The position numbers were made by a program, and so were the translations under genes. The notes below the pieces were generated by a model. That model was not told the DNA's origin, made no database searches, and was given only the letters and a program-made list of their open reading frames with translations. This document shows, one piece after another, positions 1-64,000 of a DNA stretch of 64,000 nucleotides. Each line of letters opens with the position of its first letter. The stretch's first letter is position 1. Origin of the DNA: Pavona decussata (lineage: Eukaryota); contig CDRNST010000178.1 of assembly GCA_977016875.1 (NCBI GenBank), forward strand, positions 868,001 to 932,000. The letters are read 5' to 3'.

Positions 1-107
1 TGGGGGTGGTGACTTAAAAATTAATTAAGAGTCAATGTTTTATTAACCTTGAAACTTATGAACACTATGAAGTATATAAAATAATTAATTTTATCATTGT
101 GACATAC

Positions 108-3100
108 AGTTGCCTTGGTCTCAACACAGTCATCCCAAAATCTGCTGGCAGAAAACTTCCGTCTTAGAGCTATTGTGTTTCCATGGACAAGGCAAGATCC
201 AACCCCCAAGGCACCCCCAGCAGTGTGATATAAAGGCAATGTGTTGTATATGACGTCTTCAGGGGTCACAGAGAACACGTGAGGAACTGTTGCATATGCG
301 AAATACCTGAAATATTTGCAATTCAATCAATCAGTATACTAACTATCAATCAGTCAGTCAGTTAGTCTTTACTGCATGACCACCATCTAATTTTTTCTTA
401 CTTGATCAAACATATTGGTCATGAGAAGGAAGGGAATGATGATCACCACAGGCAAAATACCTTCAGTTGATATTTAGACAAATTCTCCCAGCTAGGTTCA
501 TAAAAATACAAACAGGACAGTGAGGAGAATAATTCTCCTACATATTTTAGCTTAAAGGGAATAGCTTGGAAGCTTGGATATATAAAAAAAGTGCCATTGA
601 ATATCTTAGGGCCAAATATTCACATCTGCCAATAGTTGGGTGGGGTTCTCTTAAATTGAGCTTGGGCTGCCTGTGGCTAGGTCTGAGTGAGCCTGTTCCT
701 GCAAGATGCTACTGTACTCTGTGCAGAAGCCTCTGGCTAGGCTAGATTTATGAACACTGAACTGACATTAAATGAGACTGTGCTTGAGCACTGAGCATAT
801 TTAATTTGTGTATGACTTTGAATTTGAGCACCACTTTAGTTATGGTTAAGGAACTCTAGCTGTGGGAGGGGGTGGAAGGAGAACTTGAAGGATATTTGGC
901 CAGCACCCTATGCACAGTGAGTGTGCATATCCATATGTGTGACCTTACATGTGTTGTTCCCTATCAAATACATGACACCTCCAGTTATGTTCCCTAAAAG
1001 ACGAATGGATTTAAATCTATTTCTACACCCTGCCTTACTTTCTATTGGTAATGACGACAGGCTTTGGATATCCAGTTGTCCCTGATGTGTAGATATACAC
1101 CAAAGTATCTACAAGAAAATATTATGAAATAAAATAAGAATGAAACAAGAACATCAGTGATACATGCCTTCAATATGCATACCACTTTTTTGTTTTTACT
1201 GCATTTTGATGGCACTTTTTTGTTGACCATAACTGGACAGACTATGCATCCCCAAATAGAATCAGAAGCACACACCACACCTTGGACTTACAATCAAAAG
1301 TGAAATTAAATGTCCAAAAAGCTATAACCACCTGAAACTTTTTACACTATCCAACCTCAATGATTAACTAGGTCCTCTTGAAATATTCTGATCAATAAAA
1401 ATTATCAGAAAATTATGGCCAGCAAACAAACATTTACCTTTTGGTGACTTTGTATGATCAACAACAGGTGGGGTTAATGAACTTCTTTCTAGGTCCTTGA
1501 TCAAGCTTGAAGCTGTGATGTTTGTGCAAGGACCAGTTCCATAGTAATATAACTGCATATTCTCTGGTAAGCCGCCATGAATATCCTTGACTGCACCTGT
1601 GTTCAGAAAAGTAAAGCTTATGGTATGCAAAAAGCCAAAGAGCTAAATTTTTACTTACCATCATAAAAGCTCTAATAAGCTACTTTATTTTCGGGATTAA
1701 AAAAAGGAGTGGGAGAGGTTATCAAAGAGGGGGACTTGATAGAGAGAGCGTCGAGATGAGTTTAATTTTGGTGAAAATTTTTTCCAGTATGTTGGGAGTC
1801 AAAAATGATAGACAAGTATAATTAAGCATGTAAACCAAACAAGACATACAGGGAGGCCATATGATTATGAGTACATGCTGGGCTAGACTGCAGAATACCC
1901 AGCTGTTTCATTTAGCATACATAAAGCAAACTGTCTGGTTTTCTAAATCACCCTGTTTAGAGTGCCAATTGGAACATAAAGCCATAACCTCTGTCAATAT
2001 TTGACAGATTTCTATGAATTTTTGACACTTAGATGGTCTTGTGAAGATTAGCCTGCAGAGCAGGCGTTTTTGGGTGTATTCGAACGTGCGTTAGAAGGCC
2101 GCTATTTTGGATGTGTATAGAATTGGGACAAGTGAAGGAGGGGCGGGTGAGGGGCGTGGTTTTTCCCCTCCTCTCCCCCTCCTCTTTTTTTAACCTGTCG
2201 TCCTCTCCCTTGGAATCCTTTTGGCCTTGCCCCAACCCTCTTTCAGCTTTATCATCCAAGATGGCAGCATTCGTATCCTTTATCGTATCCCCAAATACGC
2301 CTGCTCTGCAGGCTATGTGAAGATCTGCTCTTTAAAAGGATGAAAATATAACCCCCTCCAATATGTGATATGGTTGACCACCCTCATAACGTTTCAACTT
2401 TTTTTTTCTAGCACTTGTTGGTCTTAAGATAAATTTCATATTAGTCAACATGTTGAGAACTGCAAAACAAGCTATAGTTAAGGGGTATACCTAGCTAATA
2501 TACACAAGGATCGGGAGATTTTGGAACAAATAAATTTTTGTGTTTTAAGCCCATTTATCTCAAAACCATAACTTTTCTGATTTATAATTATATCAGTTAT
2601 GGAATACCCCCATCAGTAAGCTTTAAATTAAAGTGGTATATAATACTTGGACATTGAGTTTGTAGTCTTGGATCTAGAAAATATGTTGTTTTGCCTTAGG
2701 GGTTAATTAAAGGCTTAACAGAAACATACCTGACAGGTCAGTACCAAATATAATAGCCCGAGCATCTGCCGCAGTTATGCAATGCCTCAGTGAATCAAGT
2801 CTAAGGTTGGTGTTGATAAGTGCAGTGATTACACCAAGTTTAGACAGACCCAGCCAAATACAAACAAACTCAGGACAGGATTCAAGAAAGAGCGCCACAA
2901 CATCTCCCTTCTTGTAACCCTGAGACTTGAAGTAATTTGCAATTCTGTTGGAGTAATCTTCAACATCTTGAAATGTCCATGTTTCCTGTTCAAAGATGAA
3001 GGCAGCCTTTTGTGGATGTTTGGCCACAGTTTGTCGAAAAATACCCGCCACTGTAACGCCATTCTTTGTAATTTTATTAAGCTTGAATTTAAAGGATGAA

Positions 3101-4325
3101 AGCAAGTAAATGCACCTGAAAAATAAATGAAATGATAATTAAAAATAAATTATAATTGATCACCAAGCTCTTCAATAAAGTGTCTAGTATAATAACACTA
3201 TATCCGCACAAAGACGGAAATGAGCTTAGCCAAATAAAACCAGTTAAAGACAAGAAAAATAAATACCTAAAATTACATACTTTAAATCCCAGAAAAGATG
3301 AAGCTACAAAAATTGGTTTCCAAAGTTGAGACGTGGAATCATTAAAACTGCCATCTTCGACAAGTCAGCTTGAAAACCTAATGAGCATCCTCTCGCCTAG
3401 CATGTCACGCAAACTTTGCACGGCGAAAATTTGTTTTATCATGCCCAATCTAATAAGAACTTGAATTATTGATTGAGGGATAAAACATCTCCATATACTG
3501 GGTATACCTTTGATCCGATCGATTTTGCCCTCGTGACAGAGGCTAAATGTTTTTGTTGACAAATGGAATCACGCTCAATAAGCCTGCTTACCACGCATTC
3601 ACTTTCTAAAACATTTTAAGCTTATATTAAAACATGACCTATCTCAGCCCTCGTTGTCAGATTCTAGCCGGAAGACTTAGCCAAATGATGTGATATGGGC
3701 TGGATTAGTCAGGAAATACTAGTCACTCGTGACGTGGATTGACTGTAATATGAACGCACCCATGGGTTGTTGCGAGACCACCTTCTTTGTCAACGAAAAC
3801 GACACTTGAACTCCACGCTATTTCAACTAAATGTAAGTACGTCGTGCTTATTCCAACTCGTTCAAATTGTACAATGTGGCCGAACAATCCAGGAACAAAA
3901 TTGGTAGGACAGGCGTTCAAAATGGAATAAGCCAAATGATCTTGTGATCACGCTCTCCCATTTGGCCATTTTACGTGCACCGGACAGCAAAGAAATGTAC
4001 CAAATTTAAAACGCAAGTACAGAGCGATTGTTTTTCCTCATTAATCCTATTGTTTTGCGGCGTTGTCGTTGCCGACGCCGTCGTCGTTGCTTACTGAGTT
4101 CGCCACTGTTTTCCTGTGTTTTGTTACGTACATGTTAAGTATGTCAGCTTACGTTGCCTACCTCAAATCACGAACCACTGTCCGAAAGAACACCCGAGGA
4201 AAAGACCTCCCTCTTGAAGCCAGAAAAACGACAAACAAAAGAACAGGGAACAGGACCCAAGGAAGCTGGGTGTAGTATACAAGAAATGAAATACCGGCCA
4301 CCACTACTGCCCAAGTGTACGCCAT
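108..4325 (-). CDS. SLC27A4: Long-chain fatty acid transport protein (FATP, SLC27A1/4-like), copy A; 3' end lies beyond the left edge of the window
   Basis: Five GT-AG exons in phase: 4162-4325, 2730-3115, 1438-1596, 1039-1108, 108-306. Hydrophobic N-terminus [18 protein letters not shown]; [36 protein letters not shown]; AMP-binding motif [12 protein letters not shown]; LPLYH...RKFSASRFWDDC. SLC27A1 versus SLC27A4 orthology cannot be resolved. Confidence 0.93.
2049..2315. mobile_element. MITE with TAG..CTA termini and 9-bp TSD (AcademH-like)
   Basis: TIR TAGCCTGCAGAGCAGGCGT(T/A)TTTGGG; TGTGAAGAT duplicated at 2040-2048 and 2316-2324. Confidence 0.8.
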
Positions 4326-4345
4326 TGCTCAGATTTAGTCAGTCA

Positions 4346-4460
4346 CCCTCGGAAACCCAGGGGCAGTCAGTCGGGGGCGGACGAAATGACGCGACGAAAG
4401 TTTTCAAGAACGTCGCGCTATTTCGTCCGCTCCCGACTGACTGCTCCTGGATCTCCGAGG
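4346..4460. mobile_element. Palindromic MITE ~20 bp upstream of the FATP-A start codon
   Basis: Arms CCTCGGA.ACCCAGGGGCAGTCAGTCGGG.GCGGACGAAAT and ATTTCGTCCGC.CCCGACTGACTGC.CCTGG.TCTCCGAGG; related ends at ~5193 and ~5870. Confidence 0.7.
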
Positions 4461-4478
4461 ATTCGGTTGACTTATCAC

Positions 4479-5082
4479 CCCCCTCGGGGGGGTGGGGGGG
4501 GGGGGTACTCCCTATATGGGCTTTACGGGGAGTTGCCGCTGGATAGGGTATGGTTTTTAGCCCCTTTGTCCTGAACAGGGTATATAATTTCGAGCGAGTC
4601 TGTCCCGGACCCGTCCTAGACAGGGTATGGTTGCAAGACTGTCATCGAGTATTTGGCAATGCGAAATCAGAGACGTTAGTCTGCATTTATTTTAGTGAAC
4701 AATGCTTCACGTCAATTGAGTTTCCACTTAAGGTTCACCGCTGTTAATGCAAAATTTTGGGATTTTTCGCCATCACTTCTAGGAAGTGTATTATTTTATC
4801 TGTTGTGATTGGTATTCGCGTTTCAATGCGTGGAAAATCACGTCCGGTAAGAGACAGTGGGCCTTTATATGGTATTGCTATTACCAATGAACACTTGTGT
4901 AACACAAGAGCTAGATGTTGTCCTCTGTCTTAAATAGGGTCTTAAAATTGAGGACATTGTTCTACACAGGGTAGGTATTTAAGGTTATTTTCGTCCTAAA
5001 CAGGGTGAGGGTTTCAAACCCCCAGCGGCACCCCTATACCCAAACATGGGTCAAGTGCAAGTGCCCCCCCCCCCCCCCCGGG
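4479..5082. mobile_element. Non-autonomous DNA element with CCCGGG/poly-G termini and 7-8-bp TSD
   Basis: CTTATCAC at 4471-4478 and 5083-5090; G-run then TACTCCC at the left end, C-run then CGGG at the right end; internal (AA)(C/T)AGGGTAT repeats. Confidence 0.75.
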
Positions 5083-5359
5083 CTTATCACGTTGATCATC
5101 ATATCGGTTTAATCTCTTTCTCAAAGTCGCTCGCAAGAGCTCTGACGATCACGCTCTCTGAGCTCGACTCGTAAGCAAGTCTTACCATCTGTCATCCTCG
5201 GATGCGGTCAGTATATCTATTAAAATTGATTACTGTATACATTTAGACTGTATGATTCAACTCTCATATATGAAGATACAGGAATGTGGTCAGCGGTATT
5301 AGACATAATAATTGACCAAAGTTTAAAATCTCATTGATGTCCTGGTGAGATAGTCTATG

Positions 5360-5835
5360 CAGTCAAACCTCCCGTAAGCGACCACCCAAAATGTCAAGCC
5401 TAGGTGGTCGCTTACGGGACGTGGTCGCTTACGAGAAGTCAGACCACAAGGGGCCTAAATTTGAACTCATTAGCATAAGGTGACTCCATAGATTTAGCAG
5501 CCAAAAAAAGGTAACGTTTTTAAACTTTCCAAAATTATATTGCAAAAGAATTTCAGTATCCAAGTTCATACCTAACACGGCGAATGGGATAAGTCTATTT
5601 CGGGAAACCCGGTTCCTCCGATTGTGACATTCATGTCCCCTCAACTACCCAAGAATTTACATGTGACTGTTACAAAGGCAAATTGCCCACCTTCCGACAG
5701 GGGATAGATATGAGGTCGTATGTGACAAGTGGTCGCTTACGGGAGGTCCGAAAACAAAAGAAAATTGAAATTGTCATCTCTAAAAGTGGTCGCGGTCGCC
5801 TACGAGAGGTGGTCGCTTACGAGAGGTTCCAACTA
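5360..5835. mobile_element. Tc1/mariner-type MITE
   Basis: Ends CAGTCAAACCTCCCGTAAGCGACCAC and GTGGTCGCTTACGAGAGGTTCCAACT; several subterminal GTGGTCGCTTACG repeats. Confidence 0.65.
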
Positions 5836-5869
5836 TAAGGGCCCTGACTGCCCCTTGGTATCCGAGGAT

Positions 5870-6100
5870 GGGGGCATTGGTGAGAGCACTCGCCTCTTAC
5901 CAATGTGGACTGTGTTTGGTCGCCGGAGTCGCGCCATATGTGGGTTCAGTACTGGGAGAAAAAAGCTCTCGGACCCTGTCTCAAAACCAACATTTCCAAA
6001 TTCCAATTCAATGTAGAGAGCGTCCCCCAACTAGTGCTCTGTGTTAAATATAGTGACACTAAAATAAAGTGACTTATTTATTCTTTATTTTATTTGGTTA
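5870..6100 (+). mobile_element. Degenerate tRNA-derived SINE
   Basis: A-box-like GGCATTGGTGAGAGCACTCGCCTC..ACCAATGTGG head, body AAAACCAACATTTCCAAATTCCAATTC, (TTTAT)n-like tail. Confidence 0.55.
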
Positions 6101-6368
6101 CATTTCCAAGCAGGGCAAAGTCTAGCCTGCAGGTGGTCTCCCACGCGTGAACCGTTATTAGGGTCGTCACGCAATGCTTCTCTCCTCACCATTTGCAGTG
6201 AAAAGAAGCGTTAATTGCATAACGACTCTAATAACGGCTGCAGCTGCGTAGGAGACTATTCTTAATGCTAAAATACTCACAAAATCAGCCGTGCGCAATT
6301 TTGTACCTGTTCAAAACACCCCCTGTTGATAGTCCATTACTGGATGGCTCCTGTGTTTGCTTATTTAA

Positions 6369-6781
6369 GGACGGTGCCTACTTTTGTTACTGCGCATACG
6401 TTCTGCACATCTCGAGATACTCGATTTTCCTATGGGTGGTGCCTACTAATACAGGAATATTTTTGCGCGGTTTAAAACTATGTGGAGAAAGCAGAACTTA
6501 GCAAGTGCTTTCGGTATCCACAAAGAAAATAGGGGGTAACCATGCATTTTTCAGAGATGTTAAATAAAGCTTCAATTTTGAAAGAAAAAAAAAAACGAAC
6601 GCCATACATTGCTTTTGTATTTTACTGCTTTTTAATTGCATAATTGTTACTTATTTACCTCTTAAAAATGAGTGGTTACTCCCAATTTTCTTTTTGGATT
6701 CCAAGAGCCCTTGCCAAGATCTACTTTTCCCGCACAGTAATAAACGGCGCAAAAAAACTTCAGTATTAGTAGGCGTCGTCC
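6369..6781. mobile_element. Kolobok-type MITE (TTAA TSD); related copies at ~12802-13240, ~13514-13838 and ~22163-22530
   Basis: TTAA|GGACGGTGCCTACT ... AGTAGGCGTCGTCC|TTAA; the internal sequence is shared by the three other copies. Confidence 0.72.
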
Positions 6782-6829
6782 TTAAGTAAATTGTGACCTT
6801 CTTTGGGAAAACGTACACTAACGATATTC

Positions 6830-7070
6830 TGTTAAACGGTCTAGGCCGTTAGCTATCCGTTAGTCATCCGTTAGATAAATTAATGAAAACCGTTAGAGGC
6901 GTTAGTCAATCCGTTAACATCTAATCCGTAACCGTTAGAGCGTTAGTTGAATCCGTTAGAGCTTTAGATGTATCCGTTAGAACGTTAGATGTATCCGTGA
7001 GAACGTTAGTTCTATCCGTTAGAGGCGTTTTGCAGTCCGTTAGTCTGTTAGTTAGTCGTGTCCGTGATTA
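6830..7070. repeat. Degenerate tandem array of (TC)CGTTAG motifs
   Basis: Many CGTTAG/CCGTTA units with irregular short spacers. Confidence 0.8.
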
Positions 7071-7654
7071 TTATTCTGGTTCTTTTCGCCTCTTTACCCG
7101 GTAGAATATTACTTACCCTCCCTCCTCCCCTTCGGCAACTTTCCGCCTTGCCTTCCTCATTGTCTTGCGGCCGGATAGTAAAGTACCTCTTCCAGCCCTC
7201 TATTTTCATTGGTCCCCTAGTACTGTAGCTCCCATTGTTTTCTGCGGGGGATCCATTGTTCCCAACCAATGACCTATTGTTTCGTTCTCCAATCACAGAC
7301 CTAGTCTGGATAGCTACTGTCTCTTGCGACCTCGTGCCTAGACTAAATTTTGCCTCCCATATCTTAATATTCCACTATTAAAGACAGCGAGGATGGTTTA
7401 CGAACCTGTGTGAAGCCTTCTCCTATTTCCTACGCAGGACGCAGGCTTGACAAACTGGTTTAACCAGGGCGCAGAGAAGAATAAACTGCGCCCTGGTTTA
7501 ACCCGCAAGGCTCTATCACGTTTTGCCTCTTAAACCATTCCCGCGGAAAACGCAAAAGGAAAAATTTTAGCGAGCGAAGAAAAAAGAGGAAACAAAAACG
7601 GTGCTAAAATTAGGAAAGAAAAAGAAGCAAAGCCGATACAACGTAGAATTGAAT

Positions 7655-7698
7655 TGTACAATATTTCAGCTGGCCCATACCAGCCTTCTTCAGGTACA
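7655..7698 (-). ncRNA. Minimal type I hammerhead ribozyme motif (Penelope/retrozyme type)
   Basis: Minus strand reads UGUAC-CUGAAGA-A-GGCUGG-UAUGGG-CCAGCU-GAA-AUAU-U-GUACA. Core CUGAnGA...GAAA is present, stem I is UGUAC/GUACA, stem II has 6 bp, minimal helix III is the palindrome AUAU, and the cleavage triplet is AUU. Confidence 0.72.
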
Positions 7699-7828
7699 GT
7701 GGAAAATGCAAAACAGTGACATGTGCACGTCATATATATGATAGTACGCACGTGATATATACGATAACTTACACGCGTGACATATATGATAGTACGCACG
7801 TGATAAACATGAATAATTGTTCCTTCAA

Positions 7829-8048
7829 GGGTATATTATGAATCCAGAACATGACCAGCTCCCAGTTGGCTTGATAGCTCAGTTGGTAGTGCACTGCACC
7901 GACATCGCAGAGGTCATGGGTTCAAACCCCGTTCAAGCCTGAAATGTTTTCAGGTTTTTTCTGCAACAGTTTGGTTGCGTAAATAACTGCGAAAATCCTT
8001 TCTCTATATGCACTGCATCCGCAGTGCGTATATCATGTTTCATATATA
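7829..8048 (+). repeat. tRNA-containing dispersed repeat (cloverleaf at 7868-7940); decayed copies at ~24824-24965, ~21720-22080 (minus, interrupted) and ~24030-24125
   Basis: GGCTTGATAGCTCAGTTGGTAGTGCACTGCACCGACATCGCAGAGGTCATGGGTTCAAACCCCGTTCAAGCCT, with flanks shared by the other copies. Confidence 0.75.
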
Positions 8049-8066
8049 GGCACATATAACAGTCAG

Positions 8067-8305
8067 GGCCCGGTTGTTCGAAAGCCGATTAACGCTTATC
8101 CACGATTAAAAGTTAATCGAGGTTTTCATCTCACTCGTTAAGAATGGGTTTGAAGGCTAACGTCAAGCTAAAGGTAAAGAAAAGTGTAAGGCAATACCGA
8201 AGGACAAAAATCTTTTGGGAGAATCTTTATTGATTTATAATTAAACTCGAATCAAAGTCCACGTTAAACCAGGATTAGCTTAATCGACCTTCGAACAACT
8301 GGACC
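8067..8305. mobile_element. Harbinger-type MITE with CWG TSD
   Basis: CAG|GGCCCGGTTGTTCGAA ... TTCGAACAACTGGACC|CAG. Confidence 0.7.
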
Positions 8306-8435
8306 CAGATTGCTATTTTTCTGCTCTTTCCTACATGCACGACACCTACTCCTTCTAATGCGGGGCGGATTTGAGAATTCCAGATCGTCGGGAATAATTG
8401 TAGGTGAGTTTAATACGCAAAACTATTGCCTCTTG

Positions 8436-11400
8436 CTACATTCGGATTTTACCGGAGTTAATTTTAGCATATTTGTCTTCATCCAGCACAAGATACTTCC
8501 CTACTTTGGCATCATAATAAAACAGTTTATCTTGTACAGCTCCTACGTTAAATCCCTCTTCTCGCAACGTGTTCTTCTGAAGTTTGAATGTTCCTGTAAC
8601 AGTTACACTGTCAACAATTCTCAGGAAAATAGGACGAGCATAACGTGGCAGTTGCTCTTTTAATCCTTGGATGAGTGCGCTCAAATCTATGCCTGCGTTG
8701 TCAGGATCAACAATAGCAGCCATCCCTGCCCTTCCTTCAGTACCTGGAACTCTGACACCATAAACGACGACATCACGCAGACCCAGTAGCTTACTCATCA
8801 TTGCCTCGACTTCAGCTGTGGACACATTCTCTCCTTGCCAGCGGAATGTGTCCCCAATGCGGTCAACAAAATAAACATAGCCATACTCATCTGTGACAAG
8901 AAGGTCACCAGTGAGGAAATAAGAGTCTCCTTGCTTGAAAATGTTATGGCCAATTTTCTTCGATGTTTCCCTTGAATTCACATATCCGGAAAATTTGTAG
9001 TTAAATGAGTTCGCTGAAATGAAAAATAGGCAATGGCATTTCTTTTATTGCCGATAAAATCATAATGTTCATACCTAATCAGTGTGTAAGACTTGCTACG
9101 CTTTTAAATCAAAATGTACAGACAGCGATTCGCAATCTAAATTTGACTCAGGGCTCCTAGGGTCCTCATATTAACATACCTCTGAGATCTGAATGGCAAA
9201 CAAGGGTGCAAAATGTCCAATGCATTGCCTGGAGAAAAGTTTATCTTCAGTCTTGAATTGAGTTGAGTTGAGCTGAGCTGTATTTCTAGCGCATCTTTTT
9301 TTGCGTAAACATAATATTGTTGTAAATGCTAGCACTCGCAAATGAATAAATTGAAACGCTAAATAATAATAGGAAGCTTAAGCAACGACGACGACAACGG
9401 CAAAGAAAACGCCACCTGAAAATATATCTTTATTTTATTCGTTCTACTTCGCAATTATTTCAACTTGCTCAACTTTTACAAAACTGGCGAACTATCCAGG
9501 AGCCAAATTGGTAAGAGTGGCGTACAAGTTAAGAAAGAAAGTGAAAAATTCACCGTCATGCGTTCACGTTCTCCACAAAACCTTAAATGTGGTCATTTCA
9601 CGTTGTTGTGTTTTGCAGAGGACGGCAAAGAAATGTACCAAAATGTAAAACGCACGTGCAAAGCGATTGTTTTTGCTCATTAAACCTGTTGTTTTGCGGC
9701 GTTGTCGTTGCCGTCGTCCATACTAGGTTGATTGCACGTTACGTCACGGCGGCCATGTTGGTGGTTAGGAACAATAAGAATTTTCTCCTCTGGCCCCAGT
9801 TGTTCAAAGGCCGGATAACTTTATCCGCTGGATAAGGCACTATTCAGGGTCTTAAATATACTTCACATTAAACGTTGTCCAAGGTTTTCGTACACTCCCA
9901 AACTTAACTGTGGTTAGAGTGTGCATATTCGCCTGTACAAGAGGAAATACTGAAATCTTTGCACAGATTGAAACTGACGGATAGTGACTTATCCACAGGA
10001 TAAAGTTATCCGGCCTTTGAACAACTGGCCCCTGGGAGTTAACTTCCATTTTAATGCAAACCTAGTTGAGCAAATTTTCTTTTGTTTTGGCACCAACATG
10101 GCGGCAATGCAATCCGGCAACCTATACCATAAAAGCTCTTTTAAGCGCCCCGTTTGGAGATCAGTCATTTTTTAAATAATCCCCGTCTCTATCAAACCCT
10201 AGCCTCTCCTTTCCTTGTTAGAAAACACAATACTTAAAAATCTAAGCATACCAATCGCCAAAACAGCAGTCAGTTAGTCTACAGGATAACTAGGTCTTCA
10301 ACCAACATGCAGAAGGATTAAATTTTGTTATGGTAAGGGTGGCACTGCATTTGTGAGACAACCTGTGTAAACTCCCATGTTTCAGTTAGCTGCACGGCAA
10401 AATAATTAAATTTCATTAACTTTTTTCAAAACTCGTGACTCTAAATGAGCCTCCCCCTCCATTAAGCTCCCCTCTCTAATAAGCTTGCAAACCATTCAAC
10501 CAAGCGACTTTAAGACCAATTTGCTAGTCAATCTTAAAACATAGCTACAGTTCCACGTACTTTAATTTACAGGCTAAATGTATGTTGTCAGATTGTGAAC
10601 TAGCTGGTGCGTACCTTTCATTATCTTTCCAACTGCAAGACCAGGTTCTCCGGGCTGTGCAAGGATGGCCAGACCATCGTCGCCTCTCAGTAAATCACCA
10701 GTCACAGGATCCACTTTGATGAACTTTGATGGAAATAATCCTGGTAAAATAACTGATACAAAACCACAGGCACCTGGTGTGCTGTCAATGTTGAAAAATG
10801 CTACATTTCCTTCGGTTGAGCCATAATATTCTCCAATTTTGCTGATACCAAAACGAGACTGAAACTCGCGCCATATTTGAGGCCTCAATCCATTGCCAAT
10901 TGCAATACGCACCGAATGTTGCTTCTCAGACGGATGACGAGGTTGGGCCAAAAGATAGCGGCAAAGCTCCCCGATGTACTGAACGACCTGAAAAACGAAG
11001 GACAGGAAAAGTTCTGATTAAAAAATAGAACTGATGCAGTGACTAACAAATTTTGCAACAGTATGGTCATCAAGGAGACTAATATAACATTTTGCTTCCA
11101 TCCGAGCACCTAAGTAGAAAGCCTGAAAACGTCCTGTTCTCGTCACATGTATCACGCATAATTTTCAATATTGAATAGATACATTCGCATATATTAAGTT
11201 TCCTTTGCAGAAAATTTTGTGTCAGAGGCTTATTTTATTTTATTTTTTTATAGTAAGTAGTTAATTTATTGAACAAACTGAACATGTTATAACAAGTTAC
11301 TAATATTAAGTTATTGTGCACGTAGAAAAAGTGTTACAACATAGAACATAGATATCAGATAATGATCCTGTCTTGCCATACCAACATGTGTATAAAGCTA

Positions 11401-14400
11401 GTGGAAGGGTAACGTAGTCATGTCAGGAGGCTTATGTTTTACATAAGCTTATGTAAACCGTAGCTTAAAGTTTTCTTAAGAAACCCTAGCATGGGTTATC
11501 CGTTCAACTTTTTGGAAACCTTGAGTGATCTTTGGCAATCATTGGAAAACCTGGGACGCTTTTCATTATGCCAAATGTTTTGGTTCGAAATTTTGGAGAC
11601 TGCAAATGCACGTATAATTTATAGGTGTAGAGTTAAGACATTTAATTTGTTTTTGGTTACAAACCCACGTATTTTCTTATTAATAAATGTAAAAAAAAAG
11701 TTTGGCAGCAAATATTCCAACGTAAGAAGAAAAAATTGCAGGTTGCCAGCACATTTTGGCAGGGCTACGTCCTACAGTGAAACTTTTATGTATTGTGCCA
11801 GATTAAATGACGGAAGTCATTTTAGATTTTAGCACCCTAAGGGGTACCAAACCACAAATTTTAACCCCTAAAAGGTACGACGATCACCCCCCATCCATTT
11901 TATATGGGAGTCTTCCCCCCCCCCCCCCCAAGGAATATATACAATGATGACAAGAAATCCTTTAGGAGAGATTTTTGGAGTTAGCAAACATTTACAGGAA
12001 TGTCTTCCCAAATTTACTTAAAAAGAGAAATCTAACAGCTATTTTCTTATTCTTATTCTGGAATATGGTCAATCGCATGCAACCTATTAAGTGAAATAAG
12101 AAATAACTAAAAGTCTAGTAACAAAGACCTTGAGTATATTACCGTTGCCTTGCTTTCAACGCAGTCATCCCAAAATTTGCTGGCAGAGAATTTTTTTCTT
12201 AACACCACCGTCATGCCCCTGAGCAGGCAAGATCCAACGCTTACGCTGCCTCCAGCACCGTGATATAATGGCAATGTACAGTAAATGATGTCCTCTGGAG
12301 TGATGGAAAAAATAGTAGAAACTGTGCCCAATCCAAAGAACCTTCAGGGTTTAACAAAATAGTATGACTGGCTGGTTATTGAATGGATCATAAATGGTAT
12401 TATGCGACTATAGAACTTTTCACAGTTTCTAGCATGCCACCTGGTTCTGGCAGGACACATTCAAGTAATTTATTACAAACAGCCAACATTGCAGTAAATG
12501 CATGGGAAATTGGCCGACTTTATAAAAGATATGTTATCATGCGTCAGTTTTGCCATCTTGCAAAGCCATTTGCTACACCTACAACATCATTAACCTAGAA
12601 CCATATCATTATAAATTTGAAAATAATGTGCAAAATGTAGTCTTACTTTTCATGGGTAATAATAGCGGGCTTGGGATATCCAGTTGTTCCTGATGTGTAC
12701 ATATACAACAACACATCTACAAGAAAAGTTATCATGTCAGAAGTCCACTTGCCAGGGCTGAGGAGGGGGGAAGAGATGAATAACTGACCCAGACCCTTTA
12801 AGGTTGGTGCCTACTAATACCGAAGTATTTTTGCACGGTTTAATTATGACTGTGCGGGAAAGCAGATCTTAGCAAGGGCTATGGAAATACAAAAAGAAAA
12901 TTGGAGGTAACCACGCATTTTTTAGAGATAATTAAGCAACAATTATTCTAAAAAGCAGTAAAATACAAAGCAATGTATGGCGTTTTTTTTTTTTTCCAAA
13001 TTGAAGCTTTATTATCTCTGAAAAATGCATGGTTGCCCCCAGATTTTTTCTGGATACCAAGAGCACTTGCTAAGTTCTGCTTTCCCTGAGTAGTTTTAAA
13101 CCACGCAAAAATATTCCTGTATTAGTAGGCGCCACCCATAGGAAACCCGAGTATCATGAGATGTGCAAAACGTATGTGCACCCTACTTTTGCTATTGTGC
13201 ATAATTATATGTTCTGCAGATCTCGAGATGATGCCTACTAATTTAACTTTAGGTATCGTCGTAAAACAGATCCAAAGGAAAAACAAACGCAATAACATTC
13301 AAAACGATTTAATCGAAATTCAACTCGTGTTATTTACAACATACTCGAAAGCCGTAAAACCACAACTGAACTTGAGACGCATACAAAACGATATAAAAGA
13401 TACAAAACCACGAGGTACACGTCAATCAAATTAATAATCAAATGTCATTCATCGATGTACTGTTCGGATGTACGGTCCAACAAAACAAATAATGTAACAA
13501 AAGATTTACGACAGGTATTTTTGCATAGTCTATGACTATGTGGAAAAAGAAGATCTTAGCAAGGCTGTTGAAATTCAGGAAAAAAAAGTTGGGGTAATCA
13601 TACATTTTTCAGAGATTAAATGAAGCTTCTATTTGAAAAAAAATTCCATACTTAGTTAATATGTATTATTATTGTTGATTAATTATCTCTGAAAAATGCA
13701 TGCTAATTACCACCAATTTTCTTTTTGGATTCCAACAGCCATTGTTGAGATCTGCTTTTCCCACATAGACTTAAACTGTGCAAAAATACCTTTGAATGAA
13801 TCTATTCATTCAAAGGTATTTTTGGGCACTGTCCTCATTAAATAAAAATTTGGTTATAATTCCTCTTTTCATATCCTTAACATGTAATTTTTTTTAGATG
13901 AAGGGGTCATAAATTATTATTTTGGGTGTTTTCCATAAAACATTGGATCAGACATACTTATCCTGTGTGATCAGAGACAAACGGGTATTATTAACTTACA
14001 TTTAAATTAAAAAAGAAACTTTAACCTAATTTCTGATGGTGTTGTTCCAGAAAATATCCATACCTCCCCAATAGAAGGTTTTTTGGTTTGAGCCCTACCC
14101 CCCCCCCCCCCTTTTAGAAATTCCAGTTTAGCTCCATACTTACCTTTAAAAATTTTAGTTTTTGATACCCCCACCCCCTCAGAATTTCCAATGACCTTCC
14201 ATAGAGTGGGTATGGATATTTTCTGGAACTGCTCAATTGACATTGAAACCTGCATTTTCCGCCAAAGACAATTACCTAGTGTGGGAGTAAGGCCCGGGGG
14301 GGGGGGGTACTCCCTTATATTGGCTATATAGGTATGTGCGGCGCCAAAGGGTATGGTTTTTCAGCCGCTTTGGTCATAAATAGGGTATCAAATTTAGCCA

Positions 14401-17400
14401 TTTTGCCGCCATTTTGGTAATAAATAGGGTATCAATTTTTGCACTCTAGTCTTGAATTTGTTTTTTTTTTTTTTGAAGAAGCTACTTCGTCATTAATTAT
14501 GATGTTTACAGCAACTGTGTACGTGCCGCAACGGCTTGTCATTCACTCCGGTCACACGCTGGACTCCAGGGGTTTTTGAACTGAAGTTGACCAGACAGTA
14601 TCAGGTCATAATTAGGGTATCAAAGTTTTGGTCAGGTCATAAATAGGGTAAGGGAAAATAGCAGATTTTGGTTATAGGGTAAGGGTTTTGGGAAGCGGGC
14701 CGCACACTCCTATCCATTTTTTGGGGAGTACCCCCCCCCCCCCCCCCCGGGAGTAAGGAATGCAAGATTTTTTTATAAACATAATTTTGGGGCCTTTAAA
14801 TAAACTAGGTAATATTGATCACAGTAGGCAGCTACTAACCCTTTTCCATTAAGCTTGATTCCTTTTTACCAGTAGTATAAATACCGTATTTACTCGAATA
14901 AGCGCCGCGGCGCTTATTTAATTTTTCGTGTCTCCTGTGCGGCGCTTATTCGAGGGCGGCGCTTATTTGAGGGCGGCGCTTATTAAAAGGCTCATACCAC
15001 AAAGCCAAAACATTTTGATTGTACAAGCAAACGCTGACAATCTCCTTACTGCAACAGTTACAGGGAAGAGAAAGAGGGAGGTTGGGCTTCTCTTACCGGC
15101 AAAGTTTACAGCCTTCACGCAAGAACTGAAGAACGCGAACATTTTGAAGAGAGAACTAAATGAAAGAGCATCAAGATATACTCACTTCGAACTGAAAACA
15201 TCACTATTGATGAAAATAAATTCCCATTGTTGGCTTAGAACCGCATTGCAGCGATTACAGTGTATTTTTATCATCTTATGGAAATACTCAAATAATCGCC
15301 GCACCGGTGCTGCGGCGCTTATTCGAGGGCGGCGCTTATTAACCATTCCGCTCCATGTGCGGCGCTTAATCGAGGGCGACGCTTGTTTGGGGGCGGCGCT
15401 TATTCGAGTAAATACGGTAGCTATAATTATTGAACCTTACCGTAGATTGACTTTGTGTAATCAACAGCTGGTGGTTTTAAAGAACTTCTTTCCAGTTCTC
15501 TGATCAAGCTTGAAGCTGTTATGTTTGAGCAAAGATTGGTTCCAAAGTAATACAGCTGTATATTTCCTGTCATGTGACCATGAATGTCCTTCATGGCACC
15601 TGTATAGGACAGTAAATATAACTTGTTAACTTACATACAAAATTAATCTTTTACTGATGTTACCTCATTGTGTTGTTCCAGAAAACATCCATACCTTCCC
15701 CACAGAAGGGATTTTCTCCAGGACCCCCTACCCATCTGGAAATTTCAATCTAACTTCATACTTTCCTTTATTTCAGTCTTTGGTCTTTGGATTTTGGGAG
15801 TCAAGAGTTTTGCAAGGACTGGATATGATTTTACCTTTGTGAGTGAATAGCTCACTCAAAACACCCTCAAAATGGTATTTGAAGCCATCATTAATATACA
15901 TGTATCACTGTTTGCAAAGCATGAATAGCGATTGATTAAAACTGAAATTTGACCTTGTGAAGAGGCCTTGGAGCATTAAATAAAGGGCTGTTTACATGGA
16001 GGGAGGAAGATCCTATAGTCCATGGGCCAGAAAGTGAAACCCTCCCCCCGTCTCGGGATTTTTGTAGACATGTATCATTTTAAACCTCTACCCAAAGGTA
16101 TTCCAAAAATCGATGTTTGCACTTGATCGATTGATGGGTGTGGCCGTATGGCGCCATTCTTTATTTTAATCAAAGTGCCACAGGCTACCCAACCCGGAAT
16201 TTTACAAACAATCTTCTTAAAAGGTACTATCCAAGGAATTAACACACAAAACTACCCATACTTACTTTTCTCCTCCCCCTCTGTTAGATGATACCTCAAC
16301 TTTCACTTTTAAGCTTCAAAGTTGACTACTGCGCATGTCACAAAGTTCATTCAGCCTGTGCAAGGGGTATATGTGAAGAATTACTCAAGTTTCCTTGCTG
16401 TAAATAAAACAGAGCAGTGACGCACCTTTACTAGATTTTGTCGATTGCAACCTCTTCAGATTCTTGTGTTTGTGTGTACGTTTTTTGTGCATGTGTCCAG
16501 TGTTGTGTAACTGTGTGTATTTCTGAAATGTAAAACTACCAATTGTAATCTTGTTATTTCCAATAAAGATTTGCATTAAAAAAAAAAAAAAAAAAAAAAC
16601 CTCTTCAGATTCACTGGAAACAATCAGTATGATTTCCTTGTCTCACTATTTAGTCACTGGCTGTGGTCCGAAACGTATCGACTCCTTACTGCTAGTCTTC
16701 ATTAGGTAATGGGGTCGACTAGTTACGCGTCACCATCGTCAGCAGACCATTGTGGTAAGAGTAGTAAAAGTGATTAATGTTCGTCACCAAGTTTCTCCAT
16801 GTAAATTTCAGAACAGATCCACGCTTTCAAATACAGCATCAGGCATCAGACTTCTGAGGAGCATCGAACAGATCAGCCCTTTGTTGTAGGTTGATCAGAT
16901 GTTGTAGGAGTGACTGTATCATTTCTTGTATCTTCTGACACTTCCTGAATGATAATGCCGCGAGCAGTGTGTGTTGTGCCTGCGCCCGATGGCGTTTCCT
17001 CCCTCAAGTCGAAGTTGTCCCAGCACAGGTGTGTGACTACGTCATATTTGGGCTGATCGTGAATGGAATAACACCTTCTTGCTCATCAATAGCTTTGTAC
17101 ATAGCTGTTTCTAGCTGAAGAACCCGCGAGTAGGAAGCACAATGGCCAAATCGATTAATCAGCGTTACAATCCCAGCACTGCCAGTCAAGAGCCTCAAAG
17201 TCATTCCAAGAAGTAGGTGTTTTGGCATCGTCCACTGTCCATTGGTAACTGCTTTACAGATATCTTGGGCAAACGAAGATATCAGTCTTTGTCTACTTGC
17301 AGAACTATCATTCTTGACAGCAAGTAAACTGGACAGAAATTCTTGAAGGCATGGTGGTGGTAGTACGTATCACTCACAAGAAAATCTGCTGATGAAGGCC

Positions 17401-20400
17401 GTGGCATTTCTTCAGATTCGATGTGCGCATTTTGAATAGCTCTTCCTAAAAGTGAATACTGTCTCTTCAAGTCTCTTGGTTTCAGAAGCTGCCGCTTCAA
17501 ATGCCACTGCGATTGCTTCCCCCGTTTTGATGTCTGATGAATACACAAACTCGCTTCCGTAATTTGGCTGCCAAAACTGGATTGAACTTCCAAACTGCAT
17601 GCTTAACTAACTTTGACTTAAGATTATCTGGTTTATAATCAGGATAATAGCAGTCAGGACTGTTTTGTAAGATGTAAGCCAGGTACCGCTCACGAAGCAT
17701 CGACTTCCTCTCCACATTACCTACTGATATGATTGATTGATTTGTTAACATGCTCAGTTAGCTTGTCAAAAGCAGCCTTATGGGCTGCCTTCACGGCTAC
17801 CTGGGCCTCATTTGAATCCTACTCTTTGAGGACCTCTTTGCTGTTTACTGATTGAGTATAATTTTTACGGAACGAGGCATGGTAATGCGCTTCTTTGGCA
17901 CTTAAGTCAATACCCTGTATCTCCAGCAGAATATCTCCATCTTGTTTTGTCTCTGCGGCTCTCTTTATTGCATCTTCCGTTGTTTTTGTGACACACTTGA
18001 ATAGATGCTCCTCTTTTCCGGACTTCCGTAAACGGTTTTTATCGCAAAAAAGGCTCCTATCAGCTGGCATTAGGCCCAATGGTGTTGATGTTGACTGTCC
18101 TGATAATCTGTGCCTTTTGACAGCATCCGGTCCGGGCTCCGAATTGCTACTAGATGCCGGCTTTTTGCGTTTCACTGGTCGGAAACATTTGTGAAGCGTT
18201 GATAGCATGACCTACATGTACGGTATCCTTACCTGGTTGGCAAAAATTTGCCTAGAATATTTGAGCAGATATCGTCTAACCTGTCTTAACCGGCCATAGA
18301 CTGTCTGAGATCAGAAGCCACTTTGATTTTTTGGAAGCTTCTTTCAGACATAACAGTAATGTCTGTCTCTTTCACCGCACGTGATGGAAGGCAATGAAAT
18401 GCTACAACAAAACATTCATGCCACGTAAACAAACAATGAAGATCATTTTTTTTAAATTGTACATTAGAGGTTTTTTTTTAAATAAATAAAAAAATAAATA
18501 AATAAATAAAGTTTGTTTACCAGAGACCTAAAGCTTCGGATGTTTCATACAATTCTTTTGATTGTTATTTTATCTGTCAATAGATAAATTGGCACGATCA
18601 AGGATTTTAACTTAACAGACAGGGCGTAATGGAGAAGGAGGGAAAAGATGTAAAGGCTTTAAGGATGAAAGTTCTAAATCAACGAAAATAAAAAGTAAAA
18701 AGACTGTTTCCGCGAGGTGCTTCATTCATTTTGCAAATGTCAAAGACACAAACATTACTGTGATGTCTAAACAAAGCTTCCAATAAATCAAAGCGGCTTC
18801 TGATCTCAGACAGTCTAAATAGGTTTAAGCTGAATGAACTTTGTGTTATGTGCAATGGTCAACTTTAAAGCTTGAAAGTGAAAGTTTTATTTACAGCAAG
18901 GAAACATGAGTAATTCGTAAGCATCACTTCACATATACCCCTTGCACAGGCTGAATGAACTTTGTGACATGCGCAGTAGTCAACCTTTGAAGCTAAAAAA
19001 TGAAAGTTGAGGTATCATCTAACAGAGCGGATGGAGAAGAGTATGTATGGGTAGTTTTGTGTGTTAATTCCATGGATAATAGCTTTTAAGAAGATTGTTT
19101 GTAAAATTCCGGGTTGGGTAGCCTGTGGCACTTTGATTAAAATAAAAAATGGCGCCATACGCCCACACCCACCAATCGATCAAGTGCAAACATTGATTTT
19201 TGGAATATCCTCGGGTAGAGGTCTAAAATGATACATGTCTGCAAAAATCCCGAGATAGGGGGAGGGTTTCACTTTCTGGCCCACGGACTACTAGCACAAG
19301 GAAGATCCTAGAAGGTGGATCAACTTTTTGTTTGGTTTACATGCAGAAATTTCAGTTGGAGTGGTAACCAAGTGGAGAAGGAAAAGAAGAAAAATTGTCG
19401 GCCTTTAGCAGCTGAACGCTCGGCTGCCGCCATTTTGTTCTTTTTTTGTTCCTAGTACTTATAAAGATCTTCTGAGTGAAGGTAGTTTACATGGAGCTAG
19501 GATCTTCCTATCTCTCAGCTAGGAAGAGGAAGATCCTATCTCTAGGAAGATCCTAGCACTAGGGCCAAGTACAACTTTTTGCATGTAAACTGAATACTGA
19601 AAACATATGGCGCTAGGATGATCCGCCTTCTAGGATCTCCCTCCCTCCATGTAAACAGCCCCTAAGGGTAGGGCATTTGAACAGCATTTGGCCCCAGGAG
19701 GTGAAAAATATTTGAAGACACCAATCTTGAAAACTAAAGTTCAAATGCAAGGGGGAGGGGGGGGGGGGCGGGGGTGTCACAAGTTTGTCCCAGATATAGT
19801 TCTTGAAAAGAGTTGGTTGTAACTGAAACATAGAAAGTTGTGTAAAGGGATAGATCCTGCCTTCTTTCCACCTCTGTTCTTAAAATAATTTGTGAGTGGA
19901 AGAGATAGTGCACACTAATGTTTACCTGAGAGGTCACTTCCAAATATTACAGTTCTTGCATCTGCCGCAGATACACAATGCCACAACGAATCAAGTCTAA
20001 GGTTGGTGTTGATAAGTGCAGTGATTACACCAAGTTTAGACAGACCCAGCCAAATACAAACAAACTCAGGACAGGATTCAAGAAAGAGCGCCACAACATC
20101 TCCCTTCTTGTAACCGTGTGAGTTGAAGTAATTTGCAATTCTGTTGGAGTAATCTTCAACATCTTGAAATGTCCATGTTTCCTGTTCAAAGATGAATGCA
20201 GCCTTTCGTGGATGTTTGGAGACCGTTTGCCGAAAAATATCTGCCACTACATCGTTGTTTTTTGCATGTTTTCGTTTTCGGATCATAATGGTAGAAAATC
20301 GGTAAATTAACCTGGAAAGAAAAGGATGGAAAGTTAAGGAAGGAATCAGTGGCAGTCCGAACCCATGAAATTTCTTTCTTTTTGTTATAAAAGCCAGCAA

Positions 20401-20743
20401 CTCTTTGCTCGTTTCCCAAAAACAACATCGTATCTTCAGCGATCAGTCACCCTAACGACGCCCGTACTGCACTGGCTGCAGGTAGATTTTACTTTGTTAA
20501 TTGTAAAGTTAAATTACATTGTTGTTGTTGATGTTGTTGAGATCACAAGCACAACATAAGCTACTATTTTATCACCTACCGTAAATCACGAAGCACTGTC
20601 CGAAAGAACACTCGAGGAAAAGACCTCCCTCTTGAAGCCAGAAAAACGACAAACAAAAGAACAGGGAACAGGACCCAAGGAAGCTGGGTGTAGTATACAA
20701 GAAATGAAATACCCGCCACCACTAGTGCCCAAGTGTACGCCAT
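8436..20743 (-). CDS. SLC27A4: Long-chain fatty acid transport protein (FATP, SLC27A1/4-like), copy B, 642 aa, 7 coding exons
   Basis: Exons 20580-20743, 19926-20311, 15441-15599, 12647-12716, 12143-12341, 10615-10987, 8436-9013 total 1929 nt, open frame, all GT-AG. Motifs [68 protein letters not shown]. Confidence 0.95.
9793..10031. mobile_element. Harbinger-type MITE with CWG TSD (related copy at 52937-53065)
   Basis: CTG|GCCCCAGTTGTTCAAAGGCCGGATAAC ... GTTATCCGGCCTTTGAACAACTGGCCC|CTG. Confidence 0.75.
14293..14751. mobile_element. Second element of the CCCGGG/poly-G family
   Basis: CCCGGG(G)nTACTCCC ... GGGAGTA(C)nCGGG; AGTAAGG duplicated at 14286-14292 and 14752-14758; repeated AAATAGGGTATCAA. 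Confidence 0.8.
14884..15417. mobile_element. Tc1/mariner (pogo-like) MITE, TA TSD
   Basis: TA|CCGTATTTACTCGAATAAGCGCCGC ... GCGGCGCTTATTCGAGTAAATACGG|TA; repeated GCGGCGCTTATT; ends ~23 bp from the FATP-B exon 3 boundary. Confidence 0.85.
16464..16597 (+). mobile_element. 5'-truncated retroposed 3' end (LINE tail or mRNA) with poly(A) and 15-bp TSD
   Basis: AACCTCTTCAGATTC at 16449-16463 and 16598-16612; AATAAA at 16562-16567; A-run 16578-16599. Confidence 0.85.
16920..18370 (-). pseudogene. Fragmented Academ-like transposase N-terminal half
   Basis: ORF pieces 17819-18208, 17497-17751, 17412-17600, 17037-17228 and the WDNFD..EET..G.GTTH segment at ~16940-17035 lie in different frames. Confidence 0.75.
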
Positions 20744-21029
20744 AATGTAACCCTCTGGGTGAAGGGTGGGGAGGTGTAAATGAGGGTCTACCTTCATATA
20801 GGTAACCACAGGGCACCTGGCAAGTAGGCTGATTGCCAAACCGCTGTTCGGGAAATGAGCTATAGCCGGACCCGGGGGAACGGCGGAAATCGAGCCTATT
20901 TGTATGGGATTTTATCGTGCGTTCGATAAAATCGTAAATTAATATATAAAAACAGGCATATATGACATTATGAAATTATGTCTCTGTGTTGTTTTCTGTT
21001 CCAATGATGTCTCTCTGTTGTTTCACGTC

Positions 21030-21226
21030 CAATCTCGTACCCAGAGTCTTCAGGCTTTTTGGTCAGCGGGGCAACGCCGGGAAGACTCTGGGGACATCGA
21101 AAAAATTCAATTTTTTTGATTGGCTGTTCCGTAACGGTTTCCATTGTTTTACCGCAGAAATCCTGCGGTAATAAAATTCGATGTCCCCGCTGACTAAAAA
21201 GCCTGAAGACTCTGGGTACGAGATTG
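21030..21226. mobile_element. MITE with 9-bp TSD (AcademH-like); CpG-decayed relative at ~32443-32665
   Basis: TTTCACGTC|CAATCTCGTACCCAGAGTCTTCAGGCTTTTT ... AAAAAGCCTGAAGACTCTGGGTACGAGATTG|TTTCACGTC. Confidence 0.8.
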
Positions 21227-22305
21227 TTTCACGTCCAAAAAGCATCACTCTCGTACCCAGATTCCTCAGGCTCTTGGCCGTAACGGCTTCTCCGTAACGG
21301 CTTGCACTAAGTTTAGCGCAAAAATCTACTCGATCAGTTCAGGGACTAACTTTGCAGTGAAAGCTTTCAGGTTTACGTTGTGGTCACATTCTTCTCATCC
21401 TTGAATTTGATAATTTCACGTTTAGTTGTGTAGAGAACGAAACAGAAAATTGTACCAAAAACGCTCGTACGGAGCTACTGTTTTGCTAATTTTAAAAAGC
21501 TTTTCGACCTCAGCTGGTCACAGGTCACCCACGTTGATGAGAGTGAAAATTGGTGATGCTCATCGATAACGCATTTTGAGTTTATTACGTGGAAGCTACG
21601 TGAATGCATAACATATGCCATGTAGTAAGGTTGTTACATGATCATTAATACACGTCTTATGGATCAGAGTAGTAAATTATAGTTTATGAAAGTGAATTTA
21701 TGAAATAATAAAACACTTGTACTGCAGATGACAGGTCTTACGAATGAGACTTTTAGAGAAGACCCATCCCAGCTTTGTACGGAAAAAAAGCCTGAAACGG
21801 GATTCGAAAGAGATAAAAGACCCTCGAGAAAACCAGAAAAAAAAGAAGCTTGACTACAAGCATATCCCTTATTTTTCTTAGGGACAGTATATAGCTTTCC
21901 TCCGCGCGTGGCGTCTCCACGCGCGAGGCAATTTTTCGCGCGCGCTCGCGTGGTTCCCTCTCTTTACCATCCCTGAATAAAGGACAACTGGTGACAGGAG
22001 GGCTCCTGCTGGTGGTCAACTACGTTAGCGGAGCAGTGCTCTTAGCAACTGAAATATCAAGCTAACTGGGGACTTGTCATTTTGAGAGTTCTTCAGTTCA
22101 GCAGAAGCTGTTTACTTCCTTGCGAAGGTCTTGCACTTAAGCGCACATAACGAGAGAAATAAAGGACGGTGCCTACTTTTCTTACTGCGCATACTTTCTG
22201 CGCCTCTTGAGATACTCGGGTTTCTTATGGGTGGTGCCTACTAATACAGGGATATTTTGGCGCGATTTAACACTATGCGGAGAACGCAGAACTGAGCAAG
22301 TGCTT

Positions 22306-22338
<33 letters not shown>

Positions 22339-23215
22339 ACATTTTCCAGAGATAATTAAGCTTCAATTTGGGAAAAAAAAATGCCATACATTGCTTTGTA
22401 ATTTAGCGCCTTTCAGAACAGGAGCTCATCATTAATGTTTTAGAATCCTTGTTGCTTAATTATCTCTAAAAATATGCGTGGTTACCCCCAGTTTTCTCTT
22501 CAAGGGTTCCAATAGCGCTGGCTAAGACGCGGCGGGGCAAAGCCGTAAAGTACAAGAAAATGTGCAGCTTATACGAAGGCCAGGCTTAGCTGATCCGTGG
22601 TTTACATACGGCCGCGACCTCAATATCATTTTTTGACGCGACGAAAACTGTGAGGTGTTTGTTGCTGTTGTTTAATACTGATTTTATTGGTTCTTAGCCT
22701 TGTTTCACGCACTGACCAGTATTTCCGAGAATGGAATGAACATTCGAATTCCTCTTTGTAATGTCCGGCATTTGAATGGAATGTTGAACATTTCACTGGA
22801 AATCTTTCCGATTAAGAAGCATTAACCGTGAAAAAAAAAAAAAAAAAAATCAAAATACTCGGGAAACATTGTTATTTTTGAATTACTTAATGCTGTAATG
22901 CAAAGAAAAATTCATAGCTTTATACCGTCAATAAACTAGGGAAATTTTTACCAGAACTCTGAAATCTCCCTGGCGACGTCGGTTCGAAACTGACAGGTAA
23001 ATTTCAAAACTCCATTCAAATTTCAAAACTAGCGGTCACGCGTGATGTAGATTGACTTATTTTGACATGCAAAAAATGTTCCATAATGGTAATGATAAAG
23101 TTAAAAAGTGTTAAGAAAAAGCCTAAGGTACAAAAACCAGTAAATCTTAACTACAAAATAATTACAGTTTTTTTTTACATCTAAATGTTACAATCACTAC
23201 TAGTCTTAACTCTGA

Positions 23216-26200
23216 CTACATTCTAATTTCTCCACGAATGATCTGTTCGTACTTAACCTCGTCAAGTGCCACATACATCTTCTCCTTAGCATCGAAGTAG
23301 AACAACTGGTCCTCTATGATGCCAATATCAAAACCTTCCTTCTTCAACTTGCCCTTCTGAAGTTTATAAGTACCCGTCAAGTCTACATTGTGCACGATTC
23401 TGAGGAACATCGGGCAAGCGTAGCTCGGTAACAGCTTCTTCAAACTATGGACCAACGTTACAAGATTAACTTTGTTGTCTGGGTCGACAATGGCGGCCAT
23501 TCCCGCTCGCCCTTCTGTGCCCGGTACCATGACACCATAGACAACAACGTCGCGAAGGCCAAGCACTTTGCTCATGAGCGACTCGACTTCACTCGTCGAT
23601 ACATTCTCACCGCGCCATCGGAACGTGTCGCCGGTGCGATCGTGAAAATAAATGTACCCGAACTCATCTCGTAATACCAGGTCACCCGAGAGGAAGGCCG
23701 TGTCTCCTTTCCTGAACACGTCGTGCGCAATTTTCTTCGAGGTCTCTACTGGGTTCAGGTAGCCGTCAAACCTCAGAGTTGGGTCACCTGCGTGGAGCGC
23801 AAAAGGTCAACAGGTCAACAGTCTTTCGTGGCTATATGACTAGCCTGCGAACGCAGACGTATTTCCGGCTGTCGCTTCTCTCCTCCGAAAAATAACTATT
23901 TTTCGGCGGAGAGAAGCGACAGCCGGAAATACGTCTTGGTTCGCACGCTACTATAAGACACGCACATATAAAATTCAGTATATGAAATGATTATGTATTT
24001 AAAGCAAGTGATGGAAACGGAAGGAACCTGAGTGGTGATTCGAACGAGTGTATCTTAGCAGAAATTGGAACAAAATATTCCAACGAATGACATCGACATT
24101 TCGGTCAGTGCAACGTCTAACCAACGGTGGGCGGGGGGGAGGAAGGTGGGGGTTGGCAGTAGTCTCCTAACGTTCTTTGGCTCTTCACGTCACGTACTAG
24201 AATGCGAGCAGTCCCTCTTTTGTTCGAGAATTCGCGAGGAAGAACGCAAAAAACTGAGCGCGACTCGCAACAGAGAGACTGCTCGCAGTCAAGTCGCGTA
24301 CTAGACTCGCTCCTTCATGGGGAGGAGTGCGTTGCGTGACGTGCTTGACGTGACGAGCCAAAGAACTTCTGTGCAGGAAGCTACAGTAGGTCTGCAGTAG
24401 TCTCCCTCGCAGCCGTTTTTAGTGTCATCACGCAACGTTGCGTGACGACACTGAAAACGGCTGCGAGGGAGCCTAGTTTGCAGTTGATCAGTTGAATCAT
24501 AAGACATTTAGCAGAACGATAAACTGTTCTTGACACTCCAACACTGTAGCTGGTTCAATTGGTTGGGTTTTCGTTCACCCCGCACTCTACGAGACACCGC
24601 CAAGCCCATCTTGTGAAAACCCAACAAGCGTGAGCCAAGTGAGCCTTCTCTGAGTGAGCCACTCAATGGGCTTTGAGTTCTCACGAGCTTCTATGGATAT
24701 TTCGTGTAATCCAAACCAAAAAAAATAATGAAGCATGTATACGTACTGCGATTACAAGTATAAGTTCTTCTTACATAGAAGAAAGAATCTCGCAGTCGTA
24801 ATTATTCACATCCATTTACTTTACGGGTATATTATGAAGTCAGAACATGACGAGCTCCCAGCTGGCTTTTCGGATAGCTCAGTTGATAGAGCAAGTTCAA
24901 GCCTGATTTTTTTTTCAGTTTTTTTTTTTTGCAACAGTCTGGTTGCGCAGATAACTGCAAGATTCTTTCTGCTATAGAAGATTTTATACTTATAAAAAAA
25001 TGAATGTTTTTGTTTTGTACTGTATTTGTATTTTGCTTTGTACTAGTTTTGCTGGACTAGTATAGTTATTTAGACGTCTTTCGTGATGGCACCCCCTTGC
25101 AGGACTAGCAATTTTTGAATAAAGGTGTAATAAAGTATGTTTCAGACTTCTTACTTGAATCAGAATGCCCTTGGTTTGTAAAGTAGCTCCCTCTTGTAGC
25201 TTTTCTAGCGCCACTACAGTTAAGACCTTTCTTTCCAGTCATTTTCAGTACTCTTGGAATCTGTTTTTGTCATATACTGTCCTTGTCACCGGAATGAATG
25301 TCGTTCTTCAGAGTTGGCTTTTCAAAACCGTTTTATATTGTTGATTTAACGGGGAGCCCCGCACGGGTACTAGCGTCCTGTTTTCCCCTCCAGTCAGTTT
25401 GTATACAGAAGAGATTATGGTTGAATCGGAGAATAGCAAAAAATGAGTTTTGAGATACCATTCTTCCGATTCTCCCATTTTCCTACTTGGCACGATTCTC
25501 CGATTATTCCGATTCGGAAAAATCGTAGAATCGGATAATCATTTCTAAAGTGTCTTATGGTAAAATCGTAGAATCGGGTAATCATTACTTAAGTCACATA
25601 AGCTAAAATCGTAGAATCGGAGGAATCGGAGACTTCAATCGTAAAACAGGTAAAAACCTTAGTGGTAAATCGTAGAATAGTACGCCTAAATCGGACACAC
25701 TATTCTCCGATTTAGCCATAATCGCACTGCTCTCTCCGTACACGGACTGTACCAATTTGAAGTGTAAGTTTTATGCTTAGTCCTTCGAATTTCTTCAAAA
25801 TAGCGCGTACCGCTTTTCGAATTGATTGTTCTTCAACCTTGTAGTCTTGTTTAGTAGTTTAACCAATAAAGTTGCTTAAAAAATAACTTCCTGGCGACTA
25901 AACAAAACAAAATACCTTTGATGCTCTTTCCGACTATCTGTCCCACTTCCCCAGGCTGGGTCCTCACAGCTAATCCATCCGCCCCACGCACGAGTTCACC
26001 GGTGTCTGGATCAACTTTAAAAATGACTACAGGATAAACAGCAGGAGCAATTTCTGACACGAATCCACAAGAACCTGGAGTGCTGTCTATGTTGATTATG
26101 GAGGCAGTGCCCTCCGTTGAACCGTAAAATTCTCCTATCTCCTTAATGCCAAAGCGTGACTGGAATTCCTCCCATATTTGGGGACGGAGTCCATTGCCGA

Positions 26201-29200
26201 CGGCCAAGCGCACTGAATGCTGCTTTTCAGAAGGACGATGAGGTTGGGACAGAAGATAGCGGCAAAGCTCACCGATGTACTGAACGACCTGAAAATAACA
26301 ACATCACCCTTAAAAGGACAGTATCACGCTATTTTTAGTAACACATTGAAAATCGAAAAGACGCTATGCGGTTGATAGCATCCAAGATATAATGACCAAA
26401 ATTCCATTCAAAGACTGTCAGAGTGCAAAGAAACTATCCACGGATATTTTCGCCGTCAGATGACCAAACTAAAAATGGGTTCAAATCTGAAAACGTCGGG
26501 CTGACGTTTTCAATTTTCGCTCTCGTAAGGTCTCGTAACGCACTAAAAATCGGTTGTACTATATTTTGGTTCAACCTTTCGTCTCAGTAGAATCACTATT
26601 AATATTTCTTTGAATTTGCGATTTAGAAATCAATTAACACAGTGTTCAAAGTTTAAATTTAGTGAATTTTTGCCCAAAATCATGATATCCCCCAGGATAC
26701 TGCCCCTCAGCCCCTGCTAAACGTCCTAACATTGTGGTGTTCAGTTTGATTCAAAGCAAAACTTATTTACGGGTATTCTTAATGAAGGCGAGTTCACCTT
26801 TTTACCAGTGCATGATTAGCACAAACCTTTCATTCCAGGGGCCAGTTACGTAATAATTTTGATCACACAACCCGGTATCATATTAAGTTTTAGTATTTAA
26901 AAGCGTCGCAAAAAAAGAATGTTAACCCAAAGCGTAACAGTTTAAATGGGAGTATTAGAAAGGGCGGCAAAGGAGCAGAGATTACAACTTGAATACAATA
27001 AATATTGCTGTACCAATAAGGCAGTGGAAGACTAGTGGCTACATGTATTTTTCTTTTGTTGGCTCATCTTTGAAGTATGAGAAAGGGACAAAAATTTTTG
27101 TTTTATGTAGTTGAATGGGGGTACCTTTTTCATAAAAAGTGCTTTTGTGAAAAGAAAGTGTTTGAACCTCCAGGCAGAACCTCCCCGTATGAAACTTTAT
27201 TGGGTTATATTGAGTTACCTCCCTGTCTGCTAGAAATCACAGCCCCAAATATTCAAATAATGTCACCCTAACTACACTCCACCATTATTCATATGGTTTC
27301 ACGTAGAATTCCCTCAAACATCTTGTCTGCTTTTCATTTATTTTGAACATTAGTCACAAAAATGTTTTTAGCTGGGCCCATCTCTGATGGAAACATTGGT
27401 TGGCTTCCTGGGTATCTCGCCTTGATTCACCATTAAGGATTAATATCTTGTGGAACAGTTTGCCTCAAATATTGTTCCAATAATCATTAAAACCTAACCA
27501 TATCATTCAAGTCAAATTATGATTACAAAAGTCAATCACCACTTACTGTAGCCTTTGATTCAACGCAATCATCCCAAAATTTGCTAGCAGAGAACTTTTG
27601 TCGAAGAACTAAAGTGCAACCACCAATTAAGCACTGGCCAACACCAATTATTCCAGCAGCTGAATGATATAATGGTAGCGAGGAGTAAACAATGTCATCA
27701 TGACGGAAGGCAAGAGCACAGTTCACACCAAATGCCATCCTAAAGTACCTGAAAGATCGCAAATATTTATAGAGAAGGATAATTTTTTTACCGTTAGGCT
27801 ACAATCGTGGACAAAACTGTTAAGAAACTTTTAGTCGATCTCCAAATTCAACCACTACAATGACAGCTCAACAACACAGCCCCCCCCCCCCCCCCCACAT
27901 CAATGTTGGTCTGCCGTGCACTGAAACAAAGGCTGGGATATTGTCTGGCCTTCAAAGTAACATTAGGGAACTTAAGCAACGACGATGGCGACGGCAACGA
28001 CAACGCCGCAAAACAATAGGTTTAATGAGCAAAAACAATCGCTCTGCACATGCGTTTTACATTTTGGTACATTTCTTTGCCGTCCTCTGCAAAACGACAA
28101 CGTGAAATGACCAAATTTACGGTTTTGTGGAGAACGTGAACACATGACGCCACTCCTACCAATTTGGTTCTTGGATAGTTCGCCATTTTTTCTAAAAGTT
28201 GAGCGAGTTGAAATAATTGCAAAGTAGCACAAATGAAATAAAGTTATTTTCGGGTGACGTTTTCGTTGCCGTCGTCATTGCTTAAGCTCCCTATTGAGTG
28301 AGGGGGAGGGGGTGAAGGTTTGCTGCTCTTCAGGTTGTTTTCCTTAATTAAGGGAGAATGAAATATATGCGCACTCGCATATTTCTTAACAAGTTTTGTC
28401 TATGATTGCAGTAAATGACCTTTTTAACCCTTTGAGCCCAAATGGTGACCAGTGTCCAATTTCTCGTTCCAATATCATGACTCAATCAAACATACAGGTT
28501 AGGAGAATAAAGGAAATGATCACTAAAGACAAATTTATTGATATGCAGACAAGCTCTCACAAATTTTACCATAATAAACATATGGAGAGCAGTCAGGACA
28601 ATGTGCAAGTTGATCTCAAGGTTAGCCAGACAGTTCAAGGTTAGCCAGACAGTTCAGTAGTTAGACCATCTAACCTGCATGTGATAGATTATTGGTTTGA
28701 TTCCCACTGGTCATAAATATGTCAGAAACTTAGAAATTATGGTTAAATTTGAGGGTTTGTGATGGATTATTTGCGCAAATTGGCTTATTACTTTATTTTT
28801 AAAAAAGGAACCAACTGAAGTGAAGTTTCTTTTTTTCTCTTCTGCTTAAAGCCAAACAAAAGCGAATCAACCACTGTTTAGGTCTTCTTTTGGGTTTTGT
28901 TTCTTGAGGTTTTAGCAAAGTCGTAAGGTAAAATTTCCATTGATTGCAATATAAGTATGGAAGTAATAGATCAAAAACGAGGAAGAGTGTTCCCTCCGAT
29001 TTCCAAACACAGAGAAGTAGGTTGGAAAAACGAAGTGCAGCCCAACTTCGAAGTGTTTGGAAATAGGAGGAAACACTCTTTCGAGTGTTTGATATAGCTT
29101 CTCAAACTATTGATAATTCTTGGAAAAATTCGAAGCAAAAGTTCACAACATTTTATGATAATTAAGAGCGCATTTCCAAACCTCCTTCACAGTAGTGATT

Positions 29201-32200
29201 TCCTTTGTTTTCTCTTCATGAATTATTAATGAGTTTGAGAACTGTATTTTTAATGTAATAACCAGTCTCCTAGATTGCTTCTGGAGTTAACATTTTAGTC
29301 CTTGTATTTAAATATCCCCTTCTTCTCGAAGATTCACCAGGGTTTTTGCATGTGGCCTTGAATTCCTTCAGGAAACGTTGCTCCAATGTTTTCTCCACTG
29401 CTTTGCACTTCGTTTTCTGATAAAAATGGAAATCTTAACCATAATCATAGGTTTTTATTGCAAACAAAGTACAATGCAGCAGATAAAACATTGGAGCAAC
29501 ATTTCCTGAAGGAATTCTGAAGGCCACATGCAAAAACTCCAGTGAATCTGAGGCAAAACAACAAAAAGCTACCTGAAATGCTCTAAAGGTCGGTATTGCC
29601 CCAAGCCCTTCAATTGAAGGTTTGATCAAACACTTGATACACTGACCACTATATACCACCACAACTTAGCAGATCACCTAGACATTGGTCATAACATGGA
29701 TCAATAGGTTGATTTGTGGCGACACAGCCCACAAAAATTTTGCGTATAAATAAACAGAGCCTGATTACAAGTTGAGTACTACTTGCCTGGCATTTGTTAT
29801 AACAGCAGCTTTAGGCATTCCAGTAGTTCCTGATGTATAAATATACAGCAACACATCTGAAATAAAAGGAGGAAACTTGACTGACCACTAGGTTAACAGC
29901 AGGCTGTTAGCCAGAAATTGAAATTTTGGCATCCAAGAAGCATGTTCCTTGTAAATTTCTTAAGAGATGAGGTGAATTTTGAATGCATTTTCCGCAAAAG
30001 AGGGCGTCTATAGGATGCCTGCACACCCTTCTGGCTAACACATGGGTTAACAGGCTTTAGCCCTGTCAGGGATTGAAGGAAAATTTAAATAATTCTAGCT
30101 TGCCTATGTACTGTGTGGGAAGCTGGTCTCAAGCTGTAAGTCCTTGCCCAGGGTAATTTCATGCTAGATCAGGCACCTGAACCAAGTTTTCCTTCATAAC
30201 AGTTTATTTAGCAGATTGTTTGCACATCAGAAGATTAACACAAACAGTTGTAAACCTGCCAAGGGGGAACTTGCACCATTTGCAATGTCTCAAATTTAAT
30301 TTATTGGTCAAGAGAACAAAAGAATGAACAACACAGCAATTAACATAGCCCTATAACAATGCAGCTGCAGGTTAACTGGGTCCAGTGACAAAAGAGCTTT
30401 AGAACAGGTGAAGGCCCACTGGTGCCAAACAGCAAAATCAACATGTCTGGACAACCCACCAGGACTTTGCATTCATGAGCTATTGGCAAACATACAAGCA
30501 CAAGTGAAAGGGTACGCTGAATAAGGCCCTAAGTGACTTTTGATGTAAGGTCAAATTCTCCTTTTATTTCACAAGCAAAAACAAGAAAATTTGGAAGGAG
30601 ATTCTAACAGTTTATCAGAAGTCACTTAGGGCTTTTTTCCAGGCACCCCTTCAAGTGATGTTTCTGGCTAAGATAACAAAATGGAAGAAAGCTTCAAATT
30701 TTCCCATTTTTGCACTGCAGATTCTCTGTATTCAATGCTTACTTTGCATTCTTTTTTTCATGAAAATTAAATATTCAAATGTTGTTTGCTAAGAATTTTT
30801 GCCAAGACACTCCATTCACCCAATGTTTCATTTACTGCCCATTTCTTTAGGCCTATAAATAGCTACAGGTGCACAAAGCTGTCTTCATCATCTTTACCTA
30901 CCAGCAAATGATTTAGAATAACTAGTGACAGGCTTTCCAGGTGAACTCTCTTCAAGTCTCTTGTCCAAATGAACTGCTGACACCACAGTAGAGGGAGTGC
31001 TCCCTAAGGAGTAAAGCTGGACTATTTCTGGAATTCTGGTCTGGATTTCCTTTAGAGCACCTGTAGGAAAAATAAACCATAAAAACAACAACTTACAACA
31101 ACAAAAATATTATAAACATAATTTATTCCAAAATGGCTTCCCTTTAATTAATATTCTTTTGTTTGCATTTGAATTAGATCTTATTGCCTTGCTTAAGGTA
31201 AAATATTATTTTGATTTTTGAGCTTAAGAACAAGGTAAGAAGGGCTAATTTGAATATGAGCAAAAGAATATTAATTTGTAGCCAATTTGGAATTAAAACT
31301 AAATATAAAATTTTTAATGAATGAGTGTTTTAAAACCAAGTTACCCAAATGTAATTACTCTGAACTAGTCAATAACAACAGAGGCAAATAGTATAATGAA
31401 CCAATCAGAATTCAATTTAAACGAATACAGGTAATCAGCATCAAGTGCCGGAAAATGCATGCAAGCAAGTTATGATTGGTTTTGGTTTTGCTTAATTCTC
31501 ATTGGCTGAGAAAGGAGCTTGAGCAGAATACAGAGTACTAAAGCAAAACCAAAGGAGGCGCAAAATTACTTTAGGAACTTAATTGAAAACCGCTTGGTAC
31601 TTTTGATCTAGTTTTGGCACAAAGCATCAGGGTCTAAAGTTTGTCAGATGAAATCAGTAAGCCCTGCAAGCTCTGCAACCCCCAAAAATTATTGTTACCT
31701 GCGAAATCTATGCCAAAGATTATAGCCCTCACATTAGCCACAGATATGCAATGCCAGAGTGAATCAAGTCTAAGGTTGGTGTTTATAAGCGCAGTAATAA
31801 CACCAAGTTTGGATAATCCCAACCATGTACAAATGAATTCAGGAGAGTTCTCTAATAACAGGGCTACTACTTCTCCTTTTTGATATCCCTGTGACTTGAA
31901 GTAGTTGGCAATCCTGTTAGAATATTCTTCTACTTCTTGAAATGTCCAGGTCTTCTGTTCAAATATGACTGCAACTTTGTAAGGGTGTTTTGCTGCTGTT
32001 CGTTGAAATACGTCAGCAACTATTTTGTTGCTCCTTGCATGTTTGCGAGTGTAGAACAGCACATTTGCAAAACGATATATACCTCTGAAAAGTAACAAGG
32101 TACATATGGTAAGAATATGTTATGACACAATCACCACTTCTCACTGAGACTACATGCAATACAACACTAATGGCATTTGCTCTGACATCATGCTATCCTG

Positions 32201-33534
32201 CTTCTTGTAAACATTTAAAACTGAAGCAAAATCACTGTTCAAGGATTTGTTTGAGGGTCATCGAAACATAACGTTGATAATATCTCACCCCCAAATTATT
32301 ACAACTTAAGATGCTGATTTTTGGCAAGAAGGCATTTTTCATCAAGCTCTTTCCAGGCATTTTAATAAATCCCATAATATCATAAATTGAGCTTGTTTTT
32401 TTTTTTTTTTACGTCATTACTTTAGGACTCTATTGGCCACGGAATCTCATACCCAGGCTCCTCAGGCTCTTTGGCTAGCGATTGGTCACCAGGGGAGACA
32501 CTGGAGAACCGGAATTTTATTACCACAGGATTTCTGCAGTAAAACAATGCAAGCCATTATGGGGACTAGCCAATCAAAAAATTTCATATTTTTTCAAATT
32601 CCCCAGAGTCTCCCCTGGTGACCAACCACTGGCCAAAGAGCTTGAGGACTCTGGGTACGAGATTGCCGGTCATCAGTGCTTTCTAGCTACTAAGAGGGTC
32701 GTACAGGGGTATTTTCGTGATGCCTGATTAGCTGATTTTATTTCCCGTGAAACGTGAATGTAGTAAATTATTCTTCGTAATCCGTGACCTGAAGGTTTTG
32801 CGTGACCCGTGAAGAGCTTGAAAACGAAATTTTCATTTCTGTGATCCGTGATTTGCTATTTTTGCTGTTCATGAACCGTGCAAGAGACCCCCCCCCCCCC
32901 CCCTGTACAACCCTCTACTAATATATCCTACTAATGTATCCTAAAAAAATTGCAATAAAATAAAAAATACAAGATTTTCATTAAATTCTAGGATAGATTA
33001 ACTTATTCAATAAATAATAATAAGAAGAATAAAATAGCTATATCATGGACCTTATATAGCAAGCAACATTGCTGTTCTAAAAACAAAAACAAAAGATGTG
33101 TTGTTTTTGAATTTTAAAAGACTCAGTCTTTCTGCTTGACTGATGTAAGTCGGGAATGCAACTAAGCGCAACTCCTCCCTTTGAGGAAATATTTAATTAA
33201 AGCTAAGTCAAATATCAAGCTTATACTGAAGTACAAGCTCTGTTCCAACGGCAACTAAACAGATCGCCTAAACAAATGTGATGTCCTTCGATCTAAACCA
33301 TTTACCATGGCATATGAAGTCGATAGCTAGGTTTCTTCGAAGACAAAGAAAGCAACTCAAGCTTACGTACATCAAATCGCGCAAAATTGTCCGAAAGAAC
33401 ACCCTTGGAAAATTCCGCCCGCCAGAAGACAAAAAGGTGAGGAACAGAAGGCCTGGGAAAGCAACAAGAGGAAGTCGAAAGTACCAGACTGAAACTCCAA
33501 GAGCGGCGATCACTGCACTCCAAACATAAAACAT
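23216..33534 (-). CDS. SLC27A4: Long-chain fatty acid transport protein (FATP, SLC27A1/4-like), copy C, 641 aa, 7 coding exons (most canonical copy)
   Basis: Exons 33371-33534, 31699-32084, 30902-31060, 29787-29856 (GC donor), 27547-27748, 25916-26288, 23216-23787 total 1926 nt, open frame. Motifs [45 protein letters not shown]. Confidence 0.95.
23841..24475. mobile_element. Cluster of small palindromic TAG..CTA MITEs (23841-23950; 24160-24384 with nested 24198-24292; 24398-24475)
   Basis: TSDs CTATATGAC/CTATAAGAC, GTCACGTAC/GTCGCGTAC, GTCTGCAG/GTTTGCAG; near-perfect hairpin arms. Confidence 0.72.
25425..25720. repeat. Array of AAATCGTAGAATCGG / ATTCTCCGATT motifs in both orientations (probable transposon subterminal region)
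   Basis: At least 4 direct AAATCGTAGAAT copies at 25520-25680 plus inverted TTC(T)CCGATT copies. Confidence 0.6.
27965..28292. mobile_element. MITE AGGGA.CTTAAGCAACGACGA...TCGTC.TTGCTTAAGCTCCCT (copies at ~9370-9718, ~3960-4095, ~21360-21490)
   Basis: Terminal inverted repeats; internal sequence shared with the other copies; AT/TT flanks suggest an ISL2EU-like 2-bp TSD. Confidence 0.7.
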
Positions 33535-34081
33535 TTTACGCCCCCTCATGTGGCGAATGACTCGAGCGGGAAAAGATAGTTTCCTCAAGCAGTCCGGGTC
33601 ACGTAACATGAATTTCTTGATCTCCTTGCATTACAAACGATTCTTTGTGTTCGTGAAAAATCCAGCTGTAAGTGATGGCAATTTTCCGCCTTCCGATAAA
33701 TTATCGATTAGCACTTCTCCGCGGTCGACTGATTATCGATGGTTTGTGGTCGTTAGGCCAAATAAACGTCGGGTAAATACTTCGCACCCTAGAGACGCGT
33801 TGGGGTGAAATTGACAAGATTAGTATCCTTATCGTGGTTATCTCGCGTTAGCTTATCGCGTTCTTTGGCTTTGGCTTGGCTACATCTTTGCATTTGTGGG
33901 TTCTTTTCGAGAAGAAGACGACGATTTCGTGAAAAGCGAGCGAAGGACCTAATGTGATTGCAAAATCAAGCTATTCAACTCTGCTCAGTTGGCTTGGATC
34001 TTTCATTCCTGTGTTGTTTTATATGTTGCTCTATAAACGGATCAGACATTAGAGGGGGCAAGACCAGGGATCAGATTATAG
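33535..34081. promoter_or_regulatory. Probable bidirectional promoter between FATP-C and the PLAT/ANK gene
   Basis: Divergent start codons ~550 bp apart; CpG-rich, no recognisable TE, flanked by CpG-poor introns. Confidence 0.55.
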
Positions 34082-37000
34082 ATGAGTTCTGCTTCTGTGG
34101 CGAAAACTGTAGCAAAGAAATTGTGAGTATTCCACATAACCTTAAATTTCATTGGAGTTAGCCAACGACAAACAATCGATAATTTCTTAAGTGTTAAATG
34201 TTGTAATACAGTAGTTTGTAATACAGTAGTTTGTTTATAGTCTCAATGATCTTTAAGTGCGTGTATTTGCGCTCGCTGGTTTTTACAATACACACTCCGT
34301 TATGTTCTTCATTCGTGGGATTTGAGAGAGAAGCTTATCATACTTTTCCACCCCAGTTAAGTTGGTCCTTCTCTGAAATTCAAACTGTGAGGTAGATGTC
34401 TAAATGTAACTATAATTGCTCAATTAAATAAGCTTAAGCTTAGGTTCAAAAAGGAAATTCCAACTTTCAAGCTCTTAAACTAGATTAATTGAGCTCTGTG
34501 ATGAAGGAAGAATTTTCACATTTTATAATGAATTCACCAATAATTAGCCTGTAAAAGCAGATGCCTTTTCCAGTTGTTGTTTCACGTGCCAAGTAGCTAG
34601 AGGATGTATATATGTGAACCAGAACAGGAGAAGCAAGTTCTTTGACATCAGTTTTTTTTGCAACCAATCGCAAATTTGGCTGCCATGTTAAAAGAAACAG
34701 CACACTTGAATAGACCATACTTATGTAGTAATTTTGGTATTGAACTGGCATAGCTTCAGCACTTGAGGCAATGTTTGTTATTATTAAAAACTGAATCATT
34801 GTATAATGCAATTCAAGGGATTTGATTGGCTTAGCGGCCATGGTATATGAGCTATTATACCATGGCCGAAAAATGGCGACCATTAAATTTTCTGCTGGTT
34901 ATTCCTGCACAGCGAAATCAGTAGAATCTAGCAATATTTCTTGATTGTTTTTAATAAAACAATTATTCCATTTGCGCTTGTTGGACATGAGATGATTATA
35001 GCCAACTCGGTGCTATGCGCCTCGTCGTCTATCTATCATCTCATATCCAACGCGCGCTCGTGGAATAATTGTTAAATATTTCCTTCCCACAACAGCCTTC
35101 ATTGCAAGCTAGATCAAGTGCAATACTGAGAATACGAATATGGTCTATTGTCAAGGAGTTTGCCTTACTTGTGTAAAAAGAAAAAAAAAATGATAGATGT
35201 GGTGGTCTCTTTAGATTAAGTGCATTGAGAAAAGGCTACCTCATGTTACATTACCCAGGCTGAGAGTCAGTTAAGAACATTTTAATTATGACCAAATGTT
35301 TTTAAAATGAACAGTATAAATACAGACAAATAAATATACAGGTAAAAATTCAATCTATATTGTCCAATTGACCCAAATAATAGGTGTCTTGGCCATGTCT
35401 GCATAAATTTATTGAAATACTATAACTAATAACTAAGAACATCTTAAGAACTTTTCAGGCTCAAATTGCCAAAAATAATAAGAACATTCAGCCTCAGCCC
35501 CAAAAGTAGATGTTCTTATAAAAAAGAGTGTGTGCATGTGTCCCCATGCACCCCCCCCCCCAAAAAAAAAAAAAAAGAAGAAGAAAAAACGATCGCAAGT
35601 TAGTCAGTGCAAACGCCAGATATGTTAAATTTAATAATGGTGCAAGAAATGTGATATATCAGGCTAAAAACATAACAAAGTAATGCAAACTGTCAACAAA
35701 TAATTTCAATTAGTGTACTGAAACAACTTGTGCTGTCAAAGACAAAAAACAACTTACATGTATACTCTAACAGCGCGTCACAGTGGGGCAGGAGATGCAG
35801 GGCTAAAGCTTGAAACTTCAGCTCTAGAATCTCTTTATGGCAGCCAAATAATTTTAGCTTTAATTATCAGCTCAGTTAATGAAACCAAAAATTTGTCTCC
35901 ACTCCAATAGTTTCTTTACAAACTAAACCCTGGCTAATAGGTAACTAATAATAATTTTAATTTATTATTATTGCTGACTTGGCAGGCAGATTATAAAAGA
36001 AAACCCTATTACAATAAAAATTTATTATAATGAAAATCTTTATTTGAGGATACCTACTTCACCAAGAGTGGTTTACAGAAGGGTCCTTAGTACTAGAATA
36101 CATAAGTCAAATAATAAAACTAATACAAGAAAAACAAGATGTTAAATATATTGCAAAACTATAACAGACTATGTTATATACACATAAATTAATTTTCTTT
36201 GCACTCCTGAATTGAAAAGTAATCATAACATTGTTATAAATACCTGTAAAATGTTTGCAGTGATAGGCAATGGTACATATATGTATATTAACACAATCTC
36301 AAATTTTTGATAGCAAAACTCTTAACATTTCCTAAAAAGTTACTGATAATTTTACAGCCTTTGAAAGTAGTTAAAAATTCAAATCTACAGCCTATATTTA
36401 ATATGTCGTTTGCAATATCATAACTCTGTTTGACTTTAACGCTACACTGACAAAAAATTAATTTATTTCATTTTTAGTTAATTTGATAGTATCAATTTCT
36501 TGATTTTTATTTTTTTAAATCCCAGTACAATTAAGAAGGGCAATTACAGAATTACCACATAATTAGTGCAAGAGTAAAAATATCCAAGGATTTCCTGTAA
36601 TTCTGTCTTTTTAATAAATTATTATTGCCTTGAAAGAATCAGCTAGTTACCTAAAAAATAAATCTTTTGAACCAAGGTATACAATGATTAACATTTTTAT
36701 CCAAAATGTTTAACTCTACTCAGACATTTTTCTTAGAGAAAGCTGTGAACAATCTTTCACTAATGTATTGTTTTATTCAGAAAATTTCAAAGGTAAAAGT
36801 TTATGTGTATTTACTAATTAATCCGAGGTAGAAATTTGCTGACTTCTTCCTACAAAAATGACAACTCATGTTTCAAAAGTAACTATTGAAATGATAAATA
36901 TCATTTAATTCTGAATAAAATTATTTTTAGAATAGTTGTTTTCCTTTGAGGGACCATTTCTATGAATAATTAATCATCATTTTCCACTCAGCATAATTAT

Positions 37001-38630
37001 TCAGTAATAACCATTTTCCTGTTTTTAACTGTAATCAAATACATATCTCAGTTCAATGTACATTGTTTAGAAGTTACAACCAATCAGGTAACTTAAACTA
37101 ATGAGACAAATATCTCTGCTCAAGGTGACAAAATCAGATTCATTCTGAAAGCTGTGCAGCCAGGCTCTTAATTTTGTCAGAAACAAAACTACTAGAATGT
37201 GGATGGAGTGTTACAGCTCTCCAGATTATTAATTATTCATGTTAAAATAACATTCTACTCTGTGTTTCCATGGTCTCAAAACTTTAACCCCACATCTTTG
37301 GTGTAAATCCTTTGCAACCTTTCAAATACTTGTTGTAGCAATGGAGGCAGTTGACCACAGACTTGCTGTATAATTCCAGTTAGTGATTCTGTTTTCACAA
37401 ACGACGTGGCGTTGAACTCGATTATGATTTTTCTTGATTATCTTCTTTGGAATAATATATGAAGAGGATTTCAAAGAGGTCTTCAAATTGTCGCCGTTGC
37501 CCTAAATCCTGCCTGTATTTCTTGGCAGAGGAATCTGACTCCGAACATGGCAGCCAAGAAATGTATGACTCACGTAATTAATGTCAGTAATAAGCTCCTC
37601 TTGACTGTAAAATTTAGAGCAGCTCTTCAAACCCAATTGCTATAATATTATATTTTTCTTTGTTAATTATTTTTCTTTTTCAAATTTTATGTTATATCTG
37701 GTGCATTTAATAATAGTACAAGTTAGTGTCTTGTACTAATCACATTTCTGTTTTGCTGTATATGTATAGGTCCTTATACTGAACATTAATTAATGTCTTC
37801 CTGTTGTTTGTTTACAGGAAGTACTATCTTGATGTTCAAAGAAGAGAGGATGGTTTCGATTTATCTGGGCCATGTCTTCCCAAAGAGGACCCTGTTCCCT
37901 TAAGAGCTGTAAGCAATAATTGCATGCTTGTGTTCATGAAGCACATCCCCAGTGTAGTTTGAATTTCATTTACACTTGACAACAAAATTACATGTTGCAC
38001 TGAATTCTGTAACACTGTCTTGTAACTGAATGTTGCTGAACACCTCAGGTTAAATTGAATTACTGTAACACTGGAAATTTTGATATTTTTTTAAAATGTC
38101 TTTGCAATTTTTTCATTTAACTTTTCTTATTGTATGTACTTTAATTATTTTTGTCTTGATCAGGAAGTTAATCTTGAGAATGATGTGTTATTCAGTCAAT
38201 GACACAGGTGTACTCAGAAAAAAGTATTCAGAGTTTCAAACCTCTGACCTTCCGATTACCAGTTCGGATGTTGATCTACAGGAGACTAATGTGGGAGCTG
38301 GGCGATTAAACTAGGTTCATATGACCAACATCCTGCATAGTGAGCGCTAGGATTTGACTGTCAGTGTGTGACTTATATGCGGTGGAAAAAAATGTTTTAT
38401 TAAAAACTGGATCATTGTATAATGCAATTCAAGGGATTTGATTGGCTGAGCGGCCATTGTATATGAGCAATTATACCATGGCCAAGAAATGGCGGCCATT
38501 ATATTGTCTGCTGGTTCTTCTCTCACAGCGAAATCAGTTAGATCTAGCAATATTTCTTGATTGTTTTTAATAAAATAATTATTCCACTTGCGCTTGTTGG
38601 ATATGAGATGATTATAGCCAACTCGGTGCT

Positions 38631-38671
<41 letters not shown>

Positions 38672-41600
38672 GCTCGTGGAATAATTGTTAAATAGTATAT
38701 TTTCTATTCTCGTGTATTTATCAGGCTATTGATACACCATCACATTTATTCCAAATTGTGTAAGGCTAATTTCACTTATACTCTTTTCCTGATCTAGGGT
38801 CCAACATTAGACTATGATGGAATTCATGACAGAAGTTTAAAACACTACTTCCACAACAACAGCATCAAAAGGCAATTGCAGAAAATGCAGACAGTGCGGG
38901 ACCAAGATTCACGGGAGGGGACAGTGCGAAGACATGTGGACCAGACTATGGCGTCAGTAGATTATCGTCTCAAGCCTGGGCCTATTTCACCGTATGCTTT
39001 GCCACAGACTGTAAAGCCTTGTCCTCCTCCTCACCGACCACAGGCATTGATGACTGTTGATCAGTACATGAGGACAAAGCAGGGCATGAAACGAAGGTAC
39101 GTGTAATGAATTTAAGACGTCAGTACAAACTGTGTTCTTTAGCAAACATCTACCCTTAAGCGTTAAACCAAGATTAAACAAAGAATGGTACACAACTTAC
39201 AATTTTTTTTGGCTCTCGAGAGAAGGCTGTCTCGTCTCTCGGGACGCAACTGTTATCTCTTGAGACAAGAGTTGCATCTTGTGTGAGGGTGGTTACTTAC
39301 TTTTGAGCGGTACTGTAGTTATCAAGTCGTGTCCTGTTTGGCTGTTGCCAAATTTGAGTTAAATTTTTGTTGATAGTCCTGAAGATTTTTGTTTCTTGTA
39401 CAGTCTGATTAGTTTACTGTGTTTATTTTCGTTGTGATTTGGTAGAATGGTTAATTTGGTTTTGATTTTAATTTTACATCATGCAAACTCAATATTGAAA
39501 ACTACTCTAAAAAAGTGCAGACTGAGGTATGTTTTAGAGTCAGTGTCCAAGAGGGGGTTAGTCTCCTTCCTCAGGAGTCTTGCCACACCACCATTATGTT
39601 TACTAACTCTAAAATTGATGCATTTCTTTCTATTTTAGGAAAACCCCTTCTAATGTTGTTGGAAAACCCAGAAGAATTCTGAGGCGTTCTCCTCCTCAGC
39701 ATGTCACTCGAGATGAAAGAGAGAGACTGGTCAACATGGCAAGCAAACTGATTGTTGCTACGGTAATTACCTCCTCAAAATGTCTGGTAGAACTAAGTTG
39801 GCAGTATTAAAGGCTTGATGTGCATGTGAGGAAAATGCAAGCCTTTGATACCAATGTACATTTGAAAAAAGCAACCAAATGATAATTGAACATACAGCTG
39901 CAGTCAAGTAATGCTGGCTGCTGGCACAGTGTGAGATACATGTACTACTAACAGTAACATACTGTAAATATGCCTGAGTGTTCTTGTCTGGAGAAAAAAT
40001 TTTCCATTGGGATTTTTTCAGTAGTCATATTTTGGGAGTTTTTATTAGATTATTTTTATTTTAAAATAATATGTTAATACAAAATTGAGTAATTTATTAT
40101 AAGCAAACAATGTTTCAATATCTTCAGGATGTCATTTTGACAATGACATCCCACAAGATTTAGAAATGTTGTCTGCTTATATCATTTATTTTTGTATGAA
40201 AATACTTCCTTTCAACCTTACTTATCCTGATCTTTAAAATAAATTTTGTGAAATAGCCAAGGTTACTTCTGCTGTTAAGTGGCATTAAAGTATACCTGCC
40301 AACTTTTTCTCAGTCGAACGCGTGATATTTTTGTCTCGTTGTGACAGGGATTTCCAAAAACGTCCGAGCCACTTCTGAAGATTTCCAACGATTTTCCGAA
40401 GACTTCTGAGCATTGCCGAAAATGTCCAACGGTATTCCGACGACCTTTGAACACTTACGATTCGAACGGATTGTAGACATTTTAAAGCTTTTGCGATTGT
40501 TATAAGAAGCAAAGAAATAAAACATAACAAATCTAAAATGAAATGAAGTTTTTTATGAACAACTCGTCTGGATTTGAGAGTCAGGCGTGAGAAATTGTCC
40601 GTGATGCGTGAGATCGATGTCTTTAGTACGCAGGTGTGAGACTCACGCATAATGCGTGAGAGTTGGCAGGTATACATAAAAGTGCTCTCATTGAGTTAAA
40701 ACTGTGTGTTTAATGACAAACTGGCATGTGGATACCAGTAATCAGATGATTGTGATTTTGATTGTTTTCAGGAAACAGTTGCCTTGCCTGCAACTAAGAA
40801 ACAGAGCAAAGGCTTTCAAACTTCTGAGAAGGTAACTTAGGGTTGGATTAGAAAAAGTTAGTGAGCATACCAGATGCATGGACAGGTAGATTTATTGGTA
40901 TAAAGCCTGGTCTTTTAGTTGCCACTCACAGTTTTGTTGTGATCTTCAAAGGTATGATGTCATTCCTGATCACTACATTTGTTCATGACAAGACTGAAAA
41001 TTCAACACAGAAACTCTTCTTACAAGTTTATTTCATTCCCTGCTGTTGTGTTTTAGCTACAGTGTACAGATGCACGTAACTGGTCAAACAATTGATTAGT
41101 GAATTGATTGGTTGATAGTAGGTTGAATACATGACTGATTACCGATATCTCTTTAGGATATTCCCAGACTTCAAAGGGAAAAACAACGTCAAACAGCAAC
41201 AGAGTCGTTCTCATCAGGTACCGTGCATATCAAACAAACACTAGTGGCTACTGCCTCTGTTTAAAATGTATGACTGTTCAGGTGAACAGTTTTACTTCTT
41301 AATGCCAGGAGTGGTCCTGTTATAAGTGCTAAAAAAATTAAGATATTAGCATCTATACTCAATTGATTTTAATTGTAATTTTAGTCTTTTGTGTAATATT
41401 ACTACTTGAAGGTGTATGTGAAAGTTAAGATTTTCACTGGTAAAAAAAACAATGGTTTTAGAATGATTACCATAATTTTTATTTCCCTGTATTTTCTTTT
41501 GAAGTTTATTGTCATTTTGTCTCTTTCTAGATTCAGAAGGTTCTCAAAAAATGTCCAGACGACCTGCCCCTCCAAAGGTTTGTGACAAATTTGACTTTTT

Positions 41601-44600
41601 TATTCCAAGTAGTTTTCAAGTTTTATTGCTGGAAACTAGTGTTCATTCATTTTACTAGTAAATGGGTTAGTACATCTGTCAAGCAATAAATATAGAAAGA
41701 GATTGTGATAATATTGGAACTTTTTTGAGACTTGCAACCTTTTTCATACAGTTTTCCTACATCATTAGTAAATATTTGAAAGATATTAAATACCTAGAAG
41801 TTAAAAGCCAAGTCCAGATTTCTGTCTAACTTTTCTCTAGCTATGTTTAAAGTGACTTTGATTGTTGTTATTGTTTTCCAGGGTAAACCCAGATCAGCAT
41901 CAGCTCCACACAGGAGACCAGAATCCACATTTTTCAAATCGTCTGCATCAAACAGAGATGGAAAGAAACGCAGCAAGAGTGGTGTTCATGTTGTTTTGCC
42001 AGGAGGATCACAAAGTGACGATGATGATGACCGACTTAGGTGAGGGGGCCTGCAGGGTGTAAGCTAGTGCTCCATCACTGCTAGGGCTATAGAATGGCAA
42101 AATTCGAGACTTGCCGAGACCCCGAGACTCTCATTTAAAATCTGAGACCAAGACCTGACTATTTTTGTTCAAATCCGAACCCTAGACAATGCGAATAAAA
42201 AATCTGAGTTACAAGATGCCGTGAAATCAGCCTTACTCTTTTTCAGGCATAACTGGCAATTTACGAGCAGAATTTATCCAAGCCCACATGTTTCACAGCT
42301 TGCGCGATTGCGATGTTGAGCCGCTTTCCACAATTTTTTGTTTTGTTGTTGTTTTATGACGGTCATTCAGACTTAGCAACTTGGCTCCAAAAACGAGATT
42401 GCAAGACCCGCTTTGTTTTTTACGAGCTCGAGATTCAAAGACTCTAGTTTGAGATGCTGAGATTTCGAGACTCCCCGAAAATTTGCCGAGACCCATCATT
42501 TTTCAAGGACCATTCCATACCCCTACTGCTGGCAGTTTATAATGTGTTTCCATTCAACGAGACTTATTGGTATTGCCACTCCCTGGATTGGTTCCTACAC
42601 TGTAGTTACTAGCTTATGTACATGTTTGTGAGCACTAAGACTTGAAAATATTTCATGGTTTTGTAGTTCCCTGGTTGGTCGAATGAATTTGGAGGGACGT
42701 GTGAGCAGTGTTGTGGCATCTCACCACCAATCAAAAGACACCAGGCCTAAAAGCGCTGGTGTTCCATTGAAGTCGCAGGCTGCCGGTCCAGACGAAGATA
42801 GTTATGATGATGAAGAATTTGAAAGTGTGGGATCTCCTAGGTTAACCTCAACTCGCGCAACTCCAAGACTGTCGTGGATGGAACATGAGCACGACATGAT
42901 TGACATGTCCACACAGACGGTTGTTCATTCAGGTAAATGTATATTTCAGTTTGTAATCCACATGGAGTCATTTCCTTTGCTTGCGTGTGGGAGATTGCAA
43001 GGAACATAAACTAGATGAGCTTGCACCAGTCTCAAGAGTCTCTAGGGACAGTTGATAGAAAATTCTGAAAGTGCATGCAAGTTCTCCTTCCTGCTTTGCT
43101 CTTGTCCCTAATTAGAGCTCCCTTAGAAGCTTATTGGATGGCCTCCTCTGCAAAGGTAGCCTGTGCCACAAACGGACTATAACCCCCAGTTATTACCAGG
43201 GCAGATGCCTTCTAAATTTGTGTGAAATGTGTACCTTATTTTTAATACGAATGATTCCCGATGAAAAATTATAGAGAACATAGTTTTTGAATGATCAGAT
43301 TGCATTGTTGAAAGAGTTTATGCAACCCTGTTGTAAGTGACTTTTTGAGCCTGAATTTTTTGTTCAACTTAAAATCTTCTAAATTGTGGCTTTGGACAGA
43401 AAATCCCACCCCCTTGTCAGGTACAACGTAAAAACAAGTCCACTTGCCAAAAGTTGCGTGATTCCGAGCAAAAAAATTCTGTCTAAAAAAAGTCACTTAA
43501 GATAGTGTTGCATAGCCTGCAAAGCATTCATTTCGGTTGGGGTTTTATGCTTTTTCTCGCTTTTTGACCGCGCGGATATTGGGATGAGGGCGTCTGTCCA
43601 TCCGTCCGTCTGTCTGCTTTTTTTTCTTTCTTTTTGTTTTTGGCTCGTCCCAATTTCCACTGTTTGAATGCGAAAAACGCACAAAACTAAACAGAAATGC
43701 TTGCTACGCCGGCTAAGTGTTGCATAAAACTCTTCATTTCTTAATTAGCATCACTGTCTATTTTGTTCTTGTTTTTTATTTTCGGCTGTTCTATTCTAGG
43801 TACACAAACTATTAAACAGGATGATGAAGACCTTGAGCAGATTGACAGACAAATCATCCTGCCTCCAAGACTTATGCCAATCAAAAGAAACAGCCTGGAG
43901 GAAGTCAACGAAGTGTGTGTGTCTACAGAGACAGCAACAGTTGGTGCCAGCACCGCAAGCATACCAACCTCAACATCTCTTTCTGCAGAGACACAGACTA
44001 GAAACAGAGATCTCGAACCTAAAGGTAAGCTTGGGTCACGAACTGTTAAAAGGTAAAAATCAGTGTAAGTTCATGTCCAATAGACCCTTCTCCAAAATGG
44101 CAGCCGAAAATTCAAATAAGTTCAAATTAAAAACGTATACCAGCACTAGAAAGAGCACTTTTACTTTAGTAACCCTGCAAAGTTTCAGCATATCAGGTGT
44201 AATATCAGCTGAGAAAATGTGAGTTGAAAAATGAAAAATTTACAGACGTTTATATGACTGGGGGTATGACGTATACCCCCAGTCATACAAACGTCTGTAA
44301 ATTTGTCAAATTCCATCTTACATTTCCTAAGCTGATATAACACCTGATGCTGAAACTTTGCAAGGTTACTAAAGTAAAGGTGCTCTTTCCAGTTCTGGTA
44401 TCAGTTTTTCATTCAGTTTAATTTTAACTCATTCAAATCTGTTGCCGCCATTTTGGAGAAGGGTCTATTCAATCGGTACAACAACAACAACGTTTTATGG
44501 TAGACCGTGGGCAGTCTCTTTTTTCTCTTAAGTTCTACAGCGCGCGATGGATCTAGCGAGCGGTGAGGCCGTGAACCGCAAGAAACGAGGCTCTCGTTCA

Positions 44601-47600
44601 CTTTTCTAATTGCGTAATTTTACTGTCACTTTTCGCGTGTGATCTGGGGAAAAAGTACGGCTGCTCGCATTCTACGTTTATGGTAGTTTTTTAACATGAA
44701 GAATTAATACTGCTATCAGTGCTGGCACCGACGCATTGAATAAAGATGATTATTTTCCCCTTCCTTTGTCAGTTCTCACGTATGAAGTTTACGTTCTTAC
44801 TGGCGACAAGTTGGGTGCTGGTACAAAGGCAGTAGTGAAGTTAACAGTGTTTGGAGAATATGGGAACTCAGGAGAGAGACAACTGCTGCGCTCAAGAACA
44901 CACAGGACAAAGTTTCAGAGAGGACAGGTTTGTCTCTTGTTTGAAACGTTTTGCTGACCACGCTGTAGACTTTCCACAGAGAAAAAGTAAAATATAAGCG
45001 CAAGGGCAAAAAGTGGGGCAAGCATGGAGACGAATTAAATCCAAGGATATAAGAAATGTGTAATGTCGTAAAGTGCAAAAACATTGGTAAATTTATTTGC
45101 AAATTCACTGCCTGCACTCAGATTTACTGCGTGGCTGTCAAATTGGGGGAATTCTGGCTTAGAGATGTGGTTTTGGTGACTCGGAATGAATCAAAGAATT
45201 GCGGAAAACTTTCCATTGATCGTTCAACGTACTCCTCACATGCTAATCCAGTTCCTTGGTTGTGTTTTCAGGTGGACATCTTCGTCGTCGACTCGGTTTT
45301 CCTTGGAAAGTTGACAAGTATTAGAATCGGTCACAGTGAAACTAAATTAGGTAAGTTGTGTCCATCGACTTGTCTAAAAGTTGTTTTAATTCTCGTGGAT
45401 AAATCTGTTCTGATTCTTTCTTTCTTTCTTTTTCGATATTAGGTTATGGTTGGTTCTTGGACAAGGTGTTCGTAAAGGAAGGCCCCGAGGCAACCCGAGC
45501 ATTCGAGTTTCGTTGTAACAGGTACTAAATGAATATAATTGCAAATAGTAAGTAACATCCGTGAACTGATGATGAAGCATCCGAAACATGCCTCCAGCTA
45601 AACCGAAAAGTTATTTCGTTTTGCTCAAGATGATTGATCTCTACTTTATTGTTGTGAAATTTCGGGAAACAATAAGTACGGTAAATTATTATTGTTTATT
45701 TATGAATGACCCCAAATTGGAGTCATCCAAAAAAAAAAAATCCGATGAAACTCTCAGACCGTGTGACCCTCGGTTGATATCTCCTCTGCGGTCAACTGAT
45801 CTTGTTACATTTTTACTAATTTTTGTTTAATTTTTATTTAGATGGTTATCATCACGTGACGATGATGGGCAGATTATTCGAGACCTTCCGGTGTGCGACG
45901 TTTTACCAGGTAATAAAAACACTGAACTCTGCCTTTAGCGCGCGTTACCTCAGTCTGCATAGTGTTCAGAGACGCACGGTGGAGGCAATACACTTCAGAA
46001 AAGAGGGCTCTCCTCTCACGCAACCTCGTTTCCGGTGTTCCCCTCTTCTCCAACAGGGGAGACCCTGGGAACGAGGTTGTCCTCTCTAGAATCACGCCCA
46101 TGTTTGTCGTTTATATGTTGGACTTTTGGTCCTGTTACAAGAAAATGAATGTCAAACAATTGCGGCATGGCAGACAATAGCATATCTCATAGTTATCCCA
46201 AAATTCGTGTCTCCTTTAAAGCACGATTGATAAATTCAACTTTCCCATTGTAAAGTTTGATTGATTTCTGTTTTGTTTTTTTCTCCTTTAAAAAGCGTCG
46301 CATCTGGCGGCTGTTTTACCAAGAATCGACGAAAGACAGGACGACGACTTTTTCATGAGAGGCGGCAGCGGGAGTGACAGCTTCTCAAGTGGTGAAGAAG
46401 ATGTCCCGCCTCCTGACTTACGAGAAGTGAAAAAGAAATCGAAAAGCAAAGAAGACTCACTAAGAGAAAAGCCTCCATTGCCTTCAAAGCATGCAGAACC
46501 TCCGGTCGTCCCCGCGCCTGTAGATTCAACGCCGGTAACACAGGAAAGCAACGTTGACGAAGATGGGTTTGTGGCCGTCAAGGCTGAAAACTTATTCGAT
46601 ATCAGCGAGGGAGAGGAAGACGATGAAGATAAAAACGATGATTCAGAAAGCGAGGACGAGAAAGTAGACTCTAAACAGGGTAAAAAGCGAAGAGAAGAGG
46701 AGGAAGAAAACTCAAGTGAAAGCGAGGAAGAAGAAGAAGAGGAAAAGGACGTGGAAGACGAGAAGAGAGGAACTGCAACGAGACGAGGCTCTGATCACCT
46801 TAAAGTGGTTTCCACGGCTTTGTCATCGTTCCTGAACCCTGGAGAGAAGGCTAGCAAGAAGAAACCCGCAAGTCAGGAGTCTGAGCCCGAAGCAAAAGAC
46901 AACGAAGAAGGGGAAGGAATAGGAAAGGAAAAAACGGAAGAAAATAATGAGAAAGAAGAGGAGGAAGACGATGAGGAGGAGGAGGAGGAGGAGGGAGAGG
47001 AGGAAGAGGATAAGGAAGAAGATGATGCAAAGCCTGCGAAAGAGGAAGAAGAGGAGGAGGAGGAGCCAAGGGTGGAGTTTACTGGTGAAACGAAACCGGA
47101 GGTAAAGTTCAATCAGCTTATTTTCATAGGCAGACAAAGCATCGCACAAACAAAATAATTCCCGCATAGGTTATGCTGTAATGCCTTAGTCCGGCTGAAA
47201 CGAGGACGAGAGTTGAACTCATTGAGAGTGCACGACAGTCGATCAGAGTACACGCCGTCAATTTGAATTCTATTTTTGAGAAAATTTGAACTGATTCAAA
47301 CTTCTTGAAATTACGCAGCGAGAGTCGACGAGCATGACTTTGATCTATTGGAACTTAATTGAACCGATTCAAACTCTTTGAGAAAGTATTAGAGTTGAAG
47401 GCAAGGGGAGGTCAGCTAAGTGGCTCTCGTTTACGTTTGATATCATGCAGACAAACAAGTGTTCTTCTACAACTGACTCAGTGAAGAACGTCTGAAAAAA
47501 CGTAAAAGATATTGACCATGAACGATAAGACCCAAAAGCTTTCTGTAGAGCGTTTGACCTATAAGCCTTTTTACATCAGTTCTTCTTGTTAGAAAATGAA

Positions 47601-50600
47601 AGGACGGGAGGTTTTTAGGGCTTAAAATTTACATATTTCCCGCAGGCAAAGAGAAAAACAAAATATGCGCATGCTAATAAGATCACCCCATAATTAAATA
47701 AATAAATAAATAACTTTAATAGTAACATCCTCGTGAGGTTTTTCAGGAACTATTATCTCTGCTAGCCGTAGCTTCAAATTCCGCCAGATTGCATCGTTTT
47801 CGATGAATTCATATTTTAAACAGGACAACGTTTCTTCACTCGAGTGTAGGTGAAACTAAACGTATGAAATGTCTCATGCAAGAGTTGTATTGATTGTTTA
47901 ATCAATTCAGGGTGTTTTTTTTTTCAACAGCACGAGCGAGAGCGACCCATTTCTGCTCAAAGTGATGACTTTGTTGAAGGCTTCAGAGCTGGAGTTCGAG
48001 CAAAACACGAGAAAGAAAGGGAACGACACAGAGAGTCTGTCCATGAGAGTGAAAATGTCTTGAGAAAAGGTTTGTTAATGTGTTCTTTTTGAAACTAAGT
48101 GTTTGGCAGTGTTAGTAATGTTGCTAAATGTAAAGGAAGCTGCTGGTGATCATTCGAATCTAGGTAAAGAAAGTACGAAATAATTTCCCCAAATCAGCCT
48201 TCAAACTTGAGTGCATTTTGGCAACGATTGAAGGTAATTGTGTTGAGATCTGTTTTATCCCTTAGCTTTAATTGTTTGAACGAGATCTAACCAATGAGAT
48301 CGAAGTATTGTGTTCTCAACCAATCAGTTGCACGCACTAACAACACGTCGCCTCCTCTTTTCCCGCGCTTGCCACTTGCTGTGACTTGCTGTTGGTACCG
48401 ACTCCTGATTGGATCTTCACGCTTTTGGTCCCCACTTGGTGTTTTAGTTTCAGTATTTTCTGTTTCATAACGCTCATCACTACACTACTTTCACTTTCTT
48501 TTGTGTGTAGGTGTTTCCATTCATGATGCCGCCAGGACTGGAGATCTTGAGCGAATCAAAGAATTGATAAACGTGGTGCCAGAGATGAAGAACAAGCTTG
48601 ATGAGCGTGGAATGAATCCGCTGCACATCGCTGCAGCTAATGGGAGACTGGACTGCGTCAAGTGGCTAGCTGTCAGCGGTGTAGACCTAGCAGAGGAGAC
48701 GCCAACTGGCTATACCGCCATGCATTTGGCTGCTATGAATGGTCACGTGAACTGCATGATGGTGAGTTGAAAAAAGAATACTGAATATGATGTGCGTGCT
48801 ATGCAATGACTTATTAAATTGGTGTTTTATTCTGTTTTTAACTTGTAATATGCCGGCCTACTTGTTTGTGGAGAAAATAAAATAAACTGAAACACTTGTT
48901 CCGTGACAGTTGTTAGTCTCCTTTGATACTCGGAAAAAGTTCTCTCAACAAGAGTCGAACCTAAGACCTTCTACCACTGAGCTACAGGAGACTCGTGGTA
49001 GCTAAGGCCATTAAACTATAGGTTCATGCGACAAACATCCTGCATACTGCTACTTCTTATGGGACAATTTTTCACCGATTTCATTTGTTCCTTTAGATTC
49101 TTTCAGCCATGGGAAGTACGTTAAGTTGCAGAACAGTGGATGAACTTACTCCTCTTCATCTTGCCTGTATGAGGTAAGCTTATTGCTTTGTAGATTTACT
49201 TTGTTGCAATAACAGGTAACGGTGAGTGACACCGTCAAGAAACTTAGCAGTTGCACAGCAAAAAATTGTTTTCTTTTGCAGTTGTTTCGTGTCTTTCATT
49301 CTATTAGTATCATCCGTCGTTAACAAATAAGATTTATTTTCGTGTATTCCGGAAGATTCCTAAGGAATGCTTCCTAAGAAAACAGGGTTAATGTTGAATT
49401 GAGAGATTCAGTAACATGTTCAATCCATTCACTGCAAACGATTTAACCTGTAATCATGGTTATGGTGCATTTTATCTTTAGCACTAAGGAAATGTTTCTT
49501 GCTTTTAATTTAGATTGACTTTGCGAAGTTATTTTAGAAGGTGTAGAAGTTCGTTGCTGAAAACGCCACAGCTGTATTTCAATTTAATTCCTGTTTTTTT
49601 TTTTTTTTATTTCTTGTAGCGGGTATATAGAATGCGTCAAGTGGCTTATTGCTAACAGAGCTAAAGTGGACGTGCTTGATAACAACGGGCGCACACCGCT
49701 GGATATTGCCGAGGTAAGTTCTTAAGTTGCACCGGGTTAATTAAGCGGAGTAGGAGTTGAAATCGGGAAAAATATGTCTGGCTGTAGTTTCTTACCCCGA
49801 TCAACTTGATTTCATTCAGTTAACAAGCCTAAATAGTAGTTATGACATTTGAGCCTGGGGTTAAATATTCTTTCATTTAAAAAGGAACAACAAGCTATAA
49901 ATTTCCAAAGGAAATTCATTTTAATACTTTTTCCGATCAATGGTTAGTTTCTTGTCAAAATTTTGAACAGTTACAAGCGACGAATTTTTTTTTTTTTTAT
50001 CGTTTTGCGCGGGGTCAACTGGTCTATCAAATGCATAGGACCCTCATACGGGGATTTTCATATTGAGATTTTCTTAGTAGCTTTGCAATGAAAGCGCGCG
50101 TGGGGCCCACGGGTCAAAATGACGCAGTTGCCTCGTTTGTATGTCAAACCGCTGGTAAACGTAAAAACAGCTCTTCTGCTACAGTAGTACTATACGCGTT
50201 CAAAATCTTTAGTTAATGGTCTGCTTGAGCGCATGCTGGTTTGTGAGAGGACTTGAAAAGAATATAATGTGTTTTTCTTTTGTGACAGGAATACGGGCAT
50301 GAAGAATTGGTGAAACTCTTGAAGAAATTTAGTAAGTTAAATTTGTATTCTATGTTTTAGAATGTTGCCTCACTTTTTTAGAGTGACTGTTGTTTCCTTT
50401 TAAAAGATCTTGGCTTGTTAATTTGCAGTGTTACGTTAACTCGAAATTAACGCGCGTTTTTTGTTGCCATTCAGAAAGAGAACTCACAAGGCAGGACAGT
50501 ACACTCGCTCAGTTGATGACCAGCGAAAACAAGAGAAGGAAAAGGTAAGATTAAGAAATGCAAAGTCCGCAATTTATATAAAGATTACGCTGAGACCTTT

Positions 50601-53443
50601 CGTTAAATCAAGACTTTTCTGTGATATTTAACTTATTTAAGTGGCTGGTAAGTTAGTATCCCGGTAAGAGTGAGATATTAAGAAATACACGTTACAAAGT
50701 CCGCAACTGATTCGTATCAAGGTTGCAATGAGACCTTTCGTTTAATCAAGTACATGCAATCATTATTGGCTTATTATAACAGTCGTAAAAAGCGTACTGA
50801 ACATCTCTAACTCAAAGCGAGTACGTCTAACGGGTGGCGTGCGAGAGAAAACTATTGATTCGTGTTTTTTCTGTTGATCAGGTGACAAAAATCCTGCATG
50901 ATTGATTCAAGCTAGACTCGCCCCGATTACCAGCTGCCGTTCGAGAAATGAGCCCGCGCGCTTACCCCCTCGAAGTCTCTTCTCGCGGAGGAAAACCTGA
51001 CACGAGGGAGCGACGGAAATCGAGCCTAGATTCAATCCCGTTCATTTCGTTTCTTTTTAACATTTGAAGATTTTAGCGATCTCGAGAACCGATAGATAGT
51101 TTATTGGATACAACTTTGCAACCGAAGGGTAGAATTACGTTATATTTACACTGAAGGATTAAAAAAATATTTATATAATAATATATAAAAAACACCTTAA
51201 ATCACTACCGGATAATGACTAAGTAAGTTACTAAAAAGGCATGATTCTTCAGTGATTTAAGTCGCAGTAAGTCGAAAATCACTCCGTAGTAGTTGTCTCG
51301 ACGAAATAAGCATTTCATCGTGAACTGTCATTTAAGTTGAGTTCGTCCAGTTCAGTTTCATTTCTATTAGATGAGTATAGATATTTTTACGTTAAGATAA
51401 ACAGCAAGGTTTGAAATTTATTTTGAAGGCGATATGTGCCTGACCGACGTTAGCAAACGAAAGTTCCAAAGTGAAATGCTAGTTATTTTGTAGAAGTAAC
51501 AAATTAAGTAGGGCCCCTGCTGCAGGGCTACCATGCTTAAATAAAAATGACTTGACTTGAGTTCTAGCATGCAGAACAGGCGTTATTTTTGGCGTTTTTC
51601 AGGCGCCCCTCCCGCCGCGCGTGACTCGCGCTTGCCTCCGCTCACCTGAGAAACGCCTGTTTTGCAGGCTACTTGAGTTTTTTCTCTGTGCGAAACTGGA
51701 AAAAGTGAATTTTGGCTAATTCCTCTTTCAGTGTTGACTCTATGGGTAGTGATCAGGACGGTGTACCATCTAAAGTGTCAGACAGTGGGGTCGGAGGGCT
51801 GGAGAGTGGAGAAGACAGCTGGATCAGTGATACAGAGGTCAGTCAGTTAACTCTAAGCTTCTTAGCTCAGTGTAACGCGCGGTACTTCACTGTGTTTACC
51901 CTTTAATCGTTTTCCGTGGGACTGCGCGAAACAGTTCTATCCAATGAATAACTGTCTCGTGGAAAGTAGTTTTGGAGTGCTTTCCATTTGTCTGAACTGG
52001 CCAGACCGGCCAGTCTGTAAATCGAACGTGCCATGAAAAAGAAAGTGCAATAAGACTGTTGAATTGTAAAATATTAAAAAGAAAACAAGAATAGAATAAC
52101 ATGGTGTATGCGGCTTCACTTGAAGTGGAAAAGAGTTTTTTTTGTTTCTTAATAAAATAAATAAGTTTGCTTTCTTTTCTAACATCCGTCTTGAAAAAAG
52201 TGAAAACAGTCACTGAGCCAAATAATCAGTCATTGATCAGAAATCAAGAAATGTAGATTTTCCATTTTAATCATCTAAATCCCAAGAGTGATGAGCGTCC
52301 AATTTCTCCTCTCAGTCACCGCTTGATTAAACATTCAGACCATAAGAATAAAGGAAATGATCACCAAAGATAACGTGCATTGATTTATAAACAAATTCTG
52401 TCAACTACAGTCAACTCCCTTTATTGCGGACACCGACGGGACCGCGAGTTAGTGTCCTTATTAGCGAGAGTTCTTATTAGCGGGATTTTTTTTCAGTCAA
52501 ACGTCTGTACTCTAATTTTGCCGGGGATTTAGCTGTTGTCCGTATTATCGGGGTGTCCGTAATAGCGAGGTGTCGGCAAGGTTAGAGTTGACTGTAGTCC
52601 CATAATCAATATGTAGAGTTTAGTCAGGGGATAATATACATGTTATGTTAGGAATTAAAGGGTTTAACTGAAAGTTGTTTTTTTTTTAACCAGGAGGACG
52701 TGACAATAGAAGGCATGAAGGACACGAGACCAGATTCAGGTAGCAGGCAGCGGCCGGGCTCAGGAAGGGATCGGCCCGAGTCAGCGTCACAAGCCAGAAC
52801 AGACTCCATCACAACAATAGAGGTGTGAATTCTACACGTCCGCTCTAATGGTTGTTGTTATTTAGTGCACTGTTCGTTCAGATTTAATTTCAAACTCAAT
52901 ATATTCACATTTATACAGTCACAACTAATACACCTGGCCCCAGTTGTTCAAAGAGCGGATAAATCACTATCCAGCGAATAATAAGTATCGGTTGGAGAAC
53001 ATTTTATCCACTGGATAGCGATTTATCCAGTGGATAGCATAATCCGCACTTTGAACAACCGCGGCCTGGCGGTTAAGCGATCATAACCCCAAACAAAAGA
53101 ATGTTGAAGCTGCAAAGCGGTTAGTCAGGTCAGGACTGGTTTTGGTTGATTACTTGGTTGAAAAACAGTATGTTTGCTCTGTTTGGTTAGAGCACGCACG
53201 TGGAGCGAGTTTTTCTAACCAGTTAAAGAGGTCGCTGTGAAAACGTAGAAGTGGTGTTTATATTATTGCAAGCGGCACAAGCGCGCAATGTAACTGTGTT
53301 AAATAAAACCATCTCACTGACGCCTTCCTTTGTTGCAGGACAAGAAGAAGGTCTTTGAAAAACAGCAGAAGGTAATGAAGAAAAGAAACTCGAGTTTCTT
53401 GGACAGCATTAGAATGGAGGTGGAAAATGACGAGGACTTTTAG
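34082..53443 (+). CDS. ~1190-aa protein with PLAT/LH2 domain, Glu/Asp-rich tract and ankyrin repeats, 24 coding exons
   Basis: Phase-consistent GT-AG exons: 34082-34122 (tentative first exon), 37818-37908, 38798-39096, 39639-39762, 40772-40831, 41157-41217, 41531-41577, 41882-42039, 42667-42932, 43800-44024, 44773-44927, 45272-45350, 45443-45521, 45842-45909, 46296-47101, 47931-48069, 48511-48761, 49097-49173, 49620-49713, 50289-50331, 50475-50544, 51732-51837, 52694-52822, 53339-53443 (3573 nt, TAG stop). PLAT: YEVYVLTGDKLGAGTKAVVKLTVFGEYGNSG...KFQRGQVDIF...LGKLTSIRIGH...GWFLDKV...FRCNRWLS..DDGQIIRDL. ANK: GMNPLHIAAANG, GYTAMHLAAMNG, LTPLHLACMSG, GRTPLDIAEEYG. Confidence 0.85.
34779..35076. 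repeat. ~300-bp dispersed repeat, near-identical second copy at ~38398-38693
   Basis: TATTAAAAACTG.ATCATTGTATAATGCAATTCAAGGG ... CCAACGCGCGCTCGTGGAATAATTGTTAAATA in both copies. Confidence 0.85.
35595..35930 (+). mobile_element. Decayed Penelope-like terminal repeat with an eroded hammerhead core
   Basis: GATGCAGGGCTAAAGCTTGAAACTTCAGCTCTAGAATCTCTTTATGG resembles a CTGACGAAGGGCTAACGCTCGAAACGTCAG-type motif recalled from Penelope LTRs; the core CUGA is lost. Confidence 0.45.
40291..40674. mobile_element. Non-autonomous DNA transposon with 8-bp TSD (hAT/P-like)
   Basis: CATTAAAG|TATACCTGCCAACT ... AGTTGGCAGGTATA|CATAAAAG. Confidence 0.7.
43513..43715. mobile_element. TAG..CTA MITE with perfect 9-bp TSD
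   Basis: AGTGTTGCA at 43504-43512 and 43716-43724; ends TAGCCTGC...GCCGGCTA. Confidence 0.78.
44082..44466. mobile_element. 385-bp fold-back MITE, AT flanks (ISL2EU-like)
   Basis: AT|AGACCCTTCTCCAAAATGGC ... GCCATTTTGGAGAAGGGTCT|AT; the arms pair along almost the whole length around the centre at ~44270. Confidence 0.8.
46955..47065 (+). repeat. Coding (GAR)n poly-Glu low-complexity tract
   Basis: GAGGAGGAAGACGATGAGGAGGAGGAGGAGGAG... within exon 46296-47101. Confidence 0.9.
48940..49050 (-). repeat. tRNA-derived repeat, second family (copy at ~38200-38370)
   Basis: GAGTCGAACCTAAGACCTTC..CTACCACTGAGCTACAGGAGACTCGTGG (reversed B-box/A-box) followed by TTAAACTA.GGTTCATG.GAC.AACATCCTGCATA, shared with the 38.2-kb copy. 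Confidence 0.55.
50913..51028. mobile_element. TAG..CTA MITE, 9-bp TSD (related to 20825-20898)
   Basis: GATTCAAGC|TAGACTCG ... GGAAATCGAGCCTA|GATTCAATC. Confidence 0.7.
51565..51671. mobile_element. TAG..CTA MITE, 9-bp TSD
   Basis: CTTGAGTTC|TAGCATGCAGAACAGGCGTT ... AACGCCTGTTTTGCAGGCTA|CTTGAGTTT. Confidence 0.72.
52408..52594. mobile_element. Tc1/mariner MITE nested in an older dispersed repeat (~52275-52646; relatives at ~380-560 and ~28423-28630)
   Basis: TA|CAGTCAACTC ... GAGTTGACTG|TA. Confidence 0.72.
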
Positions 53444-55699
53444 ACATGTTTGCTGTAGGAAAGTCAGTTACCGCTGCTCGTTAAAAGATTGGAGGGCAAA
53501 GAGAAAGTGGAACCGAGATATGTCCGTGGGAATAGATGAATCATTCTACGTTTTATGTTTTTGGCTCCAAGAAAGTAGACAGTGAAGACGCCGGATCAAG
53601 ACGTACAGTGATCTCTATGGCGTTGTCCAGGGAATGATGTAATGTAAGATTATAAGTGTAGATTGTAACGGGTCAATTCTTCATAGCCCGTTTCGTAAAA
53701 TCAATTAAGTGGATGACTCTGTTAAGTGCATAATCCTTGTATAAAATGTATTCAGTGAGTTCATCAATTCATATTTTATACATAATCGGCTGGATAAGGA
53801 TTTCTCAAGTTATTGCGTAACGTTAGTCAATCTACTAGGACATTAGACTGCGTTTTCCCGCGCATGGCATTTGTCGCATGTTTTCCCGCGCTTTGCCCCG
53901 GTCACTGTTTCCCGCGCATGTAACCAGTTTGCATGTTTTTGCTTCGAACTCTGATTGGTCAAACAGCGATCGCTGGGACTTAAATAATGTAGATAACACA
54001 TTTTATAGAATATATTCTAGTGATTTGTGAAATGATCATAGTTTTCATAAGGTCACTTTTGCACTCGCGGCTTCTAGCTTAACGCGCTTCCTGATTGTAA
54101 CCGGGTGTAATTCACAGTATTAAATTTTAAAACGTCAAGGAAATGAACTCTGGACGTACAAGAAGCGTTAATATTGTAAAATGGATGATTACAATAACAT
54201 AGAGCATTAGCAATAAACCAAACCCCATTATGAGTTTCTGATAGTGCATGGTTAAAGCATGTTCAACAGTTAGCGAACTGCTTGGCACACGTGCAAAATA
54301 AAACACTCGGTTCGTTTTCCGTCGTAGCTCAGGTGTAAACATTAAGGCGTGAGGTTTTAACAAGACAGATGTTCTTCTGAATATGTCCCTTATGGGCCTA
54401 CTTCAATTTCAGTGAGTAAACTTTGTGTTTCCAAGTACCTGTAGTTCTTTTTGTATATTGGCCAAACTCTACTCAAGAGCCGAGTTTGATTGATAGAAAT
54501 TTTATTTGCTTTGGTTTTTCGTTAGCTAATCCTAATGTTTGAAAACGCGTGAAGCATATTTCAAATTTATCACAGCATTTTTTTTTTCATGTGTCGGTCA
54601 AGAACAAAAACCAACTTAATCTTAAGTTTTCCGATGCTTGGCACCGAGAGAATGTTTTCCCACGGTTTGCACTGGTTGGATGTTTTACTTTGAGTTCTGA
54701 TTGGCTTATTGCATTGTTTTAGTTTGCTGTGATTGGTCAGATGTAATTATTTATGTTTTGTATGCGAGTCATACGAATAACCGCTTTCTTTGAGCTTAAT
54801 TTGCTTGTAGGCACTCTCAACTCAGTTCAATTACTTTTCGAGCATGAAAAATGTTTTCGTCGTCTTTCTTGTTAAAAATTATTTATCGTGGAAGACTTGC
54901 CAAAGTTCTAGGGTCATGTAAGGTTTACCTTGCCATGCGTTCATCTTTTATAGAAAAGATCTATTTATGAAACAACAATGTTGTTGTCTTGTTTGCAAGT
55001 GAGTATCAGGAATTATTTATCAAACATGCCTCAGGAAAGTTTTTTTGCCGTGCAAGAATAATCCTTGTACCTCTACTTGGCTCGTGACGCAACAAAAAGC
55101 GTAGCGTGACAAACCGTGACTCAAGCCAATTCAAGGGTGTTGCGTGACGAATCAAATAACTGATGTACAAGGGACTAAGATTGCACGTGATCAGAGAAAA
55201 TACTTCAGGAGAAAGAAAATAAGGCGTTTTAGCTTTTGTACAGTAACGACAGGTTTTGAAATAAAACGTACTATTGAAACTGAAAGGAGATGTTTTACTT
55301 GGAATAAGAGGGAGGAAGGAGAGGTCCCATTCAATTCCCAGAAGGCGTTCTCACCTTATGTACTCTGTTTGTTTTTTCCTTGATTCATCGTGCGGTTCCT
55401 CTGCTCCTCCCAGACTAAAAAGCTGTTCCCCTTATAAGCGCGCTTTACAACAAGGCATTCTCTACGTCAGAGCTTCTCCCTTTTGTGCCTTGCCAATAGG
55501 CCCTGGGGTCGTGCCACTCTCGGACCCAGAGCCTTTGGCTGACTGCGCAAGTCTGAAAGGAGCTCTTCCCTGGGTCGGGAATGCATAAGAAACATTGAAC
55601 CATTTGTGATTGAATTACTACTCAGCTAATGAAGAGATTCTAGAAATCGACAGGAAACGCACTAAAATAAAGACAATCGGATTAATTTTACCAGCTTTA

Positions 55700-55956
55700 C
55701 AGCTATTTCAATTAACGTTGTCGGATTAAAATCAAGCTAAAAGACAAGACCGCAATGTTTTGTGTGATTATTTTTTATGAACAATTTCATCAAAATCATC
55801 CCTGCACGTGCAGGTCATTGTACTGCTAATTACAACCTATTGTTTTCTCCAGGCATGACTGATTTTGATGAATTTATTCATAAAAATCCCACGTAAACTT
55901 TCGGTCTTGTCTTTTAGCTTTATGCTTTGAACCGACAACGTTAGTTGAAATGACTG
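55700..55956. mobile_element. Fold-back Tc1/mariner-type MITE
   Basis: TA|CAG...CTG|TA; ~100-bp imperfect inverted arms (ATTTCAATTAACGTTGTCGG..AAGCTAAAAGACAAGACCG / CGGTCTTGTCTTTTAGCTT..CCGACAACGTTAGTTGAAAT). Confidence 0.75.
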
Positions 55957-56811
55957 TATACAAGAACCTCAGAACATTACATGCAACCTACCCACCGATT
56001 ACTACAGGTGACAGCTTCTTTTACACCCGTAACAGGCAGGTCCATGGTTCAAACCGTTAAATCGCCGGTAAATGTGCCTATCAATTAGAAACTTCAACGT
56101 TCTTCACGGGCAGGCCCATGGACATTTGAACTTTTAAAAATTGCCTTGTTCAAATTCCCGCTCCAGCGCCGAATATTGCACGATCGTATACTCCCGCTCC
56201 TCCCCCAAAACAAGTGTTCCAATTATTTGGGGGGTATACACTGTTTGGATTGTTGGAAACTGTTAAAAATTTAATTTCACCCTGTCCCCAACCCCCTTCG
56301 CCCCGGGATACATGCCTTCGCAAACACTTAGCACTCTAAGGGGTACGACGATAACACCCGTCACTTCTATGTGGAAGCCCCCCCCCCCCCCTTAACCCAT
56401 CCCCCTCCCCGGGTATACTTTAATTAATTAATTTATTTATTTTATTGGCAAAGCTTGGGATCCAAGTGGATGCCTAGACTAACCGTCTTATCTACTGTTT
56501 GCCATTTTTTCCTGAACCAGTAGTTGCCCTATTTAAAAAGTTAAACGGAATAGAAGTTGTATTTTTCTTTCTTTTTTTTTTTTTTTTTTTTTTTTTCATT
56601 TTCTATTCCCATTTCCTAGTCACCTTTGTCTTTGCCTTACAAAAAAAATAAAGAAAAACAAGAAATAAAACTACGGAAATTAAATTAACGAAATGGGAAA
56701 ATGGAATGGTGGAAATTGACAGCTGTCAAACCTCGGGCGATTCCCGCCTTCATCTCCACGCGTTGTAATCAACAAGCGTTGGAAGCAGGGGGAGTTTTGC
56801 AGTTTGGAGAC

Positions 56812-59800
56812 ATGTCGGCGGGCCAAACTGATAGGGAATTTCGTGCTGTGAGCATAACAGAGTCTTCTCGTAATTTGGTATGTTCATGTTTAAGGTATTT
56901 TTTAGGTCGGTCAGTTGATTTCGGTTTTGCTTGGAACTTGTTAACCACTTTTGGTGAGCGCCAAGCCTCGAAGCGTTGATCATTTCAGTTAAGCTTGAAT
57001 TGATGTTTTTAAAACGAAAATCAAAAGAGCAAAGGACTTGTAATCAAGCTTAAAAAGACGAAGAACACTCCATGTTGATTGGTTTTCTTTAAACTGAAGA
57101 TAAATTAAGTAAGCAAAGCGTTTTTGAATATCACTTATTAGGCGTTCACTGGAAACTGGTATTCTTGTGAAAAATTCAAACATTCGATCATATCAGCTCC
57201 AAATTCCGGATTCTTGTCTCCTCGTCATGAAAATTTTGATCGCTTTTTGAACAACAGCAAAAGAATACTGATAATTTTGTTATTGCAACGCCTCGAATTT
57301 CGATTTGGGTCTATCCACCTAAGGTGCAAGATTTTCGTTTTACATCCGCCATCTCTTACGTTTTTCTTTTCTTTCCATATATTATCAGTATTTCTAGCCG
57401 GGAGGTCCGAAAAAAAATCCACTTAACCTCTGTTCAAAGGGGCTAATACTAATGAGCTGAGTCACAAAAAAATTTGGTCAACCTTTTATCAAATCAGAAG
57501 CGTATTTAATTCAATACTCCATTCAATGTCCGTTGAAATAAGGACCTTTGTACTCCAAAATAGGCTAACTTGTTTCTTCGTTTTATGAAATGTCTGAATT
57601 TTTTTCAGTTCAAGACAGCAGCCCTTGACCCGTCTCCTATTTGGGACGGTTCTGCCTCCAAGACAGAAAGACTTTCAGCCTTAAATTTATTTCACTGAAA
57701 ATATCTTTAATAAGCATTTTTTATCAAATCCAAATAATGCACTGACCAATTCTAAACTTCTACACCCCCGTCATCGCCCCCCCTCCCCCTCCACCCGCCC
57801 TACCCTGGCATTTGAACTTTTGAAAATTGACCTGTTCAAATTTCTGACCTGCAAGACCAAACACCATTCAAAATACCCTACCCCAGCACCAAATTGGACA
57901 ATCAAATGCCCCTACCAAAAAACAAACGTTCCAATTATCGGTATACACTACATTTAAATTATCCAATTTTTTATACATACCATTGAAAACACTACAAAGT
58001 GTTTGGAGGCCTCTTGAACTCATCCGTAGATCAGTAACCACACATGTTCCGCTGGACAAGAAGAAAGGTGTTAACTGGAATTTTTTTCTAAAAAAGGTCA
58101 AACTGCCCACCCCAACCAGGTAAAGTTCAAATCCCCCACCTTGTGGATGGTCTTTCACGTCAAGGTGGTCAAATGCCCAGCTGGTTAGCATGTTCTTTGA
58201 ACTAGTATTTAGTTTAAATAAGAACTGCATAATATCGTTGGCAGAGTCTTTCCAAACTTATCAAGGAAGAATCAAAGTGATTCTGCTACCAAGGTAACTA
58301 CATACAGGCCAGAGAGGAGAATTGAAATCTTGATATCAGGTTTGAATGTTGTTTTCTTTTGTTCTTTTGACAGCATCATAACTTCTTAAGCTCACCCGTA
58401 CCCTTTGAGTGTCCTGATACAATTCTGTCGCCTCCACTGTCATCATCAACCTCACACACAGTGCGACTGGAACCTGACAACAGAGTGTTTACACCCATCC
58501 CTTGCCAGCCCAGGGTATCGACTCCATATCCTGTTATTGATTCTGTCACTTCAGCTAAAGGTATCTTTACAGACTTGAAGACCAAGTTGTGCTAACCCAT
58601 TTTACATCAAGTATGAATCATTTGGGACAAAAGCTAAACCAACGATATTATTTCCATCGACAGAATACTTTTCAATTGAGGGTCAAATTTCAATGTATTT
58701 TCATGTTTGCTTTGATTTTCCTTTACTACACACTGTCAAATATAGTTAAAAAGACTTACATCGCTTTGTTAACCAAATATATTAAAAGTAAAACCAAATA
58801 TACCATTTAAGTAAAAAATTCAGGGCAAAAGAACTGGAAGAACTTTTTAGAAAATATTTATTAATTCTCAATAACAAAATTGATTTTGAATCTTTTTCTA
58901 ACCAAAGTTTTATTATTTTTCTGTGTGTTGTTTATTTCTATGCATAACCCTGCAGATTGGCCTGGACTATCCCCAGAAAACAGACTTTTTCCTTCATCTT
59001 GGGGATTTGAGCCAATACTTCATATTGGCCAGCAGTTCCAAGGTGGAGTGTTGCCAATGGCAGCAAGTAACTCACAGACTGTTCATCATTATTCATTCCC
59101 ACAAGCTTGGCATCATGCTGTTACATCACCACAGAACTTCAGGTAGAAGTAATAATTCTCCATGTATTAATTATAATATACTAACTTTTATAAGTCTTGC
59201 TAACTTTTATTATAAAGTTACACAAACTTTTGGCTCAGCAGAATATGGTTAAGGGTATCAAGCTCCGGATGCTACACTCCCACCTCAATTTCACCAATAT
59301 ATGGTAACCTATTCACAACAAATGATACAGTGTATGAATCTCCAAGTTTTATTCTGACTAGAAATTAGCTTACAAGAGTCCATTGGCCTTCCTTTCATTC
59401 GCGCATTGGAGAAGACCAAGCTGTGCTCATGGAAAGAGGGCCAAGATGTCTGAGACACAACTGTAGATTTGACAATACTGACTTGCTCCAAATTAATTTT
59501 AATGTACTACTGATTAAATTTATGTAGTGAAAGTACTTCAGGTGACTGCAGTAAAATAAGTACAAATTCATTTGCAAATGATCATATTTGAAAAGGCCTT
59601 CAAAAGTGAAACCTCTGTCAAATAGGAGTATAGGCTGTCTTGGTACTTGGTACAATTTTTACTCTGTTCCATGCATGATGGCATTGCACCAGTGTGTTTT
59701 TCAATGTGGTATTATCCACAATGCCACGCTCTCAAATAAACCCTGCACATTAACATCTCTGTAGTTTGTCCCCAAATTACCCATGGATCAGTATTTGAAA

Positions 59801-62800
59801 CATAAATAGCAATTCCTTGCTGGTTAGAATTTGTCAGGATGGTATAGAAAGGTTTACTTGAGGATCTACCCTTGAAATTGCATGCCAAACTCAAAAGTTT
59901 TTTTTTTAATTTCAGCAGCTATGTACAAAAGCCTGTGTCTAGTGTTGTATTTAGTGTGAATTGTACAAATTATGCAGTAGAGTGAGTTTCTGAATTTGTA
60001 ACTGTGCACTTCTCAAAAGGCAGGTCCAGTGAGTTTATATTTACAGTAATTATAGAGATGGCTCAATAGGGTTTTGTCCCCTACCCACTGAAGACAGAAT
60101 GCCAGATTTAAAGAAAGGTTTTGATATTATTTTGTTGTGTTCCAGTGCACTTGTTTTACTCTCACAATGAAATATTCACCCATGCAAATGTACAAATGGG
60201 TTCTGGAAAATTGTTGGGATTTGTTTGGCGCAGAAAACTGTTGTACATATATAGTGCACAGGCCTAGAATCCCATGCATGGGGGTGGGAGATGTTAATAA
60301 CACCCCTTGTAATTTCATGCAAAGGCAAGATGATTTCTGTGACTGATGACTTTGTGGTTACATGTTGTTTTTGTTGTAGTGGTCATGGTTTTCACAGCAA
60401 TGACTTTTGGTATCCAGGAGATTCTTCACTTGTAGAAGGGGTAATGATTGTATATGCCACATATTTATGATTGTTATATTGTTTTTGTGAGGTTTTGCAT
60501 GCCAATTTTACACAATTATACTTGTCTAACAATTCAGTCAGTTACTTGAAGAATGGATATTTATTACTTTTTCATTTAATATGATAGTTTGGAAGTGTTG
60601 ATGAAAGAGGCAATATTATTGAACAAGATTCCAAAGTAACATCAAGTACAGAATTAGGTGAGAGTAAAAATTATCCCTTACTTATGGAATGCCAACATGA
60701 GGATCTAATAAATTGTATGTCTGCATGAACCTGAAGTTGATATGAGCCCAAAGTGTTGCAAGTGAACTTTTTAGTTTTTCAGGTTACAGGTACATAAATT
60801 TATTACCTAAAATTAATTTTGTTTTGCTTATTTTTAGAGTCGCCATGGAAACCCGAGTTGGGACTTCCTCCTGTTGCTGAATTGTTGAATTCATCAGTAA
60901 GAGAACAATGTCTGATTATTTCTACCTGCATGACATTAAAGTAGTGAAGGCCCAGAGTTTAAGGTTGGAGATCAAATAAAGCAGGAATCACCATTCAGAA
61001 GTTGAATACAGAATTTCAAGTTGCATGGTGCTTATCCTGGATTGTGCAGTTCCAGAAAATATCCATACTCTTCCTCACCCCATCCGGTCCCCTACTGAAG
61101 GGTTTTAGTTTTGCACACCATTTCCCCCAGGAAATTCCAGTTTAGCTTCATACTTTGCTTCTAAAATTTTGGCTTTTAAGACTCCCCCCCTCCCCATAGG
61201 AGTTTCTGATGACCTTCTATGGGGTGGGTATGGATTTTTTTCTGAAGCTGAACAAAATTTAGCATACTCGTGCTTCAAACAGCCAGGTGAACAATATTGT
61301 TGTGAGAGAAGTTGCATTGTAGCATGCCTTGTTTGAGGAAAAAGCTTCACTTCTTGGTTAATTGAACCCTTGCCCTTCCAAATACACAACAACTAATTAA
61401 GGCATAACTACAAACCCTCTACCCTCCAAAGATCAGGAGGCTTCATATAATTAATAGTATAATAACCTTTTAGTATTTACAAAACATGGCAAAACATTTT
61501 ACAGTTTCTCCTGAAAATTATAATTAGATTTATGGAAAGTCATGAAAACTCTTCATTTTTAGAATGGAAATATAAAGTTGGAAAAGATAAGTCCAGTGGA
61601 GATAACTTTAGCAGATGAGACGTATCAGCTTAGTACCATGCCATCCAGTGCATTGTGTGTTAAGCCAAAACAATCCATTGGAAGTTCTACTCTCAGTGGT
61701 AAAGGTAGTGATCTCATCATTTTGCACTTTTATGCAGTGTCATAAACTACTAACAGTACTAGTATTATATAAACTGGAATAGATCATACTCTGGACATAG
61801 TTTGGACAAAGAAAAAAAATGATTAAGTTGCAGTCAGAAGTAGACATACGTCTAAAAAAGCTTTGACCTTGAAACCTTGAGGGACAATGTTTATGAAACT
61901 TGTCCAAACCTTTCGTTAGCGTTGACTTCATAAAAACAAAAATAATAAGCCAAACAGCTATCAGCAGTGGAAGAACAGTTTGGAATACAGTTTTTTTGGC
62001 AGCTCCAAGTTTGAGTTCAATGAAGAGGTGTTTGTGGCATCTACTCCTCTTAGAGAGAGATCAGGCCTAAGTAAGTCAGTCAATCAGTTTGTTGGTCAGT
62101 CAATCATCGCATCTGTCAATCAGTCTGTCTGTCGATGATCCCTAACAAGGGATCGGCCATGCACAGGTAGTTAAGGCTGTTTCCATACATGTAGGGCCCC
62201 TAGTGCATGTACAGTACTGTTTGCAGCATCTTGATTCACAGTCAGTCAGTCCATCTTTGTACCCTTTGTTTGCTATATCAAACATGATTCATATTTATTA
62301 AGTTTTTTTTTCACCAGATGTGAGGACTCAGACACCGTGGAAACTAAAGAAGTTTAAATCAACTCCAATAGTTCAAAGTCAAAACAATCAAAAAGAAAAG
62401 CCACGGAAAACAGTGAATCCACATGTTTACTCAAAGCAGAAGAAAGTGTAAGTGAGTTTATAGTCATTCATAACATCATGGTGGCTTTTTTGCTTTCAAG
62501 GCACCTGATGACTTATGGAGAAAAAATTAAGGAATTTGTAGAAATGCATTCTCCCCTGTATAAGATTTATGAGTTTGTAACTAACTACAACAGAGGCTGT
62601 GGTTGTGGCCTGGGGAAGGAGGGAGGTATTCCTCAAAATTTTGGTAGGGGTGTGGTCCACACCCCCTTGAATAACTTGACTGTCCATTTTCAGACCTGAT
62701 TTCAAAATCGAAACCCATTTTCAGACCAGACCACACTGGCTGAAAAACCATAGTTATGTCCACTGGCCCATGCACACCTAAAGCTTATGCAGAGGATTAA

Positions 62801-64000
62801 GCTTTGGGAGGAGGTGAGGGGGGTCTGGGAGATAGAAATTGGGTCCAAGATTTTGTTATATTTATAAGTCCAAAATTGGGTACAGTTTTTGTTTGTGGTT
62901 GAATTAAAATAGAGTATAATATGATTGGGTTTGATCTCTTCATCTTCAAACTAAAAAGAGAGAAACAAAAATTAAGTAAAGTTACATGAAATTCAGGTCT
63001 GAAAACTGGTATCAATTTTGGAAGCCTGCAGAGATACGACTCCTCCAGTACATAAGCCTAAATACTTTATTTCATAATTTTTCTGTTACAGTTTAAGTCG
63101 ACTCTAAAATAACAAGCTTTACTATTTGCAAGTGCTACTTAAAGTTATTCATTCTGAACACATTTCATCACCCTCATGTATGTGAAGTTGCCTTAAAGCA
63201 TCATTTTTTAGAGTTTTTCTGCCAAGACTGTCATTATTTAAAGTTATCCACCCTGAACACATTACATCACTGTCATGTAATGTGAAGTTGCCTTAAAGAG
63301 TTGTTCTGCCAAGACATGGACACTTATACTGTCATTATTAACTGCAATGGTTTTCATCGATTTGTAGGCAAAGAGAAAGAGAAAAAGCTATTAGAGACAA
63401 ACTAAAGTATCTAAGCACAATTCTTCCATTGGCTCACTTAAGAAACAACCGGCCATCAAGGAAGGAAATTCTTGAAACTGCAATTAGTCGCATCATGCAA
63501 CTACAGGAAGATATTCGAGAGGCGTACCTCCAAAATGGGTTGAAGACAGAGGATTTAAAGGCTGCATTGCAAGGCAACATGGTGTTCAATTTGAGTACTA
63601 GCAGCTGTGTTCCTGACACTGATCGAGAAAATGGCGTACCCCTGATCTCAGGTGAAGATAATAGCCTTCCCAGCACTCCAGAGGTGACAGAAGGTGAAGA
63701 TTTGCGCATTACCTCAGCATCACCCACCTCGGAATCCAGCAGCCAAGAATCCGAGGAATCAGAGATTGCTCTGCATAGTTCAAAACCCGAAAACACTATA
63801 AAACACGTGAAGAGACCAATGAATGCATTCATTTTGTTTAGCAAGAACCACCGCACATTTTTCAAGCATTTGTATCCTGGGAGAGATAATCGTAAGATTA
63901 GCATACTTCTTGCTGAAAAGTGGCGAAATATGAGACCAGAGGAAAAGGAGCCGTATAAAAGGGAAGCTAAAGAGTTGATGAGGCGAACTAAGGAATCCCA
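56812..64000 (+). CDS. bHLH + HMG-box transcription-factor-like protein; partial, runs off the right edge, 5' exon structure unresolved
   Basis: Exons 58245-58293, 58374-58560, 58956-59142, 60380-60440, 60588-60657, 60838-60896, 61563-61698 (or 61704), 62318-62447 and 63368->64000 splice in frame. The candidate first exon 56812-56877 and a possible exon ~62003-62070 are not phase-resolved. The last exon is open for 633 nt: QREREKAIRDKLKYLSTILP...RPSRKEILETAISRIMQLQ (HLH) and HVKRPMNAFILFSKNHRTFFKHLYPGRDNRKISILLAEKWRNMRPEEKEPYKREAKEL (HMG box from ~63804). Confidence 0.82.

Follow-up and report, generated by a model that had tools for sequence, protein, structure and literature searches.

To our knowledge, a basic helix-loop-helix (bHLH) domain and an HMG box have so far been described in one protein only for MEIOSIN (BHMG1). 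In the mouse protein, which is 589 residues long, the bHLH lies within residues 10-70 and the HMG box within residues 484-534, and in the MEIOSIN-STRA8 pair the bHLH is used mainly for partner binding (PMC13637641). The comparative study of MEIOSIN (Genes Dev 2026) reaches hagfish, and species outside the vertebrates were not surveyed (PMC13637641). Cnidarians possess many orphan bHLH genes (PMC1828162).

A first-pass annotation of a 64,000-nucleotide stretch of the stony coral Pavona decussata (hereafter the window; contig CDRNST010000178.1, positions 868,001 to 932,000 of the forward strand) had drawn two exons near its end that together encode a bHLH followed by an HMG box, and had likened their order to that of MEIOSIN and the box itself to that of HBP1. 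Here we show that these exons belong to a genuine coral gene of 13 exons that is transcribed and spliced and is present in single copy in the P. decussata genome searched, and that its product is a member of an undescribed transcription factor family conserved across Cnidaria. The gene probably encodes a nuclear factor in which the HLH serves mainly for dimerization and the HMG box is the main DNA reader, with a MEIOSIN-like domain order and an identity distinct from HBP1. The parts of the gene that lie in the window are as follows.

Positions 56812-56877, + strand: exon 1, with the start codon (ATG at 56812) and MSAGQTDREFRAVSITESSRNL; GT donor at 56878.
Positions 58374-58560, + strand: exon 2, conserved N-terminal region (…FECPDTILSPPLSS…PYPVIDSV…); cDNA contigs X1 and X4, AG/GT borders, open frame.
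Positions 58956-59142, + strand: exon 3, conserved motif SSWGFEP…HHYSFPQAWHHAVTSPQNF; cDNA joint 58560→58956, GT..AG.
Positions 60380-60440, + strand: exon 4 (…NDFWYPGDSSLVEG); cDNA joints on both sides, GT..AG, and homology.
Positions 60588-60657, + strand: exon 5 (FGSVDERGNIIEQDSKVTSSTEL); cDNA joints, GT..AG, and homology.
Positions 60838-60896, + strand: exon 6, motif SPWKPELGLPPVAELLNSS, whose Nematostella counterpart is SPWKPITPLPPLTDFL; cDNA joints, GT..AG, and tblastn with P0046 and P0037.
Positions 61563-61704, + strand: exon 7; cDNA joints, GT..AG, and homology.
Positions 62318-62447, + strand: exon 8, with the motif TQTPWKLKK, a stretch rich in Lys and the beginning of the basic region (…HVYSKQKK); cDNA joints 61704→62318 and 62447→63368, GT..AG, in X1 and X4.
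Positions 63368-64000, continuing to 64096 outside the window, + strand: exon 9, which completes the basic region and encodes the two HLH helices with their loop, a disordered linker rich in Ser and acidic residues, and the HMG box; a single 729-base exon in the cDNA contigs.
Positions 63372-63533, + strand: helix 1-loop-helix 2 of the HLH domain (Pfam HLH positions 10-53).
Positions 63804-64000, + strand: HMG box, of which the window covers Pfam HMG_box positions 1-62 of 69; the complete box reaches about 64010.

The gene spans from position 56812 to approximately 69469, that is, 5.5 kb past the window's end, and its product is roughly 680 aa long. The splice from 62447 to 63368 was found exactly as it had been drawn, with GT..AG borders, in spliced cDNA contigs of runs X1 and X4, which stem from two separate studies, and the peptides quoted by the first-pass annotation were recovered: positions 62320-62448 encode VRTQTPWKLKKFKSTPIVQSQNNQKEKPRKTVNPHVYSKQKKV, and positions 63369-64000 encode QREREKAIRDKLKYLSTILP...HVKRPMNAFILFSKNHR...YPGRDNRKISILLAEKW. 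Both of its exons and the junction between them therefore stand, but they are exons 8 and 9 of 13, and 62318-62447 is not the start of the gene. The program-made list of open reading frames lacks the sense frame, as had been noticed, and shows an antisense one at 63434-63904; the sole reason for the gap is that the sense frame continues past the window's end. When the gene was followed beyond position 64000, the HLH/HMG exon was seen to reach 64096, where a GT donor ends it, and the gene to go on to a CW-type zinc finger. An in-frame TAG just past this donor, which would give a C-terminus reading GYR-stop, is intronic, the cDNA entering a 27-base exon instead. The frame, checked exon by exon, is open through all 13 exons, the last two splice junctions having been placed by homology alone. 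At the 5′ end, the unaligned end of cDNA contig X1 ahead of 58373 corresponds to the last 30 bases of exon 1, whose peptide agrees with the N-terminus of the models from Oculina, Desmophyllum and Montipora. Exon 2 is 72% identical to the Oculina XP model P0203, exon 3 is 73% identical to Oculina and Desmophyllum, and exon 8 is 56-63% identical to the Montipora and Oculina models; exons 2 and 3 match no Pfam family. The Met-starts of single-exon database proteins (MAYRQKERE… and the like) were rejected as acceptor-site read-through, since the conserved Arg codon is formed as AG|G. Metatranscriptome run X8 gave repeat matches only along the stretch and added no evidence of expression.

We analyzed the domains of the window gene from single exons rather than from the joined spliced protein. 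Exon 9 alone matches Pfam HLH over positions 10-53 of 53 with 17.7 bits (E 0.003), below the cut-off of 20.7; the nine missing positions sit in the upstream exon. Orthologues exceed the cut-off (Nematostella, 38.6 bits; P0014, 25.7 bits; Oculina, 24.1 bits), and a profile of the family's HLH matches 73 solved bHLH chains, among them TAL1 (1.2e-6) and MITF (4e-6). AlphaFold2 folded exon 9 into HLH helices at residues 2-18 and 31-55 (pLDDT about 90) and three HMG helices within residues 153-210 (pLDDT >90), with residues 71-144 below pLDDT 50, consistent with disorder in the acidic, Ser-rich linker of some 75 aa. In bHLH basic regions the E-box is read by Glu9 and Arg13. When aligned with MITF and TAL1, and in the family alignment A1, the basic region proved atypical, with Gln at the Glu9 position and an invariant Glu at the Arg13 position, so that a canonical E-box-reading basic region was not found; Sanderia is the exception in keeping Glu at the Glu9 position. 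A phase-2 intron interrupts the basic region directly before the Glu9-position codon. When a symmetric homodimer was modelled, the chains met through both HLH helices with an ipSAE of 0.33, against 0.01 for the best control, a value that barely reaches the mark and to which the model's memory of solved bHLH dimers may contribute. Among proteins of solved structure, 21 of 30 that pair one chain with itself reach that mark, as against none of 23 single-chain ones. At least 75% of the contacts agreed between runs, and partner pLDDT was at least 63.

The HMG box matches Pfam HMG_box with 58.6 bits in the window (cut-off 25.4), and complete boxes of orthologues reach 61-66 bits. This match and the KRPMNAF-type first strand bear out the proposed membership of the sequence-specific HMG class. 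The exons downstream of the window encode the CW-type zinc finger (zf-CW, PF07496) at the C-terminus. In Pavona, the CW exon itself scores 24.7 bits over positions 1-25 of 47 (cut-off 27.5), and the last exon adds only YCCEH-stop; the Oculina (33.3 bits) and Montipora (34.5 bits) matches cover about 30 positions, and the Nematostella finger is complete (57.2 bits). Because the stony-coral finger ends after about 30 of the 47 profile positions (…KWYCCEH-stop), it may not read histones. We know of no other CW protein with a bHLH or HMG domain.

Other stony corals share the HLH-HMG-CW architecture, as does Nematostella (LOC116619804). The Nematostella protein XP_048587154.1 and the Oculina orthologue carry all three domains, with HMG scores of 63.9 and 66.3 bits, respectively, and the jellyfish Sanderia has HLH and HMG in one protein. 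In total, the family is conserved in Montipora, Oculina, Desmophyllum, Nematostella, Sanderia and one further lineage, where a CW exon lies 1.7 kb downstream, and orthologues from many corals are 55-97% identical. The gene had been called unannotated, which is true of the window; RefSeq does hold orthologue models, all named 'uncharacterized protein'. Our literature search found no paper on the family and none naming the Nematostella or Montipora accessions. Among the candidates for membership, P0143 and P0162 were rejected as SoxD-type, and P0119 was placed among Sox-like boxes in the tree.

Several other origins could be considered for such a gene. A chance ORF, a pseudogene or a mis-spliced fragment would fit the sub-threshold HLH match in the window, but is refuted by the coral orthologues, the canonical cDNA splicing in two studies, the frame open over 13 exons and the high-confidence folds of both domains, and its probability is practically nil. 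A cnidarian HBP1, or a duplicated copy, that has diverged by exchanging its AXH domain for an HLH and acts as an HBP1-like cell-cycle repressor, deserves more attention. The statement that the box is most like HBP1 proved accurate, in that human HBP1 (PDB 2e6o) is its best named and solved relative (66.9 bits, 2.2e-17), ahead of capicua (6jrp, 61.5 bits); HBP1 proteins are also the best bilaterian single-box matches (46-53% identity), and a Desmophyllum fragment of the family is labelled 'HMG box-containing protein 1' in GenBank. The proteins retrieved, mostly those of the 150 best matches, included about 30 AXH-carrying HBP1 proteins (cluster members from look-ups counted). However, no AXH domain was detected with Pfam anywhere in the gene or in any family member examined. 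Only contigs C62 and C76 of the P. decussata genome carry AXH, and a separate, complete and canonical HBP1 (C2H2, AXH and HMG) lies on C76; its HMG box is interrupted after DNR by an intron that the bHLH-HMG-CW gene lacks. In the HMG tree, HBP1 forms a clade without the family (100/100), as do the capicua-like boxes (100/99); the family forms its own clade (90/85), and the three group together (94/88). The box thus lies outside the HBP1 clade, although an AU test does not reject a clade of the family with HBP1 (p 0.265), and a sister relation between the two has no support. Altogether, descent from HBP1 appears improbable. The alternative of an independent bHLH-HBP1 fusion, put forward in the first-pass annotation, names the nearest HMG relative correctly but is too narrow, given that the box is not nested in HBP1, that a canonical HBP1 exists separately, and that the protein has in addition a CW finger and a conserved N-terminal region.

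The choice between the two remaining explanations turns on how the bHLH-HMG order arose. That order, which had been noticed at the outset, is confirmed by Pfam and AlphaFold2. If the family were the cnidarian orthologue of MEIOSIN, a meiosis-switching bHLH-HMG factor would predate the cnidarian-bilaterian split, and the vertebrate lineage would later have shed the N-terminal region along with the CW finger. The rarity of the shared order, the atypical basic region, which suits a partner-binding bHLH as in MEIOSIN-STRA8, and the lack of a survey outside vertebrates (PMC13637641) are in keeping with this. So are the Atlas language-model features, whose three nearest named clusters include mollusc HLH+HMG proteins (0.84) and a chordate 'meiosis initiator protein' (0.83), above an HBP1-like cluster (0.78). 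All these scores, however, fall below the mark of 0.9, with 154-163 shared features against the 170 typical of same-family matches; proteins with the same two domains look alike to such models whether or not they are kin, and a search with the HLH part alone returned generic HLH clusters only. Moreover, domain spacing and additional domains differ, and no Pfam HLH from outside Cnidaria occurred among the 150 best matches of an exhaustive search, which weighs little because the family member of Sanderia itself ranks only about 130th. Orthology to MEIOSIN is rather unlikely on present evidence. An independent combination of bHLH, HMG and CW in the cnidarian lineage, serving another developmental or cell-state programme and having no special relation to MEIOSIN, has a probability a little short of even. 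It agrees with sequence searches that recover the family from cnidarians only, with an HMG box in a clade of its own beside HBP1 and capicua, with a CW finger and a long conserved N-terminal region, neither of which has been reported for MEIOSIN, and with the wealth of orphan bHLH genes in cnidarians. Yet bHLH with HMG is very rare, and given that the Atlas has clusters with both domains in molluscs and chordates, one old origin fits as well as repeated shuffling. In addition, the word-indexed searches were too narrow for distant bilaterian kin: the profile search returned corals only, and the search with the HMG region scored just 8 candidates.

Whatever its origin, our preferred reading of the gene as a dimerizing, HMG-guided nuclear factor suggests the following mode of action. 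The product would comprise, in order, about 250 aa of conserved N-terminal region without a known domain, the atypical bHLH, the linker, the HMG box and the CW finger. The HLH would be chiefly a dimerization module, pairing with itself or with another HLH protein, and DNA recognition and bending would fall chiefly to the HMG box, because the E-box readers Glu9 and Arg13 are replaced by Gln and Glu. Where complete, the CW finger may serve to anchor the factor to the methylated tails of histone H3. More speculatively, the family might be a pre-bilaterian MEIOSIN orthologue that, together with the mollusc HLH+HMG proteins, goes back to an ancient animal germline regulator once bearing a chromatin-reading CW finger. 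If so, the factor with which vertebrates enter meiosis would descend from that regulator. With LOC116619804, the family has a member in Nematostella, a model organism amenable to knock-out, which makes the question of a pre-vertebrate age of the meiosis trigger directly testable. Even if unrelated to MEIOSIN, the family is an undescribed class of animal transcription factors that combines modules predicted to dimerize (HLH), bend DNA (HMG box) and read histones (CW finger).

Among known systems, MEIOSIN shares with the coral family the placement of the bHLH ahead of the HMG box, extended disordered regions, and a bHLH that plausibly serves to bind a partner more than to read the E-box. By contrast, the mouse bHLH is at the extreme N-terminus with the HMG box some 410 residues further on, whereas the coral protein has about 250 conserved residues before the HLH and about 90 between the domains, and the CW finger is an addition of the cnidarian family. 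HBP1 resembles it in the KRPMNAF…YPG+DNR.IS..L…W HMG box and in the common HBP1/capicua/family supergroup, but the coral family has neither the AXH domain nor the N-terminal C2H2 finger, and its box forms a separate clade. Capicua (CIC) has an HMG box of the same supergroup, but in a clade of its own; the coral family lacks the C1 motif and is wholly different in architecture. Finally, the CW chromatin readers (ZCWPW1, MORC3/4, LSD2) have in common with it the C-terminal W-x-Q-C-x2-C-x-K-W…W-x-C motif recognized by Pfam zf-CW, and differ in that the finger, a predicted histone reader in the cnidarian family, is shortened in stony corals.

The two reading frames that the first-pass annotation had quoted for exons 8 and 9 were matched exactly by re-translation, and the junction that it had proposed between them (62447→63368) was found in spliced cDNA contigs from two separate studies, one of 2015 bases (run X1) and one of 1114 bases (run X4), among Logan contigs of four runs placed on 58301-64300. 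These cDNAs contained six further junctions upstream, and their joints were GT..AG throughout. Run X15, which was genomic DNA, covered the entire stretch evenly, and RNA run X8 gave only a repeat match in it. Beyond 64096, the cDNA entered a 27-base exon (66691-66717) and then resumed from 67192. Because the cDNA continues past 64096 into further exons, we rejected the 'GYR-stop' at which most database ORFs end as the end of the protein, and interpret it as intron read-through. The gene, which had been followed only to base 64000, acquired exons 10-13 and runs to 69469 (coordinates above 64000 are contig positions minus 868000). The model combines the cDNA joints, tblastn of the Montipora and Oculina RefSeq models and a check of borders and frame for each exon, with homology as the sole basis for the final two splice junctions.

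Coding exons of the bHLH-HMG-CW gene
56812-56877, plus strand, coding exon 1
58374-58560, plus strand, coding exon 2
58956-59142, plus strand, coding exon 3
60380-60440, plus strand, coding exon 4
60588-60657, plus strand, coding exon 5
60838-60896, plus strand, coding exon 6
61563-61704, plus strand, coding exon 7
62318-62447, plus strand, coding exon 8
63368-64096, plus strand, coding exon 9
66691-66717, plus strand, coding exon 10
67192-67256, plus strand, coding exon 11
68124-68424, plus strand, coding exon 12
69451-69469, plus strand, coding exon 13

The coding length is 2043 bases (680 codons), and the gene is present in one copy in the 602-Mb Pavona genome. Intron 6 holds a repeat (60900-61300) whose depth reached ~93,000 in the DNA run, compared with ~31 in the flanks, and was extreme in every run; variable joints and loose ends were numerous in it. 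This dispersed element, of very high copy number, had no match in Rfam at E values up to 0.1. Intron 9 contains three tandem copies of a ~30-base G-rich unit (GGGGGCCACGAGAAAAAAAATGGCACTAAAGG) followed by a G run (64190-64330; L002:2190-2330), also at very high depth in the DNA run.

In exon 9 alone, the bHLH recognized in the first reading scored 17.7 bits against Pfam HLH (E 0.003, profile positions 10-53 of 53), short of the cut-off of 20.7; the nine missing positions correspond to the part of the basic region encoded by the upstream exon. The orthologues exceeded the cut-off (Nematostella, 38.6; Oculina, 24.1; database protein P0014, 25.7 bits). A family profile of the region retrieved 73 bHLH chains and little else from the solved structures (TAL1, 1.2e-6; MITF, 4e-6), and AlphaFold2, using a 25-row alignment, predicted a helix at residues 2-18, a loop and a helix at 31-55 (pLDDT ~90), followed by disorder at 71-144, between the HLH and the HMG box. 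At the family level, the identity of the HLH is not in doubt. When the family members were aligned to each other and to MITF and TAL1, the position of the E-box-contacting Glu9 was occupied by Gln in the anthozoan members and by Glu in Sanderia, and that of Arg13 of group B bHLH proteins by Glu in all members, which points to an HLH domain that serves mainly in pairing. Modeled as a homodimer, 63369-63590 formed the classic helix 1/helix 2 bundle with an ipSAE of 0.33 (best control, 0.01), at least 75% contact agreement between runs and a partner pLDDT of at least 63. The mark, which this score barely exceeds, was attained by 21 of 30 proteins whose solved structures are pairs of one chain and by none of the 23 whose solved structures are single chains. 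Solved structures are rich in bHLH dimers; the model demonstrates resemblance to known dimers and not binding itself.

Exon 9 alone scored 58.6 bits against Pfam HMG_box, and AlphaFold2 predicted a three-helix HMG box (pLDDT >90). Human HBP1 (2e6o) was its best match among solved structures (66.9 bits; capicua, 61.5; SOX proteins, at most 51.6), in line with the HBP1-like character first ascribed to it, but the box falls in a clade of its own beside HBP1. About 30 of the proteins fetched, mostly from the best 150 hits and a few via cluster look-ups, are HBP1, since they carry an AXH domain. A careful maximum-likelihood tree of 52 boxes placed the boxes of the anthozoan family (90/85), those of HBP1 (100/100) and the capicua-like ones (100/99) together in one supported group (94/88), with the SOX-like boxes outside; it did not resolve the branching order within this group, and an AU test did not reject a clade of the family plus HBP1 (p 0.265). 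The coral also has a canonical HBP1 at G000:C76:2495181-2506222 (loci L025 and L027), with a C2H2 finger, an IATSPQSPL motif, an AXH domain and an HMG box interrupted by an intron after …PGKDNR. From the tree and this separate HBP1, we rejected the possibility that the gene is HBP1 itself; on this phylogeny, its HMG box represents an old lineage of its own within the HBP1/capicua supergroup.

The structure of the gene is more interesting than could be told from exons 8 and 9. The sequence encoded by exon 12 includes …DEWVQCENCKNWHMLPDDVTSASLPDKW, which makes up the first half of a CW-type zinc finger (24.7 bits over positions 1-25 of 47). The last exon contributes only YCCEH-stop, an ending shared by Montipora. 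The finger is complete in Nematostella (57.2 bits), and those of Oculina and Montipora exceed the Pfam cut-off over ~30 positions. The ~250 residues upstream of the HLH are well conserved among corals (~72%) and matched no Pfam family; motifs common to coral and Nematostella include SPWKP..LPP…F/L and TQT.W+LK.

A word search returned 36 relatives, nearly every one a single-exon prediction from a coral contig. Exhaustive search and cluster look-ups supplied full-length models from Montipora foliosa (XP_068688975.1, 638 aa), Nematostella vectensis (LOC116619804, XP_048587154.1, 817 aa), Oculina patagonica (LOC144666560, 711 aa) and Desmophyllum pertusum (OS493_019701), labeled 'uncharacterized', 'hypothetical' or 'BHLH domain-containing'. 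In a divergent lineage (protein P0047), a CW exon lies 1.7 kb downstream of the HLH/HMG exon. A local family-HLH HMM run on the best 150 hits added one member, a 700-aa protein of the scyphozoan Sanderia malayensis with HLH and HMG domains and no visible CW finger. Because members occur in corals, Nematostella and Sanderia, the bHLH-HMG family is, judged from these sequences, at least as old as the Anthozoa/Medusozoa split. A literature search on the family accessions and the bHLH-HMG-CW architecture found no mention of either. The gene is real and encodes a predicted cnidarian transcription factor, undescribed and conserved, built from known domains in a new combination.

Two further loci were observed. 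At a second D. pertusum locus (MU826834.1, L005:9938-11698), a 200-aa protein (P0035) that GenBank lists as 'HMG box-containing protein 1' retains the N-terminal WHHAVTPQNF exon, linker and HMG box without the HLH, and is either a partial family duplicate or an incomplete gene model. A second M. foliosa model (P0204, 660 aa), a paralogue on an unplaced 1.8-Mb contig, has KRKRTSRKRQL in place of the basic region and an altered CW motif (WVHCDKCKECQVL); this copy may be in divergence or decay.

We infer that the protein would act as a dimeric transcription factor, with the HLH joining two chains, or one chain and a partner, and the HMG boxes recognizing and bending DNA. The acidic, Ser-rich linker would be a flexible, probably phosphorylatable spacer, and a complete CW finger may bind to methylated tails of histone H3.

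In the 589 residues of mouse MEIOSIN, the bHLH lies within 10-70 and the HMG within 484-534, and its orthologues are known in vertebrates only, from a study that did not extend to more distant species (PMC13637641, Genes & Development 2026). Common descent of the cnidarian family with MEIOSIN is possible but rather doubtful. The one pointer to it came from the ESM Atlas: for exon 9, a chordate 'meiosis initiator protein' cluster (HMG + HLH, 0.83) was among the three nearest named clusters, together with a chordate HMG cluster (0.85) and a mollusc HMG + HLH cluster (0.84), and an HBP1-like cluster scored 0.78. All of these lie under the tool's mark of 0.9, and a search with just the HLH part brought up no specific cluster. 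MEIOSIN was missing from the best 150 exhaustive-search hits, which is weak evidence against orthology because the true jellyfish member ranked only ~130th. We consider an independent combination of the domains in cnidarians somewhat more likely than common descent. The mollusc cluster comprises 57 proteins of ~660 aa, auto-named 'Sex-determining region Y protein', all with HMG_box and 42% with HLH; bHLH-HMG proteins may therefore occur in protostomes as well. Any relationship with the factor that initiates meiosis in vertebrates can be addressed directly in Nematostella. As initially proposed, the cnidarian family has the MEIOSIN/BHMG1 domain order, bHLH then HMG, by comparison with the published description (PMC13637641). 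By contrast, the spacing between the two domains is unlike that in MEIOSIN, and the long N-terminal region and the CW finger belong to the cnidarian family.
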